Source: an uncultured Gemmatimonadales bacterium
Lineage (GTDB): Bacteria; Gemmatimonadota; Gemmatimonadetes; Longimicrobiales; RSA9
Length of the DNA stretch: 64,000 nucleotides
Reading direction: 5' to 3'
NCBI GenBank assembly: GCA_963708135.1
Contig: OY970192.1
Location: forward strand, 5,248,001-5,312,000
Shown here: positions 1 through 64,000 of the stretch, in pieces
How the letters are laid out: every line of letters begins with the position of its first letter
Numbering within the stretch: the stretch's first letter is position 1
Position numbers and translations under genes: made by a program
The notes under the pieces: generated by a model
Told to the model about the DNA's origin: nothing
The model's database searches: none
The model's input: only the letters and a program-made list of their open reading frames with translations

Positions 1-2
1 AC

Positions 3-755
3 CACGAGGCGCTGTCCGCCTCGCTGCACCGTCGCGACACCGTGCGCACGCGCGACAGCGAGCGCTACCGCGAGGCGTTGGCCGACAGGGAGCGGGCGCG
101 CGCCCTGGTCGTCCGCACCCTCGACGAGCGACACCTCGACGCGCTCCTCTATCCGACCATGCGCCGCGAGCCCGCCCTCATCGGCCAGCCGCAGCCCGGC
201 TCCACCTGCTTCCTCAGCGCCGTCACCGGACTACCCGCCCTGGCCGCGCCCGCCGGCTTCACTCCCGATGGGCTGCCCCTCGGCGTCGAGCTGCTCGGCC
301 GCCCGCTCGACGATGCGCGGCTGCTCGCCTTCGCCTACGCCTACGAGCGGGCGACCCACCCGCGCCGGCCTCCCGACGCCACGCCGCCGCTCGTCGCCGG
401 ACGCGCGCCGGCGCCCGTCTCCCTCGCGCTCGAGGATGCCCCGGCCGCCCCGGCGGCGCACGCCGAGCTGGCCTTCAATGCGCCCACCGCGGCCCTGCGC
501 TACCACGTCCGGGTGAACGCGCCCGCCGGCGACGTCTACGCCGTCGGCATCCACCGCCAGATGGCCGACGCGCGGGGGCCGATGCTCTTCCATCTCGGGG
601 GACCGGGAATGGCCGAGGTGGCCGGAGAGCTGACGCTCGACGCGCCGGCGCGCGCGGACCTGCGGGCGGGGCGGCTCGCCCTCGTCGTCTACACCCGGGA
701 GCACCCGCTCGGGCAGCTCGTGGGGCGGCTCGCGCTGCCGGCGGCGCCTCGCTAG
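3..755 (+). CDS. Amidase-signature family protein with C-terminal CHRD-like domain (5' partial)
   Basis: Amidase C-terminal motifs LSAVTGLPALAAPAGFTPDGLPLGVELLGRP..DARLLAFAYAYE, then a CHRD-like segment (YAVGIH...DLRAGRL..VYTREHPLGQLVGRL); frame is open back to the window edge. Confidence 0.8.
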   Translation, partial: HEALSASLHRRDTVRTRDSERYREALADRERARALVVRTLDERHLDALLYPTMRREPALIGQPQPGSTCFLSAVTGLPALAAPAGFTPDGLPLGVELLGRPLDDARLLAFAYAYERATHPRRPPDATPPLVAGRAPAPVSLALEDAPAAPAAHAELAFNAPTAALRYHVRVNAPAGDVYAVGIHRQMADARGPMLFHLGGPGMAEVAGELTLDAPARADLRAGRLALVVYTREHPLGQLVGRLALPAAPR

Positions 756-798
756 CGCCGCGATCCGGAGGCGGCCTGCGCGCGAACCCCGGCAGCGC

Positions 799-1941
799 TC
801 AGTCGGGTCCGGAGCCGCGGAAGCGGTCGAGCCGGAACGGTGTAAGGTCGAACGCCGTCGTGCCGGTCAGGGCGAGGTCCGCCAGGATCTCGCCGATCGC
901 GGGCGAGAACTTGAAGCCGTGGCCCGAGCACGGGCTGGCCACGAGCACCGCCGGGTGCGCCGGGTGCGCATCGATCAGGAAATGCGAGTCCGGCGTGTTC
1001 GTGTACATGCAGGCGGCCGTTTCGGTGCACGGCCCCGCCGCCGCCGGCAGGTACGCCCGCACGAGGTCCCCCAGGGGCGCGACCTCCGCCGGCTTCACCT
1101 CCCGCCTCAGCGCTTCGGGGCGCGACACCGCCTCGCCGTGGTGGTGGGCCGCCACCTTGACGCCGTGCCCGGTGTCGGGGAAGCCGTACCATACGCGGCC
1201 CGGCGAGAGCTCGTGCAGGAAGATCGGGAAGCGCTCGGGCGCGTAGAGCGGCGTCGGCACCGATGGGCCGAACCAGGCGAGCACCGCCCGCTCGATCTCG
1301 AGCGGAAGCGCCAGCTCCGGCACGAGGCCGCCAAGCCATGCCCCGGCCGCGAGGATCAGCCGTGCCGCCGCGTAGCGGCCGCCCGCGGTACGCACCTCGA
1401 CCACGTCGCCGTCCGCCGTCCAGGAGACGACCGGCTCGCCGAGCCGCAGGTCCGCGCCGGCTGACCCTGCCAACCCGAGCTGCGCCGCGATCGCCCGCTC
1501 CGGGAAGAGCAGTCCCGCGCGCGGCTCCAGGACCGCCACCGAGTCGTCCGGCGGACGGAATCCCGGCACGCGACGCCGCACCTCGTCCGCCGTGAGCACC
1601 TCGTGGGCGAGGCCGTGGGTCTCCGCGCTCCGGAGCGCGCCCGCCACCAGCTCGCCGTCGGGCGGGCCGACCATCAGCCCGCCGGTCCGCACCAGCAGTC
1701 GCGCACCGGTCCGCTCCTCGAGCCGCTCCCACAGGGCGTAGGCCCGCTGTACCAGCGGCACGTAGAGCGGGTGCTCGAAGTAGGCCTCCCGGATGATCCG
1801 CGAGCGCCCGTGCGAGGAGCCCAGCGCGTGGGGCGGCGCGTACCGGTCCAGCCCCAGCACCCGCGCCCCGCGCCCCGCCGCCTCGGCCGCCGCCGCGCTC
1901 CCCATCGCCCCGAGCCCCACCACGATCACGTCGTACGCCAT
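799..1941 (-). CDS. solA: N-methyl-L-tryptophan oxidase / monomeric sarcosine oxidase family
   Basis: GLGAMG FAD motif, GSSHGRSRIIR, CMYTNTPDSHFLID, SGHGFKF. Confidence 0.9.
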   Translation of the reverse strand: MAYDVIVVGLGAMGSAAAAEAAGRGARVLGLDRYAPPHALGSSHGRSRIIREAYFEHPLYVPLVQRAYALWERLEERTGARLLVRTGGLMVGPPDGELVAGALRSAETHGLAHEVLTADEVRRRVPGFRPPDDSVAVLEPRAGLLFPERAIAAQLGLAGSAGADLRLGEPVVSWTADGDVVEVRTAGGRYAAARLILAAGAWLGGLVPELALPLEIERAVLAWFGPSVPTPLYAPERFPIFLHELSPGRVWYGFPDTGHGVKVAAHHHGEAVSRPEALRREVKPAEVAPLGDLVRAYLPAAAGPCTETAACMYTNTPDSHFLIDAHPAHPAVLVASPCSGHGFKFSPAIGEILADLALTGTTAFDLTPFRLDRFRGSGPD

Positions 1942-2008
1942 GCGTCGCCTCCGCCGCGCTTCGTCGCCTCCCGATGAAGCTCGGCCCCGCCGACCTCCGG
2001 CGGGGCCA

Positions 2009-2081
2009 CTGGGGCGGCAGGGTTCGAACCTGCAACCTGCCGGTTAACAGCCGGCCGCTCTGCCTGTTGAGCTACGCCCCA
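2009..2081 (-). tRNA. tRNA-Asn(GTT)
   Basis: Cloverleaf: acceptor TGGGGCG/CGCCCCA plus discriminator G, D arm TAGCTCAACAGGCAGAGC, anticodon arm CCGG-CT-GTT-AA-CCGG, T arm GCAGG-TTCGAAC-CCTGC; CCA not encoded. Confidence 0.95.
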
Positions 2082-2099
2082 TCCTGCACGCACACCACG

Positions 2100-2130
2100 A
2101 AAAAAAGGCCCCCCCCCGAGGGAGAGGGCC
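2100..2130 (-). terminator. Intrinsic terminator-like hairpin with U7 tail just upstream of tRNA-Asn
   Basis: Minus strand GC-rich hairpin (GGGCCCTCTCCC-TCG-G-rich arm) followed by TTTTTTT. Confidence 0.6.
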
Positions 2131-2294
2131 CGGATTCGCGCGATCGGTCCTCCCGATCAGTCGCCCCGCGCCGGCACGCGCGGGAACCCGGCCGCCTCTC
2201 CCCTGCGGGAGCGCGGGTTTCGCTGCGCTGTCCACGAATTTCGGGTTCCGAGCATGTTCGCCGCCGGTCGCGGTTGTATACAGAGGCTGCCGAA

Positions 2295-2323
2295 AAGCTC
2301 GCCGCCCGCCCCCCCGTTGTCAA
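2295..2323 (-). promoter_or_regulatory. Putative sigma70 promoter for the structured leader / tRNA-Asn
   Basis: TTGACA-17 nt-GAGCTT (perfect -35, weak -10). Confidence 0.4.
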
Positions 2324-2631
2324 CCCTGCCGCCCGGCCGCGTCACGCCCGCGCCCATGCAACCCATCTCGCGCTCGGAGCGTCCAATGAGATGGAGCGGG
2401 CTCGTCCCGCTCGGCTCCGTGGTCGCGGGTCGCGGTTGGGCCCGCGCCCGGAGCAGGAGCAGCATCCCACCTCTCGAGGGAGCGGACGTGCGGGTCCGCT
2501 CCCTCGTCTCCTGTCCGGAACCCCGGACCGCTGCCCTGTTCCGAACGCACTACGATCCGCTTATCTTCAGTAGCAGTCGAGACTTTCAGAACCGAGCGTC
2601 GCTATATGTCCCATCTGAGGAAGCCCCGTTC

Positions 2632-5406
2632 GTGAGGGACGCGCGCGAGTCGCATAGCGGGCGCGGGGAGGCCGCGGCGAGCTCCGGGGCGGGGGCCGTC
2701 CGGGGCGCGGGCAGGCCACAGGAGCCCGCGGCCACGCTGCACGAGCGGCGGTTGCGGAAGCTGCTGGAGAACGCGCTGGAGTCGGTGACGGTGCTGTCGC
2801 CGGACGGCGAGATCATGGAGCACAGCGTCGCGCTGGAGCGGATGCTGGGCTACGACCCGGGTGAGCTGCGGGGCGAGCACGCGTTCGGGCTGGTGCATCC
2901 GGCCGACCGGGAGGCTACGGAGGCGGTCTTCCGGGATCTGCTCGCGCGGCCGACGGGCTCGGTCGTCACGCACGAGTATCGCTGCGTGCGAAAGGATGGC
3001 GGCCTCGCCTACCTCGAGTCCGTGGCCACGAACCTGGTGGACGATCCCGACATCGGCGGGGTGGTGGTCAACTCGCGGGACGTGAGCGCACGCAAGCGGG
3101 CGGAGCGCGAGCTGGCCGCGCGGGAGGCGCATCTGCGGGCGATCCTGGATGCGGAGCCGGAATGCGTGAAGCTCGTGGGCCCGGACGGCGCGATTCTGGA
3201 CATGAACCCGGCCGGCCTGGCGATGCTGGGCGCGGAGGAGCTCCCGGAGATCATCGGCCGCTCGATCTACGGCTTCGTCGCGCCGGAGCACCGGGACGCC
3301 TACCGCCACGTGCACGCGGCGGCGCTGCGGGGAGGGGGCGGCAGGCTGGAGTTCCAGCTCCTGGGGCCGCCCGACCAACCCCCGCGCTGGATGTCCAGCC
3401 ACATGGTGCCGCTGCGCGGTCCCGGCGGCGCGGTGGCGGCCGTCCTCTCCATCGCCCGGGACGTGACGGAGCAGCGCCGCGCGCGCGACGCGCTCGCCGC
3501 CAGCGAGCGGCGCTTCCGGGCGCTGCTCGAGGCGCTTCCGGTCGGCGTGGTGGTCGCCGATGCGGGCGGCGCGCTGCTCGAGGCCAACCCCGCCGCGCTG
3601 CACGCCTGGGGGGCGGAGCGGCTGGAGGCCAGCCCCCGAGAGTACACGCAGTTTCACGCCCGCCGGATGCCGTCCGGCGAGCCGCTGCCGGCCGGGGACT
3701 GGGCCATGGCGCGCGTGCTCCGCGGCGAGATGGTGGAGAACCCGGAGGAGTTGGAGATCGAGGCGTTCGACGGGGTGCGTCGTCGCCTGCTGCACTACGC
3801 CTTCCCGCTACGCGACGAGGCCGGCAGCCTCACCGGCGGCGTGGTGGTCCTGGTCGATCTGACGGCGCTGCGTGCCACCGAAGCGGCGCTCCACGAGAGC
3901 GAGAGCCGGCTCCGTCTCTCCCTGGAGCGCATGCCCGCCGTGCTCTGGATGACCGACGCGGAGCTGCGCCTCACGTGGGCCGAGGGCGCCGGCTTCACCG
4001 GCATCGGCGTCGCCCCCGCCGAGCGGATCGGGCAGAGCCTGTTCGAGTTCTTCGAGACCGGCGACGCCGCCTTCGCGCCGATCGCCGCCCACCGCCGCTC
4101 TCTCGCCGGCGAGACCGTTGACTACGAGATGGACTGGGCGGGGCGCACCTTCCACGCGCACGTCCAGCCGCTGCGCGAGGGAGAGCGCATCACCGGCGTG
4201 ATCGGCTTCGCGCTCGACCTGACCGAGCAGCGGCTGCTCGAGTCGCAGCTCCACCAGGCGCAGAAGATGGAGGCGGTGGGCCGCCTGGCCGGCGGCATCG
4301 CCCACGACTTCAACAACATCCTCACCTCGATCCAGGGCTTCACCGAGCTGCTCCTCGGCGACGCCGACCGCGCCGACCCGCGCCGCGCCGACCTCGAGGA
4401 GATCCGCCGCGCGGCCGAGCGCGCCGCCTCCCTGACCCGCCAGCTCCTGGCCTTCAGCCGCAGGCAGGTGCTCCAGCCGACCGTCCTCGATCTCGGCGAC
4501 GTCCTCACCGCCATGGAGCCGATGCTCCGCCGCGTCATCGGCGAGGACATCGCCTTCACCGTGGACGCCGATCCGCAGGCGGGCCGCGTCGAGGCCGACC
4601 CCGGCCAGATGGAGCAGGTCATCCTGAACCTCGTCGTGAATGCCCGCGATGCCATGCCCGGCGGCGGTCGGCTGACCGTCTCCACCGCCGCCCGCTCCGT
4701 CACCGCCGCCGAGGCCGCGAGGCTGAACGGGATCCGCCCCGGCCCCTATGTCGAGCTGCGCGTCCGCGATACCGGCGTCGGCATCGACCCCGAGACCCGC
4801 GCGCGCATCTTCGAGCCGTTCTTCACCACGAAGGAGCATGGCCGGGGCACCGGCCTCGGGCTCAGCACCGTCTACGGCATCCTCGACCAGAGCGGCGGCA
4901 CGGTCGCCGTGGACAGCGCCCCCGAAGGCGGCACGCTCTTCCGCGCCCTGCTGCCGCGCACCGAGCGCGTGCCCGCCGCGCCGCGGCCCCGCCGGGAGGC
5001 CGACGCGGCCCCACGCACCACGGAAGCCACCGTGCTGCTCGTGGAAGACGACGCCGCCGTCCGCGCCCTGGCCGTGCGCGCGCTGCGGCGCGCCGGCTAC
5101 CACGTCCTCGAGGCCGCCGACGGCGCCGGTGCACTGGCCGTCCTCGAGGACGCCGCGCGCGGAGTCCAGCTCGTCGTCACCGATGTCGTGATGCCCGGGA
5201 TGGGGGGCCGCGAGCTCGCCTCGCGCATCGCGGAGCGCTGGGGCGCGATCCCCATCCTCTTCACCTCCGGCTACACCGAGGACGAGGTGCTGCGTCGCGG
5301 GATCCGCGAGCTCGACGAGGACTTTCTCGCCAAGCCGTTTTCGCCGGAGGAGCTCGCGGGGGCGGTCGCGGGGATTCTCGGGCGGGGTGAGGGTGAGGGG
5401 GGGTGA
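2632..5406 (+). CDS. Multi-PAS hybrid sensor histidine kinase/response regulator (CckA-like architecture)
   Basis: Four PAS/PAC repeats, H-box LAGGIAHDFNN, NLVVNARDAMP, FEPFFTTK..GTGLGL, receiver LLVEDD..TDVVMPG..KPF; start codon uncertain. Confidence 0.9.
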   Translation: MRDARESHSGRGEAAASSGAGAVRGAGRPQEPAATLHERRLRKLLENALESVTVLSPDGEIMEHSVALERMLGYDPGELRGEHAFGLVHPADREATEAVFRDLLARPTGSVVTHEYRCVRKDGGLAYLESVATNLVDDPDIGGVVVNSRDVSARKRAERELAAREAHLRAILDAEPECVKLVGPDGAILDMNPAGLAMLGAEELPEIIGRSIYGFVAPEHRDAYRHVHAAALRGGGGRLEFQLLGPPDQPPRWMSSHMVPLRGPGGAVAAVLSIARDVTEQRRARDALAASERRFRALLEALPVGVVVADAGGALLEANPAALHAWGAERLEASPREYTQFHARRMPSGEPLPAGDWAMARVLRGEMVENPEELEIEAFDGVRRRLLHYAFPLRDEAGSLTGGVVVLVDLTALRATEAALHESESRLRLSLERMPAVLWMTDAELRLTWAEGAGFTGIGVAPAERIGQSLFEFFETGDAAFAPIAAHRRSLAGETVDYEMDWAGRTFHAHVQPLREGERITGVIGFALDLTEQRLLESQLHQAQKMEAVGRLAGGIAHDFNNILTSIQGFTELLLGDADRADPRRADLEEIRRAAERAASLTRQLLAFSRRQVLQPTVLDLGDVLTAMEPMLRRVIGEDIAFTVDADPQAGRVEADPGQMEQVILNLVVNARDAMPGGGRLTVSTAARSVTAAEAARLNGIRPGPYVELRVRDTGVGIDPETRARIFEPFFTTKEHGRGTGLGLSTVYGILDQSGGTVAVDSAPEGGTLFRALLPRTERVPAAPRPRREADAAPRTTEATVLLVEDDAAVRALAVRALRRAGYHVLEAADGAGALAVLEDAARGVQLVVTDVVMPGMGGRELASRIAERWGAIPILFTSGYTEDEVLRRGIRELDEDFLAKPFSPEELAGAVAGILGRGEGEGG

Positions 5407-5470
5407 GGGGGAGGGTGAGGGCGGGGATTCGGCTTGGGGTGAGTACAGGGGGAGGGTGAGGGAAAGGGGG
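5383..5470. repeat. Left arm of a long imperfect inverted repeat enclosing the four-helix-bundle gene
   Basis: GGATTCGGCTTGGGGTGAGTACAGGGGGAGGG is a near-perfect reverse complement of CCCTCCCCCTGTACTCACCCATACCCGAATCC at ~6086-6117. Confidence 0.8.
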
Positions 5471-5484
5471 GAAGGGGTTGGGGT

Positions 5485-5841
5485 TTAGGGGGAGGGGGCG
5501 ACGCGTTTGCAGAGGGCGATCAGCATGGCCACGATCTCCAGCAGGAGCGTCCGGGCGGCCGAGTCATTCAGGGCGCTCCTCCGGCGCAGGAGGGAGAGGA
5601 TGGCGGAGCATTCGCCCGCGGACCGGAGCGCGATCCTGTAGAAGCGGACCTTCTCCTTCGGGCTGAACTCCGTGGCTCCTTCCGCAATGTTCAGCGGGAT
5701 CGAGATCGCAGCGCGGCGGAGCTGGTCCGCCAGGTGGGACGACCCCGGCGGCAGATTCCCCGCGAGCTCGTCGGCCCACACCGCGAACTCCTCCGCCTTC
5801 CGGAACACCACCAGCCGCTCGTGCGGGAACCCTTCGGTCAT
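5485..5841 (-). CDS. Four helix bundle protein (23S rRNA IVS protein / TIGR02436 family)
   Basis: HERLVVFRKA...LADQLRRAAISIPLNIAEG...RFYRIALRSAGEC signature; 118 aa. Confidence 0.9.
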   Translation of the reverse strand: MTEGFPHERLVVFRKAEEFAVWADELAGNLPPGSSHLADQLRRAAISIPLNIAEGATEFSPKEKVRFYRIALRSAGECSAILSLLRRRSALNDSAARTLLLEIVAMLIALCKRVAPSP

Positions 5842-5984
5842 TGGCCTCCCCCGGCGCTCTCTGACCCCCCCCACCCCCCCCACCCCCCCCATCCCCTCAC
5901 CCTCTCCCCCGGAATCTCACACCCGGAGCGGGGCGCCCCCATAGCCAATGCGGCAACCTCCCCAACCGCCACCCCCGCCCCCCG

Positions 5985-6083
5985 CCCCCGCCCTCCTCCC
6001 CCCGCCCTCCTCTCCCTCCCCCGCCCTCCTCCCCCCGCCCTCCTCTCCCTCCCCCGCCCTCCTCCCCCCGCCCTCCTCTCCCT
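5985..6083. repeat. 33-bp C-rich tandem repeat x3
   Basis: CCCCCGCCCTCCTCCCCCCGCCCTCCTCTCCCT repeated three times. Confidence 0.9.
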
Positions 6084-6167
6084 CCCCCTCCCCCTGTACT
6101 CACCCATACCCGAATCCGCACCCTCCCCCTCCCCCTCGTCCTCCCTCACCCCCACCCTCACCCCCGC
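6072..6167. repeat. Right arm of the inverted repeat enclosing the four-helix-bundle gene
   Basis: Reverse-complement match to 5383-5470. Confidence 0.8.
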
Positions 6168-6235
6168 TTGCCAGGCGCCCGGATAGGAGAGAAGATTCGA
6201 TCCCCGGCTCATCCCTGAAGAAACGAGGCCCAGCA

Positions 6236-7996
<1,761 letters not shown>

Positions 7997-8156
7997 GACG
8001 GTCTGGAGTGGAGTGGGAGAGTGGGAGAGCGGGAGAGCCCGGGCCGACGGCGCCGCGAATGCGGAGCGCCGGGCCTCGCGCCCTTCCGGCCCTCCCCGGT
8101 GGCCCGGGTGCTGGTGCCAGGCCGCCCGGGTGCTGGGTGCCAGGCCCGGACCGGCC

Positions 8157-8460
8157 GCCGGAATCGCCGGCGCCGCCGTTTCGGTGACCGGCGTCCGCCG
8201 CAATCGTCGCCCACTCTCCCACTCGGGGGGTGGTCGGGGGGGCGGAAAGGGCGGGAAGGCGCGGCACCGCTCCGGTGACCCGTGGCGCCGGAATCGCCGG
8301 CGCGCCCACCTGGCCCGGTGACCGGCGTCCGCCGCAATCGTCGCCCGGTCTCCCACTCTCCCACTCTCCCACTCTCCCACTCTCCCACTCTCCCACTCTC
8401 CCACTCTCCCACTCTCCCACTCTCCCACTCGGGGGGTGGTCGGGGAAGGGCGGAAAGGCC
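8157..8460. repeat. Duplicated ~95-bp intergenic unit; the second copy carries a (TCTCCCAC)10 expansion at 8349-8428
   Basis: GCCGGAATCGCCGGCGC...GGTGACCGGCGTCCGCCGCAATCGTCGCCC...CTCCCACTCGGGGGGTGGTCGGGG present at 8157 and 8287. Confidence 0.9.
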
Positions 8461-8479
8461 GGGGGGAGTCAGGCAGATG

Positions 8480-8770
8480 CAAGAACCCCCGGCAGCCGGA
8501 CAAGTCCGATTACCGGGGGTCCCTGTAACTGGCGAGAGCCGAGGTCCGCTGGGTTCGGTACCACGTCTTGCGACGCGCCCGGAACCTCCTCTCTCTTCTC
8601 CTTGCCACGCGGCCCGTGGCTCGGGTGCCCCTTGGCCTGGGGCGTCGGCTGCGGCCAGTCGCCTCGCAGTCGGCTCACCGTGTTCCGAACCGCCGGTGAG
8701 CGGCCTCCGGAAAGCGTCCCTTTCGGAGGCGACGTCCTCGGGCGGTAGGCCGCCCGCCCGCTGACGTCTG
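8480..8770 (-). ncRNA. Candidate ~290-nt multi-hairpin non-coding RNA of unknown family
   Basis: Own promoter, about seven consecutive stem-loops, terminal long hairpin, no credible ORF. Confidence 0.6.
8483..8521 (-). terminator. Terminal hairpin of the candidate ncRNA
   Basis: GACCCCCGGTAATCGGAC-TT-GTCCGGCTGCCGGGGGTTC followed by TTG (short U tail). Confidence 0.55.
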
Positions 8771-8776
8771 CGAACA

Positions 8777-8805
8777 ATGATACTCCCACCCCCGCCCTCG
8801 GTCAA
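8777..8805 (-). promoter_or_regulatory. sigma70-type promoter
   Basis: TTGACC-17 nt-TATCAT, 5/6 matches in both boxes against a very GC-rich background. Confidence 0.75.
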
Positions 8806-8822
8806 GCCTTTTCGACGATCCC

Positions 8823-8849
8823 GTAACATTATGTAGCATAATGCGTTAC
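8823..8849. promoter_or_regulatory. AT-rich palindromic protein-binding site (dif-like)
   Basis: GTAA-CATTATG-TAG-CATAATG-CGTTAC. Confidence 0.5.
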
Positions 8850-8884
8850 ACTAATCGTCCCGGAAAGCGTCGATGCCCGCGCAG

Positions 8885-9035
8885 GAGTCCACACCGCAAC
8901 CGCCCGGCCCCCTTTCACTTCCCCGCTTGTAACAATTTCAATTCACAGAAATTACCATTCTTTCCACGAGCAACAGCGAGATGTCCACGCTCGCTGGCCG
9001 CTTTCCACGCGCTTTCCACGAGCGGCTGTGGAGAA
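8885..9035. other. Cluster of DnaA-box-like 9-mers beside an AT-rich tract
   Basis: CTTTCCACG x3 (8960, 9001, 9012), ATGTCCACG (8981), TTCTCCACA on minus (9027-9035); AT-rich 8927-8960. Confidence 0.35.
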
Positions 9036-9196
9036 AGCACAGGAGGGGGTCCGGCGGACGGCCGCTCTTGCGGGCGGCGTGCGCACGGCGCCACCTTTGG
9101 CGGCAGAGCCGACCGATCCGGTCGTCGCCTCGCGGCGGTCCGCCGAGGCGGCGGCAGCCAGGATTCAACAGATACCCCCGCCATCCGGAGGAATCC

Positions 9197-9604
9197 ATGC
9201 CGAAGCGTCGTTTCGTGCCCGTGCTGGCGGGCCTGGCCACCGCCCTGCTGCTGGCCGGCTGCGGCAGCAGCGACTCGACCGGCCCGACGACGGACCTCGC
9301 GGGGAGCTACACGCTGCAGGCGCTGACGATCAGCGGGCAGTCGGTGCCGGTCCCGACGTTCGCGACGGGTACGCTGGTGCTGACGGCGACGACCTACAAC
9401 GTGAACGTGGCGGTCACGATCCCGGGGCAGGAGACGACGTACGCGGACCAGGGGACGTATACGGTCTCGGGCAGCACGTGGACGCAGACGTCCACGGTCA
9501 CGCAGGGGCAGGTGACGACGGGGACCTACAGCCAGAGCGGGAACACGCTGACGGTGAACGTGGAGGTCGAGGGCCAGGCCACCTCAATGGTCTGGGCGAA
9601 ATAG
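9197..9604 (+). CDS. Lipoprotein, Thr-rich beta-strand (lipocalin-like) fold
   Basis: RBS GGAGG, lipobox LLLAGC, LAGSYTL...GTYTVSGST pattern. Confidence 0.8.
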   Translation: MPKRRFVPVLAGLATALLLAGCGSSDSTGPTTDLAGSYTLQALTISGQSVPVPTFATGTLVLTATTYNVNVAVTIPGQETTYADQGTYTVSGSTWTQTSTVTQGQVTTGTYSQSGNTLTVNVEVEGQATSMVWAK

Positions 9605-9797
9605 GGACCTCCGGCTGTGCGCGCGGGCGCGCCTCACGCAAGCCCGGCGAGGCCGGCGCCGAACGGGGCGCCGGCCTCGCCGCATCCCGCGGGCTGGCGC
9701 CCGCGTCCGTCCCTCAGCTGCTTCCCCCGCGCACCTTCCGCCTCAGGAGACGGGCTCGCAGCGGGGAAAGGGGCGTTTGCGGCGGCCGGCCGGCCCC

Positions 9798-11162
9798 TCA
9801 GGCGTCGTCGCCTTCCAGGCCGTATTCGCGCATCTTGCGCCAGAGGGTCGTGCGGCTCATGCCCAGGATCTCGGCGGCGCGGGTGCGCACGCCCCGCGCC
9901 TCCTCGAGGGCCGCCACGATCATTGAACGCTCGTGCCCGCCGGGCGCCGGACCCCGGTAGCGCGTCTCCGGCTCCGGCTCGCCCTCGGCCCCCGGGCGCC
10001 GGGCGGACCGCACCTCGGGCGAGAGGTGGTGCGTCTCGATGCGCCGGCCGTCGCTCCGGATGGCGGCGCTCTCCACCACGGAGAGCAGCTCGCGCACGTT
10101 GCCCGGCCAGCCGTAGGCGCGCAGCAGCCGGAGCGCATACGGCGAGCACGCCGTGGGCGCCTCCGGCAGGCGCTCGCCCAGCCGGCGCAGCGCGGCCTCG
10201 ACGAGCAGCGGGATGTCGCCGGGCCGCTCGCGCAGGGGAGGCAGCCGGATGGAGAAGACGTTCAGCCGGTAGAAGAGGTCGGCGCGGAAGCGGCCGGCCG
10301 CGCTCTGCTCGCGCAGATTGCGGTTGCTGGCGGCGACGATGCGCGCGTCCACCTTCTGAGCGCGGACCGCGCCCACCGGCGTCACCTCGCCCTCCTGGAG
10401 CGCCCGCAGCAGCCGCTGCTGGAGCCGCAGGCTCATATCGCCGACCTCGTCGAGGAAGAGCGTGCCGCCATGCGCCGCCGCGAACAGCCCCTGCTTGTCG
10501 CCCACCGCGCCCGTGAAGGCGCCGCGCACGTGGCCGAACAGCTCGGACTCGAGCAGCCCCTCGGCCAGCGCGGCGCAGTTCACCGGCACGAACGGGCCGC
10601 TCCGGCGCGGTGAGAGCGCGTGGATCGCCCGCGCCACGAGCTCCTTGCCAGTCCCCGTCTCGCCCTCGATCAGCACGGTGGTGTCCACCGGCGCGACCTT
10701 GCGAATGGCGTCGAAGACGCGGCGCATCGGCTGGGCGTAGCCCACCATCCCCGGGATCTCCCCCGCCTCGACCCGATCCGCCGCCGGGCGCCGCTCGAGG
10801 AGCTCCGCCACGCGCGCCGAGAGCAGGTCGGGGTCGACGGGCTTGGTCAGGAAGTCGTCCGCCCCCAGATGCAGCGACTGCACGGCGGAGTCGATCGTGC
10901 CGTAGCCCGAGATCATCAGCACCGGCACGTCCTCGCCGCGGCGCCGCAGCACCTCGACGAAGCCGATCCCGTCCAGTCCCGGCATGCGCAGGTCCAGCAG
11001 CACGGCGTCATAGGCGCCGCGCTGCATCGCCTCCGCGGCCTCCTTCACGTTTGCGGCATCATCCACCCGATAGCCGTCCTGCCGCAGCAGCTCCGCCGTC
11101 GAGACGCGGAACGCGCGGTCGTCATCGACCACCAGAATGCGATGTGGGGACGTCGTGCTCAC
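9798..11162 (-). CDS. sigma54-dependent response regulator (NtrC/AtoC family)
   Basis: Receiver ILVVDDD, GETGTGKE, ESELFGHVRGAFTGA, FRADLFYRLNV, WPGNVREL, Fis-type HTH. Confidence 0.95.
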   Translation of the reverse strand: MSTTSPHRILVVDDDRAFRVSTAELLRQDGYRVDDAANVKEAAEAMQRGAYDAVLLDLRMPGLDGIGFVEVLRRRGEDVPVLMISGYGTIDSAVQSLHLGADDFLTKPVDPDLLSARVAELLERRPAADRVEAGEIPGMVGYAQPMRRVFDAIRKVAPVDTTVLIEGETGTGKELVARAIHALSPRRSGPFVPVNCAALAEGLLESELFGHVRGAFTGAVGDKQGLFAAAHGGTLFLDEVGDMSLRLQQRLLRALQEGEVTPVGAVRAQKVDARIVAASNRNLREQSAAGRFRADLFYRLNVFSIRLPPLRERPGDIPLLVEAALRRLGERLPEAPTACSPYALRLLRAYGWPGNVRELLSVVESAAIRSDGRRIETHHLSPEVRSARRPGAEGEPEPETRYRGPAPGGHERSMIVAALEEARGVRTRAAEILGMSRTTLWRKMREYGLEGDDA

Positions 11163-13000
11163 GCGCCCTCCTCCTTCTTCGCGCCGCCGCCGCGCCGGCC
11201 CCGCGGCCGTGCCTCGCCGGGGGGCGGCGGCGCCTCGCCGGTCGGCTGGCGTTGCTCCGCGGAGGTGGCCGTCGGCAGCTCGATCGTGAAGCGGGCGCCG
11301 GCGCCGTCCTCCCGGTTGGCCGCCGCGAGCCGGCCGCCGCTCCGGCGCACCAGCCCCTCGGCGATGAACAGGCCGAGCCCCACCCCCTGCGCCCGGTCCT
11401 TCGTGCTGAAGAACGGATCGAAGACCCGCGGCAGGACGGCCGCATCGATCCCGGGGCCCTCGTCCATCACGTCAATCCGCACGAACCCGGCGCCCACGGG
11501 GGCCACCACCACCTGCACTGCGCCGCCGTCCGGCATCGCCTCGCGGGCGTTCTGCACGAGGCTGAGCAGCACCTGCTTGAGCACGTCCGGCGCCATGCTC
11601 ACCGTGCAGGCCCGGCGCACCCGCGTCGTGGTCGGCCAGCGGCTTCCCTGCTCGCCTGCCGAGAGCAGCGCCGCCACCCGCTCCACGACGTCCGCCGCGT
11701 CGCAGCGCGCGGCCCCGGGGTCGATCGGCCGGTTCAGGTCCAGCATCTGCTCGGCGAGCTCGTGCATCCGCAGCAGCTCGTCGATGGCCAGGTCCGCGAA
11801 CCGCCGCAGCTCCGGCCGCTCTGCGCTGCCGCGGTGGATCACCTCCAGGCAGTTGCGCACGTTCGCCACCGGGTTGCGGATCTCGTGCGCCAGCTCCGCC
11901 AGCAGCCGCCCCGCCGCCGCCAGCCGGTCCCGCTGGATCATCTCCGACTGGAGCGCCCGCAGGCGACGCTCCCGCTGCTCGAGCTCCGCGTTCGCGTGCT
12001 CCAGCTCCGCCAGCCGCGCCGCCAGCGCCCCGCGCATCCGCTCGAACGCCCGCGCTACCCGCGCCACCTCCGGCAGCCGCGTCCGCGGCAGTGGCGCGTC
12101 GAAGTCGCCCTGCGCCATCCGGTCCGCCGCCTCCGCCAGGCTGCCCACCGGCCGCACCAGCGCCGTGGCCATGAGCGCGCCGAGCAGCAGCGCCAGCACC
12201 AGCCCGAGGCCGCCCGCCACGGCCGCTCCGCGCCGCAGCCGCGGCAGCACCGCCAGCTCCCGCCCCGCGTCCACCGCGAACACCGCCCGCGCCACCCCGC
12301 CGAGCGGCGCCGAGATCAGCCAGTAGCGCCCGCCCGCCACCGCCGCCTCCCGCACCCCCCCTCCCACCCCCGGCCCGGCCGCCGCGGCCAGCGCGCGCGC
12401 CACCGTGTCGGCCAGCGTCGACGCGATGACCCGGCCGTCCCGCCCCACCAGCGAGACCTCCGACGCCGTGAGCCCCGCCAGCGTGGCCGCCATCACCTGG
12501 TCCATCGGCGCCGATACCCCCGCCGCGCCCACCAGCACGCCGTCGTCCATCACCGGCGCGAACGACGCCACGTACAGCGCCCCGGTCGAGTCCGTGAGGA
12601 ACGCCACCGGCATGTGCCCCGCCTCGATGCCTGCCCACATGGCCGGGTCCGGCGCCGGCCCCAGCAGCGCCCGGCCGACACGGTCCGCCAGCGCGGGCAG
12701 CTCCCCGCTCGCCCGGCTCGCCGCCTCCACCACCGCGCGCGCACGGGCCAGGTCCCCATCTGCCAGGGCCCGCACGAGCCCCGGCAGCCGCGCCGCCTCC
12801 TGCGCGTGCATCATGAGTGCGTCCGCCCGCGCGCTGTCCCGGTCCGCCAGCCGCATCGGCGCCAGCGCCAGGTCCTCGCGCGCCCGCGCCTCCAGCTCGT
12901 GCCGGATCGCCCGGTCCAGCCACCACGCCGCCGGCAGCAGCGAGGCGAGGAGCACGGCCGCGAGACCGAGCACCAGACTGCGTCGCAGGGACAGGTTCAT
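11159..13000 (-). CDS. HAMP-domain membrane sensor histidine kinase
   Basis: Two TM segments, HAMP, H-box ELAHEIRNP, DEGPGI, FDPFFSTK, GLGL; overlaps the regulator start. Confidence 0.9.
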   Translation of the reverse strand: MNLSLRRSLVLGLAAVLLASLLPAAWWLDRAIRHELEARAREDLALAPMRLADRDSARADALMMHAQEAARLPGLVRALADGDLARARAVVEAASRASGELPALADRVGRALLGPAPDPAMWAGIEAGHMPVAFLTDSTGALYVASFAPVMDDGVLVGAAGVSAPMDQVMAATLAGLTASEVSLVGRDGRVIASTLADTVARALAAAAGPGVGGGVREAAVAGGRYWLISAPLGGVARAVFAVDAGRELAVLPRLRRGAAVAGGLGLVLALLLGALMATALVRPVGSLAEAADRMAQGDFDAPLPRTRLPEVARVARAFERMRGALAARLAELEHANAELEQRERRLRALQSEMIQRDRLAAAGRLLAELAHEIRNPVANVRNCLEVIHRGSAERPELRRFADLAIDELLRMHELAEQMLDLNRPIDPGAARCDAADVVERVAALLSAGEQGSRWPTTTRVRRACTVSMAPDVLKQVLLSLVQNAREAMPDGGAVQVVVAPVGAGFVRIDVMDEGPGIDAAVLPRVFDPFFSTKDRAQGVGLGLFIAEGLVRRSGGRLAAANREDGAGARFTIELPTATSAEQRQPTGEAPPPPGEARPRGRRGGGAKKEEGA

Positions 13001-13060
13001 TCGGGGTTCCGCCCGCGTCCGTGGGCCTTCGGGGAGATCGTCCGCCACCGCCGGTTGCCG

Positions 13061-13076
13061 TGCAAGGAGCCCGCCC
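13061..13076 (-). promoter_or_regulatory. Putative sigma54 -24/-12 promoter
   Basis: GGGCGGGCTCCTTGCA (GG-N10-GC with TTGCA) about 60 bp upstream of the kinase start. Confidence 0.55.
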
Positions 13077-13206
13077 GCCCGCGGCCACCGGTCGCCGGGA
13101 CCGGGCGGCCACCCGCCTGGAGCGGCCAACTCACGGCGGGACACCGAGTTGCGTCGACGACAGGCGTGCCCGAGGCGACTCGGCGGACATGGGACGGCGC
13201 CGGCGC

Positions 13207-13224
13207 GGCGTTTCATGAAACGCC
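13207..13224. promoter_or_regulatory. Perfect 18-bp palindrome, candidate enhancer (UAS)
   Basis: GGCGTTTCATGAAACGCC about 130 bp upstream of the sigma54 site. Confidence 0.55.
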
Positions 13225-13278
13225 AGGGTGTCGCGCGGCGGCGTCGCGGCGGACGGTCGCGGCGGCGTCGCTCCGCGC

Positions 13279-14475
13279 TCAGCCCGCCATCTGCTGGAAC
13301 CCCGCCGCGCCGCGCGCCGCTCCCGGGCCCGGCGTGGCTCCGGCGCCCGCGGCCGCCCGGGCCTCGGCGCCGGCGCGTCGGCGGGCGGCGGCACGGGCGG
13401 CGACGGCGCGGGCGACCCGGTCCGCGTCGCGGCCTACGCCGTGGATCTGCGCGGAGGAGAGGGCGTGCAGGAAGTGCAGGCCCACGAAGTAGAGGCCCGG
13501 CGAAGCGCGCACCACCCCGCTCTCCTGGTCGGGGTCGACGCCGTCGAACACAGGCAGGTCGATCCAGTCGAAGCCGGGGTCGAAGCCGGTGCACCAGACC
13601 ACGTTCGCCACGTCCAGTGTGCGCCCATCCTCGAGCAGTGGCAGCCCGTCTCGGACGCCGGTGGTGCGCGGCGCCCGCCGCACGCCGGCCCGCTCGAGGT
13701 CGACTCGCTTGACGCGGATGAGCGGACCACCGATGTGCAGCACCTTCGGCCGGACCCGCCGGCCGATCGGCGTGCGCACCGTCAGCACCCGGTGGAAGAT
13801 GCCGCGCAGCACGAGCCGAACGAGCAGTCGAGTGCCGAGGAAGCTCTCGACGCGGAAGGGGATCTGCCCCACGTCCCGCCCCGACATCCAGACCTCGTGC
13901 CGCGGCGCGAGCTCCCTGGCGATCTCGGAGCCCGAGTTGCCGGCGCCCACGATCAGGACCGGCCCGGCGCGCAGCTGGCCGGGGTTGCGGTAGTCGAATG
14001 AGTGGATCTGCACGATCGAGGGGTCGAGCTCGCGCGCAAACGCCGGCACCTTCGGCCGCTGGTAGCCCGCCATGGCCACCACCACGTTGTCCGCCTCGAT
14101 GCGGCGCTCACCCGCCTCCACGAGGTAGCGGCCTTCGTGGCGCGTCAGCCGATCGACCCGCACGCCCGTCCGCACGGGCAGACGGAACCGGGCGGCGTAG
14201 GCCTCCAGGTAGTCCGCCATCTCGTCCTTCGTGGGGAAGCTGTGCGGCGGGGCGGGGAAGGGCATCCCGTCGAGGCTGCTGTGATCCGCCGGCGTGAACA
14301 GTCGCAGCGAGTCCCAGCGCTCGCGCCACACGTCGCCTACGCGCTCCCTCGCCTCCAGGATGACGAACGGCCGGAGCCCTCGGCGGGCCAGGTGGTAGCC
14401 CACGGACAGCCCCGCCTGCCCGCCGCCGATCACCACCGTGTCGAGCCGCTCGACCGCCTGCGCATCGCTCGTCAT
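13279..14475 (-). CDS. Flavin-containing monooxygenase-like NAD(P)/FAD oxidoreductase (CzcO-like)
   Basis: GGGQAG, WDSLRLFTP, IHSFDYRNP, GAGNSG, VVWCTGF. Confidence 0.9.
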   Translation of the reverse strand: MTSDAQAVERLDTVVIGGGQAGLSVGYHLARRGLRPFVILEARERVGDVWRERWDSLRLFTPADHSSLDGMPFPAPPHSFPTKDEMADYLEAYAARFRLPVRTGVRVDRLTRHEGRYLVEAGERRIEADNVVVAMAGYQRPKVPAFARELDPSIVQIHSFDYRNPGQLRAGPVLIVGAGNSGSEIARELAPRHEVWMSGRDVGQIPFRVESFLGTRLLVRLVLRGIFHRVLTVRTPIGRRVRPKVLHIGGPLIRVKRVDLERAGVRRAPRTTGVRDGLPLLEDGRTLDVANVVWCTGFDPGFDWIDLPVFDGVDPDQESGVVRASPGLYFVGLHFLHALSSAQIHGVGRDADRVARAVAARAAARRRAGAEARAAAGAGATPGPGAARGAAGFQQMAG

Positions 14476-14652
14476 CGTACCTCCTCCCGGGGTCGCGCCC
14501 GGCACCGCGGCGCCCGCGCGCCTCCCGGCAGGCGGCGGGCTCACGTTCATGGGATGCTCCGGGATCCGATCATCACCTCCACGCTAACGCGCCCGCGCCG
14601 CCGCCGCTTCGGGGGAATCGACCAGATGTCCGCGCCCGGGTCCTGCACGATT

Positions 14653-16323
14653 CTATGCAGGCGGGCGCACCAGCCCGTGCTCGTAGGCATAGGCGGTCGC
14701 CGCCGCGCGCGTGGAGAGGCCGAGCTTCAGGAAGATGTTGGCCACGTGCCGGGCCACGGTCTTCTCGCTGATGGAGAGTGTGGCCGCGATGGCGCGGTTC
14801 GTCCGCCCGGTGGCCAGCTGCGCCAGCACCTCGCGCTCGCGCGGCGTGAGGCCGTGCGGGCCGCGCGCCCTGCCGCGGCCGCGCGTCGCGGCGCGGCTGA
14901 GCAGCGCCTTCGCGCGGGCGAGGTCGGGCGCCGCGCCCAGCCGTTCGAACGCCGCGCGCGCAGCCTCCAGCTCGAGTGCGGCACCTTCCTCATCGCCGAG
15001 CGCCCGGCAGGCCTGGCCCAGGAGCAGGCGGGCGCGCGCCGCCTCGTACGGTGCATCGAGTGCCTGCCACGCACGCCACGCCTCGCGCAGCGGCGCCAGC
15101 GCCTCGTCCGGCGTGTCCGCCGCCAGTGCAATGGCGCCACGCGCCTGGGCGACCAGGGTCTCGAGTACGCCCGGCGCGCAGCACCCCGCCGCCTCCGCCA
15201 ACTCGACCGCGGCGGTGCGGGCCTCCTCGATCTCGCCCGACTGCAGCATGATCTCAATGTGCGCCGGCAGCAGCCGGGCGCGGCGCCGGCGGTCCGGGGT
15301 CTCCGCGAGCGCGCGCCGGCTCGCGGCCGCGGCGGCCGCCACGTCGCCCTGCGCTAGCCGCAGCAGCGCGAGCCCCGGCTGAGGCTCGTAGCCCGTCTGG
15401 CTGGCACCGCGGTAGGCGGTCTCGGCGGCCGCCTGCTCGCCCCGCAGCCGGTGCACCTCGCCCTCGAGGTAGAGCGCGTGGCCCGCTACCTTGGGATGCG
15501 ACGCCGCGGACGGTCGTCCGGCCGCACGCCTCGCTTCATCGATGGCGCCGGGCCACTCGCCGCGGAGCGTGAGGATCTCGGCGCGGTAGACCCGGCATTC
15601 GTCCGTGTAGGCGACCATGTCGGGCTGCCGCGAGCACCACTCCGTCAGCGCCGCGGTCCACTCGTGTGCCCGGCCGAGCGCCCACACCTCCCAGCAGGCG
15701 CTGATCACGCTGCAGTAGACGAGCCCCGTGACCTGAGGCAGCAGCTCGTCTGCGGTCACGCCGATCATGGCCTCGTCGAGCAGCGCCAGTCCCTCCGCCA
15801 CTCGGCCCTGGCGCAGCCGCGCCCGGCCGTGGAGGTGCAGTGCCAGCGCGAGCAGGTCGCCGTCGCCGTGACGCTGGGCGATCCGTGCCGCGGCCGCCGC
15901 CGTGCGGCAGGCGTCGTCGTTCTGGCCCGTCATGAGCTGCTGGTAGCCTTCGGGCAACAGCACGTAGCCGTGCTCCACGCCCTCGCCCGGCGTCCCCTCG
16001 AGGAGCCTCGCCGCCCGGCTGAACCAGCCGGACGCCTGCGCCATGTCGCCACGCGTCGCCAGGTGCAGCCCCAGCCAGAAGGCGGGGCGCACCGCGGCCG
16101 CCGGCTCGCCGGCCGCCAGGTGGGCGCGGTGGAGCTCCTGCATGGCGGAGAGGAAGTCGTCTTCTTCGCCCATGAGGTAGGAGGCCACGGCCAGCCGCCG
16201 GAGATCGGACGGCTCGAGCGGCGCGCGCTCGCGGGCGGCCGCAAGCAGCTCGCGCGCCGCGCGCCACGAGCGCTGGTCGAAGGCCGCGCGGGCCCGCTCG
16301 AGGGAGGATCTCGTCGTGCTCAC
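14653..16323 (-). CDS. LuxR family transcriptional regulator with TPR-like N-terminal region
   Basis: C-terminal LTPREREVL..GRTNRAIA..LSISEKTVARHVANIFLKLG. Confidence 0.9.
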   Translation of the reverse strand: MSTTRSSLERARAAFDQRSWRAARELLAAARERAPLEPSDLRRLAVASYLMGEEDDFLSAMQELHRAHLAAGEPAAAVRPAFWLGLHLATRGDMAQASGWFSRAARLLEGTPGEGVEHGYVLLPEGYQQLMTGQNDDACRTAAAAARIAQRHGDGDLLALALHLHGRARLRQGRVAEGLALLDEAMIGVTADELLPQVTGLVYCSVISACWEVWALGRAHEWTAALTEWCSRQPDMVAYTDECRVYRAEILTLRGEWPGAIDEARRAAGRPSAASHPKVAGHALYLEGEVHRLRGEQAAAETAYRGASQTGYEPQPGLALLRLAQGDVAAAAAASRRALAETPDRRRRARLLPAHIEIMLQSGEIEEARTAAVELAEAAGCCAPGVLETLVAQARGAIALAADTPDEALAPLREAWRAWQALDAPYEAARARLLLGQACRALGDEEGAALELEAARAAFERLGAAPDLARAKALLSRAATRGRGRARGPHGLTPREREVLAQLATGRTNRAIAATLSISEKTVARHVANIFLKLGLSTRAAATAYAYEHGLVRPPA

Positions 16324-16356
16324 GGGAGACAGGTGGCCATGGCCTGCGGGTCCGGC

Positions 16357-17904
16357 CTACGGTCGCGCCCGCTCGGCGCCGAGCGTGGCATCGACCTCGC
16401 GGCCCAGGCGCACCACGATTCCGGGAATCGCGTCCACATCCGCCGGGCCCGTGTGGAAGTTCACGATGCAGGCGCGCAGCAGGTAGCGGCCGCGGACGAC
16501 GGCGTTGGAGACGAACGCCTCGCCCGAGTCCTGGATCCGCTGCAGCAGCGCCTGGTTGAGCTCGTTCAGGTAGGTCTCGACCTCTTCCGCGCCGAGGCGC
16601 GCCCGCAGGTCGGGCGGCACGTAGCGGAAGGTCGAGATGCTCAGCGCCAGTGTGGCCGGCTCCAGGTCCGGGTGCGCCGCGACCGCCGCGTGCAGCCGCG
16701 CGGCCAGCCGGATGTCGTCGCCGATCATGCGGATGTAGCCCTGCCGGCCCACCTGCCGCAGCGCGAGCCACACCTTGAGCGCCCGGAACCCCCTCGAGTT
16801 CTGCGGCCCGAGATCCACGTAGTTGGTGGCCTCCACGCCGAAATGGTAGTACGGCGGATGGTAGGAGAAGGCGGCGCGCAGCCGCTCCGGGTCGCGCACC
16901 AGCGTGCACCCCGCCTCGATCGGCGCATACAGCCACTTGTGCGGGTCCACCGCCACCGAGTCGGCCAGCCGGAGCACCTCGAGCCCCGGCGCGGCGCCCG
17001 GAACCGCCGCGGCCAGGCCGCCGTAGGCGCCGTCCACGTGGAACCAGATGCCCCGCTCCCGGCACAGCGCCGCGATCTCCTCGAGCGGGTCCACGGCTCC
17101 CGTGCTCACGGAGCCCGCCGTGCCGACCACCATCATCGGGCGGGCGCCGGCGTCCACGTCCCGCGCGACGGCGGCGCGCAACGCGCCCACGTCCATGCGC
17201 AGCTCGTCGTCCGTCGGGATCCAGCGGACCGCGTCCGTGCCCAGCCCGGCAAGGTCCGCCGCCTTCTGGATCCACGTGTGCGTCTCCGCCGAGGCGTAGA
17301 GCCGCAGCGGCGCGGCGCCCGGGGCGCTCACGCCCTCCGTCCGGACCCGCGTGTCCGCGGCCGCCCGCGCGGCGAACGCCGCCACGAGGTTGGCCATGTT
17401 GCCGCCGCTCACCAGCAGCCCGCCGCACGGCGTGCCATAGCCGATCAGCTCGGCGATCCAGCGCACCGTCTGCGCCTCGATCTCCGTCGCCATCGGCGAG
17501 AGCGTCCACGCGCCGACGTTGGCGTTCACCCCCGCGGCCAGCAGGTCTCCCAGCATCCCGATCGGCGCCGGGGAGGACGTGATGTAGCCGAAGAAGCGCG
17601 GATGCCCGTTGAACAGCGAATGGTCGAACAGCAGCTCCGCCGCCGCGACGAGCAGCCCCTCCGCATCGGCTCCCGTCTCCGGCAAGGGTGCCGCCTCCCC
17701 TCCCAGCAGCGCCCGCACCACGTCCGGGTGCTCCGCCGGCGTGACGGGCCGCCGCGGCACCGAGGCAAGCAGCTCCGCCAGCCGGTCCACCAGCGCGTGC
17801 CCTGCCCGCCGGAACGCCTCCGGCGACATCGCCAGCGGCGCCTCCCGCCCCGCCCCGCCATCCCCCACCCTCTCCTGCTCCGGCCGCTCGATCCCCATCT
17901 CCAT
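16357..17904 (-). CDS. Group II PLP-dependent amino acid decarboxylase
   Basis: HPRFFGYI, SGGNMAN, HVDGAYGG, ADSVAVDPHKWL (PLP lysine); start may be a few codons downstream. Confidence 0.9.
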   Translation of the reverse strand: MEMGIERPEQERVGDGGAGREAPLAMSPEAFRRAGHALVDRLAELLASVPRRPVTPAEHPDVVRALLGGEAAPLPETGADAEGLLVAAAELLFDHSLFNGHPRFFGYITSSPAPIGMLGDLLAAGVNANVGAWTLSPMATEIEAQTVRWIAELIGYGTPCGGLLVSGGNMANLVAAFAARAAADTRVRTEGVSAPGAAPLRLYASAETHTWIQKAADLAGLGTDAVRWIPTDDELRMDVGALRAAVARDVDAGARPMMVVGTAGSVSTGAVDPLEEIAALCRERGIWFHVDGAYGGLAAAVPGAAPGLEVLRLADSVAVDPHKWLYAPIEAGCTLVRDPERLRAAFSYHPPYYHFGVEATNYVDLGPQNSRGFRALKVWLALRQVGRQGYIRMIGDDIRLAARLHAAVAAHPDLEPATLALSISTFRYVPPDLRARLGAEEVETYLNELNQALLQRIQDSGEAFVSNAVVRGRYLLRACIVNFHTGPADVDAIPGIVVRLGREVDATLGAERARP

Positions 17905-17934
17905 CTACGCCCCCCCCTTTTTCGTGCCCGTGCC

Positions 17935-18033
17935 CTTTCCCTTCCCCTCACCCCCTCACCCTCACCCTCACCCTCACTCCCACCCTCTCCCCAACCCCAA
18001 TCCCCACCCTACCCTCACCCTCACCCTCACCCT
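17935..18033. repeat. Degenerate (ACCCTC)n tract overlapping the stop codon of the deacetylase
   Basis: Multiple ACCCTC / ACCCCA units. Confidence 0.8.
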
Positions 18034-18872
18034 CTAAGGCCGTCGAAGAGATCCGTCTCCGTCTCCCGCCCGCCGTTCACCGTGCTGAACACGCGGTAGA
18101 AGCTCTGCTCCCCCCAGAGCGCCTGGTGGTGCTCCTCCGTCAGCTCGCCCAGCCGCTGGTACATCGCCATCTGCGTCTCGTGGCACTGCACCGCCCGCCA
18201 CACCCGCTGCCACTGCGCGCGCGCGTCCACCCGCGTCGTGATGGACCATCCCGGCCACGGCGCCGCCTGCCGCTCCTCGCCGTCCACCCGGCTGACCAGC
18301 TTCTTGAACGCCTGCTGATAAGTCGCCCAGGGCTCCGCGCCCCACGCGATGTAGTAGAGCTTCGAGACCGCGTGGGGCGGGTGCGCCTCCAATGCCGCGG
18401 CGCCGCCGTCGCCATCGACCCCTGCCGCCCCGTCTTGGGGCGCCGCCGCCGCCACGATCGCGGCGGCCGCGAGCTGCGAGATGGCGATGTGGTCCGGGTG
18501 CCCGTAGGCGCCGAACGGGTCGAACGTCACCACCACCTGCGGCCGCAGCCGCCGGATGTGCGCCGCGATGCGCGGCACGATCTCCGCCGGATCCACCCGG
18601 TCGAGCGCGCCATCCATGTAGCCGAGCGGATGGACCTCGCGGACGCCCAGCACCCTCGCCGCGCGGCGCAGCTCCGCCTCGCGCACCCGCCCCACCTCCG
18701 CATCGTCCGGCCGGTCGCTGTTGTCGAAGAACCGGCCTCGCTGGCCCAGGGTGGCCGTCACCACAGAGGTTTCCACACCCTCCGCCGCGTAGCGTGCCAG
18801 GATCCCGCCGATCCCCAGCGACTCGTCGTCGGGATGGGCGAGGATCGCCATCAGGCGCAGAGGCGCGGTCAC
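18027..18872 (-). CDS. PIG-L/LmbE family N-acetyl deacetylase (MshB/BshB-like)
   Basis: AHPDDES, RELRRAA-type segment, YGHPDHI motifs; GTG start inferred. Confidence 0.9.
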   Translation of the reverse strand: MTAPLRLMAILAHPDDESLGIGGILARYAAEGVETSVVTATLGQRGRFFDNSDRPDDAEVGRVREAELRRAARVLGVREVHPLGYMDGALDRVDPAEIVPRIAAHIRRLRPQVVVTFDPFGAYGHPDHIAISQLAAAAIVAAAAPQDGAAGVDGDGGAAALEAHPPHAVSKLYYIAWGAEPWATYQQAFKKLVSRVDGEERQAAPWPGWSITTRVDARAQWQRVWRAVQCHETQMAMYQRLGELTEEHHQALWGEQSFYRVFSTVNGGRETETDLFDGLRG

Positions 18873-19140
18873 GCGACGGGCCTGCGCCGCAGCTCGCGCG
18901 AGACACCGCAAACCGTTCGCGGGGCTGCCGCCATTGAACCGCTCCATCTTGGGTGTTGGAAGGGAAGCCGCGTCGCTTCGAAAGGGGATCCACTGAAGGA
19001 TGCATAACCCGCCGCCGCGGAACAACACCGGGGGCGACCTTCGCGCTCCGACGGCCCGCCGCCTGCCAGCGCTCCGTTCCGCCTCCACTGCCCCTCCCCG
19101 CCCGAGGGGCGCCCGGCACGTGACCGAAGGCCGCGCCCGT

Positions 19141-20589
19141 TCACCCCGCCGCGACGCGCGCCCGCTCCGCCAGCTCCAGCTCCTCGAGGCTGCGCCCCGA
19201 TGTCTCCCGGAACAGGGCCGCCGTGAGCACGAACGCGACGACGCCCGAGCCGGCGAAGATCTCGAACACCGCGCCCGCGCCCGCCGCGAGCAGCACGGGG
19301 AAGAGCAGCGAGACGAGGAAGTTCGCGCTCCAGTTCAGGAAGATCGCGCCGCCCATGACCGTGCCCCGCGCCCGCAGCGGCAGGAGCTCCGGCAGAACGA
19401 CGCCGAGCATCGGGCCCCACGAGAGCGAGAACGCGGCCTTGAAGACGGCCAGGCAGGCCACCGCCGTCACCCGTCCGGGAGTCGTCTCGAGCGCGGCGCC
19501 GTAGAAGACCAGCCCGAGCACGGCCATGCTGGCGATCATCCCCACCAGGCCGCCGAGCAGCAGCGGGCGGCGGCCCACCGGGTCCACCACCCGCGCCGCG
19601 ACGATGGTCATGATGATGGACAGCATCCCGAGCCCGACGCTGTTCATGATCGCCGCCGAGGTGCCGAAGCCCGCGGCCTTCAGGATCGTCGGCGCGTAGT
19701 AGACGATGGTGTTGATGCCGATCAGCTGCTGGAAGACCGCCAGCACGGCCGCGAAGATGAGGTTGCGCCGCAGCCAGCGCGCGGACAGCAGCTCGAGGAG
19801 CCCCATGCGGTCGGCGCGCTCGGCCGCGCGCATCTCCGCCAGCTCGCGCTCGACCTCCGCCGGCGTGCGGCTGCGGGCGAGCACCGCGCGCGCCTCGTCC
19901 TCCCGGTCGTGGACGAGCAGCCAGCGCGGGGATTCACCCTGGAACCACATTCCCGCGAACATCAGCACCGCCGGCACCACGCCCAGCCCCAGCATGAGCC
20001 GCCACGCGCCGTGGCCGGACAGCGCGTACGCCGTCAGGTACGCCACGAAGATGCCGACGGCGATCATGAGCTGGTTCAGCGACGTCAGCTCGCCCCTGAT
20101 CCGCGTGGGCGCCATCTCCGCCAGGTAGAGCGGCACCATCACGCTCGCCACCCCGACCGCGAGCCCCAGCACCAGCCGGAACCCCATCAGCACCACCGCC
20201 GTCGGCGAGAGCGCGGCGCCCAGCGCCCCGGCGGCGAACACCGCCCCGGCCGCGAGCAGCAGCCGCCGTCGCCCGAGACGGTCGCTCAGCCAGCCCGAGC
20301 CCGCCGCCCCCACCAGCGCGCCCAGCAGCAGCGAGCTGACCACCAGCCCCTGGTCGAGCGGCGTGAGGTCGAGGTCCTGCCGGATGAAGAGGATCGCGCC
20401 CGCGATGATGCCCGTGTCGTAGCCGAACAGCAGCCCGCCCAGCGCGCCGAAGAGGTAGGGCCACCAGCCACCGCGGGGAGCGCTCGTGTGGCCCGACCCC
20501 GCGCCGAGGCCGCCGCCGGACGCGCCGGGGCCCCCGCCGCCCGCGCCGCTTCTCTCCGCGCCGGCGCGCGGGCCTGGTCCCGCCCTCAC
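19141..20589 (-). CDS. MFS sugar porter family transporter
   Basis: GGLLFGYDTG, SDRLGRRR, YLAEMAP..IRG, ESPRWL, QQLIGINTIVYYAP, ETSGRSLEE; GTG start overlaps the upstream stop. Confidence 0.92.
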   Translation of the reverse strand: MRAGPGPRAGAERSGAGGGGPGASGGGLGAGSGHTSAPRGGWWPYLFGALGGLLFGYDTGIIAGAILFIRQDLDLTPLDQGLVVSSLLLGALVGAAGSGWLSDRLGRRRLLLAAGAVFAAGALGAALSPTAVVLMGFRLVLGLAVGVASVMVPLYLAEMAPTRIRGELTSLNQLMIAVGIFVAYLTAYALSGHGAWRLMLGLGVVPAVLMFAGMWFQGESPRWLLVHDREDEARAVLARSRTPAEVERELAEMRAAERADRMGLLELLSARWLRRNLIFAAVLAVFQQLIGINTIVYYAPTILKAAGFGTSAAIMNSVGLGMLSIIMTIVAARVVDPVGRRPLLLGGLVGMIASMAVLGLVFYGAALETTPGRVTAVACLAVFKAAFSLSWGPMLGVVLPELLPLRARGTVMGGAIFLNWSANFLVSLLFPVLLAAGAGAVFEIFAGSGVVAFVLTAALFRETSGRSLEELELAERARVAAG

Positions 20590-21560
20590 CGCCCCAGCCT
20601 GCTCAGCCGCAGCTCGTGGGCGCCGTCCGCGCGGGCGTACTCGTAGTACAGCCACAGCTCGTCGCCCACCGGCACGGCCTCGACGTAGCGCAGCGAGCGC
20701 GTGCCGTGAGGCGAGGTCGCCCAGGGACCATCGGGGGTCAGGCGGGTCCAGCGCTCCAGGTCGTGCGAGAGCGCCAGCCCGCAGTGCTCCTCGTAGTTCT
20801 CTTCCGCGCCGCGCGCCCCGTCGTAGAAGCCGACCCACGCGCCCCCCATGCGCACCACGCTGTTCAGCCGCGCCTGGTAGCCGTCCCAGCCCGTGCCCAC
20901 GTCCAGCACGATCCCCCGCCACTGGAAGCGACGCCCGTCCATGCCGATGGCCAGCGCGGTCGGGTGCGTCGTCACGCCCGTCGCGAAGATGTCCGCCGTC
21001 GCGTGCGCCCGCATCCGCGCCTCGCCCTCCAGCCCCGCCGCCGCCGCCACGCTCGCGAACAGGTGGATGGCCGGCCCGATCCGCAGCGCGTACGGATCCT
21101 TCACGCCCTCCGTGCCGGTCGCCGCCGCCGTCAGCACCGGAGCCGCCGTGGCGACGTCGAAGCCGTCCGGCTCCCGCGCGTGCACCACGTCGATGCGCCA
21201 GCGCTGGTCCGCCGGGTCCACGTAGCTGAGGTAGAGCAGGTAGCCGCCGGCGGGATCGGGCAGCAGACAGGAGCGCTCCATCGACGGCGTGCCCAGCTCG
21301 CCCTTCTCCACCGCCCACACATCCCGGAAGGCGACGCCGTCCCCGCTCACCGCCACCGCGCAACGCCAGCCCCGCTCCGTGGCAGGATCCCCGCGCGGCC
21401 GCCGCCGCCGGTAGGTCAGGAGGAAGCGTCCCCGCTCCGGCTCGTGCAGCACCCCCGGACAGCCCACCCACGTTCCCTCCCCCGCGCCGTCCGGCCGCAG
21501 GATGACGGTGCCCTCCTCGGGGTCGAAGCGGGGCAGCGATGCGCCGACCCGTGTCGTCAT
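20586..21560 (-). CDS. Five-bladed beta-propeller glycosidase-like protein (GH130/GH32/GH43 clan)
   Basis: AVAVSGDGVAF, GVKDPY, GLALSHDLERW, LRYVEAV..ELWLYYE blade motifs. Confidence 0.65.
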   Translation of the reverse strand: MTTRVGASLPRFDPEEGTVILRPDGAGEGTWVGCPGVLHEPERGRFLLTYRRRRPRGDPATERGWRCAVAVSGDGVAFRDVWAVEKGELGTPSMERSCLLPDPAGGYLLYLSYVDPADQRWRIDVVHAREPDGFDVATAAPVLTAAATGTEGVKDPYALRIGPAIHLFASVAAAAGLEGEARMRAHATADIFATGVTTHPTALAIGMDGRRFQWRGIVLDVGTGWDGYQARLNSVVRMGGAWVGFYDGARGAEENYEEHCGLALSHDLERWTRLTPDGPWATSPHGTRSLRYVEAVPVGDELWLYYEYARADGAHELRLSRLGR

Positions 21561-21611
21561 GAGGCGCTCCAGACGTTGGAATTGTTTCGGGAAGCCGCCG
21601 GCCTTGGCCAG

Positions 21612-21800
21612 AGTGGGAGAGTGGGGGAGTGGGCGATGCGGCCCGCTTTCCCGCGCCCTCGCATCGGGCGCGACGCCGACGCCGGCGCGCGCGGGGGCTT
21701 CCGCCTTCTCCCGGCCGGCGCCGGGATCCGCTCTCGGGCTCGGTGCCGGCGGCGCACCGCGAAGCCGCCCCGTCCCCCACTCTCCCACTCCCCCACTCTC
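21612..21800. repeat. Intergenic element bounded by inverted GAGTGGG(A/G) octamer arrays
   Basis: GAGTGGGAGAGTGGGGGAGTGGG at ~21611-21633 and CCCACTCTCCCACTCCCCCACTCTC at ~21776-21800. Confidence 0.75.
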
Positions 21801-21850
21801 GCAGGGGCAAGCCCAGCCGCCCGGAATGTCCCGACAGCCGAGAGCAGCCC

Positions 21851-23290
21851 CTACGCCGACTCCACCACACGATCCCGCGCCTGCCGCAGCCGCGCCCGCA
21901 CGAGGTCCTTGCCGAGGATCGCCATGGCGTCGAAGAGCGGCACGCCGGACGTGCGGTTCATGATGGCGACGTAGACGGGACGCAGCATGTCGCGGAGCTT
22001 GACGTCGAGGTCCGCGGCCGTGTCGCGGACGGCCGTCTCGACGCTCGCGGCGTCCCAGACCTGCACGCCGTCCACCCGCTCGAGCAGCGCGTCCAGCACC
22101 CGGCCCACGGCGGCGGGCTCCTTCAGCTTGCCCGAAACCAGCAGCTCCGGGCTCGGGTCCACGAGGCCGCTGAAGAAGAAGGCCGTGAGCGGCCCCAGCT
22201 CGCTCAGCGTCTCCACCCGCTGCTGCGTCAGCGGCGCGATGGCCATGAGGTACTCCGGGTTCACCGCCCAGTCGCGCACCCGGCGCGCGTATTCGTCCCC
22301 ATCCAGGCTCTCCCGGATCCAGCGACCGTTCAGCCACGAGAGCTTGGTCTGGTCGAAGACCGGGCCGCCCAGCGAGATGCGGTCCAGGTCGAACGCCGCC
22401 ACCATCTCCTCGAGCGTGAACTTCTCCTCCCCCGACGGCATCGACCACGCCATGAGCCCGAGGTAGTTCAACAGCGCCTCGTGCAGGTAGCCCATCCGCT
22501 CGTAGAAGAGAATGCTGGTCGGGTTCTTCCGCTTGCTCAGCTTGCTCCTGTCGGGGTTGCGCAGCAGCGGCAGATGGCACAGCAGCGGCGCCTCCCACCC
22601 GAAGTAGCTGTACAACAGCAGGTGCTTCGGCGCCGACGGAATCCACTCCTCGCCCCTGAGGATGTGCGTGATCCCCATCAGGTGGTCGTCCACCACGTTC
22701 GCCAGGTGGTAGGTCGGCATGCCGTCCGTCTTCAGCAGCACCTGCATGTCCACCTGCGACCACTCGAACGTGATGTCGCCGCGCAGCAGGTCGCTCACCA
22801 CGATCTGCCCCTCGCGCGGCACCTTCATCCGGACCACGTACGGCTCACCCCCGCCGGCCCGCCGCGCCGACTCATCCGCCGGCAGCGCGACGCAGTGCCC
22901 GTCGTAGCCCAGCGGCAGGTTGGCCGCGCGCTGCTCCGCCCTGAGCGCATCCAGCCGCTCCGGTGTGCAGAAGCAGCGGAACGCATGGCCGTCCGCCAGC
23001 AGCCGGTCCACGTGCTCGCGATAGATCTGGCTCCGCTCCGATTGCCGGTACGGCCCGTGCCGCCCGCCCACGTCCGGACCCTCGTCCCAGACGAGCCCGA
23101 GCCAGTGCAGCGCGTCCAGGATCAGGGCCTCGGACTCCGGCGTGCTGCGCTCCCGGTCCGTGTCCTCGATGCGCAGGATGAACTCCCCGCCGTGGTGCTT
23201 CGCGAAGCAGTAGTTGAACAGCGCCACGTACGCCGTCCCCACGTGCGGATCCCCCGTAGGCGACGGCGCGATCCGCGTCCTCACGCCCAT
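21851..23290 (-). CDS. gltX: Glutamate--tRNA ligase
   Basis: [37 protein letters not shown]. Confidence 0.97.
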
Positions 23291-23369
23291 GCGGCCCTCC
23301 CGCTCATGCCGGATCCGGTATGCCCGTTCCGGCCCCGCCGCGGCAGCCGGCGCGCCCCAGCCGCCGCGC

Positions 23370-25643
23370 TCACCCCAGCCTCCCCGCGAGCAGGTCCTTC
23401 ACCACCTCCGGGTTGGCCTTCCCGCCCGTCTTCCGCATCACCTGCCCCACGAAGAAGCCGATGAGCCCCGTCTTCCCGCCGCGGTACTCGTCCACCTTGG
23501 CCGGGTTCTCGTTCAGCACCGCCTCCACGATCGGCCACAGCGCCTCCCGGTCGCTCACCTGCGTGAGCCCCTTTCTGGCGACAATGTCCCCCGGCGACCC
23601 ACCCGACTCCGCCAGCTCCGCCAGCACCTCGCGGCCCGCGCTGCTCGACAGCGTCCCCTCCTCCACGAGCCGGACGAGCTCCCCGAGCTCCCGTGCCCCG
23701 AACGGCAGCTCGCCCGCCTCCCGCCCCCTCGCCTCCCTCGGCAGCTCGTTCACGATCCAGTTGGCCGCGCCCTCCCGGCTGGCCCCCTCGGCGACCGCGT
23801 CCTCCAGCCACTGCGCCGTCCCCGGCTCCCTCATCGCGATCTCGACGGGAGACGCCGCGCTCTCACCCGATTGCGCCTCTGGTCGTGCCGCCTCACGTCG
23901 TGCCGCCTCTGGTCGTGCCGCCTTTGGTCGTGCCGCCTCACGTCGTGCCGCCGTCCCCTCCGTTTCCTCCGTTTCCTCGGCGGCGGCACGCCGCCCCCAG
24001 GAATCCCGCAGTGTCACCGTCCGATTGAACACCGGCCGCTCCGCCGTCGAGTCCACCGGATCGCGGAAGAAGTAGCCCAGGCGCTCGAACTGGAGGCGCT
24101 CGCCCGCCTCGAGCGCCGCCGGCTCGATGCGCGCATCCGCCAGGACCTCGAGCGACTCCGGGTTCAGCCACTCCCGGAAATCCTCGCCGGACTCCTCCGG
24201 GTCCGGAGCCGTGAACAGCCGGTCGTAGAGCCGCACCTCGCAGCGCGCGGCGTGCGGGGCCGACACCCAGTGGATGGTGCCCTTCGTCCTCGTCTCGTCC
24301 GGCTGAACGCTGCACCTGAGCTCGACCACCCCGCCCGCCTCGTCCTTCACCACCTCGTCGCAGCGGATGACGCGCGCGTGCCGCAGCCGCACCGACGCGC
24401 CCGGCGAGAGCCGGTGCCACCCCTTCGGCGGCGTCTCCGCGAAGTCGTCGCGCTCGATCAGTAGCTCCCGCGAGAACGGCACCCGCCGCGAGCCCTCGGC
24501 CGCCACGTCGTGCGGGAAGCACGGCGCATCGAGCCAGGCGACGTCGCCTTCCTCGACGTTCGTCAGCGTCACGCGCAGCGGCCGGAGCACGCACAGCGTC
24601 CGCGGCGCGCGCGCGTTCAGGTCATCCCGGATGGCGAACTCCAGCTTGCCGATGTCCACCCGGATGTTGGTCTTGGCCACGCCCAGCATCTCGTTGAACG
24701 TGCGCAGCGCCTCCGGCGTCACCCCGCGCCGGCGCAGCCCCGCCACCGTCGGCATGCGCGGGTCGTCCCACCCGGAGACCGCGCTCTCCTTCACCAGCCG
24801 CAACAGCTTGCGCTTGCTCATCACCGTGTAGTCGACGTTCAGCCGCGCGAACTCGTACTGGTGCGGCCGCGCCTCCAGCGGGGTGTGCTCGACCACCCAG
24901 TCGTAGAGCGGCCGGTTGGTCTCGAACTCCAGCGAGCAGAGCGAGTGCGTGACCCCCTCGATCGCGTCCTCGATCGGGTGCGCGTAGTCGTAGAGCGGAT
25001 AGATCGGCCACTCCTCGCCCGTGCGGTAGTGGCTCGCGTGCCGGATGCGGTACAGGATCGGGTCGCGCAGCAGCATGTTCGGCGACGCCATGTCGATCCT
25101 GCCCCGCAGCACGTGCGCCCCGTTCGCGAACTCGCCCGCCCGCATCCGCTGGAACAGGTCCAGGCTCTCCTCGACGGAGCGGTCCCGGTACGGGCTGTCC
25201 CGCCCCGGCGCCGTCACGGTGCCGCGGTTCTCCCGGATCTCTTCCTCATCCTGTGAGTCCACGTACGCGTGTCCCGTGCGGATCAGGTGCAGCGCGAACT
25301 CGTACATCTGCGGGAAGTAATCCGAGGCGAAGAACACCCGCTCCCCCGGCTCAGCCCCAAGCCAGCGCACGTCCTCCAGGATCGCGCGCACGTACGCCAT
25401 GTCCTCGGTCTCGGGATTCGTGTCGTCGAAGCGCAGGTTGAAGACGCCGCCGTTCTCCTGCGCAATGCCCCAGTTCAGCGTGATCGCCTTCGTGTGGCCG
25501 ATGTGCAGGTAGCCGTTCGGCTCCGGCGGGAAGCGCGTCACGACCTTCGTGACCCGCCCGCTCGCCAGATCCTCGGCGACGATGGCGCGGATGAAATCGA
25601 GGCCGGCCCGCGTGCCGGCCTCCGTGGGCGTGTCCGGGGGCAT
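23370..25643 (-). CDS. glnS: Glutamine--tRNA ligase with C-terminal YqeY/GatB domain
   Basis: [48 protein letters not shown], then a GatB-like tail [17 protein letters not shown]. Confidence 0.95.
23874..23948. repeat. 15-bp tandem repeat x5 in the GlnRS-YqeY linker
   Basis: CGCCTC(TG/AC)GTCGTGC units encoding [10 protein letters not shown]. Confidence 0.9.
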
Positions 25644-25922
25644 GTCCGCTCGTTCGTTCTTCGGTGATCGCTCGCCCGCGCACGCGCTCGCGTGCCCGGG
25701 GTGGTGCCGGGATCGGGTCGCTCCCGGCCGGCACAGCGCCACAACATACCCCGATTCCGCGATTCCGGCACCCGCGGGCGGGCTGGCCGGGCTGGCCCCC
25801 GCAAGCTCGACAACGTGACGCGGAGGCGTCGGAGCTTTCCGGGGACTCGGAGGAGACTATCTTGTCTGGCGCCCTCTCCGGACTCGGTTCCGGTCCGCTG
25901 CCTCAAACCGCCAGGAGGCGCC

Positions 25923-26627
25923 ATGAACGTCCTCACCGGCACCAGCGGCTTCGCCTACAAGGAGTGGAAGGGCAGCTTCTACCCGGAGGACCTGAAGGGC
26001 GACGACATGCTCCGCTACTACGCGGAGCGGCTGCCCGCCGTCGAGATCAACAACACCTTCTATCGGATGCCGAAGGAGAGCGTGCTGGAGGGGTGGGCGT
26101 CGCAGGTGCCGGAGTCGTTCCGCTTCGTGCTCAAGGCCTCGCGCCAGATCACGCACATGAAGCGGCTGAAGGAGGTGGACGAGCCGGTCGAGTACCTGCT
26201 CTCGAAGGCCGCCGCGCTCGGCCGACGCCTGGGGCCGCTGCTCTTCCAGCTGCCGCCCAACCTGAAGAAGGACCTGCCCCGCCTCGAGGCGTTCCTCGGG
26301 CTCGTCCACGAGCCGTACCGCGTGGCGCTCGACTTCCGCAGCGAGACCTGGTTCGGCGACGACGTCTTCGATGCCCTGCGCGCCCACGGCGCCGCGCTCT
26401 GCATCGAGGATGGCGACGAGCTGTCCGCGCCCCGCGTCGCCACCGCGCCCTGGGGCTACCTGAGGCTGCGTCGCCCCGACTACGACACCGCCGCCCTGGA
26501 CGATTGGGCCGCCTGGGTCCGCGCCCAGGCCTGGGACGACGCCTTCGTCTTCTTCAAGCACGAGGAGGCCGGCACCGGGCCGCGGCTGGCCGCGGAATTC
26601 GCCCCGAGATTCGGCGCAGGAGGGTGA
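25923..26627 (+). CDS. DUF72 (YecE-like) protein
   Basis: GTSGFAYKEWKGSFYP, VEINNTFY, LLFQLPP, YLRLR, FFKHE; RBS AGGAGG. Confidence 0.92.
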   Translation: MNVLTGTSGFAYKEWKGSFYPEDLKGDDMLRYYAERLPAVEINNTFYRMPKESVLEGWASQVPESFRFVLKASRQITHMKRLKEVDEPVEYLLSKAAALGRRLGPLLFQLPPNLKKDLPRLEAFLGLVHEPYRVALDFRSETWFGDDVFDALRAHGAALCIEDGDELSAPRVATAPWGYLRLRRPDYDTAALDDWAAWVRAQAWDDAFVFFKHEEAGTGPRLAAEFAPRFGAGG

Positions 26628-26649
26628 CGTGCCGCTGCGAAGCGCTGGT

Positions 26650-27051
26650 TCAGGCGTACCCGGTCCGGAATCGCCAGTTCTTGTCGAAGATCATCGTCGG
26701 CGTGGATACGTCCGTGCCTAACACGCTGGGATCCTCGACGACGTAGCGCAATCCCACGCGCACGACGATCACTTGCCGCTGAGCAGTGGAGTTGACCTTG
26801 AGGTTGTAGGCGGTCACTGCGGCAGCGCAAATGGTGTCGTCCACGATCAACTCCACGTCGGCACTCGTACCGCTGTGAAGCTGTAGATCCCTTCGGATGT
26901 CATCGTACGCCGGATCGCTGATCACCCTGATTAGATAGCCGATGAGGTTCGCCGCCTTGTAGTCGTAAGGCCGACAGGCGGACTGCGCTTGGCCGGCCTG
27001 GGGCGTCAGCAGCAGGACGGCGGCCGCGAGTGTTCCGAGCAACTTGCGCAT
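26650..27051 (-). CDS. Small secreted hypothetical protein, lower GC than flanks
   Basis: RBS AAGGA, signal peptide MRKLLGTLAAAVLLLTPQAGQA, two Cys. Confidence 0.7.
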   Translation of the reverse strand: MRKLLGTLAAAVLLLTPQAGQAQSACRPYDYKAANLIGYLIRVISDPAYDDIRRDLQLHSGTSADVELIVDDTICAAAVTAYNLKVNSTAQRQVIVVRVGLRYVVEDPSVLGTDVSTPTMIFDKNWRFRTGYA

Positions 27052-27249
27052 GGTAACGCTTCCTTTCCGTCCAGGGGGGTCAGAACCAGCCGCAGCCCCT
27101 ATGGGGGCAGAACCAGATATGTGGATTGGCGGACCGCTGGTCTTGGGGTGTACCCGGGTCGAGGCCCGAGCCCCGACCACCGACCCCCCACCCCCGAGCC
27201 TCGCATCCCGAGCTCTGGAGCCCCCGAGCCGCCGAGCCCCGAGCCATCC

Positions 27250-29889
27250 TCAGCCCTCCAGCCTCTTCCCCAATCTCAGGACGGCCTCGACCAGGTCCGG
27301 CCGTTCCGTCAGCACGCCCGCCAACGGATCCCGCCTGAGCTTCTTCATCCGCGCGGGGGCGTTGCGGATGGTGTAGTCGCCGAGCGAGAGCCCCTTCCGC
27401 ACCTCGGTCCAGCGCAGCGGCATCGACACCGGCGCACCCTCGAGCGGACGCGCGCTGAACGGCGCGGCGAGCAGCTTGCCGTGTCCGTTCTGCAGGTAGT
27501 CAACGTAGACCTTTCCCCCGCGCCGGGACACCTGTCGGGTGATCGTGCACGTGTCCGGCAGCTCTCTCACCACGAGCCGCGCGAGCAGCTCCCCGAGCTG
27601 TCGGGCCTGCTCGTGCGTGCACACGCCGCCCAGCGGCACCAGCACGTGGAGCCCCGTCGAGCCGCTCGTCTTCACGAAGCAGGGCAGGGCGGCGTCCTCG
27701 CAGATGCCGTGGAGCACCCGCGCGGCCGCGATCACGTCCTCGAACGGCGCGCCCTTCGGGTCCAGGTCGAGGATGCACCAGTCCGGCCGCTCGAGGGAGT
27801 CGATCCGACTCGACCAGATGTGCAGCGGGATCGCCGCCATGTTGGCCAGGTAGACGAGGCCCTCCTCCGAGTCGATCACGAAGTAGTTCAGCTCGCGCTG
27901 CGAGTCCTCGCTCCACACCCGCACGCGCCGCAGCCAGTCCGGCGCGTACGCCGGCGCATCCTTCTGGAAGAACGACTTGCCGTGGATCCCGTCCGGGTAG
28001 CGCGTGAGCACCACCGGCCGCTCCTTCAGGTACGGCAGCAGCCACGGCGCGATGCCCCGGTAGTACGCCACCAGGTCCGCCTTGGTGTACCCCTCCTCCG
28101 GCCAGAACACCTTGTCCGGATTCGTGATGGCGACGACGCGCTCCGCCTGCCGACCCCCGCCCCCCGCCTGCCTCTTCCCTGAGCCGGTTACCCCGCCCCC
28201 GGCCCCCGCCCCGGCCCCGGCCGCAGTTGTAGTTGTGGTTGTGGTTGTGGTTGTGGTTGTGGTTGTGGTTGTAGTCGCCTGGCGCTCGAGGTCGGCATCC
28301 GCGCCGAGCGGCGCATCGCACTCTTCGGCCCGCTTGTCCTCCCGGAACCGCACGAACACCGGATGCCGCAGCAGCCCGTCCCGCGTCCACTCGCGGTAGC
28401 GCACCTCCGCCACCAGCGTGGGCCGCACCCAGACGCTCGTGCGCGCGTCCGCCGCCGGCAGCGTGGCCGCCTCGAGGTCGAACCCCGGTGTCTTGCGACG
28501 GTGCCGCGCCAGCTCCCCCGCCACCGCCTCGATCTGCGCATCCGAGAATCCCGTCCCGACCCGGCCCGCGTACATGAAGCCGCCGTCCGCGCAGAACGCC
28601 AGGTGCAGCGCCCCGAACCCCTGGCCGCGGGAGCCCTTCCCCTGCGTGTAGCCGACCACGGCGAAGTCGCCGGTGCGGTCGGCGCGGATCTTCAGCCAGT
28701 CGTCCGAGCGTCCCGCCCGGTACGGCGAGTCGGCCCGCTTGGCCATGATCCCCTCGAGCCCCAGGCGCTCGACCTCGGCGTAGAACGCCTCGCCCTCCGT
28801 CTCCACGTGGTCGGCGTAGCGGACCGGCCCCGCCGCCGGCACGATGCGCCGGAGCAGCTCCTTCCGCCGCACGAGCGGCAGCGGCCGCACGTCCAGCCCG
28901 TCGAACGCCAGGAGGTCGAAGACGAACAGCGTCGCCGCGTGCGACGACGCCGCCCGCCGGATGTCGGGCGCCCGCCGGAGCTGCGCGCGCTCCTGCAGCC
29001 GGCCGAAGCTCGGCCGCCCCGCCTCGTCCAGCACCACCACCTCGCCGTCCAGCACGAGGCGGGGGAAGGGAAGCGAGGCGAGGGCGCGCGCGAGCTCCGG
29101 GAAGAGCTCCGTCGCCTCCTTGCCGTTCCGTGTCGACAGCCGCGCCTTCCCACCCTCCACTTCCGCCAGCAGCCGCCAGCCGTCGTACTTCAGCTCGAAG
29201 AGCCAGCCCTCGCGCCGGAACGCCTTCTCGCGCGTCCCCGCGAGCATCGGCCGCACGGAGGCCAGCTTCACGCGCCCGGGCCTGGCCCCCAGCCGCTCGA
29301 GCGCCGCCCCGATCTCGCCCGCCCGGTCCGCACCCGTGGCCAGATCCTCGATGGAGAGTCCCGAGTAGACGGAGGTCTCGGGGAAGTCGTCGCGGCCCGC
29401 TCCCTCCAGCCCGTCCCGCTCCTTGATCAGCAGCCACTCCTTCTCCGTCTTCTTCATCTTCACGAGCGTCCACCGCCCGCGCAGCTTGTAGCCCCCGAGC
29501 TCGAACAGCAGCTTCCCCTTCTCCAGCCCCTCGCGCGGGTCCTCCAGCGGCTCCCACAGCCCCGTGTCCCACACGATCACCTGCCCCGCGCCGTAGTTGC
29601 CCGCCGGAATCACACCCTCGAAGTCCGCGTAGTCGAGGGGATGGTCCTCCACGTGCACCGCCAGCCGCTTGTTCGCCTGGTCGTACGACGGCCCCTGCGG
29701 CACCGCCCACGAGAGCAGCACCCCGTCCAGCTCCAGCCGGAAATCGTAGTGCAGCCGCCTTGCCGCGTGCTTCTGCACCACGAACCGCAGCGGCGCCCCG
29801 TCCGCCCCGCCCGCCGTCCCTCCGAACGGCTCCGGCGTCCGGTCGGCCGACCGCTTCTCGCGGTACCTCGAGAGTTTGTCCGACGGCAT
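27250..29889 (-). CDS. ligD: NHEJ DNA ligase D (phosphoesterase-ligase-polymerase)
   Basis: FVVQKHAARRLHYDFRLE, ELKYDGWR, YAGRVGTGF, YTKADL, DLDP, KTSGSTGLH, VDYLQN. Confidence 0.97.
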   Translation of the reverse strand: MPSDKLSRYREKRSADRTPEPFGGTAGGADGAPLRFVVQKHAARRLHYDFRLELDGVLLSWAVPQGPSYDQANKRLAVHVEDHPLDYADFEGVIPAGNYGAGQVIVWDTGLWEPLEDPREGLEKGKLLFELGGYKLRGRWTLVKMKKTEKEWLLIKERDGLEGAGRDDFPETSVYSGLSIEDLATGADRAGEIGAALERLGARPGRVKLASVRPMLAGTREKAFRREGWLFELKYDGWRLLAEVEGGKARLSTRNGKEATELFPELARALASLPFPRLVLDGEVVVLDEAGRPSFGRLQERAQLRRAPDIRRAASSHAATLFVFDLLAFDGLDVRPLPLVRRKELLRRIVPAAGPVRYADHVETEGEAFYAEVERLGLEGIMAKRADSPYRAGRSDDWLKIRADRTGDFAVVGYTQGKGSRGQGFGALHLAFCADGGFMYAGRVGTGFSDAQIEAVAGELARHRRKTPGFDLEAATLPAADARTSVWVRPTLVAEVRYREWTRDGLLRHPVFVRFREDKRAEECDAPLGADADLERQATTTTTTTTTTTTTTTTTAAGAGAGAGGGVTGSGKRQAGGGGRQAERVVAITNPDKVFWPEEGYTKADLVAYYRGIAPWLLPYLKERPVVLTRYPDGIHGKSFFQKDAPAYAPDWLRRVRVWSEDSQRELNYFVIDSEEGLVYLANMAAIPLHIWSSRIDSLERPDWCILDLDPKGAPFEDVIAAARVLHGICEDAALPCFVKTSGSTGLHVLVPLGGVCTHEQARQLGELLARLVVRELPDTCTITRQVSRRGGKVYVDYLQNGHGKLLAAPFSARPLEGAPVSMPLRWTEVRKGLSLGDYTIRNAPARMKKLRRDPLAGVLTERPDLVEAVLRLGKRLEG
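28225..28272. repeat. (RGTTGT)8 microsatellite encoding a poly-Thr linker in LigD
   Basis: Eight hexamer units; Thr run between the ligase and polymerase domains. Confidence 0.95.
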
Positions 29890-30042
29890 CTCGGTAATCT
29901 ATAGCGATGCGACGGCCGCGGCGTGGCGCCGGGACCGGAGAGTGGGGGAGTGGGGGAGTGGGAGGTGCGGCCGGGCGCGCGGCGCACGCCAGGGCCAAAC
30001 GCGGCGACGATCCCAGCGCGCGCCGCGCTCACCGCGCCCCGC

Positions 30043-30150
30043 CGCGCTCGCCGCGCCCGCCGCGCTCGCCGCGCCCGTCGCGCCGGTCGCGCCCGCCGCG
30101 CTCGCCGCGCCCGTCGCGCCGGTCGCGCCCGCCGGGCCCGCCGGGCCCGC
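30043..30150. repeat. 9-bp GC-rich tandem repeat x12
   Basis: CGCGC(T/C)CG(C/T)-type units. Confidence 0.85.
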
Positions 30151-30201
30151 GCATGCCGGATCGGCCCCTCTTGCCGGATCGGGTCCGCGAAGGGCAGGAA
30201 A

Positions 30202-30372
30202 GTCCCCACGGATCGGCCGTGGAACCGACGGTTGGGGACTTGACTGCGAATAGCGCGGTAAAGCCCCCAAACGTTCCGATCCACCTCCGACCCTTGGGGA
30301 GTTGACAACGAATAGCGCGGTCAACTCCCCAGCCGTCTCCGCGCCGGGGTACCCGTGGGGAGTTCACTGCGG
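30202..30372. repeat. Array of 2.5 hairpin-forming ~39-bp repeats with ~22-24-bp spacers
   Basis: TTGGGGACTTGACTGCGAATAGCGCGGTAAAGCCCCCAA; TTGGGGAGTTGACAACGAATAGCGCGGTCAACTCCCCAG; partial GTGGGGAGTTCACTGCG. Confidence 0.7.
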
Positions 30373-30409
30373 CGCGTCGCCAATGCGCCAGGATCGGATG
30401 CGCCCTGCC

Positions 30410-30578
30410 GGCCCCCGGCCCCAGCCCCCAGCCCCCGGCCCCAGCCCCCGGCCCCAGCCCCAAGCCCCCGGCCCCCGGCCCCCGGCCCCCGGCCCCAGCC
30501 CCCGGCCCCCGGCCCCAGCCCCCGCCCCCGGCCCCCGGCCCGAGCCCCCCGCCCCAGCCCCAAGCCCCCGAGCCCCCG
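30410..30578. repeat. C-rich hexa/heptamer tandem array (GCCCC[C]G / GCCCCA)
   Basis: More than 20 consecutive CCCC/CCCCC runs; G-quadruplex-prone on the minus strand. Confidence 0.9.
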
Positions 30579-30669
30579 CATCCCGAAATAAACATTGACC
30601 CGAACAATTCCCGATTCCATCTTGCATCCCCCGCAAGGACGCGGGCTTGGGAACTCGGGGGAGGTGAAG

Positions 30670-31548
30670 ATGGCGGCACGCGCGATGGGGTCGGCTTCGA
30701 TCGCCTTCGGGCTCGTCTCCGTTCCGGTGAAGCTCTACTCGGCCGGCGACAGCTCGTCGAGCATCAGCTTCAACTGGATCCACAAGGACTGCGGCTCGCG
30801 CCTCAAGCAGCAGTACATCTGCGCGACCGAGGGCAGCGTCGTCGAAAAGGACGACATGGTCAAGGGCTACGAGTTCTCCAGGGGCCAGTACGTCCTCTTC
30901 AGCCCCGAGGAGCTCAAGGCGCTGGACGAGCAGGGCACGAACAGCATCGACATCGTCGAGTTCGTCCCGGCCGACCAGGTCGATCCCGTCTACATCGATC
31001 GCACCTACTATCTCGGCCCCGACAAGGGAGGCGACCGCGCCTACCGCCTCCTCGCCGCCGCGCTGGCCGACACCGGCTTGGCGGCGCTCGCCCGCTACTC
31101 CGCGCGCGGCCGCCAGTACCTCGTGCTCGTCCGGCCGCGCGGCGAGGGGCTCGAGATGGAGCAGCTCCGCTACGCGGACGAGGTGCGCTCGTTCGACGAG
31201 GTGCCGATCGGCAGCGGCGAGGTGAAGAAGCAGGAGCTCGAGCTGGCCAGGCAGCTCATCGAGCAGGCCGCCACGGACCGCTTCGACCCCACGCCCTACA
31301 AGGACGAGGTCCGCGCCCGCGTGCTCGACCTCATCCAGCGCAAGGTCGAGGGCGAGGATATCACCCACGCGGCCGCGCCGGCGCCGCAGACGCAGATCAT
31401 CGACCTCATGGCCGCGCTCAAGGCCTCGCTGGCAAAGACCGAGGGCGGCACCGAGCGCAAGCCCGCGAAGCACGCCCCGAAGAAGGCCGCGAAGAAGAAG
31501 GCGGAGGCGGAGCCCCCGAAGCGTCGCCGCAAGGCCGCTGGCGGCTAG
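30670..31548 (+). CDS. ku: NHEJ Ku protein
   Basis: SIAFGLVSVPVKLYSA, MVKGYEF, VDPVYIDRTYYL, IIDLMAALKASL, Lys-rich tail; RBS GGAGG. Confidence 0.97.
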   Translation: MAARAMGSASIAFGLVSVPVKLYSAGDSSSSISFNWIHKDCGSRLKQQYICATEGSVVEKDDMVKGYEFSRGQYVLFSPEELKALDEQGTNSIDIVEFVPADQVDPVYIDRTYYLGPDKGGDRAYRLLAAALADTGLAALARYSARGRQYLVLVRPRGEGLEMEQLRYADEVRSFDEVPIGSGEVKKQELELARQLIEQAATDRFDPTPYKDEVRARVLDLIQRKVEGEDITHAAAPAPQTQIIDLMAALKASLAKTEGGTERKPAKHAPKKAAKKKAEAEPPKRRRKAAGG

Positions 31549-31665
31549 CGTCTCGTCGGGATCGGGGGTTCGCGCTTCGGGGCTCGGCCGGCGAGGTGGC
31601 CCGAGCCCCGAATCCGGAGCCCCGAGCCTCGAACCCCGAGCCTCGAGCCCCGGCCCCCCGGCCCC

Positions 31666-32172
31666 TCACAGCCGCAGCCGGTACGCCTTCACCAGCTCCG
31701 CTCCGGGCGGCCGGAAATCGTGCTCCGGCGCCCGCTCGAATCCCATCCGCAGGTACATCCCCGTCGCCAGGCGCATGCTCCGCGACGTGTGCAGCCCCAG
31801 CTCCGTCGCGCCAACCTCCCGCGCCCGCTCAATGCACGCATCCACGAGCGCGCGGCCGATGCCCTGCCCGCGCGCATCGGGCGCCACGGCGAGCAGGCGC
31901 AGCTCCGGCCGGCTCGCCGGCGCCGTCGCCCCGCCGTACGCGTCGGAGGCGGGCGCGAACAGCATCACGCTGCCCACCAGCCGCCGCTCCCGCTCGGCGA
32001 CGATCCGCGCCGCCGGCTCCGCCGTGGCCAGCGCCGCCCGCACCGCCCCCTCCAGCCCCGCCCACGCGGCCGGCTCCATGATGTCCGCGTACTCGGCGTA
32101 TGCGGCGAGGGTGAGGTCGCGCACGGCGTCCAGATCCGCCGCCGTCGCATCCCGGATGCGCAGCTCGCTCAT
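31666..32172 (-). CDS. GNAT family N-acetyltransferase
   Basis: LAVAPDARGQGIGRAL, MYLRMGF. Confidence 0.9.
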   Translation of the reverse strand: MSELRIRDATAADLDAVRDLTLAAYAEYADIMEPAAWAGLEGAVRAALATAEPAARIVAERERRLVGSVMLFAPASDAYGGATAPASRPELRLLAVAPDARGQGIGRALVDACIERAREVGATELGLHTSRSMRLATGMYLRMGFERAPEHDFRPPGAELVKAYRLRL

Positions 32173-32253
32173 GGCGTCTTCATGCCGGATCCGGCATGGC
32201 CGTTCTGCCCCCGCAGCGAGCCCCTCACGTGCGACGATCCGTCACGCGCGCCC

Positions 32254-33207
32254 TCACACCGGCCCCAGCCGGTCGCGGTCGTGCGGCGCGCTCCAGTCCG
32301 TGAGCGGACCGAGCGGCACGATCCCCGTCGGGTCGAGGTGCTCGTGCGTCAGGTAGTAGTGCCGCTTGATGTGGTCGAAGTCCGTGGTATCGCCGAAGCC
32401 CGGACGCTGGTAGAGGTCGCGCGCGTAGCCCCACAGGGCGGGGTAGTCCACCAGCCGGCGCAGGTTGCACTTGAAGTGGCCGAAGTACACGGCGTCGAAG
32501 CGGACCAGGGTCGTGAACAGCCGGATGTCCGCCTCCGTGAGCCGTTCGCCCGCCAGGTAGCGGCGCTCCGCGAGCCGCGCCTCCAGGGCGTCCAGCCGGG
32601 TGAAGAGGCGGCGGACCGCCGCGTCGTAGGCGGCCTGCGTCGTCGCGAACCCGGCGCGGTAGACGCCGTTGTTCACGTCGCTGTAGACGTCGGCGTTCAC
32701 GGTGTCGATCTCCGCCCGCAGCGCCTCGGGGTACAGGTCCGGCGCGCCCGCGCGGTGGAAGGCGCGGAAGGCCGTCTCGAGGTCAATGGTGATGTAGGGG
32801 AAGTCGTTGGTGACCAGCCGGCGCGTGACACGGTCCCAGAGGCAGGGCACCGTGTAGCGCCGGGTGTAGCCGGGATCCGTCCGCAGGTACGCCTCGGAAA
32901 GGAAGCGGAAGCCCCCAATGGGGTCCGGGCCGTGCCCTGGCCCCTCGCGGAACGCCCAGCCCCGCTCATCGCGCACGGGGTCCACGACCGACATCGAGAC
33001 CACGTCCTCCAGCCCGAGCAGCCGGCGCACGATGATGGAGCGGTGCGCCCACGGGCACGCCAGCGAGACATAGAGGTGGTAGCGGCCCGGCTCCGCCGGA
33101 AAGGGGGAGGAGCCGTCGGCCGTGATCCGGCCGCGGATCGTGTACTCCTGCCGGACGAACTCGCCGCCCGGGCCGGCCTCGGCCGGGAACTGCGCGGTCG
33201 CGCCCAT
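32254..33207 (-). CDS. Glutathionyl-hydroquinone reductase (YqjG/ECM4 GST class)
   Basis: RYHLYVSLACPWAHR, TVPCLWD, VNNGVYRAGFA, LTEADIRLFTTLVRFD, HIKRHYY. Confidence 0.93.
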   Translation of the reverse strand: MGATAQFPAEAGPGGEFVRQEYTIRGRITADGSSPFPAEPGRYHLYVSLACPWAHRSIIVRRLLGLEDVVSMSVVDPVRDERGWAFREGPGHGPDPIGGFRFLSEAYLRTDPGYTRRYTVPCLWDRVTRRLVTNDFPYITIDLETAFRAFHRAGAPDLYPEALRAEIDTVNADVYSDVNNGVYRAGFATTQAAYDAAVRRLFTRLDALEARLAERRYLAGERLTEADIRLFTTLVRFDAVYFGHFKCNLRRLVDYPALWGYARDLYQRPGFGDTTDFDHIKRHYYLTHEHLDPTGIVPLGPLTDWSAPHDRDRLGPV

Positions 33208-33385
33208 CGTCTGCCACCTCCCGTCGGGATCCTCGCGCTCGGGACCGCATTCTACCATGCGACGCCGCCGCGGGTCCATGCGTCCGGCCCGCACGCCTCG
33301 CGCCCGCCCCCGCGCGCGATTTGCCGCCAACGCTTACCTTGCAGCGCACCGCCGGAACGCTCCCGCACACGCACCGAGGCACCGC

Positions 33386-35128
33386 ATGCGCATCCCCTCG
33401 ATCGCCGCGACGGCGCTCCTCGCCGCGCTCGCCGCCGCCGTGCCCGCCGGCGCCCAGACCCGCGGCGCCGCGCCTGCCGACACCGCGCGTCCCGTCATCA
33501 CGAAAGCGACGCTGCGCGCCGCGCTCGACCTGGTCGGCCTCCGCTACACGGACGCCCAGCTCGACCTGCTGCTCGCCCGGCACGGCCGCGCCGGCAGCGA
33601 CTTCGGCGGCCGTGGCGACCGCCGCGGCGACTACGCCGCGATCCGCCGCGCCCTCGACGCCGTTCCGGTGGCCGACTCCGTGCCGCCCGCCCTCTTCTTC
33701 GAGCCGCTCCCGCCGGCCGTGCCGATCCCCGACCGGCCGCCCCGCTTCGCGGCCCTGCCGGCGGACGTCCAGCGCCCGGCAAACCTCGAGGACGTGGCCT
33801 TCTGGCCGATCCCGAGGCTGGCCGCGCTGCTCCGCTCGAAGCAGGTGACGTCGGTCGAGCTGACGCGCATGTTCCTGGCGCGGCTGCACCGCTACGACCC
33901 CGACCTCCACGCCGTCGTCACCTTCACCGAGAGCCTCGCCCTCGCCCAGGCCCGCGAGGCCGACCGCGACTTCGCCGCCGGCCGCGACCGCGGGCCGCTC
34001 CAGGGGATCCCGTTCGGCGCCAAGGACCTCTACGCCGTCCCCGGCTACCCGACCACCTGGGGCGCGAGGCCGTACGAGCACCAGGTGATCGATCGGACCG
34101 CCACGGCGGTGAGGAAGCTGGAGGAGGCCGGCGGCGTGCTCGTCGCCAAGCTCTCCTCAGGCGCGCTCGCCCTCGATGACATCTGGTTCCGTGGCCAGAC
34201 GCTGAATCCGTGGAACCTGAAGGAGGGATCCGGCGGCTCCTCGGCCGGCCCGGGCGCCGCCGTGTCGGCCGGGCTCGTGCCCTACGCGCTCGGCACCGAG
34301 ACCTGGGGCTCCATCGTCGAGCCGTCCACGAAGACCGCCGTGGCCGGGCTGCGCCCGAGCTTCGGCCGCGTGAGCCGCGCCGGCGTCATGGCGCTCTCCT
34401 GGTCCATGGACAAGGCCGGCCCGCTCTGCCGCACGGCCGCCGACTGCGCCCTCGTGTTCGACGCCATCCGCGGCGCCGACCCCGCCGACCCGACCACCCG
34501 CGACGCGCCGTTCCCCTACGTCGCCGGCGCCTCGATGGACGGCAGGCGGATCGGCTACATCGAGGCGGAGCTCCAGGGCGACCGCCCCAATGTCGCGCTC
34601 GCCCGCGCCGTCGTGGACACGCTCCGCCGCCTCGGCGCCACGCTGGTGCCGATCGCGCTGCCCGCCGAGCCCGTGCGCTCCCTCTCCTTCCTGCTGAACG
34701 CGGAGGCCGCCGCCGCCTTCGACGCCCTCACGCGCTCGCACCGCGACACGCTGCTCGTCCGCCAGCCGGACCCGAACGGCTGGGCCAACACGTTCCGCTC
34801 CGCCCGCTTCATCCCCGCCGTCGAGTACATCCAGGCCAACCGCGTCCGGCGGCTGGTGCAGGAGGACATGAGACGGACGCTGAAGGGGCTCGACGCCTAC
34901 GTCGCGCTGCCCTACGCCGAGAACCTGCTGCTGACCAACCTGACCGGGCAGCCGTGCACGGTCGTGCCCGACGGGAAGCTGCCGAACGGCGACTTCACCA
35001 GCATCACCTTCTGCGCCCGCATGGACGACGAGGCGGACGCCCTCGAGGCGGCCGCCGCCTACCAGGCCGCCACCTCCTGGGACGAGCTGCACCCGCCGCG
35101 GTTCGGCGGGCACGCGGCCGGCCGGTAA
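33386..35128 (+). CDS. Secreted amidase-signature family amidase
   Basis: Signal peptide; GPLQGIPFGAKDL, GSGGSSAG, GTETWGSI. Confidence 0.92.
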   Translation: MRIPSIAATALLAALAAAVPAGAQTRGAAPADTARPVITKATLRAALDLVGLRYTDAQLDLLLARHGRAGSDFGGRGDRRGDYAAIRRALDAVPVADSVPPALFFEPLPPAVPIPDRPPRFAALPADVQRPANLEDVAFWPIPRLAALLRSKQVTSVELTRMFLARLHRYDPDLHAVVTFTESLALAQAREADRDFAAGRDRGPLQGIPFGAKDLYAVPGYPTTWGARPYEHQVIDRTATAVRKLEEAGGVLVAKLSSGALALDDIWFRGQTLNPWNLKEGSGGSSAGPGAAVSAGLVPYALGTETWGSIVEPSTKTAVAGLRPSFGRVSRAGVMALSWSMDKAGPLCRTAADCALVFDAIRGADPADPTTRDAPFPYVAGASMDGRRIGYIEAELQGDRPNVALARAVVDTLRRLGATLVPIALPAEPVRSLSFLLNAEAAAAFDALTRSHRDTLLVRQPDPNGWANTFRSARFIPAVEYIQANRVRRLVQEDMRRTLKGLDAYVALPYAENLLLTNLTGQPCTVVPDGKLPNGDFTSITFCARMDDEADALEAAAAYQAATSWDELHPPRFGGHAAGR

Positions 35129-35218
35129 GTGGACCGTATCCGGAGCGAGGTGAGCACCGAGCCGTCTCCAGTCACGACAGTGGAGGGAACGCCGATGAGC
35201 GGCACGGTGGAGGAGTAG

Positions 35219-36178
35219 GTGTCCGGAGGGCGGCAGTCCGGCTGGGAACTCGCCCGCGAGGCGCTGGGCGTGCTCGCGCACGAGCGCGGCGCCCGCGACC
35301 TGCGCGCGGCAATCGGCCGGCTCCGCTTCCTCGGCGCCGGCATCTGGAGCGCGGTCTACTCCGCCACGATCACGCTGCCCGACGGCCGTGAGGAGCGCCT
35401 CGTCGTGAAGCTGCCGGAGCGCGAGGCCGGGCCGGAGCGTGACGAGCTGATCGCCCGCGAGGCAGCCGTGCTGCGCGTCCTGGAGCCGCTCGAGCTGCCG
35501 TTCCGCGTCCCCCGCGCCATTACCGAGCTGCCGGCCGTGGGCGGGCTCGTCGCCATCCAGTCCTGGCTGCCCGGGATGCCGCTCGACCTGCGCGCCGAGC
35601 GCGCCGCCGGCGAGCGGCCGTGGGACATCGTCGCCCGCGTCGCCGCGACGGTGCATGCCCTCGAGGCGGAGCCGTTCCGCCGCGCCCTGGCCGGCCGCGC
35701 CACCCGCCGGGAGCACGCGCTCGACCACGCCCGGATCCTGGACGGCCTGAGCGGTCCCGAAGGCGAGGAGGCGCGCGCCTGGGTCCACGCGCACCTCCCA
35801 CCGCCGGAGCCCTCCACCCTCCTGCACGGCGATCTGCTCGGCCAGAACATCCTCGTCCCGCTCGACGGCGAGCCGCTCGGCGTCATCGACTGGGCCGAGG
35901 CGACGCTCGGCGATCCCGCCTACGACCTCGCCAACGTGACCCGCGGCGCCCGCCGCCCCTTCGGCCGCGAGGACGGGCTCGCCCGGCTGCTCGAGGCGTA
36001 CGGTCGCCTCGCGCCGCGACCGCTCTCCGAGGCGGCCGTCCGCCTGCACGAGGTCCTGCTCCGCGCCGGCCTCTACCTCGACACCGTCGAGGAGCTCGGC
36101 CCCGGCAGCGAGCGCGCGGCGGACGAGCGGCGGGGACTCCGCTCGATGCTCGCGCGCGCCGCCCACCACGACCCCTGA
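35219..36178 (+). CDS. Aminoglycoside phosphotransferase (APH) family kinase
   Basis: LVVK, LLHGDLLGQNIL, GVIDWAEA..GDPAYDLA. Confidence 0.85.
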   Translation: MSGGRQSGWELAREALGVLAHERGARDLRAAIGRLRFLGAGIWSAVYSATITLPDGREERLVVKLPEREAGPERDELIAREAAVLRVLEPLELPFRVPRAITELPAVGGLVAIQSWLPGMPLDLRAERAAGERPWDIVARVAATVHALEAEPFRRALAGRATRREHALDHARILDGLSGPEGEEARAWVHAHLPPPEPSTLLHGDLLGQNILVPLDGEPLGVIDWAEATLGDPAYDLANVTRGARRPFGREDGLARLLEAYGRLAPRPLSEAAVRLHEVLLRAGLYLDTVEELGPGSERAADERRGLRSMLARAAHHDP

Positions 36179-36194
36179 CCGCCGGAGGCCGGAC

Positions 36195-36656
36195 ATGGCC
36201 GCACAGGACCCCGACACGGAGCTCATGGCGCTCGCCTACCAGCAGGCGCTGAAATCCTACCGGGAGGGTGGGCTGCCGATCGGCGCGGTGATGGTCGAGG
36301 ATGGGCGCGTCATCGCCGCCGGCCACAACCGCCGCGTGCAGGACGGCGATCCGACCGCCCACGGCGAGATGGCCTGCCTCCGGAACGCCGGCCGCCGCGC
36401 CCGCTACGGCGAGGTGACCCTCTACACCACGCTCTCGCCGTGCATGATGTGCGCGGGCACCGTCGTCCAGTTCGGGATCCCGCGTGTCGTGGTGGGAGAG
36501 AACCGCAGCTTCCCCGGCAATCTCGAGTTCCTGCGCGACCACGGCGTCGCCGTCCGCCTGCTCGAGGACGCCCGCTGCCAGGAGCTCATGGCCCGCTTCA
36601 TCCGCGAGCGGCCCGAGCTGTGGGACGAAGACATCGCCGGGAGGGAGCGGGTCTGA
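36195..36656 (+). CDS. Zn-dependent nucleoside/cytosine deaminase
   Basis: AHGE and PCMMC zinc motifs, WDEDI tail as in yeast-type cytosine deaminase. Confidence 0.92.
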   Translation: MAAQDPDTELMALAYQQALKSYREGGLPIGAVMVEDGRVIAAGHNRRVQDGDPTAHGEMACLRNAGRRARYGEVTLYTTLSPCMMCAGTVVQFGIPRVVVGENRSFPGNLEFLRDHGVAVRLLEDARCQELMARFIRERPELWDEDIAGRERV

Positions 36657-36736
36657 GAGGCCGAGGCCCGCGTGGGGGGGGCGCCGCGTTGGAGATGCGC
36701 CCGTCCACGGGTCGGGTGTACCCCCGCGCCGGCCGC

Positions 36737-37366
36737 TCAACCCCCGCCGTGCACCGCCACGTACTCGCGCAGCCCCGTCCGCAGCGTGAAGCCGCGCACG
36801 ACCCGGAACGGGGAGAGCACCGCCGTGACATCCGCCGGCAGGATGCGCGGCCGCGGCAGCCGCCCCGTGCCCCCCGGTTCGTAGCGGATCCGGTCCACGT
36901 CCAGCAGCGTGAAGCGAAGCGGGACCGCCTCGGAGTCCTCGCCGTGGACCACCACGTGCAGCCGGGCGTCCGGCCCGGTGAGCTCGACCAGTGACTCGAC
37001 CAGGCGCGGCCGGTCCTCCGGAAAGAGCCGGTCCAGCACGTCCCAGCCGAAGATGAGGTCGTAGGGCCGCTCCGGCTGCCGCGGCACCATCCGCAGGAGC
37101 CCCAGGGCCGAGCCCTCGGCCCGCGCCCAGCCACCGTCGCCGAGCAGGTCCGCGAACCGGATCCACCGGGCGAAGCGGCTGTAGACGCGCAGGCTCCGGT
37201 CGGACGCCCGGCCCAGGTCCAGCACGGCGTGGCTCCGGTCCTCGCTCACGCCATCCAGCAACGCGGCAATGCCCGGCGCGGCCCCCTCGACCCCCTCCGG
37301 CGCCGCTTCCTCGGGCCCGGGGCCGGCCGGCGCCGGAGGACGCCCGACCCGGCGCAACCAGTCCAC
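36737..37366 (-). CDS. Hypothetical protein with a degenerate class I methyltransferase-like fold
   Basis: VLDLG and YDLIFGWDVLDRL resemble SAM-MTase motifs; lies directly downstream of bactofilin. Confidence 0.6.
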   Translation of the reverse strand: MDWLRRVGRPPAPAGPGPEEAAPEGVEGAAPGIAALLDGVSEDRSHAVLDLGRASDRSLRVYSRFARWIRFADLLGDGGWARAEGSALGLLRMVPRQPERPYDLIFGWDVLDRLFPEDRPRLVESLVELTGPDARLHVVVHGEDSEAVPLRFTLLDVDRIRYEPGGTGRLPRPRILPADVTAVLSPFRVVRGFTLRTGLREYVAVHGGG

Positions 37367-37376
37367 GGGCCCGTTC

Positions 37377-37955
37377 CTAGGACGTGGCCTTCGACGTCTG
37401 GCCCGCGCCCTCCGTCTTCTCGCTCGAGCCGTGCCCGCCCGACGAGCCGGTCGTCGCCGTCCGGGACTCCCCTCCCGCACCGCTCCGGCCGCTCTCGGCG
37501 CCGCGGCCCGCCGCCGCCGCCGCACCGCCGGCCGGCCGCTTGGCCGTCTCGCCCATGTCCACCCCGCCCCGGAAGCGCGCGCCGTCCTCCAGCACCACCC
37601 GCGGCGCCGCGATGTCCCCCTGCACCACCGCCGAGCTCCGCAGCATCACCTGCTCCGCCCCCGTCAGGTTCCCCTCCACGGTCCCCTCCACGGTGATCAC
37701 CCGGCCAATGATGTTCGCTTTCACCTGTCCCTCGCGCCCCACGGTCACGGAGTGCTGCTTCAGGTCCACCGACCCGTCCACCCGCCCCTGGATCAGCAGG
37801 TCCTCGTCCCCCGTCACCTCACCCCGGATCGTGATCGACGTCCCGATCGTCGCCCGCTCTCCCGACCCCCGCGGCGTTGCGGTTCGCTCGGGCCGCGGCG
37901 TCGCCTCCGGGCGCGCGGGCGGGGTGCCTTCCGGCGCTGCGTCCTTCTTCCACAT
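37377..37955 (-). CDS. Bactofilin (polymer-forming cytoskeletal protein)
   Basis: ATIGTSITIRGEVTGDEDLLIQGRVDG...VQGDIAAPRVVLEDGARFRGGVDM. Confidence 0.93.
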   Translation of the reverse strand: MWKKDAAPEGTPPARPEATPRPERTATPRGSGERATIGTSITIRGEVTGDEDLLIQGRVDGSVDLKQHSVTVGREGQVKANIIGRVITVEGTVEGNLTGAEQVMLRSSAVVQGDIAAPRVVLEDGARFRGGVDMGETAKRPAGGAAAAAGRGAESGRSGAGGESRTATTGSSGGHGSSEKTEGAGQTSKATS

Positions 37956-38244
37956 GAGCGTTTCTCCTTCCATGAGCTCCACTGTCGCCATCCATGGCCT
38001 GGGCCGCCCCGTCGAGAGGACGGGCCACCCGAATCGGCAGCCCGTCTGCCCCATCCGCCAGAGCCGATCCCTCAGACGCCCGCGCGGTCGCGCAACTGGA
38101 CCGATCGGGGTGAGGCCGATCACCGGCGCCGAGCCGGGGCCTGACCCCCTAAGCTCGCGCATGGTGCCGGCGCGGTCAAACGCTGGTCGTCATCCGAAGC
38201 ATCCGAGCCGGCCCCCGCCGCCCCGCGCCGCCGCCACGTCGCCG

Positions 38245-39222
38245 TCAGCGCTGATTCCGGACGGTGGCGGAGCGCCAGGCCACGCCGAGTTGACGGGTGA
38301 GGTCGAGGTAGGTCGAGCCGTACTCGAGCGACGGCTCGATCTCCGTGCCCTCGTGCCACTCGTTCCAGCTCGTGACGCTGACCCAGTCCGCGCCCGCGGC
38401 GCCGGCGAACATGCGGCGCAGCACGTCGCCGCTGTCGCGCGGGAGGAGCCGCCCCGGCTGGCGGATGACGCGGTCGTCGTAGCCGGGCAGCGCGGCCCCC
38501 ACGTAGATCCGGCCCGCGGCGTGGTGGGCGGAGATCTCCGCCGGCTCGGCGGCCAGGTAGCCGTCCACGTCCTGCACCGGCCCGTACGAGAAGACGCCGT
38601 CGAACGGCGCCGCCTGCGCGGGATCCCGGGTGTCGGCGATGGTGAACGCGCCGGTTCCCTCGAAGGCCCGCCTGAAGTCGTCCGGTGTGAAGCGGTTCAT
38701 GATGCGGGCGTAGACGAAGAGGACCGGGCGGCCGTTCACCCGCAGCCATGCCGGGCTGGTCGCGCGCGTGGCCAGCAGTGTGTGGATGTCCTCGCGCAGC
38801 TCGTCGGCGGTGAACGGACTCTCCAGGATGATGCTGACCTTGAATCCCTCCTGCTCGGCCACGGCCAGCAGCACCTCGAGCGAGCGGTCCTCGAAGGAGC
38901 CCGGCCCCCACCACGAGGACACGAACGCGTCGATCCCGGCCGCCTTCGCCCACGCGATGTGCTGGCGCACGACCGCGCTGTCGTTCGAGTCGTAGAGCCC
39001 CAGCACGGGGGTGTCGGTGGCGTCGTGACGGGGGGCGTCCGGGTTCCAGTGGTACCACATTCCCGACGGCCCGTCCGCGCGGCCCCACCACGGATAGTAG
39101 AAGGCGAGGACCAGGTGCGGCACGGCGGGCGGCTGGCCCGGCCTCGCCATGTCCGCCCGGCAGCCGAGCGCGAGAAGGGCGAGAGCGAGGCCGGCACGGA
39201 AAGCTTGACGAGACGGCAGCAT
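38245..39222 (-). CDS. GH99-like glycoside hydrolase, probable lipoprotein
   Basis: LALGC lipobox, AFYYPWW, PVLGLYDS, GIDAFVSSWWG, TSWNEWHEGTEIEP. Confidence 0.85.
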   Translation of the reverse strand: MLPSRQAFRAGLALALLALGCRADMARPGQPPAVPHLVLAFYYPWWGRADGPSGMWYHWNPDAPRHDATDTPVLGLYDSNDSAVVRQHIAWAKAAGIDAFVSSWWGPGSFEDRSLEVLLAVAEQEGFKVSIILESPFTADELREDIHTLLATRATSPAWLRVNGRPVLFVYARIMNRFTPDDFRRAFEGTGAFTIADTRDPAQAAPFDGVFSYGPVQDVDGYLAAEPAEISAHHAAGRIYVGAALPGYDDRVIRQPGRLLPRDSGDVLRRMFAGAAGADWVSVTSWNEWHEGTEIEPSLEYGSTYLDLTRQLGVAWRSATVRNQR

Positions 39223-39341
39223 GGCGGCTCACGGACAGCGGTTCGCTACGGGCCGGGGCACCGCCCCGGTGCGCCACGAAGCCGCCGGCGCGCCTGCCGG
39301 TTCGCGCCCCGCCGGCGGTCAGGCCCGCCGCCCCCGCCCCC

Positions 39342-42300
39342 TCACCTCTCCCGGGAGCGCGCCAGCGCCTTGAAGTACTCCTCCACGAGCTTGCGGAACC
39401 GCTCGGGCACCTCGCTGCCGCCCGACAGCATCACGTGCTCGCGCTCGCCCTGGATGTCGCGCCGGAGGCCGAACTCCAGCCGCTCGAGCCCGTCCACGAC
39501 GCCCTGTCGGAGCTGCGCGAGCGCTGCCGGGTCGCGGTACGGCTCGTCCGTCCCCAGCCGGCGCATCCGCTCGATCACCCGGTCCAGCCCGGCGACGTCC
39601 CGGCCCTCGGCCGCCATCTCCCGCCGCAGCGCCTCCGCGTCCGACACCCGCTCGCGTGCCTCCCGCTGGAACTGCCGGATCTCGCCCGGCGCGAAGCCGC
39701 CGGGCCGCCCGTCGGCGCCGCCCCCGCCGGGGGAGAAGCCGCCGCTGGCGGAATCCGCCCCCGCCCGGCCATCCCGCCCGGCGGCCGCCCCGCCGGCCTG
39801 CCCCTGCCGCCCCTGGCCGCCCCGGCCGGACTGTGCCGTGCCGGCCTGACCGCCTGCCTGGCCCGGCTGGCCGCGCGCCCCGTCCTGCCCGGCGGCCGGC
39901 TGCCCGCTCTGCCCGTTCGGCTGCCCCTGCCGCCCCGGCTCCAGCCGCCGCTCCCCTTCCGGCGCCGTGCCCTCCGCCCGCTGCCGCAGCCGTTCGCCGA
40001 GCGACGCCATTCCCTGCGCCAGCTCCTGCGCGTGCTCCAGCGTCTGCTCGGCCTTTCGCGCCCCCGCATCCGCCCGCGCCGCGGCGCCCGCCGCCTCCGC
40101 CACCCGCGTTCGCAGCGAGTCGAGGTCGGCGCTGATGTCGCCCTCGAGGCGCTCGCCGTACTCGCCGCCGCCGCCGCGCTGCACGAGCGCCCGCGAGAGC
40201 TTGATCTTGTCCTCCGTGCGGCGCTCCCGGATCCGGTTGGCGGCGTCGCGCAGCTTCTCCGCCGCGGCCGTGTCCCTGGCCTCCGCGTCGGCAGCCAGCC
40301 GGTCGAGCCGGCCCTCCAGGTCGCGTACTCCCGCGGCGAGGCGGTCCTTCCGCTCCGCCAGGCGACGCGCCTGCTCCGCGTCCGCCGCCCCCCGCCCGTT
40401 CAGCCCGCGCACGTCCCCGGCGATGCGGTGCTGCTCCGCCGCCAGCTCCTCCGCCTTCCGCCTCGCCTCGTCCGCGGCCTGCCCCAGCCGGTCGCCGCGC
40501 TCGCGCTGGAGCAGCCGGCGGGCCTCGTCGATCCGGTCACCGGCCGAGCGCGCGCCCGCACCCGACGGGTCGGCGGCGGCGCGGCGGATCGCGTCGGCCG
40601 CGTCGCGGAGCCGGCGGGCGCTCTCCTCGAGGTTGGCGTTCCGCTGCGGATTCTCGCGCGCGAGCCGCTCGAGCTTGTGCGCCTCCTGCTCGAGCTGGTC
40701 GGCCAGCTCCTTCTGCGACTGCGCGCCGCCGCCTCCGCCGCCCGGCTGCCCGCGCGCGAGCCTGCGCTGCCGCTCCGCGGCCTGCTGCTCGCGCCGCGCG
40801 AGCTCCTTCAGCCGCTCGAGCGTCTGGTCGAGCTCGCTCGAGGTCCGCTCGTCCTGCCCGCGCTGCACCGTCTCGTACTGGTCGCGCAGCCGGTCCATCT
40901 CGAGGTCGAAGAGGTCCGCCAGGTCCTCCGCCTCCGGGCTCTGCCCCTCGCCGCCGTTGGAGGCGCCCATGCTGACCTGCACGTCGTGGTAGACCGCCTC
41001 CGCCCGCTGGAGCTGCTGGAGCGCCTTCTGCTCCGGCGCGAGCGCATCGCGGTCCTTCTCCCCTCGCAGCAGGTCCTCCGCCTCCTTCATCGACGTCGCC
41101 GCCGCGGGCAGCAGCTTCGCGATCTCGCCGAACGCCGAGTCCATCCGCACCACGCCGCGCTCCTTCATGCGACGCGCGAGCGTCTCCACCTGCGCGCGCA
41201 CCCGCCCCTGCGCGAGCGCGATCGTCGTGCGGTGCTGGCCCGCCTCCTTCGTGCCCAGTGTCGGCCTGTCGCGCAGCAGGTTGAACGTCGCGGCGATGAC
41301 CTGCTTCTGCCGCTCCGAGAGCGAGCCCTCGTCCTCCTGCCCGCCGCCGCCCGGCATGCCGCGCTGCTCGGCCGCGCGGTACTCCTTCCGGAACGGGCGG
41401 ATCTGCACGAAGTAGATGTCGCTCGTGCCCGCCTTCCGCTTGCCGACGGCGTCGTTGTCGAGCGCGCGGGCGTAGTAGCTGATCACGTCGCCCGGCTGCA
41501 GCCCCAGCTCCTCGAGGTAGAGCGTATGGCCGGCGGAGACGGTCCTGAGCGGCTTCGACCCGCCCGTGTAGAGGGCCACGCTCTTCTGCTCGCCGCCGTT
41601 CACGCTGTAGACCAGCTCCAGGCGGCCGATGCCGTAGTCGTCCTCCGCGCGCGGCTGGAGGAACACCTCCTCGACCGGCGTCGCCCGCGTGTCGCGGCCC
41701 GGCTTCTCGAAGGAGACCGACGGCGCCCGGTCGTCGAGCACCGTGATCGTGTATTGCGGCGAGCCGACTACCGGCCTGCCGTCCGGGCCGCGCAGCTCGA
41801 TGCGGTAGATCCCGTCGCGGTCCACGGGCAGCGTCCCGGTGAGCGTGCCGTCCGGAGCGGCCCCGAGCGGGAAGGCGCGCCCGTCGCCGAGCACGATCCG
41901 GCCGGCCGGCGTCGGGCGGGTGGTCCAGACGCGGAGCCGCGTGCGCGTGCCCCGCAGCGCCGCCACGTCGCCTGCATCCTCGACCGTCCGCGGCGCGAGG
42001 CCGGTGTAGGCCGGGTAGTGGTACTCGAGCTCCAGCCGCCGCGTGTACGGCAGGTCCGCGACCTCGATCCTGAAGAGCGGCGAGCGTACGCCCGCCGCCT
42101 CGACGTAGTAGTCCGTGGCGCCGTCGAGGGCGAAGAGGACCGCCTCGGGCTGGCTGCCGCCCTCGGGCACCGTCATGGGGACGCGGTCGAAGCCTTCCCC
42201 CCCCTTCGAGCGCAGGACCAGCGAGACCTGGCCGCTCGTGAAGCCCGAGAGCGCGGCGCTCACGGTCACGTCCGCGCCCCGCGGGACCGTCGCGTTGCCG

Positions 42301-42914
42301 GGCGTCACCAGGATGCGGTACGGCGTGGCCGCCTCCGCCTGCCGCCACGGCTGGAGCAGCGCCGCCGCGCCGCTCCGGAAGAAGCCCGGCCCGGTGAGCA
42401 CGACCAGCAGCCCGATCACCGCCGTCGCCACGAGCGCGCCCGACGCGCGCCGGAGCGTCGCCCGCTCGATGCGCCGGCCATCGTCCACCGCGTGCGCCCG
42501 CTCGAGCGCGTCGCGCACCAGCCGGCGGAGCAGCGCGTCGGAGAGGTCCGCCCGTCCCCCCGGGTGGTCCCCGAGCTCCACCGCGCTGACCACCGCCGCG
42601 TTCAGCGAGGGCTCGTGTTCCTCCAGGTACAGCGCGACCTGCGCGTCCGAGGGCCGCCGCAGCTGCGGCACCACCCCGTACCACACGGCCAGCCCGGCCA
42701 GGACGAGGTAGGCGAGGACGCGGAACACGGTGATCGATCCGGGCGAGAACGCCGCGTGCTGCAGCGCCCACGAGCCCACGAGAACCGCCGCCACGCCGGC
42801 GGCGAGAAGGATGGCCCCCGCCCGCGCCGCCAGCCGCAGCCGCCAGCGCCGCCGCACCTGCCGGATGATCCGGACCAGCTCGCTCCTCGCGCCCGCTTCA
42901 TCGTGGCCGAGCAT
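39342..42914 (-). CDS. DUF4175-like large membrane-anchored coiled-coil protein
   Basis: N-terminal TMs, YPAYTGL, DDYGI, GDVISYY, long coiled coil, terminal VPERFRKLVEEYFKAL. Confidence 0.8.
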   Translation of the reverse strand: MLGHDEAGARSELVRIIRQVRRRWRLRLAARAGAILLAAGVAAVLVGSWALQHAAFSPGSITVFRVLAYLVLAGLAVWYGVVPQLRRPSDAQVALYLEEHEPSLNAAVVSAVELGDHPGGRADLSDALLRRLVRDALERAHAVDDGRRIERATLRRASGALVATAVIGLLVVLTGPGFFRSGAAALLQPWRQAEAATPYRILVTPGNATVPRGADVTVSAALSGFTSGQVSLVLRSKGGEGFDRVPMTVPEGGSQPEAVLFALDGATDYYVEAAGVRSPLFRIEVADLPYTRRLELEYHYPAYTGLAPRTVEDAGDVAALRGTRTRLRVWTTRPTPAGRIVLGDGRAFPLGAAPDGTLTGTLPVDRDGIYRIELRGPDGRPVVGSPQYTITVLDDRAPSVSFEKPGRDTRATPVEEVFLQPRAEDDYGIGRLELVYSVNGGEQKSVALYTGGSKPLRTVSAGHTLYLEELGLQPGDVISYYARALDNDAVGKRKAGTSDIYFVQIRPFRKEYRAAEQRGMPGGGGQEDEGSLSERQKQVIAATFNLLRDRPTLGTKEAGQHRTTIALAQGRVRAQVETLARRMKERGVVRMDSAFGEIAKLLPAAATSMKEAEDLLRGEKDRDALAPEQKALQQLQRAEAVYHDVQVSMGASNGGEGQSPEAEDLADLFDLEMDRLRDQYETVQRGQDERTSSELDQTLERLKELARREQQAAERQRRLARGQPGGGGGGAQSQKELADQLEQEAHKLERLARENPQRNANLEESARRLRDAADAIRRAAADPSGAGARSAGDRIDEARRLLQRERGDRLGQAADEARRKAEELAAEQHRIAGDVRGLNGRGAADAEQARRLAERKDRLAAGVRDLEGRLDRLAADAEARDTAAAEKLRDAANRIRERRTEDKIKLSRALVQRGGGGEYGERLEGDISADLDSLRTRVAEAAGAAARADAGARKAEQTLEHAQELAQGMASLGERLRQRAEGTAPEGERRLEPGRQGQPNGQSGQPAAGQDGARGQPGQAGGQAGTAQSGRGGQGRQGQAGGAAAGRDGRAGADSASGGFSPGGGGADGRPGGFAPGEIRQFQREARERVSDAEALRREMAAEGRDVAGLDRVIERMRRLGTDEPYRDPAALAQLRQGVVDGLERLEFGLRRDIQGEREHVMLSGGSEVPERFRKLVEEYFKALARSRER

Positions 42915-42918
42915 CGCG

Positions 42919-44982
42919 CTACCCTCCCGCCCGGGACAGGCGGTTCGAGACCAGCGTCTCCGCGGCGAACGCCGCGAAGGCCGCAAAGAGGAGGTACCAC
43001 CACCACCCCTGCCGGCGCTCGCGCTCCTCGGGGCCGCTCACGGCGGACTCCGCCGCTGGCGCCGCCTTGCCCGGCACCGTGGCCGCCGCGGCGAGCTCCT
43101 TCGGGTCCACCCGCGCCAGGTCCGATTCGGCCACGTCGAGGTTCGCCGCCAGCACCGCCGCCGGCCGCGCCGCGCCCGCCGCGCGCACCTCGTAGTAGCC
43201 CTGCTCGGCCAGCCGCACGGTGTGCGCCTCCGCGCCCCGCAGCGGGATGCGCCCGCCGGATGGCGTCAACAGGACGGTGGACCCGGAGGCCGGGTCCGGA
43301 CCCGCTCTCCCCGCCGCCGAGACATCGACCACCTCGCCCACCGTCGCCCACGGCCGCGGCGCCGTCCGGCCCGATGCGTAGCGCGCGAGTCCCTGCACGA
43401 ACGGCAGGAACACCGGCTGGAGGGCGAGGTCGTTCCAGAACGTGTCCAGTGTGGACGCCCACAGCAGCACCCGCCCCCGCCCGACGCTCCGCTCCACGAG
43501 CGCGGGCGCGCCATCCTCGAAGCGCGCGAGCACGGTGGCGGAGTCCGCCGGCGTGACCGGCCGGCGGCGGTAAAAGCGCGCGGCCGAGAAGTCGCCGCCG
43601 TGCGGCGTGGAGAACGGCTCGAAGACCGGGTGCGCGAAGTCGATCCGCCCGAGGGCGACGCCGTCCCCACCATCCGCCGGCGCGCCGAAGCGCCCGGGCA
43701 GCAGCGCGTCCATCCCGTCGGCCCGGCTGTCCTCCCCCAGCACCACGATGAGGCCGCCGCCCGCCCGTACCCACGCCTCCAGCCGGCGCCCCGCCTCCCC
43801 GCCGGGAAACGCCGCATCGTCCAGCACGACCACGCCCGTGCCCGCCAGCTCCGGGCCCCGGAAGCGCCGGGCCGGCTGCGCCGCCACCCGGAACCCGGGC
43901 GGCTCGCTGATCGAGAGCGCGCGGCGCAGATAGAGGCTGCGTGTGCCGTCCGGCCCATCGAGCACCAGCACGGGCAGCGCCTGGCCTGGCGAGAGCACGA
44001 AGTGGAACGCATCGTCCGCTGGCAGCGCATCGGCCGCGGCACGCACGGTGCCGCGCGTGTCCGGCTCCGAGAGGATGAACGGCGCGAACGTGACCGCGCC
44101 GGCACCGTTCGCGGCCAGATCGAGCGTGCTCGTTTCCGCCGCCCGGCCGTTCAGCTCGAGCGTGACCCGCAGCCCGCGGACGGCCGCCTCACCGCGGCTG
44201 GCCAGGCGCGCCGTCGCGGTGACGCGCTCCGCCGCGCCGCTCGTGCCTGCGCCGCCGGTGATCCGCTCGCGCCGGAAGCTCACGCCGGTGACGGTCACGT
44301 TCGGTGCGCGCGCGGCGCCGACCGGAAGCGGCGTGAGCACGGCGCCGGCCGGCAGGCGTGCCCCCTCCGCGCCGTTCCAGCCGCTCTTCTGGAAGTCCGA
44401 GATCAGCACGGCCTCGCGGCGGGCGAGCGTGGAGGCCGCCAGGATGCCGCCGGCCAGCTTGAGCGCGGGCGCGTAGCGCGTCGCCCCCGACCCTACGCGC
44501 GCCGTGTCGAGCGCGGCGACGAGCGCCGCGCGGTCGCGCGTCGGCCGGGTCGCGGCGCTCGCCTGCGCGTCGAAGAGGATGAGGCTCGCGCGGTCGTCCG
44601 GGCCGAGCCCCTCGATCGTGCGCCTCGCCGCCGCCTTCGCCTCATCCCAGCGCCCCGCGTAGCCCATGCTCCAGGAGCGGTCCACGAGGATCGCCACCGC
44701 GCGCGCTCCGCCCGCCGGCGCCGCCATGGCGCCGGGCCGGTCGAGGAACGGGCGCGCGAACGCGGCGGCCAGCAGCACGAGCGCCGCGCACCGGAGCAGC
44801 AGCAGCGCCCAGTGCCGGATCCGCTGCCGGCGCACGGTCCGATACGGGATGCGCTGGAGGAACATGAGCGAAGGGAAGCGTACCACCTGCTTCCGCTCCC
44901 GGTGGATGAGGTGCACCACCACCGGGACGGCCAGGGCGGTGAGCCCCAGCAGGAACGCGGGCGCGAGGAAGGCGAGGCTCAT
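42919..44982 (-). CDS. BatA-domain / VWA protein
   Basis: FLAPAFLLGL..PVVVHLI..RFPSLMFL, MIDAS DRSWSM, LISDFQ, C-terminal TM. Confidence 0.9.
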   Translation of the reverse strand: MSLAFLAPAFLLGLTALAVPVVVHLIHRERKQVVRFPSLMFLQRIPYRTVRRQRIRHWALLLLRCAALVLLAAAFARPFLDRPGAMAAPAGGARAVAILVDRSWSMGYAGRWDEAKAAARRTIEGLGPDDRASLILFDAQASAATRPTRDRAALVAALDTARVGSGATRYAPALKLAGGILAASTLARREAVLISDFQKSGWNGAEGARLPAGAVLTPLPVGAARAPNVTVTGVSFRRERITGGAGTSGAAERVTATARLASRGEAAVRGLRVTLELNGRAAETSTLDLAANGAGAVTFAPFILSEPDTRGTVRAAADALPADDAFHFVLSPGQALPVLVLDGPDGTRSLYLRRALSISEPPGFRVAAQPARRFRGPELAGTGVVVLDDAAFPGGEAGRRLEAWVRAGGGLIVVLGEDSRADGMDALLPGRFGAPADGGDGVALGRIDFAHPVFEPFSTPHGGDFSAARFYRRRPVTPADSATVLARFEDGAPALVERSVGRGRVLLWASTLDTFWNDLALQPVFLPFVQGLARYASGRTAPRPWATVGEVVDVSAAGRAGPDPASGSTVLLTPSGGRIPLRGAEAHTVRLAEQGYYEVRAAGAARPAAVLAANLDVAESDLARVDPKELAAAATVPGKAAPAAESAVSGPEERERRQGWWWYLLFAAFAAFAAETLVSNRLSRAGG

Positions 44983-45902
44983 CGCCGGCGGGCCCGCAGC
45001 AGCCGGGTGCGCGTGGACAGAAAGACGAACAGCGCCTGGTCCAGTGGCTTCGAGGTGTCCAGCAGCGCGTAGTCGATCCGCTCGTTGGCGAAGAGCCGGC
45101 CCAGCGCGTCCGTGTGAGAGCGGATCATCGCCCGGTACTGCGCCCGCATCTGCTCCGGCACCACCGGGATCCGCTCGCCGCTCTCGAGGTCTTCGAACGT
45201 CGAGGCATCGCCGAACGGGAACTCCAGCTCCGCCGGGTCCAGCACGTGGAAGACGACGATGTCGCTCCCCCTGCCGCGCAGCTGCCGCACCGCCGCGACC
45301 GCCGCCTCCGGCTCCTCGTAGAAGTCCGAGATGACGGCCACCAGGCCCCGCCGGCGCACGCCCTCCGCGAGCCGCGCGAGCGTGGCCGCGAGCGTGCCGG
45401 CGCGGCCGGGGCGGAGCCGGTCGAGCGCGTGGAGCAGCACGTCCAGGTGCCTGGCCGCGGGCGGCACGTGATCGACGAGGTCCCGGTCGAACGCGGTGAG
45501 CCCCACCCGGTCGCGCTGCCGGTGCGCGAAGTACGCCAGCGTCGCCGCCAGGTAGCGCGCGTAGTCCAGCTTGGTCACCGCGCCGCTGCCGTAGCCCATC
45601 GACGCGGAGGCGTCCAGCGCCACCACGAAGTTGGCGTTCGTGTCCGCCTCGAACTGCTTCACGTAGTAGCGGTCCGTGCGCGCGAAGAGGCGCCAGTCCA
45701 CGCGCCGGATGTCATCGCCCGGCATGTAGGCGCGGTGCTCCGCGAAGTCGAGCGAGAGACCCAGGTACGGCGAGCGGTGCAGCCCGTTGATGAAGCCGTC
45801 CACCACCGTCCTCGCCACCAGCTCGAGGTTGTCGATGCGCGCCAGCGCGGCCGGATCGATGAAGCGCGCTCCGGGGCTCGCGGAGAGGTGCGCTCGGGCC
45901 AT
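44979..45902 (-). CDS. DUF58 protein
   Basis: DFAEHRAYMPGDDIRRVDW, LDASASM, VISDF. Confidence 0.95.
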   Translation of the reverse strand: MARAHLSASPGARFIDPAALARIDNLELVARTVVDGFINGLHRSPYLGLSLDFAEHRAYMPGDDIRRVDWRLFARTDRYYVKQFEADTNANFVVALDASASMGYGSGAVTKLDYARYLAATLAYFAHRQRDRVGLTAFDRDLVDHVPPAARHLDVLLHALDRLRPGRAGTLAATLARLAEGVRRRGLVAVISDFYEEPEAAVAAVRQLRGRGSDIVVFHVLDPAELEFPFGDASTFEDLESGERIPVVPEQMRAQYRAMIRSHTDALGRLFANERIDYALLDTSKPLDQALFVFLSTRTRLLRARRR

Positions 45903-45964
45903 GGTGGCTTCCCTGGTTCGGGGCTTCGGTTCGCGGGTGCCCGGCGGGCGCCCCGCGTCGCCTG

Positions 45965-46981
<1,017 letters not shown>

Positions 46982-46993
46982 CCTGCCTTTATA

Positions 46994-47045
46994 CCGCAGT
47001 TAGTAGTGCCGCAGTTGGCAGTGCCGCAGTTGGCAGTGCCGCAGT
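46994..47045. repeat. 15-bp tandem repeat x3.5 in an intra-operon spacer
   Basis: CCGCAGTT(A/G)G(T/C)AGTG units. Confidence 0.9.
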
Positions 47046-47063
47046 CCTCGGTGGTCTCCCCCC

Positions 47064-47915
47064 TCAATGCGTCATTGCATACACGATATAGTTGATTCCC
47101 AACTTGTACGCCTCATTCGACAAATCAATGGGCAGGAACCCCGTGTTCGACCACTCCCAGTACTCGCTCACGTCGTTGTTGTAGTTGACGATCGCCAGCA
47201 TCCGCCCCTTCGGGTCGTTCTTCTCGAACAAACCGTAGAACACCGGCTTGTACTGCCGAAACGTCGGCGCCTGGAAGTCCAGCGATGCGATGTCGAAGAA
47301 GGAGTGGAAGATCGGGTGCGAGACGTCGAGCGGCACCGGATCGATCCCCGGCAGGACCCGGTGCAGCTGCGTGATGAAGTTCGCCCAGTCGCCGCCCCGG
47401 AAGTCGTCGAAGATGATGAAGCCGCCCTTCAGCAGGTAGTTCCTGAGCCCCACCACCTCCTTGTCCGTCGGACCCCAGTAGCCCGCCTCGCACAGGTACG
47501 CGATCGGGAACTCGTCCAGCTTCGCATCGTCCGCCATGAAGATCTCGCTCGCGTCCAGCACCGGCTCGATCGACGTCACCTCGCTCACGATCTTCGCCAG
47601 GTGCCGCTCCGCGCGCGGGTAGTCGTGCTCCCACACCTGCAGCCGGTCCCGGAAGAACTCGTAGTAGCCGCGGCTGTTGGCGGTGTAGCGGATGCGCGTG
47701 ACCGTATAGCGGCCGTTGTAGGGGATGTTGGCGTCCTGCGGCAAGCCGCCGCCCGCCGTGCGCCTGCCCGGTATCAGCGCAGCCCGGAAGGCGACGCGCC
47801 CGCCCGCGAGTCTCGCCGCGCCCGCCGCATCCCGCGCCCCGCGTCCCGCATCCCGCGACCCGCTGCCCGCCGCGAGCGCGACCGCCGCCGCCAGAACGAG
47901 CCCCACGACTCTCAT
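47064..47915 (-). CDS. DUF4159 protein
   Basis: DYPRAE, LRNYLLKGGFIIFDDF, HPIFHSFFDI, LGINYIVYAMTH. Confidence 0.9.
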   Translation of the reverse strand: MRVVGLVLAAAVALAAGSGSRDAGRGARDAAGAARLAGGRVAFRAALIPGRRTAGGGLPQDANIPYNGRYTVTRIRYTANSRGYYEFFRDRLQVWEHDYPRAERHLAKIVSEVTSIEPVLDASEIFMADDAKLDEFPIAYLCEAGYWGPTDKEVVGLRNYLLKGGFIIFDDFRGGDWANFITQLHRVLPGIDPVPLDVSHPIFHSFFDIASLDFQAPTFRQYKPVFYGLFEKNDPKGRMLAIVNYNNDVSEYWEWSNTGFLPIDLSNEAYKLGINYIVYAMTH

Positions 47916-50533
47916 GGTCTCTCCTCCGCATGCAGCCGCAGCAGAAGCGCCTGCGCCTTTTGGAAGTCCGGCGCCGCCTCGAGCGAGCGCAGCACCTGCG
48001 TCCGGGCGCCCGCCGCGTCGCCCGCCTGGTACAGCGCGAGCGCCAGCTGGTAGAGCGCCTCCGCGCGGTCGGCCGGCGCCAGCGCGACGACCGCCCGCCG
48101 CTCGCGTACCGCGCGGCCCCGGTCGGCGAGCCCCGCGTACAGCTCCGCCAGGTGGCCGTGCACGGTCGCGTCGTACGGCCAGATGTAGAGCGCCCCGTCG
48201 AGCGCAGCCGCGGCCCCGGCCCTGTCCCCCAGCCGCTCGAGCAGCGTGTCCAGCGCGAGCCGCGCGCCGTAGGCCGACTCGTTGCGCGCGACCAGCGCCG
48301 TGAGCTCGTCCGCCGCCTGCCGGATCTCCCCCCGCTGCTCGTGAATCCGGGCCAGCAGCGCGTACGCGCTCCCCGGGCCGGCGTAGTCCGGGAAGAGCGC
48401 CTTCGCGCGCTCGAGGTGCGCGGCGGCCGCGTCGCCTTGCCCCGCCTGGCGCAGCGCCGTGCCCCGCCGCATCTCGTCCACGAAGCCCGCGCCCAGCGCG
48501 CTCGCGAACCGCTGCCGCACGTATCTGTCGAATGTCCGGTCGAACGCCCCGGGTTCCACGCCGAGCACCTCGCGGAACACCTTCGCATCGCCATCGCCGC
48601 GGGCGTACGCGTGCAGCATGCGGAGCAGCGCGTCCCTGCCGTGCTCCTGCTCGATCAGCTCGACCACGAGCGACGCCTCGTAGTACGAGTGCACCACCTG
48701 CTCGGGGTACGTCGGCCGCACGAAGCCGTCATTCAGCCGGCTGACGGGCGCGAGCCGACCGGCCTGGAACGCCGCCAGCCAGCCCGGGTCGGGCATGAAC
48801 CCCCAGCCCGGCCGCGCGCGCCGCTCCTCGTAGACCGCCAGCCCCTCCGTGAACCAGCGCGGCACCCGCGCGTCCGTCATCCCGAGGTGGAACACGTGCG
48901 CCATCTCGTGCCACAGCGTCGAGCCCCAGTTGAAGTCGCCCGGCTCGCGCGCCGCCGGGGAGTCCATGGCGACGACGCGCCCGAACGTCACCCCCAGCGC
49001 GCCCAGCCCCACGAGCCCCACGGTGCGCACCGAGAAGTCCGCGTGGCGCGGGTAGATCTCGATGCGCACCGGCGTCCTCGGCCGGTAGCCGTAGCGCGCC
49101 GCGAGCTTGCGGTAGGCCTCCTCCGCCAGCGCCTCCGCGTACGGCGCGAGCAGGTCCGCCTCCTTCCCGTTGATCACCAGCTCGAAGTCCGGCGTGCGGA
49201 CGTCGCGGTAGTCCTTGAACGTGTCCAGCAGGTCCAGCGTGTTCTTGTACCAGACGTTGTACGGGTCGCGCGTGAACGCCGCCTCCAGGCTCGCCCTGGC
49301 CGAGTTGACCAGCCCCAGCCGCAACTGGTTGAGCCCCAGGATCCCCAGCGCCCGCGGCGACTCCGGGTCCACCCCGAGCGCCCGCCGCGCCAGCTCCGCT
49401 GCCGCCCGGTAGCGCCGCCCCTGCACGCTCATCTCCGCCGCGGTGCAGAAGAAGTCCGCGTCCTTCGGGTCCAGCGCGAACGCCCGGCGCCTCGCCTCCT
49501 CGAAGCCCGCGCGGTCGCCGCGCATCTCCCGGATCGCGCCCAGCACCGCCAGCGCGTCCCGCGACGCCGGGTCCACCTCGAGCGCCCGCCCCACCTCCGC
49601 CTGCGCCGTGTCCCACGCCTCCCCCGCCGCCGCGAGCCGCGCCAGGAACAGGTGCGCCGGCACGAGGTTCGGGTTCGTCTCGAGCGCCTTCCGCGCCGAT
49701 TCCGCCGCGCCCGGCTGAGCGTCGAACTGGAGCACGCGCGCCATGTCCAGCAGCGCCCGCGGCTGGCGCGGGTTCACCGCCAGCACCTCGCGGAAGGACT
49801 TCTGCGCGTCCGCCCCGTTGTAGCGGTCGAGGAACAGCTCCCCCGCGAGCAGCCGCGGCTCCAGCTCCAGCGTGTCCGCCGCCGCCGCCTCGTCGTACGC
49901 CCGCAGCGCATCCTTGTAAAGCTGGGGATCGTCCTCCCCCAGCCAGCGCACCGCCGTCCCCACCGCCGCGAGCTCCGCCGCCCCCAGCCGCTGCCCCGAG
50001 TTGTAGACGTCGATGAAGCGGTCGAACGCCCGCTTCGCCGCCGCGCGATCCCCGCGCTCCCGCAGGAGCACCGCCAGGTTCAGCTCCGCCACCAGCCGGT
50101 CCGACGCTCCGCGCTCGATGGCCAGCCGGAACGTCTGCTCCGCCGCCTCCCGCTTCCCCCGCGCCGCCAGCACCTCGCCAAGCGCGTTCAGCGCCTCCGG
50201 CGACGATGCCGCCGCCGCCCGTGCCGCGCTCTCCGCCTCCTCGTACCGCCCCACCTCCATCAGCGCCCGCACCAGCCCCCGGGTGGCGGCCACCGGCCCG
50301 GTGCCCGAACGCGAAAGAGCTCGGAACGCCGAGATCGCCTCGTCGTAGCGCCCCGCCCGCAGCGCCCCCCGCGCCGCGACGAGCGCGGGCGAGGCCGGCG
50401 ACGCCGGCGCGGCGAGCGTGCGCTGTGCCCGCAGCGGAGTGCCGGGAGCGCCGAAGAGCGCGAGCCACCCGATGGCGCCGACCGCCGTGACGAGCGCGCG
50501 CGTCCCACGCCCTCTCGCCGTCCGTGCCGTCAC
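47912..50533 (-). CDS. Secreted TPR protein with a central HExxH peptidase MA-like domain
   Basis: Signal peptide, many TPRs, TLWHEMAHVF...VPRWFTEGLAVYEE. Confidence 0.88.
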   Translation of the reverse strand: MTARTARGRGTRALVTAVGAIGWLALFGAPGTPLRAQRTLAAPASPASPALVAARGALRAGRYDEAISAFRALSRSGTGPVAATRGLVRALMEVGRYEEAESAARAAAASSPEALNALGEVLAARGKREAAEQTFRLAIERGASDRLVAELNLAVLLRERGDRAAAKRAFDRFIDVYNSGQRLGAAELAAVGTAVRWLGEDDPQLYKDALRAYDEAAAADTLELEPRLLAGELFLDRYNGADAQKSFREVLAVNPRQPRALLDMARVLQFDAQPGAAESARKALETNPNLVPAHLFLARLAAAGEAWDTAQAEVGRALEVDPASRDALAVLGAIREMRGDRAGFEEARRRAFALDPKDADFFCTAAEMSVQGRRYRAAAELARRALGVDPESPRALGILGLNQLRLGLVNSARASLEAAFTRDPYNVWYKNTLDLLDTFKDYRDVRTPDFELVINGKEADLLAPYAEALAEEAYRKLAARYGYRPRTPVRIEIYPRHADFSVRTVGLVGLGALGVTFGRVVAMDSPAAREPGDFNWGSTLWHEMAHVFHLGMTDARVPRWFTEGLAVYEERRARPGWGFMPDPGWLAAFQAGRLAPVSRLNDGFVRPTYPEQVVHSYYEASLVVELIEQEHGRDALLRMLHAYARGDGDAKVFREVLGVEPGAFDRTFDRYVRQRFASALGAGFVDEMRRGTALRQAGQGDAAAAHLERAKALFPDYAGPGSAYALLARIHEQRGEIRQAADELTALVARNESAYGARLALDTLLERLGDRAGAAAALDGALYIWPYDATVHGHLAELYAGLADRGRAVRERRAVVALAPADRAEALYQLALALYQAGDAAGARTQVLRSLEAAPDFQKAQALLLRLHAEERP

Positions 50534-51573
50534 GGCGCCTTTCCCCCCTTCCGCAGCTCCGCGTCGATGCGCGCGAGCTCCAGCAGCAGCGTCTCCAGCG
50601 CGTCCTGGTATGCCCCCGCCTCCATCCCCGCCTTCGCCGCCTTGAGCGAGTCGATCTGCCCCTGCAGCGTCCGCTTCCGCTCGAGCAGCGCCTTCACCGC
50701 CGGGTCGCCCGCCACCGCCGCGGGCACGCCCGCCGCCGCCGCCGACTCCGCCAGCACGAACCGCGCGGCCCCCCGCGCGTCCGGCCCCGACGGCACCGAG
50801 TCGGCCGAGGGGGTGCCGTCGCCATCGCCGTCGAGCAGCGCGTGCTCCGTCTGCAGCTCGTTCTCCTGCGCGTATGCCCGCGCCACCTCCCGCCGCGCGT
50901 AGAGGTACGCCTCGAGCAGCGAGACGCGCCCGTCCTTGTCCGCGTCCGCGCCGTCGCCCGTCAGGGCGTCCACGAAATGGCGCCCGAACACCGTCTCGTT
51001 GGCCTCCGCCGCGTTCCGTGTGGCCGTGATGACCAGCCGGTTCTTCCCCTTGAGCGCCGTGATGAAGCCGCCGCTCGACGCCGTCGTGTTCACCACGGCG
51101 ACGCTCTCCTCCGAAAGCCGGTCCAGCATCGACGCCAGCTGCGCCGCGCCCAGGTCCGGCCCCGGCAGGTTGAGCCGCGGCGCGCCGCCCGCGTCCGAGC
51201 CGTGGCCGATCAGCACGACGAGCACCTGGTCCCCCGCGTGCGCCCGCCGCGCGATTCCCGCGATGGCGCGGTCCACGTTCTCCGCCGTCGAGCGCGCGCG
51301 GATCCGCGCCGGGTCGCGTTCCGGGCGCTCCGCCAGGAACACCACGCTCGAGTCCGCCAGCCCGTACTTCTTCCGCGCCGCATCCACCAGCGCCGCCCCC
51401 TCCCTGTAGAACGCCTCCGAGTACTCCGGCATTCCGCCGATCCCCGAAACGACGAGCAGATGCGTCTGCTGCGCCGACACGCTGCGCGCGGCGAGGCCTG
51501 AGCCCGCCATTGCGATGATCCAGACGACGCGCCCTCCGAGCCCCGAGCCCCGAGCAGCGAGCCCCCGTCTCAC
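50530..51573 (-). CDS. Secreted hypothetical protein with a caspase/C13-like fold and C-terminal coiled coil
   Basis: VLVVLIGHG, ASSGGF, ADADKDGRVSLLEAY; GTG start overlaps the upstream stop. Confidence 0.7.
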   Translation of the reverse strand: MRRGLAARGSGLGGRVVWIIAMAGSGLAARSVSAQQTHLLVVSGIGGMPEYSEAFYREGAALVDAARKKYGLADSSVVFLAERPERDPARIRARSTAENVDRAIAGIARRAHAGDQVLVVLIGHGSDAGGAPRLNLPGPDLGAAQLASMLDRLSEESVAVVNTTASSGGFITALKGKNRLVITATRNAAEANETVFGRHFVDALTGDGADADKDGRVSLLEAYLYARREVARAYAQENELQTEHALLDGDGDGTPSADSVPSGPDARGAARFVLAESAAAAGVPAAVAGDPAVKALLERKRTLQGQIDSLKAAKAGMEAGAYQDALETLLLELARIDAELRKGGKAP

Positions 51574-53855
51574 GCCAGCCCCCGCGCGCGCCGCCACCCC
51601 CACTCCGCGCCCGCCAGCACGATGAGCAGCAGGAACACGACCGGCATGTCCCACAGGTCCTTCTCCTCGATGCGGCTCGTGCCGCTGCCGACGTAGCGGA
51701 TGTCCTCCGGCAGCGACGCCAGCGTCGCGGGCGTGTAGAAGCGGCCGCCCGTCTCCGCCGCGATGCGCTCGAGCAGCGGCGCGCGCATCCCCGCGTCGAA
51801 GTACTCGGCTGCGCTCGGCCCCGCCTGGAACGAGGCCGTGTCGCCGCCCAGCAGCGCCGCCCCGCGTCTCGCCTCGACCGCCACCTCGTGGACGCCGGCC
51901 TCGGTCGGCGTGAAGCGGGCGCGGTAGGCGCCGTCGCGGTCCACGTCCCACTCCATCGGCACCTCGGTGACGGCGCCCGAGGGCGCGCGCACCCGCGCCA
52001 CCACGGCGGCTCCGTTCACCGCCACGAACGCGGAGTCCGCCACCGTCGCCTGGAGCGTGACGGCCTCGCCCGGCTCGACCCGCTCCGCCGCCACGGTGGC
52101 CTCGACCGGCGGCGGCACGTCCGCCACCAGCCAGCGCAGCATCTGCCGCCAGAAGGTCTCGTGCGTCATGTCGTCCGGCGCGATCGAAGCGTCCATCTGC
52201 CAGAGCCAGGTGTCCTCGGCCGTGAGCGCCGCCGCGCGCCCGCGGCCATAGCGCTGCGCCGCGAGCACCACCTGCTCGTCCGGCAGCCCCTCGCCCCGGC
52301 CCACGAGCAGCGCCGTGGCGCCCGGCTTGAGCCTGTCCAGCGGGTTCACGGTCGAGAGCTCCGGCAGCGCCTTCCAGCGCGCGAGCGAGGAGTCCTCCGT
52401 GGCCGCGAGCTGCGTCACCGCCGCGGCCCGGCCGGCGCGCGTCGGCTCGACCTTCATGCGCGCGAAGAAGTCCTCGCTCCCGCCGCCGGCCGGCAGCTCC
52501 ACCGGCAGCGCGTCGGAGAGCGGCGTGCCCGCGTAGCCGCCCTCCGCGAAGGCGTGCCGGCCGCCGATCATGAGCAGCCCGCCGCCGCGCTCGGAGACGA
52601 AATCCGCGATGAGCTGGAGCTGCTCGCGCGTGAAGAAGCTCGCCTCGATGCTGCCCAGGACGAGCGCCTTGTACGAGAAGAGCTCCTCGCGCGTCTTCGG
52701 GAACCCCGACACCAGCTCGTCCGGCCGGTCCACGTCCAGCCGCAGGAACTTGTCCTTCGCCGTCCGCAGCAGGACCACCAGCTGCAGGTTCGGATCGTCC
52801 GCCACCGCCCGCCGCAGGAACTTCACCTCGAAGCGCGGCTCGCCCTCCAGATACAGCACCTTCTCCCGCCCCTCGCGCACCCGCACCAGCGCGTCCTGCT
52901 CGTTGTTCTCCGCCACCGCCTCGCCCGGCTGCGCCGGGATCCGGAAGCGCAGGCGACGCGCCCCCGCCCGCTCCGCCGTGAACCGCACCCGTACCGGCGT
53001 CGGCTCGCCGTCCCGCGGCAGCGTGATCTCCTGCTGCGCCACCAGCCGCCCGCCGTCCTCCACGTAGAGCGGCACCCGCCGGCCGCCGTAGCCGGCCTGC
53101 GAGACCACAACGTCCACCACCAGCGACGTGCCCTCGAGCACCGTGCGCGGTACCTCCACCCGCGACAGCTCGATGTCCCGGTCCGGCGCCGGCCGACCCA
53201 CCCCCACCGTGAACACCGGCACCCGGGCGGCGCGCAGCGTGAGGAGCGACTGCGAGAGCGGCGCGCGCGCGTTGTCCGCCCCGTCGCTCACCACCACGAG
53301 GCCCGCGAGCGGCACCCCCGCGAGCTCCTCTCGCGCCTCGTCCATCGCGGCCGCCAGGTCGGTGCGCGTCCCCGCGAAGGCGAGCGTGCCGGGGTCGCCC
53401 GTGCGTTCGGCGGAGGAGGAGAAGCGGAAGAAGCGGAGCTGGAACCGGCGGGCGAGCGCCTCCCGGAGCGCGGCCGTGTCCGTGCCGAGCTCGCGCGTCG
53501 CGAACGCACCCCGGGACCCGCCGTCCTGGTCGGCGATCCGCATGCTCCGCGAGTCGTCCACGAGCACACCGAGGAAGTTCTGCTGCGGCACGAGCGAGGA
53601 GATCACGAGCTTCGGCCGCAGCAGGCAGAACGCCAGCGCCGCGAGCACCCCCAGCCGCAGCGCCACGAGCACAACCCGGTCCAGCCGCCGCGCCTTCCCG
53701 CCCACGCGCGTGTAGCTCCACAGCACTGCCCCAGCCACGATCAGCGTCAGCGGAAGCAGCACCGCCAGCGCCCTGCGCCCCGACAGCGCGATGCTGCCCC
53801 GCTCGAACACGAGCGGGCTGTACTTGAACAGGAAGCGGAAGAGCGAATCGAGCAC
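51570..53855 (-). CDS. Membrane VWA plus glutamine-amidotransferase-like (GATase1-like) domain protein
   Basis: MIDAS DDSRSM, VVSDG, ENN, KVLYLEGEPRFE, GGGLLMIGG, FWRQMLRWL, EWGWRRARGLA. Confidence 0.88.
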   Translation of the reverse strand: MLDSLFRFLFKYSPLVFERGSIALSGRRALAVLLPLTLIVAGAVLWSYTRVGGKARRLDRVVLVALRLGVLAALAFCLLRPKLVISSLVPQQNFLGVLVDDSRSMRIADQDGGSRGAFATRELGTDTAALREALARRFQLRFFRFSSSAERTGDPGTLAFAGTRTDLAAAMDEAREELAGVPLAGLVVVSDGADNARAPLSQSLLTLRAARVPVFTVGVGRPAPDRDIELSRVEVPRTVLEGTSLVVDVVVSQAGYGGRRVPLYVEDGGRLVAQQEITLPRDGEPTPVRVRFTAERAGARRLRFRIPAQPGEAVAENNEQDALVRVREGREKVLYLEGEPRFEVKFLRRAVADDPNLQLVVLLRTAKDKFLRLDVDRPDELVSGFPKTREELFSYKALVLGSIEASFFTREQLQLIADFVSERGGGLLMIGGRHAFAEGGYAGTPLSDALPVELPAGGGSEDFFARMKVEPTRAGRAAAVTQLAATEDSSLARWKALPELSTVNPLDRLKPGATALLVGRGEGLPDEQVVLAAQRYGRGRAAALTAEDTWLWQMDASIAPDDMTHETFWRQMLRWLVADVPPPVEATVAAERVEPGEAVTLQATVADSAFVAVNGAAVVARVRAPSGAVTEVPMEWDVDRDGAYRARFTPTEAGVHEVAVEARRGAALLGGDTASFQAGPSAAEYFDAGMRAPLLERIAAETGGRFYTPATLASLPEDIRYVGSGTSRIEEKDLWDMPVVFLLLIVLAGAEWGWRRARGLA

Positions 53856-54379
53856 GGCGGCCCCGCGGCATCGGGTTCGGGGGTGCTGCGTGCGGCGGGG
53901 AAGGGGACGCGGCCATGGGCCGCGCATCGCCGGCCCCGGCGCTCCGGAACGGTCGGGCCGGCGCGTCGTGGGCGCCCACCTGCTGGGGAGATCAGCCGAC
54001 CGTGGAGATTGCGTTCGTTAACGTACCACGCGAGCGACGAAAAAGCTCCATCCCGCGCGCGGGTCGGCGCCCTACATCATCCCCTCCCGTGTGCTGGTGC
54101 GTGTCCCTGTACGCGGGTTCGCGCCCCGTCACCCGCTTGGGCGGCCCCCGCGCGCCTCGCTCCGCACGCTCGGGCCGCCTGGCGGCTCCGCCCCTGGATT
54201 AGGATTCGTTCGGCGCCGAGCCGTGGGGGGGATGGAGGTGAAGACCTCCGGTCGAGATCGCTCTTCAGCGGGATGGTGCCGCGGGGTTCCTTGCGAGATT
54301 CGGCTCCATGACCCGGTGAAGAACATCGCATCCACAACATCGGGCCAGACGGCTCGCATGCCCTGGTTTCCCGACGGGC

Positions 54380-54482
54380 GGAGCGCGACGATCTGGCGCG
54401 CCCTCGTCGTCCCCGCCGTCCAGACCTCGGCGACGCCATCCAGGGAGACCCCCCTCCCAGTCGCCGTGCTCCCGGGCTTGCC
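54380..54482 (-). pseudogene. Frameshifted remnant of a Fic gene
   Basis: Nucleotide similarity to 55292-55401; translates as QAREHGDWEG versus QAIRENGDWEG in the intact gene. Confidence 0.75.
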
Positions 54483-54798
54483 ACGTCAGCTCGCAATGGG
54501 ATTCGAGGCTGCTCGACACCACCTGTCGCCGGAAGCTCGTCCGGGGCTCGTTCTCGGCGTCGCCCCACGGGGCCAAGGGCCGGACAAGATCGGCAAGTGG
54601 AGATCCCGGCCGGGCACCGATCCCCGTTCTTGATCGGAAATCGAGATCAAACGCACACTCGCCGCTTCGAGGCGACCTCGCGAACGCGATTTTGCTCGCT
54701 TCCCGAGACACATCGCGTTCCAGAGACTGTCGCGGACATCCGTTGCGCGATCCTGCTCGGTCTGCTCGGCCCGTACGTGCGCCCCGGAGAGCGCCTCC

Positions 54799-54903
54799 CC
54801 ACCGCAGCGCCCGCGTCAGCCCGGCCACGCCACTCCGGCTGCCGGCACCCCCACCGCAGCGCCGCGCGTCAGCCCGGCCACGCCACTCCGACCGCCGCCA
54901 CCC
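54799..54903. repeat. ~53-bp tandem duplication
   Basis: CCACCGCAGCGCC(G)CGCGTCAGCCCGGCCACGCCACTCCG twice. Confidence 0.8.
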
Positions 54904-55022
54904 CGGCCCACGCGAGCCGCCCCCCAAGCTCCATGGCGGCTCGCCCCCTCCGCGTTCGCCTGGTTGCGCCGCCCCTCCTCCGCTACCACCCGCGTTCGAG
55001 CTGGACGCCTACGGGCGGAGTC

Positions 55023-56177
55023 CTATCCCCGCTCCTCCCGCTCACCGAACAGCTGCAGATAGCGCTCGAACGCGAATACTCGATACGTCTGCCTGCCGCT
55101 CGTCTCGCGCAGGATGCCGGCATCCTCCAGCGCGTTGGTGAGCGCGTTGGCGGCCGGCTGGGAGAGCCCGGTCACCTCCTGGACCCGCTTCACGTTGACG
55201 ATCGGCGTGCGGAACAACCCCTCGAGCAGCGTGAGCCCCGGCGCCGCGCGACGCCCCAGCTCCTGCGCGATCCGCTGCCGCTCTTCCTCCCGGAGCGCCA
55301 CGATCTGGCGTGCCGTCGCCGTCGCCTCCGTCGAGACCTCGGCGACCCCCTCGAGGAAGAAGGCCAGCCACCCCTCCCAGTCGCCGTTTTCCCGGATCGC
55401 CTGCAGACGGTCGTAGTACTCCCGCCGGTTGCGCTTGAAGAAGATCGAAAGGTAGAGGATCGGCTCGCGCAGCACGTCCTCGTGAACCAGGAAGAACGTG
55501 ATCAGCAGGCGTCCGACCCTGCCGTTGCCGTCCAGGAACGGATGCAGGGTCTCGAACTGCGCGTGCGCGAGGCCCGCCCGCACGAGCACCGGAAGATCGG
55601 ACGCGGCATGGAGAAACTGCTCGAGCTCGTTCAGCGACCGTTGCATCTCGTCCACTGGCGGCGGGACAAATCGGGCCGCCGCCGGGCTCGGACCACCGAT
55701 CCAGTTCTGGGACCGGCGGAATTCGCCGGGAGTCTTTGAGGGCTCGCCTCCACGAACTCCCGCCATCAGCCGGGCATGAATCTCCCGGATCAATCGGAGC
55801 GAGAGTGGCGTCTTCACCCGCTCGAGTCCGAAGCGGAGCGCATCGATGTAGTTCGTGATCTCCGCCACATCGACGCGTCGCTCGGTGCGCTCCATCTGCG
55901 CCTCGTACTCCAGGAGATCCACGAGCGACGCCTCTTTGCCCTCGATCTGACTCGACAGCACGGCCTCGCGCCGTACGTACATGTACACGAACAGGTCCGG
56001 GTCCGGCAGGATCTCGGCGGAACCCACCAGCCGACCCAGCGACAGAGTCGCCTTCTCGAGCAACTCCGCGAGCGCACCCAGCCGGAGATCCCCCGGCGGA
56101 AACCGTGCGGGAACGAACGCCCGGTAGCCCGCCGGTTGCGGGCGGAACACCCCGGCTCGTGAGGTCAGATCGGGCAT
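55023..56177 (-). CDS. Fic family protein with N-terminal Fic_N region and C-terminal HTH-like region
   Basis: EAVLSSQIEG and the catalytic motif HPFLDGNGRVGR. Confidence 0.95.
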   Translation of the reverse strand: MPDLTSRAGVFRPQPAGYRAFVPARFPPGDLRLGALAELLEKATLSLGRLVGSAEILPDPDLFVYMYVRREAVLSSQIEGKEASLVDLLEYEAQMERTERRVDVAEITNYIDALRFGLERVKTPLSLRLIREIHARLMAGVRGGEPSKTPGEFRRSQNWIGGPSPAAARFVPPPVDEMQRSLNELEQFLHAASDLPVLVRAGLAHAQFETLHPFLDGNGRVGRLLITFFLVHEDVLREPILYLSIFFKRNRREYYDRLQAIRENGDWEGWLAFFLEGVAEVSTEATATARQIVALREEERQRIAQELGRRAAPGLTLLEGLFRTPIVNVKRVQEVTGLSQPAANALTNALEDAGILRETSGRQTYRVFAFERYLQLFGEREERG

Positions 56178-56204
56178 CGCGGCACGTCTCGGCTCATGCG
56201 GCGG

Positions 56205-56272
56205 CTTATGCGAGGAGGATCATGGAATAAGAATATCGCCGAAACCTTATTTCTCCGCAAGCCTCGCATAAG
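56205..56272. promoter_or_regulatory. Nested inverted repeat upstream of fic (candidate operator)
   Basis: CTTATGCGAGG...CCTCGCATAAG enclosing AATAAG-N14-CTTATT. Confidence 0.55.
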
Positions 56273-56330
56273 GCAGGAAACGCGACGGGCGCAGCTCGGC
56301 GGCGCACCACTCCCCGCCGCCGCCGGCGCT

Positions 56331-56780
56331 GTCCAGCGAATCCGAATCCAGCGCGGTGGAATCCGAATCCCGGCCGTTCCTGGCCGGGGCGGGTGGGCTT
56401 CGGGACCTCTCGGGCGGTCGCAGGTAGCGTCTGCCCGAGCGTGTGGTGCCGAGCCGTGCCCGGGCTGTGGGGATGCCGTACCTGGCCGGAGGCCGTCCCA
56501 CGCCGGGGGCGGCGGGATGAATCCGGCAATTCCCCCGCGCCGACGATCGCGTACGAGATTCGTTTCGTCAGGCGAGCGAAATCTCTCGCGCGCCGGCCTC
56601 GTTGCGCGTGTCGTGCCGCTTTCGTTTCGCCACACGATCGAAAACTCGAGCCCGCGATGCTGGCGAAGCGACCTTACGACATCCGACTCGCTCGCGAGCG
56701 TGGGGAGGGTCCTCACCGGGTCGTTCCCGTAGTCCAACGAATCCGAATCCAGCGGCCGCAGGCCGCAGAATCCGAATCCG
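56331..56780. repeat. Four GAATCCGAATCC motifs in two pairs
   Basis: Copies at 56338, 56359, 56739, 56768; an inverted variant at 54196-54207. Confidence 0.75.
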
Positions 56781-56936
56781 GCCTGTCCGGCGCGGCGCCG
56801 CCACGCCCGAGGCTTGCCGCGGCCGGACGGTACGCGAACAAGCGGGGGCCTGGTGACCTGGCGATGTCGGCACACGCGCTGCAGGATGGGGGAACGAAAG
56901 CGCAGAGCCTTGAGGATCGCATGGAGGTCCAGCACC

Positions 56937-58094
56937 ATGGCCACACCCGCGTCCCCGCCAGCCCGCCGCCCCCCAGCGCCCGCGGCCGGGCCCCACCTCT
57001 TCGCGCCGCTCCGCGTCGGCAGCCTCGAGCTGCGCAACCGCATCATCATCGCGCCAATGTGCCAGTACTCCGCCGTCGAAGGCTGCATGACCGACTGGCA
57101 CCTGATCCACCTCGGCCATCTCGCCCTGTCCGGCGCCGCGCTGCTCACCATCGAGGCGACGGCGGTCACGCCCGGGGGCCGCATCACCTACGCCGACACC
57201 GGGCTCTGGTCGGACGGGACCGAAGCCGCCATGCGACGCGTCCTCGAGGCCGTCCGGCGCTGGTCCGACATCCCGGTCGCGATCCAGCTCGGCCACGCGG
57301 GTCGCAAGGCATCGCACGAGGTCCCGTGGAAGGGCGACGCGCAGTTCGCGCCGGGCGAGGAGAACGGCTGGAAGACGGAGGCGCCGTCGGCGATTGCCTA
57401 TCTCCCGGGCGAGGACCCGCCCGTGGCCATGGGCCGCGCCGCGCTCGCGCGCGTCCGCGAGGCGTTCGCCGATTCCGCGCGCCGAGCCGCCCGGCTCGGG
57501 ATCGATGCCATCCAGCTCCACGGCGCGCACGGCTACCTGCTGCACGAGTTCCTGTCGCCGCTCTCGAACCGGCGCGAGGACGAGTACGGCGGCACGCTCG
57601 AGAACCGCATGCGTTTCCCGCTAGAGGTGTTCGACGCCGCGCGCGCCGCGTTCCCGGCGGAGCGGCCGGTGAGCGTGCGGGTCTCGGCCACGGACTGGGC
57701 CGAAGGCGGGCTGACCCTGGAGGAGACGATCGCCTTCGCGCAGGCGCTGGAGGCGCGGGGCTGTTCGGCCATCCACGTCTCGAGCGGCGGCCTCTCGCCC
57801 ACCCAGAAGATCCCCGTCGCGCCCGGCTACCAGGTCCCGCTCGCCCGCGCCGTTCGCGCCGCCACGAGCACGATGCCGGTCGTCGCGGTGGGGCTGATCA
57901 CGGAGCCGGAGCACGCGGAGGCCATCGTCGCCAACGGCGATGCGGACCTCGTCGCGCTCGCGCGCGGCATGCTCTACGACCCGCGCTGGCCCTGGCACGC
58001 CGCCGCGCACCTGGGTGCCCACGTCGAGGTCCCGCCCCAGTACCTGCGCTCCCGCCCGCGCGGCTACCCCGACCTGTTCGGGTCGGGCGAGTGA
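56937..58094 (+). CDS. NADH:flavin oxidoreductase (Old Yellow Enzyme, YqjM/NamA-like)
   Basis: APMCQYS, IQLGHAGRKAS, HGAHGYLLHEFLSPLSN.R.DEYGG, PPQYLR. Confidence 0.93.
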   Translation: MATPASPPARRPPAPAAGPHLFAPLRVGSLELRNRIIIAPMCQYSAVEGCMTDWHLIHLGHLALSGAALLTIEATAVTPGGRITYADTGLWSDGTEAAMRRVLEAVRRWSDIPVAIQLGHAGRKASHEVPWKGDAQFAPGEENGWKTEAPSAIAYLPGEDPPVAMGRAALARVREAFADSARRAARLGIDAIQLHGAHGYLLHEFLSPLSNRREDEYGGTLENRMRFPLEVFDAARAAFPAERPVSVRVSATDWAEGGLTLEETIAFAQALEARGCSAIHVSSGGLSPTQKIPVAPGYQVPLARAVRAATSTMPVVAVGLITEPEHAEAIVANGDADLVALARGMLYDPRWPWHAAAHLGAHVEVPPQYLRSRPRGYPDLFGSGE

Positions 58095-58104
58095 CCCTCC
58101 GACG

Positions 58105-60729
58105 CTACTCCGCCCTGAGGGCGGCCGTGGGATCCGCGCGAATGGCTCGGCGCGCGGGAACGTAGCTCGCGGCCAGGACGACCACGGCCAGAACGAGCGG
58201 GGCCGCGCCGAAGGTGAGGGCATCCCGGGGGCCGATGCCGTAGAGCATCCCGGCCAGCAGCCGGGTGGTGAGCGCGGCGCCGGCGAGGCCTGCGGCGATC
58301 CCCGCCGCGGCAAGCGCGGCGCCCCAGCGCAGCACCAGCCAGAGCACGTGGCGGCGCGGCGCTCCGAGCGCCAGCCGGATGGCGTACTCCCTGCCACGCT
58401 GGCTCACCGCGTAGGCGGTTACTCCGTAGATCCCGACCGCGCCCAGGACGAGCGCGAGAGCCGCGAAGATCGCCAGCAGCCCGCTCTCCGATCGGGGTTG
58501 TGCGAGGGAGGCGGCCAGCAGCTCGTCCTGGGTGCGCACGTCGCTCACCGGGGTATCCTCGTCCAGCGAGGCGACGAGCCCGGGCAGCGCCCGGGCGACG
58601 GCCACGGGGTTCCCCCTCGAGCGCACCACCAGCCTCATAGGGCCCGTGGGTGCCTGCGCGAGCGGCACGTACAGCGCCGGGCCGTCGCCGCCGGCGAGGT
58701 CCGTCCACTTCACGTCCGCCACCACCCCAACGACCGTGCGCCACCCCTCGTCGAAGACCAGCTTCAGCCGCTTCCCCAGCGCGCTCTCACCCGGCCAGTA
58801 GCGCCGCGCCAGGCCCTCGCTCACGATCGCGGCACCGGGCGCATCGGCGCGATCCCCGGGCGTGAACGGCCGCCCCGCGAGGAGCGGGACGCCCAGCGCA
58901 CGGAAGTAGTCCGCGCTGACCGTCAGTCGGGCATCGGCCAGCGGCCAGTCCCCGCTCGTGGCCGGATCCGGCCGCCCCTCGATGAGGAAGACGCTCCCGT
59001 ACGCGTCCCCCCCGAACGGGACCCCGCTGCCGACGGCCACCGCCGTGGCGCCCGGCAGGGTCCCCACCCGCGCCAGCAGCCGCTCGTAGAAGCGCACGAG
59101 GTCCGGCTCCGCCGCGTAGCGAAACTGCGGCGGTGCCACCCTGGCCACGACCACGCCGCGCGTGCCGAACCCCGGATCGACGGCAAGGAGGCGCGAAAAG
59201 CTGCGGAGCAGCAGCCCGGCGCCGATCACCAGCACGACCGACACGGCGACCTGCGCCGCGACGATCGCCGCGGACAGCCGCTGCCGATCGCGCGTCATCC
59301 CCGCGCGTCCGCCGGCCGCCACGATGGCGCCCGGAGCCTGCCGTGACGACCGGAGCGCGGGCACGAGGCCGAACAGCAGGCTCGTCACGAGCGAGGCGCC
59401 GAGCGCGAAGCCGAGGACCGGGACGTCGATGCCTACGTCGCCGAGGCGGGGGAAGTCCGGTGGCAGCACATTCCGCACGGCGGCCACCGCGGAGAAGGCG
59501 AGACCGAGCCCGGCCAGACCACCGCCCAGGCCCAGCACCAAGCTCTCCGTCAGCATCTGCCGGACGAGGCGGCCCCGGCCCGCTCCGAGCGCCGTGCGGA
59601 TCCCCACCTCCCGGCGCCGCGCCGCACCCCGCGAGAGAAGCAGGTTCGCCACGTTCGCGCACGCCACCAGAAGCAGCAGCGCGACCGCACCGAACAGGAT
59701 GAACAGCATGGGCCGGACGTTCCCGACCAGACGCTCCCGCAGCGGCACCACCGTCGCACCCTTCCAGTAGCCCTCCGGCATCGTCCACGGCAGCAGCCGG
59801 CGCATCCGTGGCTCCAGGGCGGCGACCTCCTGGCGCGCCTCCTCCCTGGTAGCGCCCGGACGCAGCCGCGCCAGCTTGTGGAAGCCACCCGCTCCCCACA
59901 GCTCTCCGGGCGGCAGCCCCTGCACGACCGCGGGGACCCATACCTCCGTCGCCTCTCCGGGGAACCGGAACCTCGCCGGCATGACGCCCACGATCGTCCG
60001 GCTCACGCCGTCGAGCTCGACGCGCCTCCCGACGATCCCCGCCGCGGCCCCGAAGCGCCGCCGCCACAGCCCATCGCTGATCACGACCACGGCATCCGAA
60101 CCGGGCACGTCCTCCCCCGGCACGAACGTCCGACCCGCCTCCGGGCCCACCCCCAGCAGCGTGAACAGCCCCGTCGTTACCGCCGCCCCGGACAGCCGCT
60201 CGGGCTCGCCGGAGCCGGTCAGGCTCAACTCTCTCGCCGCGTAGCCTTCCACGCGCTCGAACGCCCGCACCTTCCCACGCATCGCCACGACCTCGCCCAG
60301 CACCCCCATGCCGGCATCCACGCTGACCACCCGCTCCGGCTGGTGGATCGCCAGCGGCCGCAGCAGGACTCCCTCCACCAGGCTGAACACCGCCGTCGTG
60401 CCGCCGATCCCCAGCGCGAGCGTGACCACGCAGGCCACGCTGAACAGAGGCGCCCCCCGCAGCGTCCGCAGCGCGTAACGGATGTCCATTGCCAGCTCCG
60501 CCAGCCAGCGGGCGCCACGCTCGTCCCGCATCACCTCCCCGTGGCGATCCACACCCCCGAACGCCAGCAGCGCCCGGCGCCGCGCTTCCACCGGCCGCAT
60601 TCCCGCCCGCACGTTGGCGTCCGTCATCATGTCGATGTGGAACCGGAACTCCTCCTCCATCCGCGATTCGGCCGACCCGCGGGAGAAGAGCAGCCACAGC
60701 CGCGCACGAACCGCGTCGTACCACCTCAT
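58105..60729 (-). CDS. ADOP-type duplicated ABC permease (MacB/FtsX domains)
   Basis: Permease-prefix [68 protein letters not shown]. Confidence 0.93.
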
Positions 60730-61058
60730 TGCATCTGGAGCACGGCCTCGAGACCCGCGACGAAGCGCTGCCAGCTCGCCAGCTCCTCGCCCAACGCCCG
60801 ACGCCCCGCCGCAGTCAGCGTGTAGTAGCGCGCCCGCCGGTTGTTGCCTGTCGTCCCCCAGTCGCTCGTCACCAGACCGCCCTTCTCCAGCCGCTGCAGC
60901 GCCGGATAGAGCGAACCCTGATTCACCTCCAGCGCGCCCTCCGAGATCTGCTGCACCCGCTGGCTGATCCCCCACCCGTGCATCGGAGCCAGCGAGAGCG
61001 TCTTCAGCACCAGCAGATCCAGCGATCCACGCAGTGCGTCGTTCTGGTTGCGCGCCAT
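60726..61058 (-). CDS. PadR family regulator of the ADOP-associated type
   Basis: [44 protein letters not shown] overlap with the permease. Confidence 0.95.
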
Positions 61059-61075
61059 CCGACCCCCCTCCCGCG

Positions 61076-61127
61076 TTCCTGTAGCCATCGAGGGTAAGAT
61101 GCGCGGCTGTCCTGTCGATGTCAACAG
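61076..61127 (-). promoter_or_regulatory. padR promoter with two candidate PadR boxes
   Basis: TTGACA-17-CATCTT; palindrome CTGTCGATGTCAACAG over the -35 and a related CCTGTAGCCATCGAGGG downstream of the -10. Confidence 0.6.
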
Positions 61128-61134
61128 AAACGAA

Positions 61135-61497
61135 CTACTCGGCTGCGCCCAGCGCCGAGCTGATCCGCTCCTCCAGCCGGTCGAGGTCCCAGCCCGCCTG
61201 CTGCCGCACGATGTTGCGCAGCACCGGGTCGAGGCCCTCGATCGTGTCCAGGATGTCGCCCAGCAGCTGCCTCTGCTCGACCGCGCCCGTCATGGCCCCC
61301 TCGCCCTCCACCATGTCGCGCAGGATGGCGCCATCGGAGCGGGAGGCGACGAGCGGCCCGTCCACGCCCTCGACGTAGACGAACGTGCGCCGCCCCGGGC
61401 CGCGTTCATCCTCGATCGGCTGCAGCCCGACGATCCTGTCGGAGCGGAAGTACTTCCCGTATCCCAGCGCCACGATCCGACCGGCGGCCACCTTCAT
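61135..61497 (-). CDS. Hypothetical protein
   Basis: RBS GAGGAGG, GC3-biased codons; N-terminus IVALGYGKYFRSDRIVGL. Confidence 0.75.
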   Translation of the reverse strand: MKVAAGRIVALGYGKYFRSDRIVGLQPIEDERGPGRRTFVYVEGVDGPLVASRSDGAILRDMVEGEGAMTGAVEQRQLLGDILDTIEGLDPVLRNIVRQQAGWDLDRLEERISSALGAAE

Positions 61498-61654
61498 CGT
61501 CCCCTCCTCGTCCGGTGTCGCGCCGTCCCGCGGCGCATCCGACAACCCTCGGCGCGGAGGTCCGGCGTGTCAATGAGGCTCCGGCGGCTGCTCCTCGACC
61601 AGCGCCCGCAGCCCGGCCGATCGCCGTCTCCCACTGGAGCGCCGCCGGTAGCGC

Positions 61655-62428
61655 CTATGTCCGCGAGAACAGGGCGAAGCGGCCGCCCTGCGGGTCCTTG
61701 CAGGCGCCGATGCGGCCGCCGCCCGGGACCTCCATCGGGCCGTGGATCACGGTTCCGCCCGCCCTCCGGACGCGCTCCAGCGCGGCGTCGAGGTCCTCGA
61801 CGTTCACGTAGTAGAGCCAGTAGGGCGGGGTGGTCATGGCGTCCGGCTCGAACATCGCGCCCGTGGCCACGTCCTCGGGCTCGTCGGCGGAGCGGAACGT
61901 GAGGTAGGGTCCCGCCTCGCCCATGTCGATCGTGCCCGCGTGCTGCCAGCCGAACAGCTCGGAGTAGAACGCCCAGGCGCTCTCCCGGCCCGTGGTGTGC
62001 AGCTCGTGCCAGCCCACGAAGCCCGCCTTCGTCCGGTCGAAGCCCGGCGCTTCGTTCAGGCGCTGGAGCAGCGCGATGACCGCTCCCTGCGGGTCGGCGA
62101 TCACGGCGAAGCGGCCCACCTCCGGGATGTCGGTGCCCGGCACCAGGACCGTGCCGCCCAGCTCCTGCGCGTGCCCGGTCGCCCTGTCAGCATCATCGAC
62201 GGCGACGAACCCCGCCCAGCGCGGCGGCACCCCGGCGCGGGCCTCCTCCTCGGGCAGCGGGCCGATCCCGCCGATCGTCGTCTCGCCCACCGTCCACATG
62301 ACGTACGGCTGCTCGCCGCCGCTCCACTCCTGCGTCCCCCAGCCCGTGACCTCGGTGTAGAAGGACCGCGCCGCCTCCCGGTCGGTGGTCCAGAGGTCGT
62401 ACCACACGAAGCGTCCCTTGCCGGCCAT
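61655..62428 (-). CDS. VOC/glyoxalase family protein, two domains
   Basis: FVWYDL..FYTEVTGW, GRFAVIADPQGA, WHEL, DPQGGRFAL; RBS AAGGAGG. Confidence 0.93.
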   Translation of the reverse strand: MAGKGRFVWYDLWTTDREAARSFYTEVTGWGTQEWSGGEQPYVMWTVGETTIGGIGPLPEEEARAGVPPRWAGFVAVDDADRATGHAQELGGTVLVPGTDIPEVGRFAVIADPQGAVIALLQRLNEAPGFDRTKAGFVGWHELHTTGRESAWAFYSELFGWQHAGTIDMGEAGPYLTFRSADEPEDVATGAMFEPDAMTTPPYWLYYVNVEDLDAALERVRRAGGTVIHGPMEVPGGGRIGACKDPQGGRFALFSRT

Positions 62429-62563
62429 GCTGCCCTCCTTCGTATCGGGATCGAGGCGGTCTCTGTGCACGCCTCCATCCATACGTCGAACGAGCCCGGC
62501 CGGCATCGACACGCCCTCCCCGATCCGCCGCCAGTCGCCGGGCGCAGCGCGCAACAGGCACGC

Positions 62564-63454
62564 TCAGCCGCCCGGACCCTGCTCCTGCGGCCCGCATGCC
62601 AGCGCCGCGACCTGCCGCTCCCACTCGCCTTCGTCGCGCGCCTTGCGCGCCCGGAAGTTGATGCCGAGCGTGCCGAACTCCGCCGCGCTCGACGCCTGCG
62701 GCGCGCCGGCGAACACGTCCGCCCGCCAGGTGATCTCGAATCCCGTGAATCCCGCGGCCACGACCGTGGCCTGGAGCTCCGCTTCCAGCAGAGCGCCCGC
62801 GATTCACCCCTTCCACAGATCGATGTCGCGGCGGGCGCCCTCGCCCACCGGCTTCTGCACCAGGATGTCCGCCAGCTGGAGGCGCCCGCCCGGCCGGAGC
62901 ACGCGCGCCATCTCGCCCAGCCCCGCCAGCTTGTCCGGAAACAGGTTCAGCACCCCGTTCGAGATCACGACGTCCGCCCATCCGTCCGGCACCGGCAGCG
63001 ACTCGGCCAGCCCTTCCCGGAACTCGACGTGCGAGGCACCCATCCTGGCCGCCGCCGCCCGTGCCTTCGTCAACATCGCCGGCGTCATGTCCACCCCGAT
63101 CACCCGCCCCTCGGGACCCACCATCTTCCCCGCGATCAGACTGTCGATGCCCGCGCCCGCCCCGACGTCCACCACCCGCTCGCCCCGACCCGGTGGGCCG
63201 AGGCTGAACGGATTCCCCGTCCCCGCGAACGACGCGATCGACTCCTCCGGCACTCCCTCGAGCCAGGCTTCCTCGTAGCGGAGGAGCCGCGCCAGCGGCC
63301 GCCCAGTGTGGAAGTGGAAGCCCCGCTCTGGATCCGCCGCCACCGTCGCGTACTCCTCCTGGATCGCCTCCCGCAGCCGCTCGACGTCGAGGCCCTCCGT
63401 CGGCCGCGCGACGTGGGGCAGCGTCTGCGCCGGAGCACGTCCCCTTCCTGCCAT
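62564..63454 (-). CDS. ArsM-like SAM-dependent methyltransferase, probable selenoprotein (in-frame TGA at 62804-62806)
   Basis: GNP..GERVVDVGAGAGID, VIGVDMT, DVVISNGVLNL; WKG-TGA-IAGALLE continues in frame for 79 more residues; SECIS-like hairpin follows the TGA. Confidence 0.85.
62776..62794 (-). promoter_or_regulatory. Candidate bacterial SECIS element
   Basis: GCTCTGCT-GGA-AGCGGAGC 8-bp stem starting 9 nt after the UGA, with G in the loop at +18. Confidence 0.65.
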
Positions 63455-63508
63455 CTCGACCTCCCGGATCCTGGCGTGGTCGGGCCCCCTCCCCGGCGGA
63501 GCGGCCCC

Positions 63509-63552
63509 TTGACGCCGGTGGTTGTTCCGCTACTCTATGGAGCATTGGAATA
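63509..63552 (+). promoter_or_regulatory. Promoter and imperfect palindromic operator of the ArsR-rhodanese gene
   Basis: TTGACG-16-TACTCT; TACTCTA-N8-TGGAATA overlapping the -10. Confidence 0.55.
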
Positions 63553-63568
63553 CGACGCAAGGGACGAC

Positions 63569-64000
63569 ATGGGACACCGCGAGCTCAAGGATCCGCTCTA
63601 TCAGCAGTTCGCCCGCATCGGCGACGCCCTCGGCAGCCCTCGCCGCATCGAGCTCCTCGACCTGCTGGCGCAGGGCGAGAAGACCGTCGAGCGGCTGGCG
63701 GAGCAGGCGGCGATGCCGGTGAAGAACACCAGCGCGCACCTGCGCGTGCTGCGGCAGGCACGCCTCGTCGAGACGCGGCGGAACGGCACGTTCGTCCACT
63801 ACCGCCTTGCCGGCGACGACGTCTTCGACCTGCTCCGCGCGCTCCAGATCGCGGCCCGGAACCGTCTCGCCGAGGTGGAGCAGGTCACGAACCTGTACCT
63901 GACGCGCCGCGACGCGCTCGAGCCGGTCACGGGCGAGGAGCTGCGTCGCCTGGTGCGGGAGGGTGGCGTGACGGTCCTGGATGCGCGCCCGCGTGAGGAA
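63569..64000 (+). CDS. ArsR/SmtB regulator fused to a rhodanese domain (3' partial; absent from the ORF track)
   Basis: MGHRELKDPLYQQFARIGDALGSPRRIELLDLLAQGEKTVERLA..NTSAHLRVLRQARLVETRR..HYRLA...VTVLDARPREE. Confidence 0.92.
   Translation, partial: MGHRELKDPLYQQFARIGDALGSPRRIELLDLLAQGEKTVERLAEQAAMPVKNTSAHLRVLRQARLVETRRNGTFVHYRLAGDDVFDLLRALQIAARNRLAEVEQVTNLYLTRRDALEPVTGEELRRLVREGGVTVLDARPREE

Follow-up and report, generated by a model that had tools for sequence, protein, structure and literature searches.

The window analyzed here is a 64,000-nt stretch of contig OY970192.1 from an uncultured Gemmatimonadales bacterium. On its minus strand, positions 63454..62564 form a frame of 296 codons interrupted only by an in-frame TGA at 62806..62804. 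Two ORFs, 63454..62804 (216 aa plus the TGA) and 62761..62564, lie in this frame, and that TGA is the sole intervening stop. The gene starts at an ATG (63454..63452), 5 nt downstream of a Shine-Dalgarno-like GGGAGG (63460..63465, minus strand, read directly from the sequence), and ends at TGA 62566..62564. Read-through yields a 296-aa product, ...DIDLWKG-U-IAGALLEAEL..., with the TGA as codon 217. The preliminary description had proposed two ORFs in one frame split by a single TGA and a 296-aa read-through protein, and direct reading of the frame agrees with this. We annotate 62564..63454 as a selenoprotein gene for an ArsM-fold SAM-dependent methyltransferase. SAM-binding motif I (VVDVGAGAGIDS, residues 94-105, 63140..63175, minus strand) falls within the Pfam methyltransferase matches, which span residues 90-202, and its residues G100, G102 and D104 do not vary among 65 family members. 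The sole cysteine of the protein, Cys286 (62597..62599, minus strand), lies at the end of a C-terminal helix (residues 275-286 in the AF2 model); comparison of C-terminal tails across loci found it in part of the family only.

Upstream of the methyltransferase gene, a divergent intergenic region of 114 bp (63455..63568), presumed to be a shared control region, separates it from a divergently oriented regulator gene. The sole inverted repeat found in an operator search of this region was a short palindrome at 63463..63474, and no operator was identified. The regulator gene (63569..64000, plus strand) extends about 270 nt beyond the window end and encodes a 233-aa protein with an ArsR-type HTH and a rhodanese domain (Pfam HTH_5 and Rhodanese).

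The codon at the position of the TGA was read in 102 homologous loci, which between them represent at least seven phyla. TGA was present in 92 and TGC or TGT in the other 10; by source, TGA occurred in 76 of 80 genome-contig loci, and a further set of 10 Chloroflexota-class loci had it in 8; the remainder carried Cys codons. All four close relatives carry TGA and none has TGG or TGC; this check, like the others named in the preliminary description, spoke for its reading. Amino-acid identity was 78-87% downstream of the TGA vs. 62-78% upstream, and third-position differences predominate. Judged by these alignments, the frame past the TGA is as well conserved as the frame preceding it, so that both parts of the expectation of the preliminary description, TGA or Cys at this column and strong in-frame conservation downstream, were found. 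The locus shows the pattern by which bacterial selenoproteins are recognized, an in-frame UGA aligned with Cys in homologues and conservation on both sides. Within the clade the ancestral or dominant state is Sec, found in 90 of 100 tree rows.

A bSECIS-type hairpin with an 8-bp stem and a GGA loop lies within the coding sequence at 62776..62794 (minus strand), as predicted from its G-led loop and its position 9 nt downstream of the TGA. The hairpin, GCUCUGCU-GGA-AGCGGAGC, places the loop 17 nt from the UGA, and two further pairs lengthen it to 62771..62797. Folded in isolation, the 27-nt hairpin reaches -16.0 kcal/mol (z = -2.92), a value matched by none of 200 shuffles. When a 63-nt context was folded, z was -1.11 and 21 of 200 shuffles were as good, which is unremarkable for such GC-rich DNA. 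Since the context fold is not unusual, energy alone was insufficient for the case, and the 27-nt hairpin together with covariation was used instead. Among 84 TGA-bearing homologues the hairpin columns were paired in 90.1% of cells vs. 35-49% with the partner slid; double-sided changes were seen in 5 of 8 pairs, and the observed covariation score was reached by 0 of 500 shuffles. The mean number of pairs formed was 7.1 of 8 in the 92 Sec forms vs. 3.6 of 8 in the 10 Cys forms.

The geometry was compared with the bSECIS rules given in the available text of PMC13188914: a loop of 3-9 nt with a G in its first two positions, a stem of 4-16 bp, a distance of 16-37 nt from the UGA, and an MFE of -7.5 kcal/mol or lower. 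The window hairpin (loop GGA, 8 bp, 17 nt, -16.0 kcal/mol) falls within all four published constraints, as do the hairpins of 77 of the 92 Sec forms and of 0 of the 10 Cys forms. The other 15 Sec forms miss one constraint, in most cases owing to a loop G outside the first two positions, and one Sec form (L058) is entirely without the hairpin. An Rfam scan of 62400..63600 at E ≤ 1 returned 0 matches and hence no bacterial SECIS family, a result to which we give no weight either way.

The genome encodes the complete Sec machinery, namely selA (472 bits), selB (319.5 bits, or 343.9 with a neighboring same-frame match), selD (382 bits, itself with an in-frame TGA) and tRNA-Sec (tRNA-SeC, selC); the selA, selB and selD matches are all above the curated cut-offs. 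All four genes whose presence the preliminary description had proposed to check were thus found.

These data bear on two other readings of the TGA. According to the first, the TGA is a genuine stop, and the locus would be a pseudogene, the product of a sequencing error, or a methyltransferase gene deliberately ending after 216 aa and followed by an unrelated ORF. TGA is a stop in Table 11, and gene callers give the short form: the database entry for the window product (P0002) is 216 aa long, and about 51 of the best 120 database entries listed are 209-241 aa long, covering 66-73% of the query. However, the same TGA recurs in 92 loci across many phyla with Cys in the remainder, a 216-aa product would be without residues 218-272, a frame under purifying selection, and the covarying hairpin is found in TGA forms only, in a genome with complete Sec machinery. 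We consider a genuine stop very improbable. According to the second, the UGA is read through as Trp, Cys or Gly by a near-cognate or recoded tRNA. Three JGI proteins (P0003, P0004 and P0006) do have W at the Sec column, which indicates that some pipelines chose a code with TGA as Trp. Against this reading, the terminator of the gene is itself TGA, tRNA-Sec and SelB are present in the genome, the alternative in homologues is always Cys among the loci read at the DNA level, and the SECIS-type hairpin tracks the TGA; decoding as another residue is therefore highly unlikely. It is almost certain that the in-frame TGA of the methyltransferase gene encodes selenocysteine (U217, 62804..62806, minus strand). 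Standard annotation does truncate the gene, as had been anticipated and as the stored product shows, and the family is systematically mis-called, because many entries are truncated methyltransferases of ∼216 aa or show Trp in place of Sec.

The read-through protein matched only methyltransferase domains in Pfam (Methyltransf_31/25/11). Its closest solved relatives by sequence are the ArsM structures 5evj, 4fr0 and 4kw7 (phmmer E 2.8e-26 to 5evj), and the AF2 model (pLDDT 94.4) has CmArsM 4fr0 as the top PDB fold (Foldseek E 6.5e-19, TM 0.64, 32% identity), as expected of an ArsM-type class I SAM methyltransferase. Sec217 aligns with Cys224, the As(III)-binding residue of solved CmArsM, so that the conserved catalytic Cys position assigned to it in the preliminary description stands. 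T79 aligns with CmArsM C72 and G167 with C174; across all 102 loci G167 is invariant and position 79 is T, V, I or M. Residues 1-216 contain no Cys, and the Sec is the sole conserved Cys/Sec (redox) residue in the clade. A published ArsM survey counted proteins with at least three of the four conserved cysteines (CmArsM 44, 72, 174 and 224), as described in the available part of PMC5552862. Only the 224 column is kept here, as Sec, and likewise in all 102 family loci. With Cys72 replaced by Thr/Val, Cys174 by Gly and no N-terminal Cys, the protein therefore falls outside the published ArsM definition and below all NCBIfam cut-offs, including that of NF008823 (204.2 bits vs. a cut-off of 263). 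Of the term ArsM-like in the preliminary description, the fold and the Sec position held, but the likeness does not extend beyond the fold because the remaining conserved ArsM cysteines are missing.

The same genome has a canonical arsM paralogue elsewhere, with every Cys motif, two genes from Acr3. In a quick IQ-TREE analysis, from which 4 of 8 canonical ArsM loci were left out for short alignment span, a branch with 100% support divided the family from canonical ArsM. When compared with canonical ArsM/AS3MT enzymes (CmArsM 4fr0, 4fsd and 6cx6; CrArsM 5evj; human AS3MT 8xt7), the window protein shares the fold, the SAM motifs and the Cys224 column (as Sec), whereas the changes at the Cys72 and Cys174 positions, the Cys-free residues 1-216, the separate clade and the different gene neighbors set it and its family apart.

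Selenoproteins of this general kind have been catalogued since 2007. Table 1 of PMC13188914, which refers to Fomenko et al. (2007, Science), lists a Sec 'arsenite methyltransferase' family with a UxxG motif and one Sec as 'experimentally verified', and the available text describes the biological roles of Sec-bearing ArsM-like enzymes as mostly unsettled. The statement of the preliminary description that such methyltransferases were already known from surveys is borne out by this UxxG family. As far as its table description allows comparison, the catalogued family resembles the window protein in the ArsM-type SAM methyltransferase fold, in U-x-x-G (here U-I-A-G) at the catalytic or As-binding Cys column, and in a SECIS just downstream within the coding sequence; against NF008823, the window protein stays below the cut-off as given above. 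We conclude that it is a real selenoprotein of an already catalogued kind.

The top-scoring NCBIfam models for the methyltransferase part were NF041537 (ArsM/AhpD), NF047649 (methyltransferase/UXPK-star) and NF041536 (ArsM/DUF2284), selenoprotein models that PMC13188914 credits to Haft & Tolstoy 2025 and that, per its table, have the UxxG Sec site in common with the window protein. The protein belongs to none of them. It scores 230.9 bits vs. a cut-off of 510 for NF041537 and is without an AhpD domain, and 202.6 bits vs. 575 for NF041536 and is without a DUF2284 domain. For NF047649 it scores 205.9 bits vs. 460, with a single in-frame TGA and a C-terminus (...ACGPQEQGPGG) that has no UXPK; the NF047649 cut-off was reached in 0 of 41 related genomes. 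In a limited full-text literature search, neither the Cys-poor clade nor its rhodanese context was described in any paper. The methyltransferase family goes unmentioned in the Sargasso Sea paper; the GOS paper touches on it briefly with reference to earlier work.

The gene neighborhood was compared across 91 family loci. A homologue of the ArsR-rhodanese regulator was present in 34, an MFS transporter in 26 and an MBL-rhodanese gene in 22; DsrE and OsmC occur in few, and TusA fusions occur in Cys forms. The rhodanese loop of the regulator has the motif C-R-G-x-[Y/F]-C in 32 of 32 sequences, and its HTH part is without Cys in 30 of 32. ArsR sulfane-sulfur sensors of the BigR, SqrR and sHdrR type (NF040642 BigR) likewise pair an ArsR-type HTH with neighboring MBL-rhodanese (solved in 3tp9 and 5ve3) and transporter genes. 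The window regulator differs from them in having a fused rhodanese with a C-R-G-x-Y-C loop in place of the HTH Cys, and it scores 42 bits against the BigR model, with a cut-off of 155. The CX4C dithiol in this rhodanese loop could equally bind As(III).

Single metagenome ORFs join the methyltransferase to MBL-rhodanese (P0125, 5 members), to DedA-rhodanese (P0126) or to MFS (P0122), and each of these fused ORFs terminates exactly at the Sec column. Their contigs are short and of metagenomic origin, and the fusions could have arisen as artefacts of gene calling. In the source genome the regulator is the only one of these partners to adjoin the methyltransferase gene. The top MBL-rhodanese match is at another chromosomal site; a tblastn search near the regulator matched only the regulator's own rhodanese domain. 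An MFS query against the source genome gave no match at E ≤ 1e-10, and a 119-aa ORF past the regulator had no Pfam match. The downstream VOC/glyoxalase gene (61655..62554) was considered as a partner and dropped because no homologue was present in the 91 family loci. Taken as sequence context, the partner genes point to sulfur or selenium trafficking.

The substrate was weighed against this background. One reading is that the protein is a working arsenic methyltransferase in which Sec replaces Cys224, acting either on As(III), with small thiols as co-ligands, or on substrates needing one protein ligand only, such as dimethylarsenite. ArsM/AS3MT enzymes give the best matches in NCBIfam, among PDB sequences and by fold, the Sec is exactly at the As-binding position, an ArsR-family regulator adjoins the gene, and the UxxG motif is common to the catalogued Sec-ArsM family. 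However, one of the four conserved cysteines is kept where the survey in PMC5552862, in its available part, required at least three, the scores are under every ArsM cut-off, the recurrent neighbors are rhodanese, MBL-rhodanese, TusA and DsrE, and the canonical arsM lies near Acr3 elsewhere in the same genome. A search of the 91 family loci for Acr3 gave 0 matches, although the canonical-ArsM control loci, only about 3.5 kb long, also gave 0 and hence are an uninformative control. We regard a working arsenic methyltransferase as unlikely.

In our tentative reading, the protein is not a canonical arsenite methyltransferase, because a single chalcogen ligand is kept and because its recurrent and sometimes fused partners are rhodanese, MBL-rhodanese (persulfide-dioxygenase-like) and MFS proteins with an ArsR-rhodanese regulator. 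MFS exporters occur in arsenic clusters too. Every one of the closest solved and named relatives is an arsenite methyltransferase, an observation that runs against a chalcogen substrate.

As part of the Sec decoding, which we hold with high confidence, the hairpin starting 9 nt past the UGA recruits SelB with Sec-tRNA, and Sec217 occupies the As(III)-binding Cys224 position of ArsM, predicted to lie beside the SAM methyl group. In the proposed chalcogen chemistry, the selenolate would capture a sulfane-sulfur or selenium atom, possibly delivered by a rhodanese-type carrier, as Enz-Se-S(H) or Enz-Se-Se(H), and the terminal S or Se atom would then be methylated by SAM. A thiol, either Cys286 where present or a small thiol, would free methanethiol or methaneselenol, and the cell would thereby get rid of reactive sulfur or selenium in a methylated form that is volatile or can be exported. 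Methylation of H2S and MeSH is established for the small UbiE-type methyltransferases MddH and MddM2 (PMC12904073). As described in the available texts of PMC11445057 and PMC12904073, these cytosolic or membrane class I SAM methyltransferases detoxify sulfide by methylation, which makes them a functional analogy only; unlike the proposal for the window protein, neither Sec nor a covalent enzyme-bound intermediate is reported in those texts.

These data suggest that (i) the TGA is decoded as Sec in a 296-aa ArsM-fold methyltransferase with Sec217 at the Cys224 site, which we hold with high confidence; and (ii) the best overall explanation, with a probability of roughly 0.85, has this decoding at its core and adds, much less certainly, a non-canonical role as a chalcogen methyltransferase. 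That sulfur or selenium species are methylated rather than arsenite is a tentative part of this explanation, to which we give somewhat less than even odds. More doubtfully, the clade may be, rather than an arsenic enzyme, a Sec-dependent chalcogen methyltransferase taking S or Se from rhodanese- or TusA-type carriers, in a new disposal module with an ArsR-rhodanese sensor, MBL-rhodanese and an MFS exporter. If true, this would be a previously undescribed module for disposal of reactive S/Se across Gemmatimonadota, Chloroflexota, Actinomycetota, Acidobacteriota and others. The methylation target of the Sec-methyltransferase becomes a bench question, with a short substrate list and candidates for both the sensor and the operator region.

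The two ORFs of the methyltransferase gene, the 5′ ORF at 63454..62804 (minus strand; 216 aa and a TGA) and the 3′ ORF at 62761..62564 (minus strand), share one frame. As the preliminary description had noted, they are parted by a single TGA (62806..62804, minus strand), and translation revealed no other stop between them. Reading through this codon gave 296 residues containing ...DIDLWKG-U-IAGALLEAEL..., with U at codon 217. The terminator (62566..62564, minus strand) is also a TGA, and GGGAGG was read 5 nt upstream of the ATG on the same strand. The window occupies C1:5248001-5312000 on a single contig of 5.45 Mb.

The genome was searched for the Sec machinery, and selA (472 bits, cut-off 22.8), selB (319.5 bits, cut-off 242), selD (382.5 bits, cut-off 125) and a tRNA-SeC with anticodon TCA were all found, supplying the selA/selB/selC/selD complement on which the preliminary description had made its case depend. 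The selD gene (window genome G000, contig C1:4174852-4175766, minus strand) itself contains one in-frame TGA and represents the Sec form of selenophosphate synthetase.

TGA was present at the Sec column in the four closest orthologues (4/4; related genomes, 63–72% identity), which argues against a TGA isolated to one assembly. A pattern scan with one genome per species yielded 80 loci, 76 with TGA and 4 with TGC at this column. When 201 genomes of one Chloroflexota class were sampled, the gene was found in 11, and the ten loci new from this sample carried TGA (8) or TGT (2). A more distant sub-branch among the relatives had 3 TGA and 4 TGT/TGC codons. The family total is 92 Sec-type (TGA) and 10 Cys-type loci, with nothing else at the DNA level. 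Since selD was retained in 3 of 4 checked genomes bearing Cys forms, Cys in those three is not simply due to loss of the Sec trait. Identity to eight relatives was 78–87% over codons 218–272 vs. 62–78% over codons 27–216, and third-position changes predominated among the differences, indicating that the frame downstream of the TGA is under purifying selection. Homologues with Cys or TGA at the column and conservation on both flanks were thus found, as anticipated.

The hairpin GCUCUGCU-GGA-AGCGGAGC (62794..62776, minus strand) begins nine nt after the UGA. As a 27-nt piece it folded with −16.0 kcal/mol (z = −2.92; 0/200 shuffles as good), but the fold of the 63-nt context was unremarkable for GC-rich DNA (z = −1.11), so that the case for the hairpin rests on comparison rather than on energy. 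In a set of 84 TGA-bearing sequences, aligned without gaps across the hairpin stretch, the eight proposed pairs were formed in 90.1% of cells, and in only 35–49% when the 3′ partner was slid by 1–3 columns, a comparison in which the member-derived structure is favored over the slid versions. Both-sided changes occurred in 5 of the 8 pairs (46 cells), and the observed covariation score was reached by 0/500 column shuffles, a test inflated by relatedness. The Cys forms provide a stronger control than shuffles or slides: a mean of 7.1/8 pairs was formed in the Sec forms vs. 3.6/8 in the Cys forms (Mann-Whitney p ∼1e-7, with kin not independent).

As excerpted from PMC13188914, a bSECIS element has a 3–9 nt loop on a 4–16 bp stem, a G at the first or second loop position, a distance of 16–37 nt from the UGA and an MFE ≤ −7.5 kcal/mol. 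All four features were found in the window, in 77/92 Sec forms and in 0/10 Cys forms. The 15 remaining Sec forms were mostly near misses, e.g. through a stem a little too weak or the loop CCCGU; in one Sec form (locus L058) four codons are deleted and the hairpin is missing. A scan of 62400..63600 against Rfam (E ≤ 1) gave no match. These sequence comparisons indicate that (i) the hairpin, described previously as SECIS-like, behaves as a SECIS element; (ii) UGA217 is very probably decoded as Sec via this hairpin within the coding region, the complete machinery being encoded in the genome; and (iii) the window gene is in all likelihood a real selenoprotein gene, mis-split by annotation.

Truncation by standard annotation had been predicted, and the window's own product is indeed stored in the protein database as 216 aa. 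About 51 of the best 120 protein matches (table count) measure 209–241 aa and cover 66–73% of the query, and the four short matches that were aligned each stop directly ahead of the Sec column. At this column the aligned full-length matches had Cys (8), Trp (3, JGI), Tyr (1, protein P0018) or a garbled residue (1). The Trp in the JGI metagenome proteins P0003, P0004 and P0006 is likely a TGA called under another code. On a Gemmatimonadota contig (locus L054, 682-2163) the methyltransferase frame has no stop and continues into a second, different methyltransferase-like ORF.

The read-through product is predicted to be a full-length ArsM-fold methyltransferase. Pfam returned class I methyltransferase domains only. 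The top NCBIfam models were three selenoprotein "exception" models, NF041537 (ArsM/AhpD; 230.9 bits, cut-off 510), NF047649 (methyltransferase/UXPK-star; 205.9 bits, cut-off 460) and NF041536 (ArsM/DUF2284; 202.6 bits, cut-off 575), and the general arsenite methyltransferase model NF008823 (204.2 bits, cut-off 263), all under cut-off. The closest solved sequences were Chlamydomonas ArsM (CrArsM, 5evj; E 2.8e-26) and Cyanidioschyzon ArsM (CmArsM, 4fr0 and 4kw7; E 1e-23). An AlphaFold2 model built with 65 family members as input (pLDDT 94.4, pTM 0.92) had CmArsM (4fr0, 6cx6), CrArsM (5evj) and human AS3MT (8xt7) as its top PDB folds (E 6.5e-19 to 3e-16, TM ∼0.6).

In the HMMER alignment (chain numbering), U217 corresponds to CmArsM Cys224, Cys174 to Gly167 and Cys72 to Thr79; in chain 5eg5, the C72A mutant, the Ala falls precisely on the latter column. 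Cys44 has no counterpart because residues 1–216 of the window protein are cysteine-free; its sole Cys, Cys286, ends a C-terminal helix in the model. All 102 loci have Gly at position 167 and one of Thr, Val, Ile or Met at position 79, and eight canonical ArsM paralogues in related genomes have Cys at all three columns. A published survey accepted a sequence as ArsM only with three or more of the cysteines 44, 72, 174 and 224 (excerpt of PMC5552862), whereas the window family retains one. The proposal of an ArsM-like enzyme with Sec at the conserved Cys thus stands for the fold and for U217 at Cys224, but the counterparts of Cys72, Cys174 and Cys44 are absent. Within an already catalogued family, the window protein represents a variant poor in cysteine.

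A quick maximum-likelihood tree, which left out four canonical ArsM loci of too short a span, placed 100 family rows and 4 canonical rows on opposite sides of a branch whose SH-aLRT support was 100%; Cys forms were nested within Sec clades at least at three places. A canonical arsM that keeps every Cys motif is encoded elsewhere in G000 (C1:2829918-2830736, minus strand; neighbors to C1:2827969), two genes away from a gene for an Acr3-type arsenite carrier. Its frame is interrupted by a TAA (...DMT*EML...), which reflects either pseudogenization or a sequencing error.

Divergent from the methyltransferase gene is a 233-aa regulator in which an ArsR-type HTH is followed by a rhodanese domain at the C-terminus (from 63569, plus strand; ORF and domain search). 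Its homologues adjoin the gene in at least 34/91 family loci (Gemmatimonadota, Actinomycetota, Chloroflexota), a lower bound because many loci lie on short contigs. All 32 of the 32 regulators covering the site (L034-L113) carry C-R-G-x-[Y/F]-C, a form of the rhodanese active-site loop with two cysteines. The HTH half is Cys-free in 30/32, so any thiol-based sensing would have to sit in the rhodanese domain. An MFS transporter (26/91 loci) or an MBL-fold protein carrying either one rhodanese domain or two (22/91) also occurs near the gene, as do DsrE-like, OsmC-like and glyoxalase-like genes at a few loci. An Acr3 homologue was found in 0/91 loci, with an uninformative positive control.

In G000 the regulator is the only adjoining partner: unlike in other genomes, no MBL-rhodanese or MFS gene lies beside it, and the best MBL-rhodanese match is remote (∼C1:136,700-138,000). 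Past the window end (locus L125), an ORF of 119 aa without a Pfam match (768-1127, plus strand) and a PIN-domain gene (1202-1597, minus strand) follow. Directly downstream of the methyltransferase gene lies a two-domain glyoxalase/VOC gene (61655..62554, minus strand; weak NCBIfam KbpA match, 85 bits, cut-off 250), which lacked homologues at all 91 family loci and was therefore rejected as a conserved partner.

Putative fusions were read as proteins from short metagenome contigs. Single ORFs join the methyltransferase to MBL-rhodanese (P0125, 5 member sequences), to a membrane DedA-type domain plus rhodanese (P0126) or to MFS (P0122), and each terminates exactly at the Sec column. About twenty of the best 120 homologues (350–384 aa) carry a TusA domain, both aligned ones being Cys forms, and DsbA-like fusions (P0131, P0133, P0137) belong to a Cys-type sub-branch.

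A lone protein ligand would make ArsM-like three-coordinate As(III) binding impossible, and this single ligand, together with the rhodanese, TusA, DsrE and MBL-rhodanese company, favors a chalcogen substrate over As(III). Sulfane sulfur or selenium is our leading, still tentative, candidate (probability roughly 0.4). The main rival, an arsenic enzyme that makes do with one ligand, e.g. acting on dimethylarsenite or thiol-complexed As(III), appears less probable; the rest falls to other, unconsidered substrates. With a chalcogen substrate, the selenolate of U217 would hold a sulfane-sulfur or selenium atom, SAM would methylate it, and Cys286 or a small thiol would free methanethiol or methaneselenol, with expression governed by the ArsR-rhodanese protein. 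The UbiE-type MddH and MddM2, which methylate H2S and methanethiol (excerpt of PMC12904073), offer a functional precedent for chalcogen methylation, not a family assignment.

A Sec-containing ArsM-like methyltransferase is, as a kind, already known, in line with the preliminary description, which had noted such enzymes in selenoproteome surveys. In the tabulated part of PMC13188914, the experimentally verified selenoproteins of prokaryotes include "arsenite methyltransferase, NF008823, UxxG, 1 Sec" (referring to Fomenko et al., 2007); three fused Sec-methyltransferase families (from Haft and Tolstoy, 2025) are given there as well. An older review (PMC9312934) also includes a Sec-containing arsenite methyltransferase, and the GOS paper lists or mentions one. 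A full-text literature search, with two key papers outside its scope, found no description of the ArsR-rhodanese/MBL-rhodanese/MFS context. Our analysis adds (i) this recurrent context with its fusions; (ii) the finding that the window protein formally falls outside the ArsM definition and scores below every NCBIfam cut-off now in use; and (iii) the hairpin contrast between Sec and Cys forms.

Follow-up and report, generated by a model that had tools for sequence, protein, structure and literature searches.

A predicted selenoprotein of the ArsM fold that lacks three of the four catalytic cysteines is probably not an arsenite methylase

What does a methyltransferase of the ArsM type act upon when a single ArsM thiol position is left to it? 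A gene near one end of the window (the whole stretch of DNA analysed, 64,000 nucleotides) raises the question. Four cysteines occur in most ArsMs (PMC8552651), and in CmArsM all four are reported to be needed for As(III), the arsenical being bound by Cys174 and Cys224 and DMAs(III) held by Cys224 alone (PMC6138428). The Bacillus CX-1 enzyme reportedly needs two (PMC6950371), and As(III) methylation with one Cys and two His has been reported for TtArsM of Thermus thermophilus (10.1101/2021.07.12.452139).

The probable selenocysteine codon and the lost cysteines

Under translation table 11 the reading frame stops after 216 residues at a TGA (62806-62804). The original prediction found the right gene but gave it the span 62804..63260, which is too short; the real gene is larger, running from 63454 to 62564. 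Its features are:

62564..63454, minus strand: ArsM-like SAM-dependent methyltransferase selenoprotein, 296 residues with the TGA read through
63302..63316, minus strand: HFHTG motif, in place of the first ArsM cysteine (Cys44 region)
63209..63232, minus strand: SFAGTGNP, residues 75-82, with Thr79 where CmArsM has Cys72
62942..62965, minus strand: ISNGVLNL, residues 164-171, with Gly167 where CmArsM has Cys174
62804..62806, minus strand: TGA codon of the putative Sec217, equivalent to CmArsM Cys224 and the sole ArsM catalytic position retained
62776..62794, minus strand: bacterial SECIS-like hairpin of 8 pairs with a GGA loop, 17 nt 3' of the TGA
62594..62641, minus strand: C-terminal tail helix ending in Cys287 (candidate resolving cysteine; codon 62596-62594)

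The two motifs on which the prediction was built, SFAGTGNP and ISNGVLNL, read as described; the 216 residues before the TGA hold no cysteine, and the sole Cys codon of the read-through frame is that of Cys287, in ALACGP. Alignment with CmArsM sets Cys72 against Thr79, Cys174 against Gly167 and Cys224 against Sec217, while Cys44 falls on Thr50/Gly51 of HFHTG. The N-terminal redox cysteines, Cys44 and Cys72, are both missing, and the arsenic-binding pair is broken, with Gly167 at position 174 and Sec217 at 224. The fold is nevertheless that of ArsM: Pfam assigns class I methyltransferase domains to the gene, and the structure model (pLDDT 95, from a 99-row alignment) has a class I SAM fold with ArsM-type architecture, its best fold match being CmArsM (4fr0, TM 0.65). 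By sequence and fold together, the best solved relatives are CrArsM, CmArsM and human AS3MT.

AGTG, ISNG and FHF are present in all 119 of the closest proteins, in which residue 217 is Cys in 63 and another residue in six, the remaining 50 being cut off. Because AGTG and ISNG are kept throughout, we regard the lost cysteines as neither chance nor decay; they are the mark of a wide branch. Compensating cysteines, which the prediction had itself named as contrary evidence, were sought in the branch rows and none is conserved across them; after position 217 the next commonest cysteines are at 99 (41 of 117 rows, within the SAM motif) and 172 (23 of 117).

Among the best 80 of 562 genome loci, 79 reach codon 217, which is TGA in 76, TGC in two and TGT in one, and the reading frame beyond it is conserved. 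A separate search of the phylum gave TGA in 24 and a Cys codon in five of the 29 best loci besides that of the source genome. All eight hairpin pairs form in 58 of the 76 TGA loci and five or six of the eight in the three Cys loci from the same best 80 of 562. In a covariation set of 37 sequences (36 of the 76 TGA loci plus the window), 92.9% of cells are paired, compared with 31-50% for slid registers, and there are 11 two-sided changes; none of 500 shuffles reached as much, although this test can be beaten by related sequences and the hairpin sits inside coding sequence. The source genome has selA, selB, tRNA-Sec and selD, all scoring over cut-off. From the exchange of TGA with Cys codons, the conserved downstream frame, the SECIS hairpin and the selABCD set, we infer that TGA217 encodes selenocysteine. 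A nonsense mutation or pseudogene is ruled out by the 76 TGA loci of 79, the conserved frame and the hairpin pairing. The selD gene itself (L027, C1:4174852-4175766) has one in-frame TGA and is probably another selenoprotein.

The original prediction also suggested that the Sec pairs with the tail cysteine. Among members with the tail helix, a cysteine stands at the Cys287 position in 26 of 27 Sec forms (window included) but in only one of 27 Cys forms, the Sec rows coming from genome loci and the Cys rows mostly from the protein search; a frameshifted locus (L082), one without the helix (L098) and a duplicate (L044) were left out. Three of the four Sec/Cys changes on the best tree go with loss of the tail cysteine, and a test of co-evolution, which has one independent pair on well-supported branches, is not significant. 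The tail is absent in 48 of the 76 Sec loci (from the best 80 of 562), one of them cut by a contig end, and a role for the tail cysteine as second thiol across the whole family is thereby ruled out. The suggested pairing thus holds as a co-occurrence, but within one sub-branch; the pattern fits a resolving cysteine and is not proof of one. In TusA fusions the tail helix is a linker.

Variants on this arrangement were seen elsewhere. Three Actinomycetota loci (L099, L100 and L106) have a cysteine five residues past the Sec (UIAGALPC), itself a candidate resolving cysteine, with a compensated SECIS stem. A second Sec sub-branch of the same phylum (L129-L142, L155-L162) has HFxHG, GVGNP and LWAS-U-IGG, with no tail and mostly without rhodanese neighbours.

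A branch outside canonical ArsM

The original prediction proposed a phylogeny to separate ISNGV from ISNCV clades. A FastTree analysis of 186 rows, built after removal of the three trait columns, contains a branch (support 91, not starred) that divides 116 of 118 ISNG rows from all 61 canonical rows. With IQ-TREE and 56 sampled rows, a 95/88 branch unites 25 of 26 canonical rows with one ISNG row; the query and the 28 main ISNG rows all lie elsewhere in the tree. The main ISNG rows therefore fall outside canonical ArsM, but just 52% of the bootstrap trees (unrooted) set the ISNG rows apart as a single group. The lone ISNG row inside the canonical branch, a neighbour in L097, is probably a second loss. 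It (L097:1164-2018) and P0295 represent a small lineage within canonical ArsM in which the counterparts of Cys72 and Cys174 have likewise been lost together, and the L097 gene lies just upstream of a gene of the main branch.

Both motif changes of the main branch recur together in more distant representatives, among which are Cys forms from haloarchaea and Alphaproteobacteria. For controls we took 20 canonical arsM loci, all motif-checked, from genomes of the same phylum with a second match; for 14 of the 20 a motif check of the second match confirmed a branch copy, so that canonical arsM and a branch copy occur together in at least 14 of the 20 genomes. On its motifs and its place in the trees, the cysteine-loss branch is wide, is found in bacteria and haloarchaea, falls outside canonical ArsM and is often present in the same genomes. 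The source genome has a canonical arsM of its own outside the window (L020, C1:2829918-2830750, minus strand), upstream of metallophosphoesterase and acr3 genes, with all ArsM cysteines present and an in-frame TAA at C1:2830409-2830407 that is either a real nonsense codon or an assembly error. A recurrent N-terminal fusion of DUF2652 to the branch methyltransferase was also noted (L095:3508-4734, P0174, P0175, P0180, P0183, P0188, P0141 and P0267), and most of these proteins end at the Sec position.

Family models place the query likewise. Against PRK11873 (NCBIfam NF008823) it scores 204 with a cut-off of 263, whereas all four single-ArsM canonical control proteins pass, with 316-399. The paper of Haft and Tolstoy (2025) is said to be the source of three selenoprotein models, NF047649 (methyltransferase/UXPK-star), NF041537 (ArsM/AhpD) and NF041536 (ArsM/DUF2284); the query is far under their cut-offs (206/460, 231/510 and 203/575, respectively) and has no second Sec domain. 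The branch-type protein P0293 scores 368 bits across the first 203 positions of NF047649, so that this model probably represents a different sub-branch in which these positions are also lost. As judged from sequence and predicted structure, the enzyme has the fold and probably the mode of methyl transfer of ArsM, and does not belong to canonical ArsM.

Sulfur-carrier neighbours and a divergent regulator

We compared up to 5 kb on each side of the 79 branch loci (from the best 80 of 562) with the same flanks of the 20 canonical arsM loci, identifying neighbours by Pfam from heuristic gene calls and counting as ars markers CxC ArsR, Acr3, ArsC and ArsP, and as sulfur-relay markers rhodanese, MBL, DsrE, TusA and YeeE. 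The ars markers lie near one of the 79 branch loci and 17 of the 20 canonical loci, and the sulfur-relay markers near 28 and none, respectively, a contrast that is overstated because the marker queries were drawn from the same loci and kin are not independent. At these branch loci, rhodanese of the ArsR-rhodanese type accounts for 20, MBL for nine, DsrE for eight, TusA for six and YeeE for three; OsmC occurs at eight of the bacterial loci and brings the marker total to 34. A further 20 branch loci, two of which duplicate earlier contigs, gave ars markers at one and sulfur-relay markers at six. A sulfur-relay marker is absent at 51 of the 79 (many of the contigs being short), and is present at 16 of the 43 branch loci of at least 8 kb. 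At the query locus, no ars operon context with an As(III)-type ArsR was found within the flanks read. The MBL neighbours score under the cut-offs of both Blh and glyoxalase II. The separation from arsenic and metal genes is not complete, which counts against a sulfur or selenium substrate: an ars operon abuts L148, canonical arsM is about 5 kb distant in L029 and L041, P0169 joins a canonical ArsM to a branch-type domain, and MerC, MerT and heavy-metal ATPases are present at a few loci.

Fusions give a similar picture. A TusA domain, TusA being a persulfide carrier according to PMC9774590, was recorded for 20 of the best 120 proteins and for three distant members; 15 fusions retain the carrier cysteine motif, and the longer branch proteins include rhodanese and thioredoxin-like fusions. 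A single-sequence fold model of one TusA fusion, P0014, has a pLDDT of 41. The haloarchaeal Cys forms are preceded by an OsmC gene in all three records examined. The rarity of ars markers and the frequency of sulfur-carrier genes near branch loci argue for a substrate other than As(III). The idea of a sulfur or selenium substrate, put forward in the original prediction, thus gains independent support from gene context, but that context cannot separate sulfur from selenium.

Other neighbours are varied. Genes for an ECF sigma factor and a zf-HC2 anti-sigma factor, often with cupin or OsmC, precede Cys-form members at L084, L097, L109 and L152-L154, and at L152 OsmC is flanked by two different branch genes. 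In the window a two-domain VOC/glyoxalase gene (61655-62428, minus strand; KbpA-like, under cut-off) lies 135 bp past the methyltransferase, and VOC genes are also found downstream at L052 and L075. Beyond it are ordinary neighbours with no evident link: PadR with an ADOP duplicated permease (58105-61058, minus strand), a Fic-family protein (55023-56177, minus strand) and an old-yellow-enzyme oxidoreductase (56814-58094, plus strand).

On the other side of the methyltransferase lie two further features:

63530..63556, no strand assigned: AT-rich inverted repeat resembling an operator; it overlaps the probable -10 element of each of the two divergent genes
63569..64000, plus strand: divergent ArsR/SmtB-rhodanese fusion regulator of 233 residues, extending beyond the end of the window

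The cysteines of the regulator are confined to the rhodanese motif CRGPYC. It lacks the CxC motif, which we take to be the arsenic site of ArsRs and which is present in those beside 17 of the 20 canonical arsM genes. The operator-like repeat is common to the loci of relatives. A matrix made from eight other loci picks 63530-63556 as the best site in the 5.4 Mb genome (27.5 bits, the next being 14.7), and of 14 held-out ArsR-rhodanese loci eight score at least 22, two score 18-19 and four score below 14, whereas all 20 canonical arsM loci score below 20; these scores are inflated, because the matrix takes in a probable -10 element and is itself AT-rich in a GC-rich genome. A generic sigma-70 scan of 62300-63700 found no promoter or terminator, and the -35/-10 pairs were assigned by eye and from relatives. 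From this arrangement we infer that the regulator controls both itself and the methyltransferase, and their pairing is therefore likely to be functional. In the literature searched we found no ligand for the ArsR-rhodanese family.

Candidate substrates and comparison with known systems

That the protein is not an arsenite methylase, as first predicted, is very probable. Of the four catalytic positions three are gone, among them one member of the Cys174/Cys224 pair, and no conserved cysteine compensates; the branch lies outside canonical ArsM, coexists with it and is rarely near ars genes. The argument from lost cysteines fits this conclusion, but their number alone is no proof, because TtArsM reportedly methylates As(III) with so few thiols.

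The fold, the predicted Sec217, the loss of the other three thiols, the branch-wide conservation, the sulfur-carrier context and the common operator-like site are shown by computation. Given these, the chances are about even that this ArsM-fold SAM methyltransferase handles reactive sulfur or selenium rather than As(III). Sec217 would take one sulfane sulfur (or selenium) from a persulfide donor, such as rhodanese, a TusA/DsrE carrier or a small-thiol persulfide. The bound atom would then lie one bond past the selenium, where arsenic sits on Cys224 in ArsM, pointing toward the SAM methyl group; for monovalent sulfur or selenium one anchor would be enough, rather than two or three, and Gly167 could give the room. 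Methyl transfer would yield enzyme-Se-S-CH3, from which a thiol would release CH3SH or CH3SeH (tail Cys287 in the sub-branch of the query, a cellular thiol or partner elsewhere), and thioredoxin-like or OsmC-like partners might re-reduce the enzyme. Persulfidation of the rhodanese cysteine in the ArsR-rhodanese protein would derepress the gene, and the net role would be detoxification of sulfane sulfur, sulfide or selenide by methylation. The scheme is a tentative one in its full form, in which a widespread Sec/Cys branch, sister to ArsM, receives sulfane sulfur or selenium from carriers and methylates it as an enzyme-bound seleno-persulfide, uses a resolving cysteine coupled to Sec, and has an ArsR-rhodanese of its own that senses persulfide.

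The enzyme might instead serve a late step of organoarsenical or antimony methylation, DMAs(III) to trimethyl species, complementing canonical ArsM, and to this we give perhaps one chance in a handful. DMAs(III) needs one thiol anchor, Cys224 alone in the scheme reported for CmArsM (PMC6138428), and that position is retained; the canonical and branch genes coexist, are fused in P0169 and lie about 5 kb apart in L029 and L041, an ars operon abuts L148, and branch-type proteins score well against two NCBIfam selenoprotein models named arsenite methyltransferase. Yet methylation of MAs(III) reportedly requires Cys174 with Cys224 (PMC6138428, PMC6950371), ars markers are near only one branch locus in each of the two sets counted (79, from the best 80 of 562, and 20), the regulator lacks the CxC site of the ArsRs beside canonical arsM, and the sulfur-carrier fusions and neighbours would go unexplained. 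Of similar standing is a general thiol-stress response acting on some other substrate, bound by or reactive toward thiols (an organic thiol, a persulfidated protein, tellurite-derived tellurium or a cofactor precursor), in which sub-branches may differ. The variety of partners, namely OsmC, ECF sigma/zf-HC2, cupin, DUF2652, a DsbA-like thioredoxin and second methyltransferases, would suit it, as would the VOC/glyoxalase gene on the same strand at the query locus, but no single such partner is as frequent as the rhodanese-type genes (20 of 79 loci, from the best 80 of 562).

It is improbable that As(III) is still the substrate, with the HFH histidines and a more reactive Sec (plus the tail cysteine) replacing the lost thiols. 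TtArsM is a reported precedent, His47 is kept in 101 of 117 branch rows, the nearest solved folds are all ArsM/AS3MT, and the in-frame TAA in the canonical arsM of the source genome could make a substitute useful; however, TtArsM is distant and its cysteine a different one, His49 is kept in just 55 of 117 rows, some Cys-form members have neither Sec nor tail cysteine, at least 14 genomes also contain an intact canonical arsM, ars context is lacking, and the query falls below the PRK11873 cut-off that all four canonical controls pass. Ping-pong methyl transfer through Se-methyl-Sec, or methylation of Hg(II), both raised at the outset, is most improbable of all: the strong nucleophilicity of Sec, one MerC fusion and one MerT neighbour are in favour, but 63 of the 119 closest proteins are Cys forms, the results lend neither idea support, and both are chemically unfavourable. 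In ArsM it is the atom bound to Cys224, not its sulfur, that faces the methyl group; a neutral Se-methyl selenoether does not readily give up its methyl group; and the SAM methyl is electrophilic, so that Hg(II) cannot accept it without a corrinoid.

'Arsenite methyltransferase' is the source name of many branch proteins, and 50 of the 119 close ones are cut at the TGA, so counts of arsM made by similarity may overstate the potential for arsenic methylation. If the substrate is sulfane sulfur or selenium, a regulated enzyme family would be added to volatile sulfur and selenium cycling, and one fold would switch substrate by changing its number of thiol anchors; the full scheme, if true, would give soil Gemmatimonadota, Chloroflexota and Acidobacteriota a previously undescribed way of forming methanethiol/DMS or methylselenium. 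Should the branch be ancestral, arsenic methylation would have evolved from it as cysteines were gained. The branch also offers a clean test of Sec use, the tail cysteine being kept by Sec forms and lost by Cys forms. No description of the lost cysteines, of the substrate or of a sulfur role for the branch was found in the part of the literature that was searched, and one may exist in print. The present analysis contributes the comparison of neighbourhoods with controls, the operator-like site and the Sec/tail-cysteine pattern.

Compared with ArsM/AS3MT (CmArsM 4FR0/6CX6, CrArsM 5EVJ), the query is alike in fold, SAM motif, ISNx motif and the Cys224 position, but has T/G, T and G for Cys44, Cys72 and Cys174, HFHTG, Sec at 224, a score under the PRK11873 cut-off, a sulfur-carrier rather than ars context, and a different regulator. 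TtArsM resembles it in having one Cys with His residues and a link to an ArsR/SmtB regulator, but reportedly matches characterised ArsMs at 25-32% identity across part of the sequence, and has a different cysteine and an arsenic-responsive regulator (10.1101/2021.07.12.452139). A Sec 'arsenite methyltransferase' with the motif UxxG is already catalogued, citing Fomenko et al. 2007 (PMC13188914, PMC9312934), as are three NCBIfam Sec families (PMC13188914). That selenoprotein (for example WP_011987699.1) has its UxxG Sec at the same site of an ArsM-like protein; the catalogue tables give arsenite methylation by name, and no mention of lost cysteines was found there. NF047649, NF041537 and NF041536 share with the query the ArsM-like domain with UxxG, but not its want of a second Sec domain. 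The net role proposed here is like that reported for MddA, MddH, MddM1/M2 and TMT1A/B, SAM-dependent detoxification of reduced sulfur (PMC12904073). By their description these are different families, of membrane, UbiE and UbiG types and about 200 residues, MddM1, MddM2 and MddH being of UbiG/UbiE type, and no mention of Sec or of descent from ArsM was found for them (PMC12904073); the branch enzyme, in contrast, would methylate an enzyme-anchored sulfane atom supplied by carriers.
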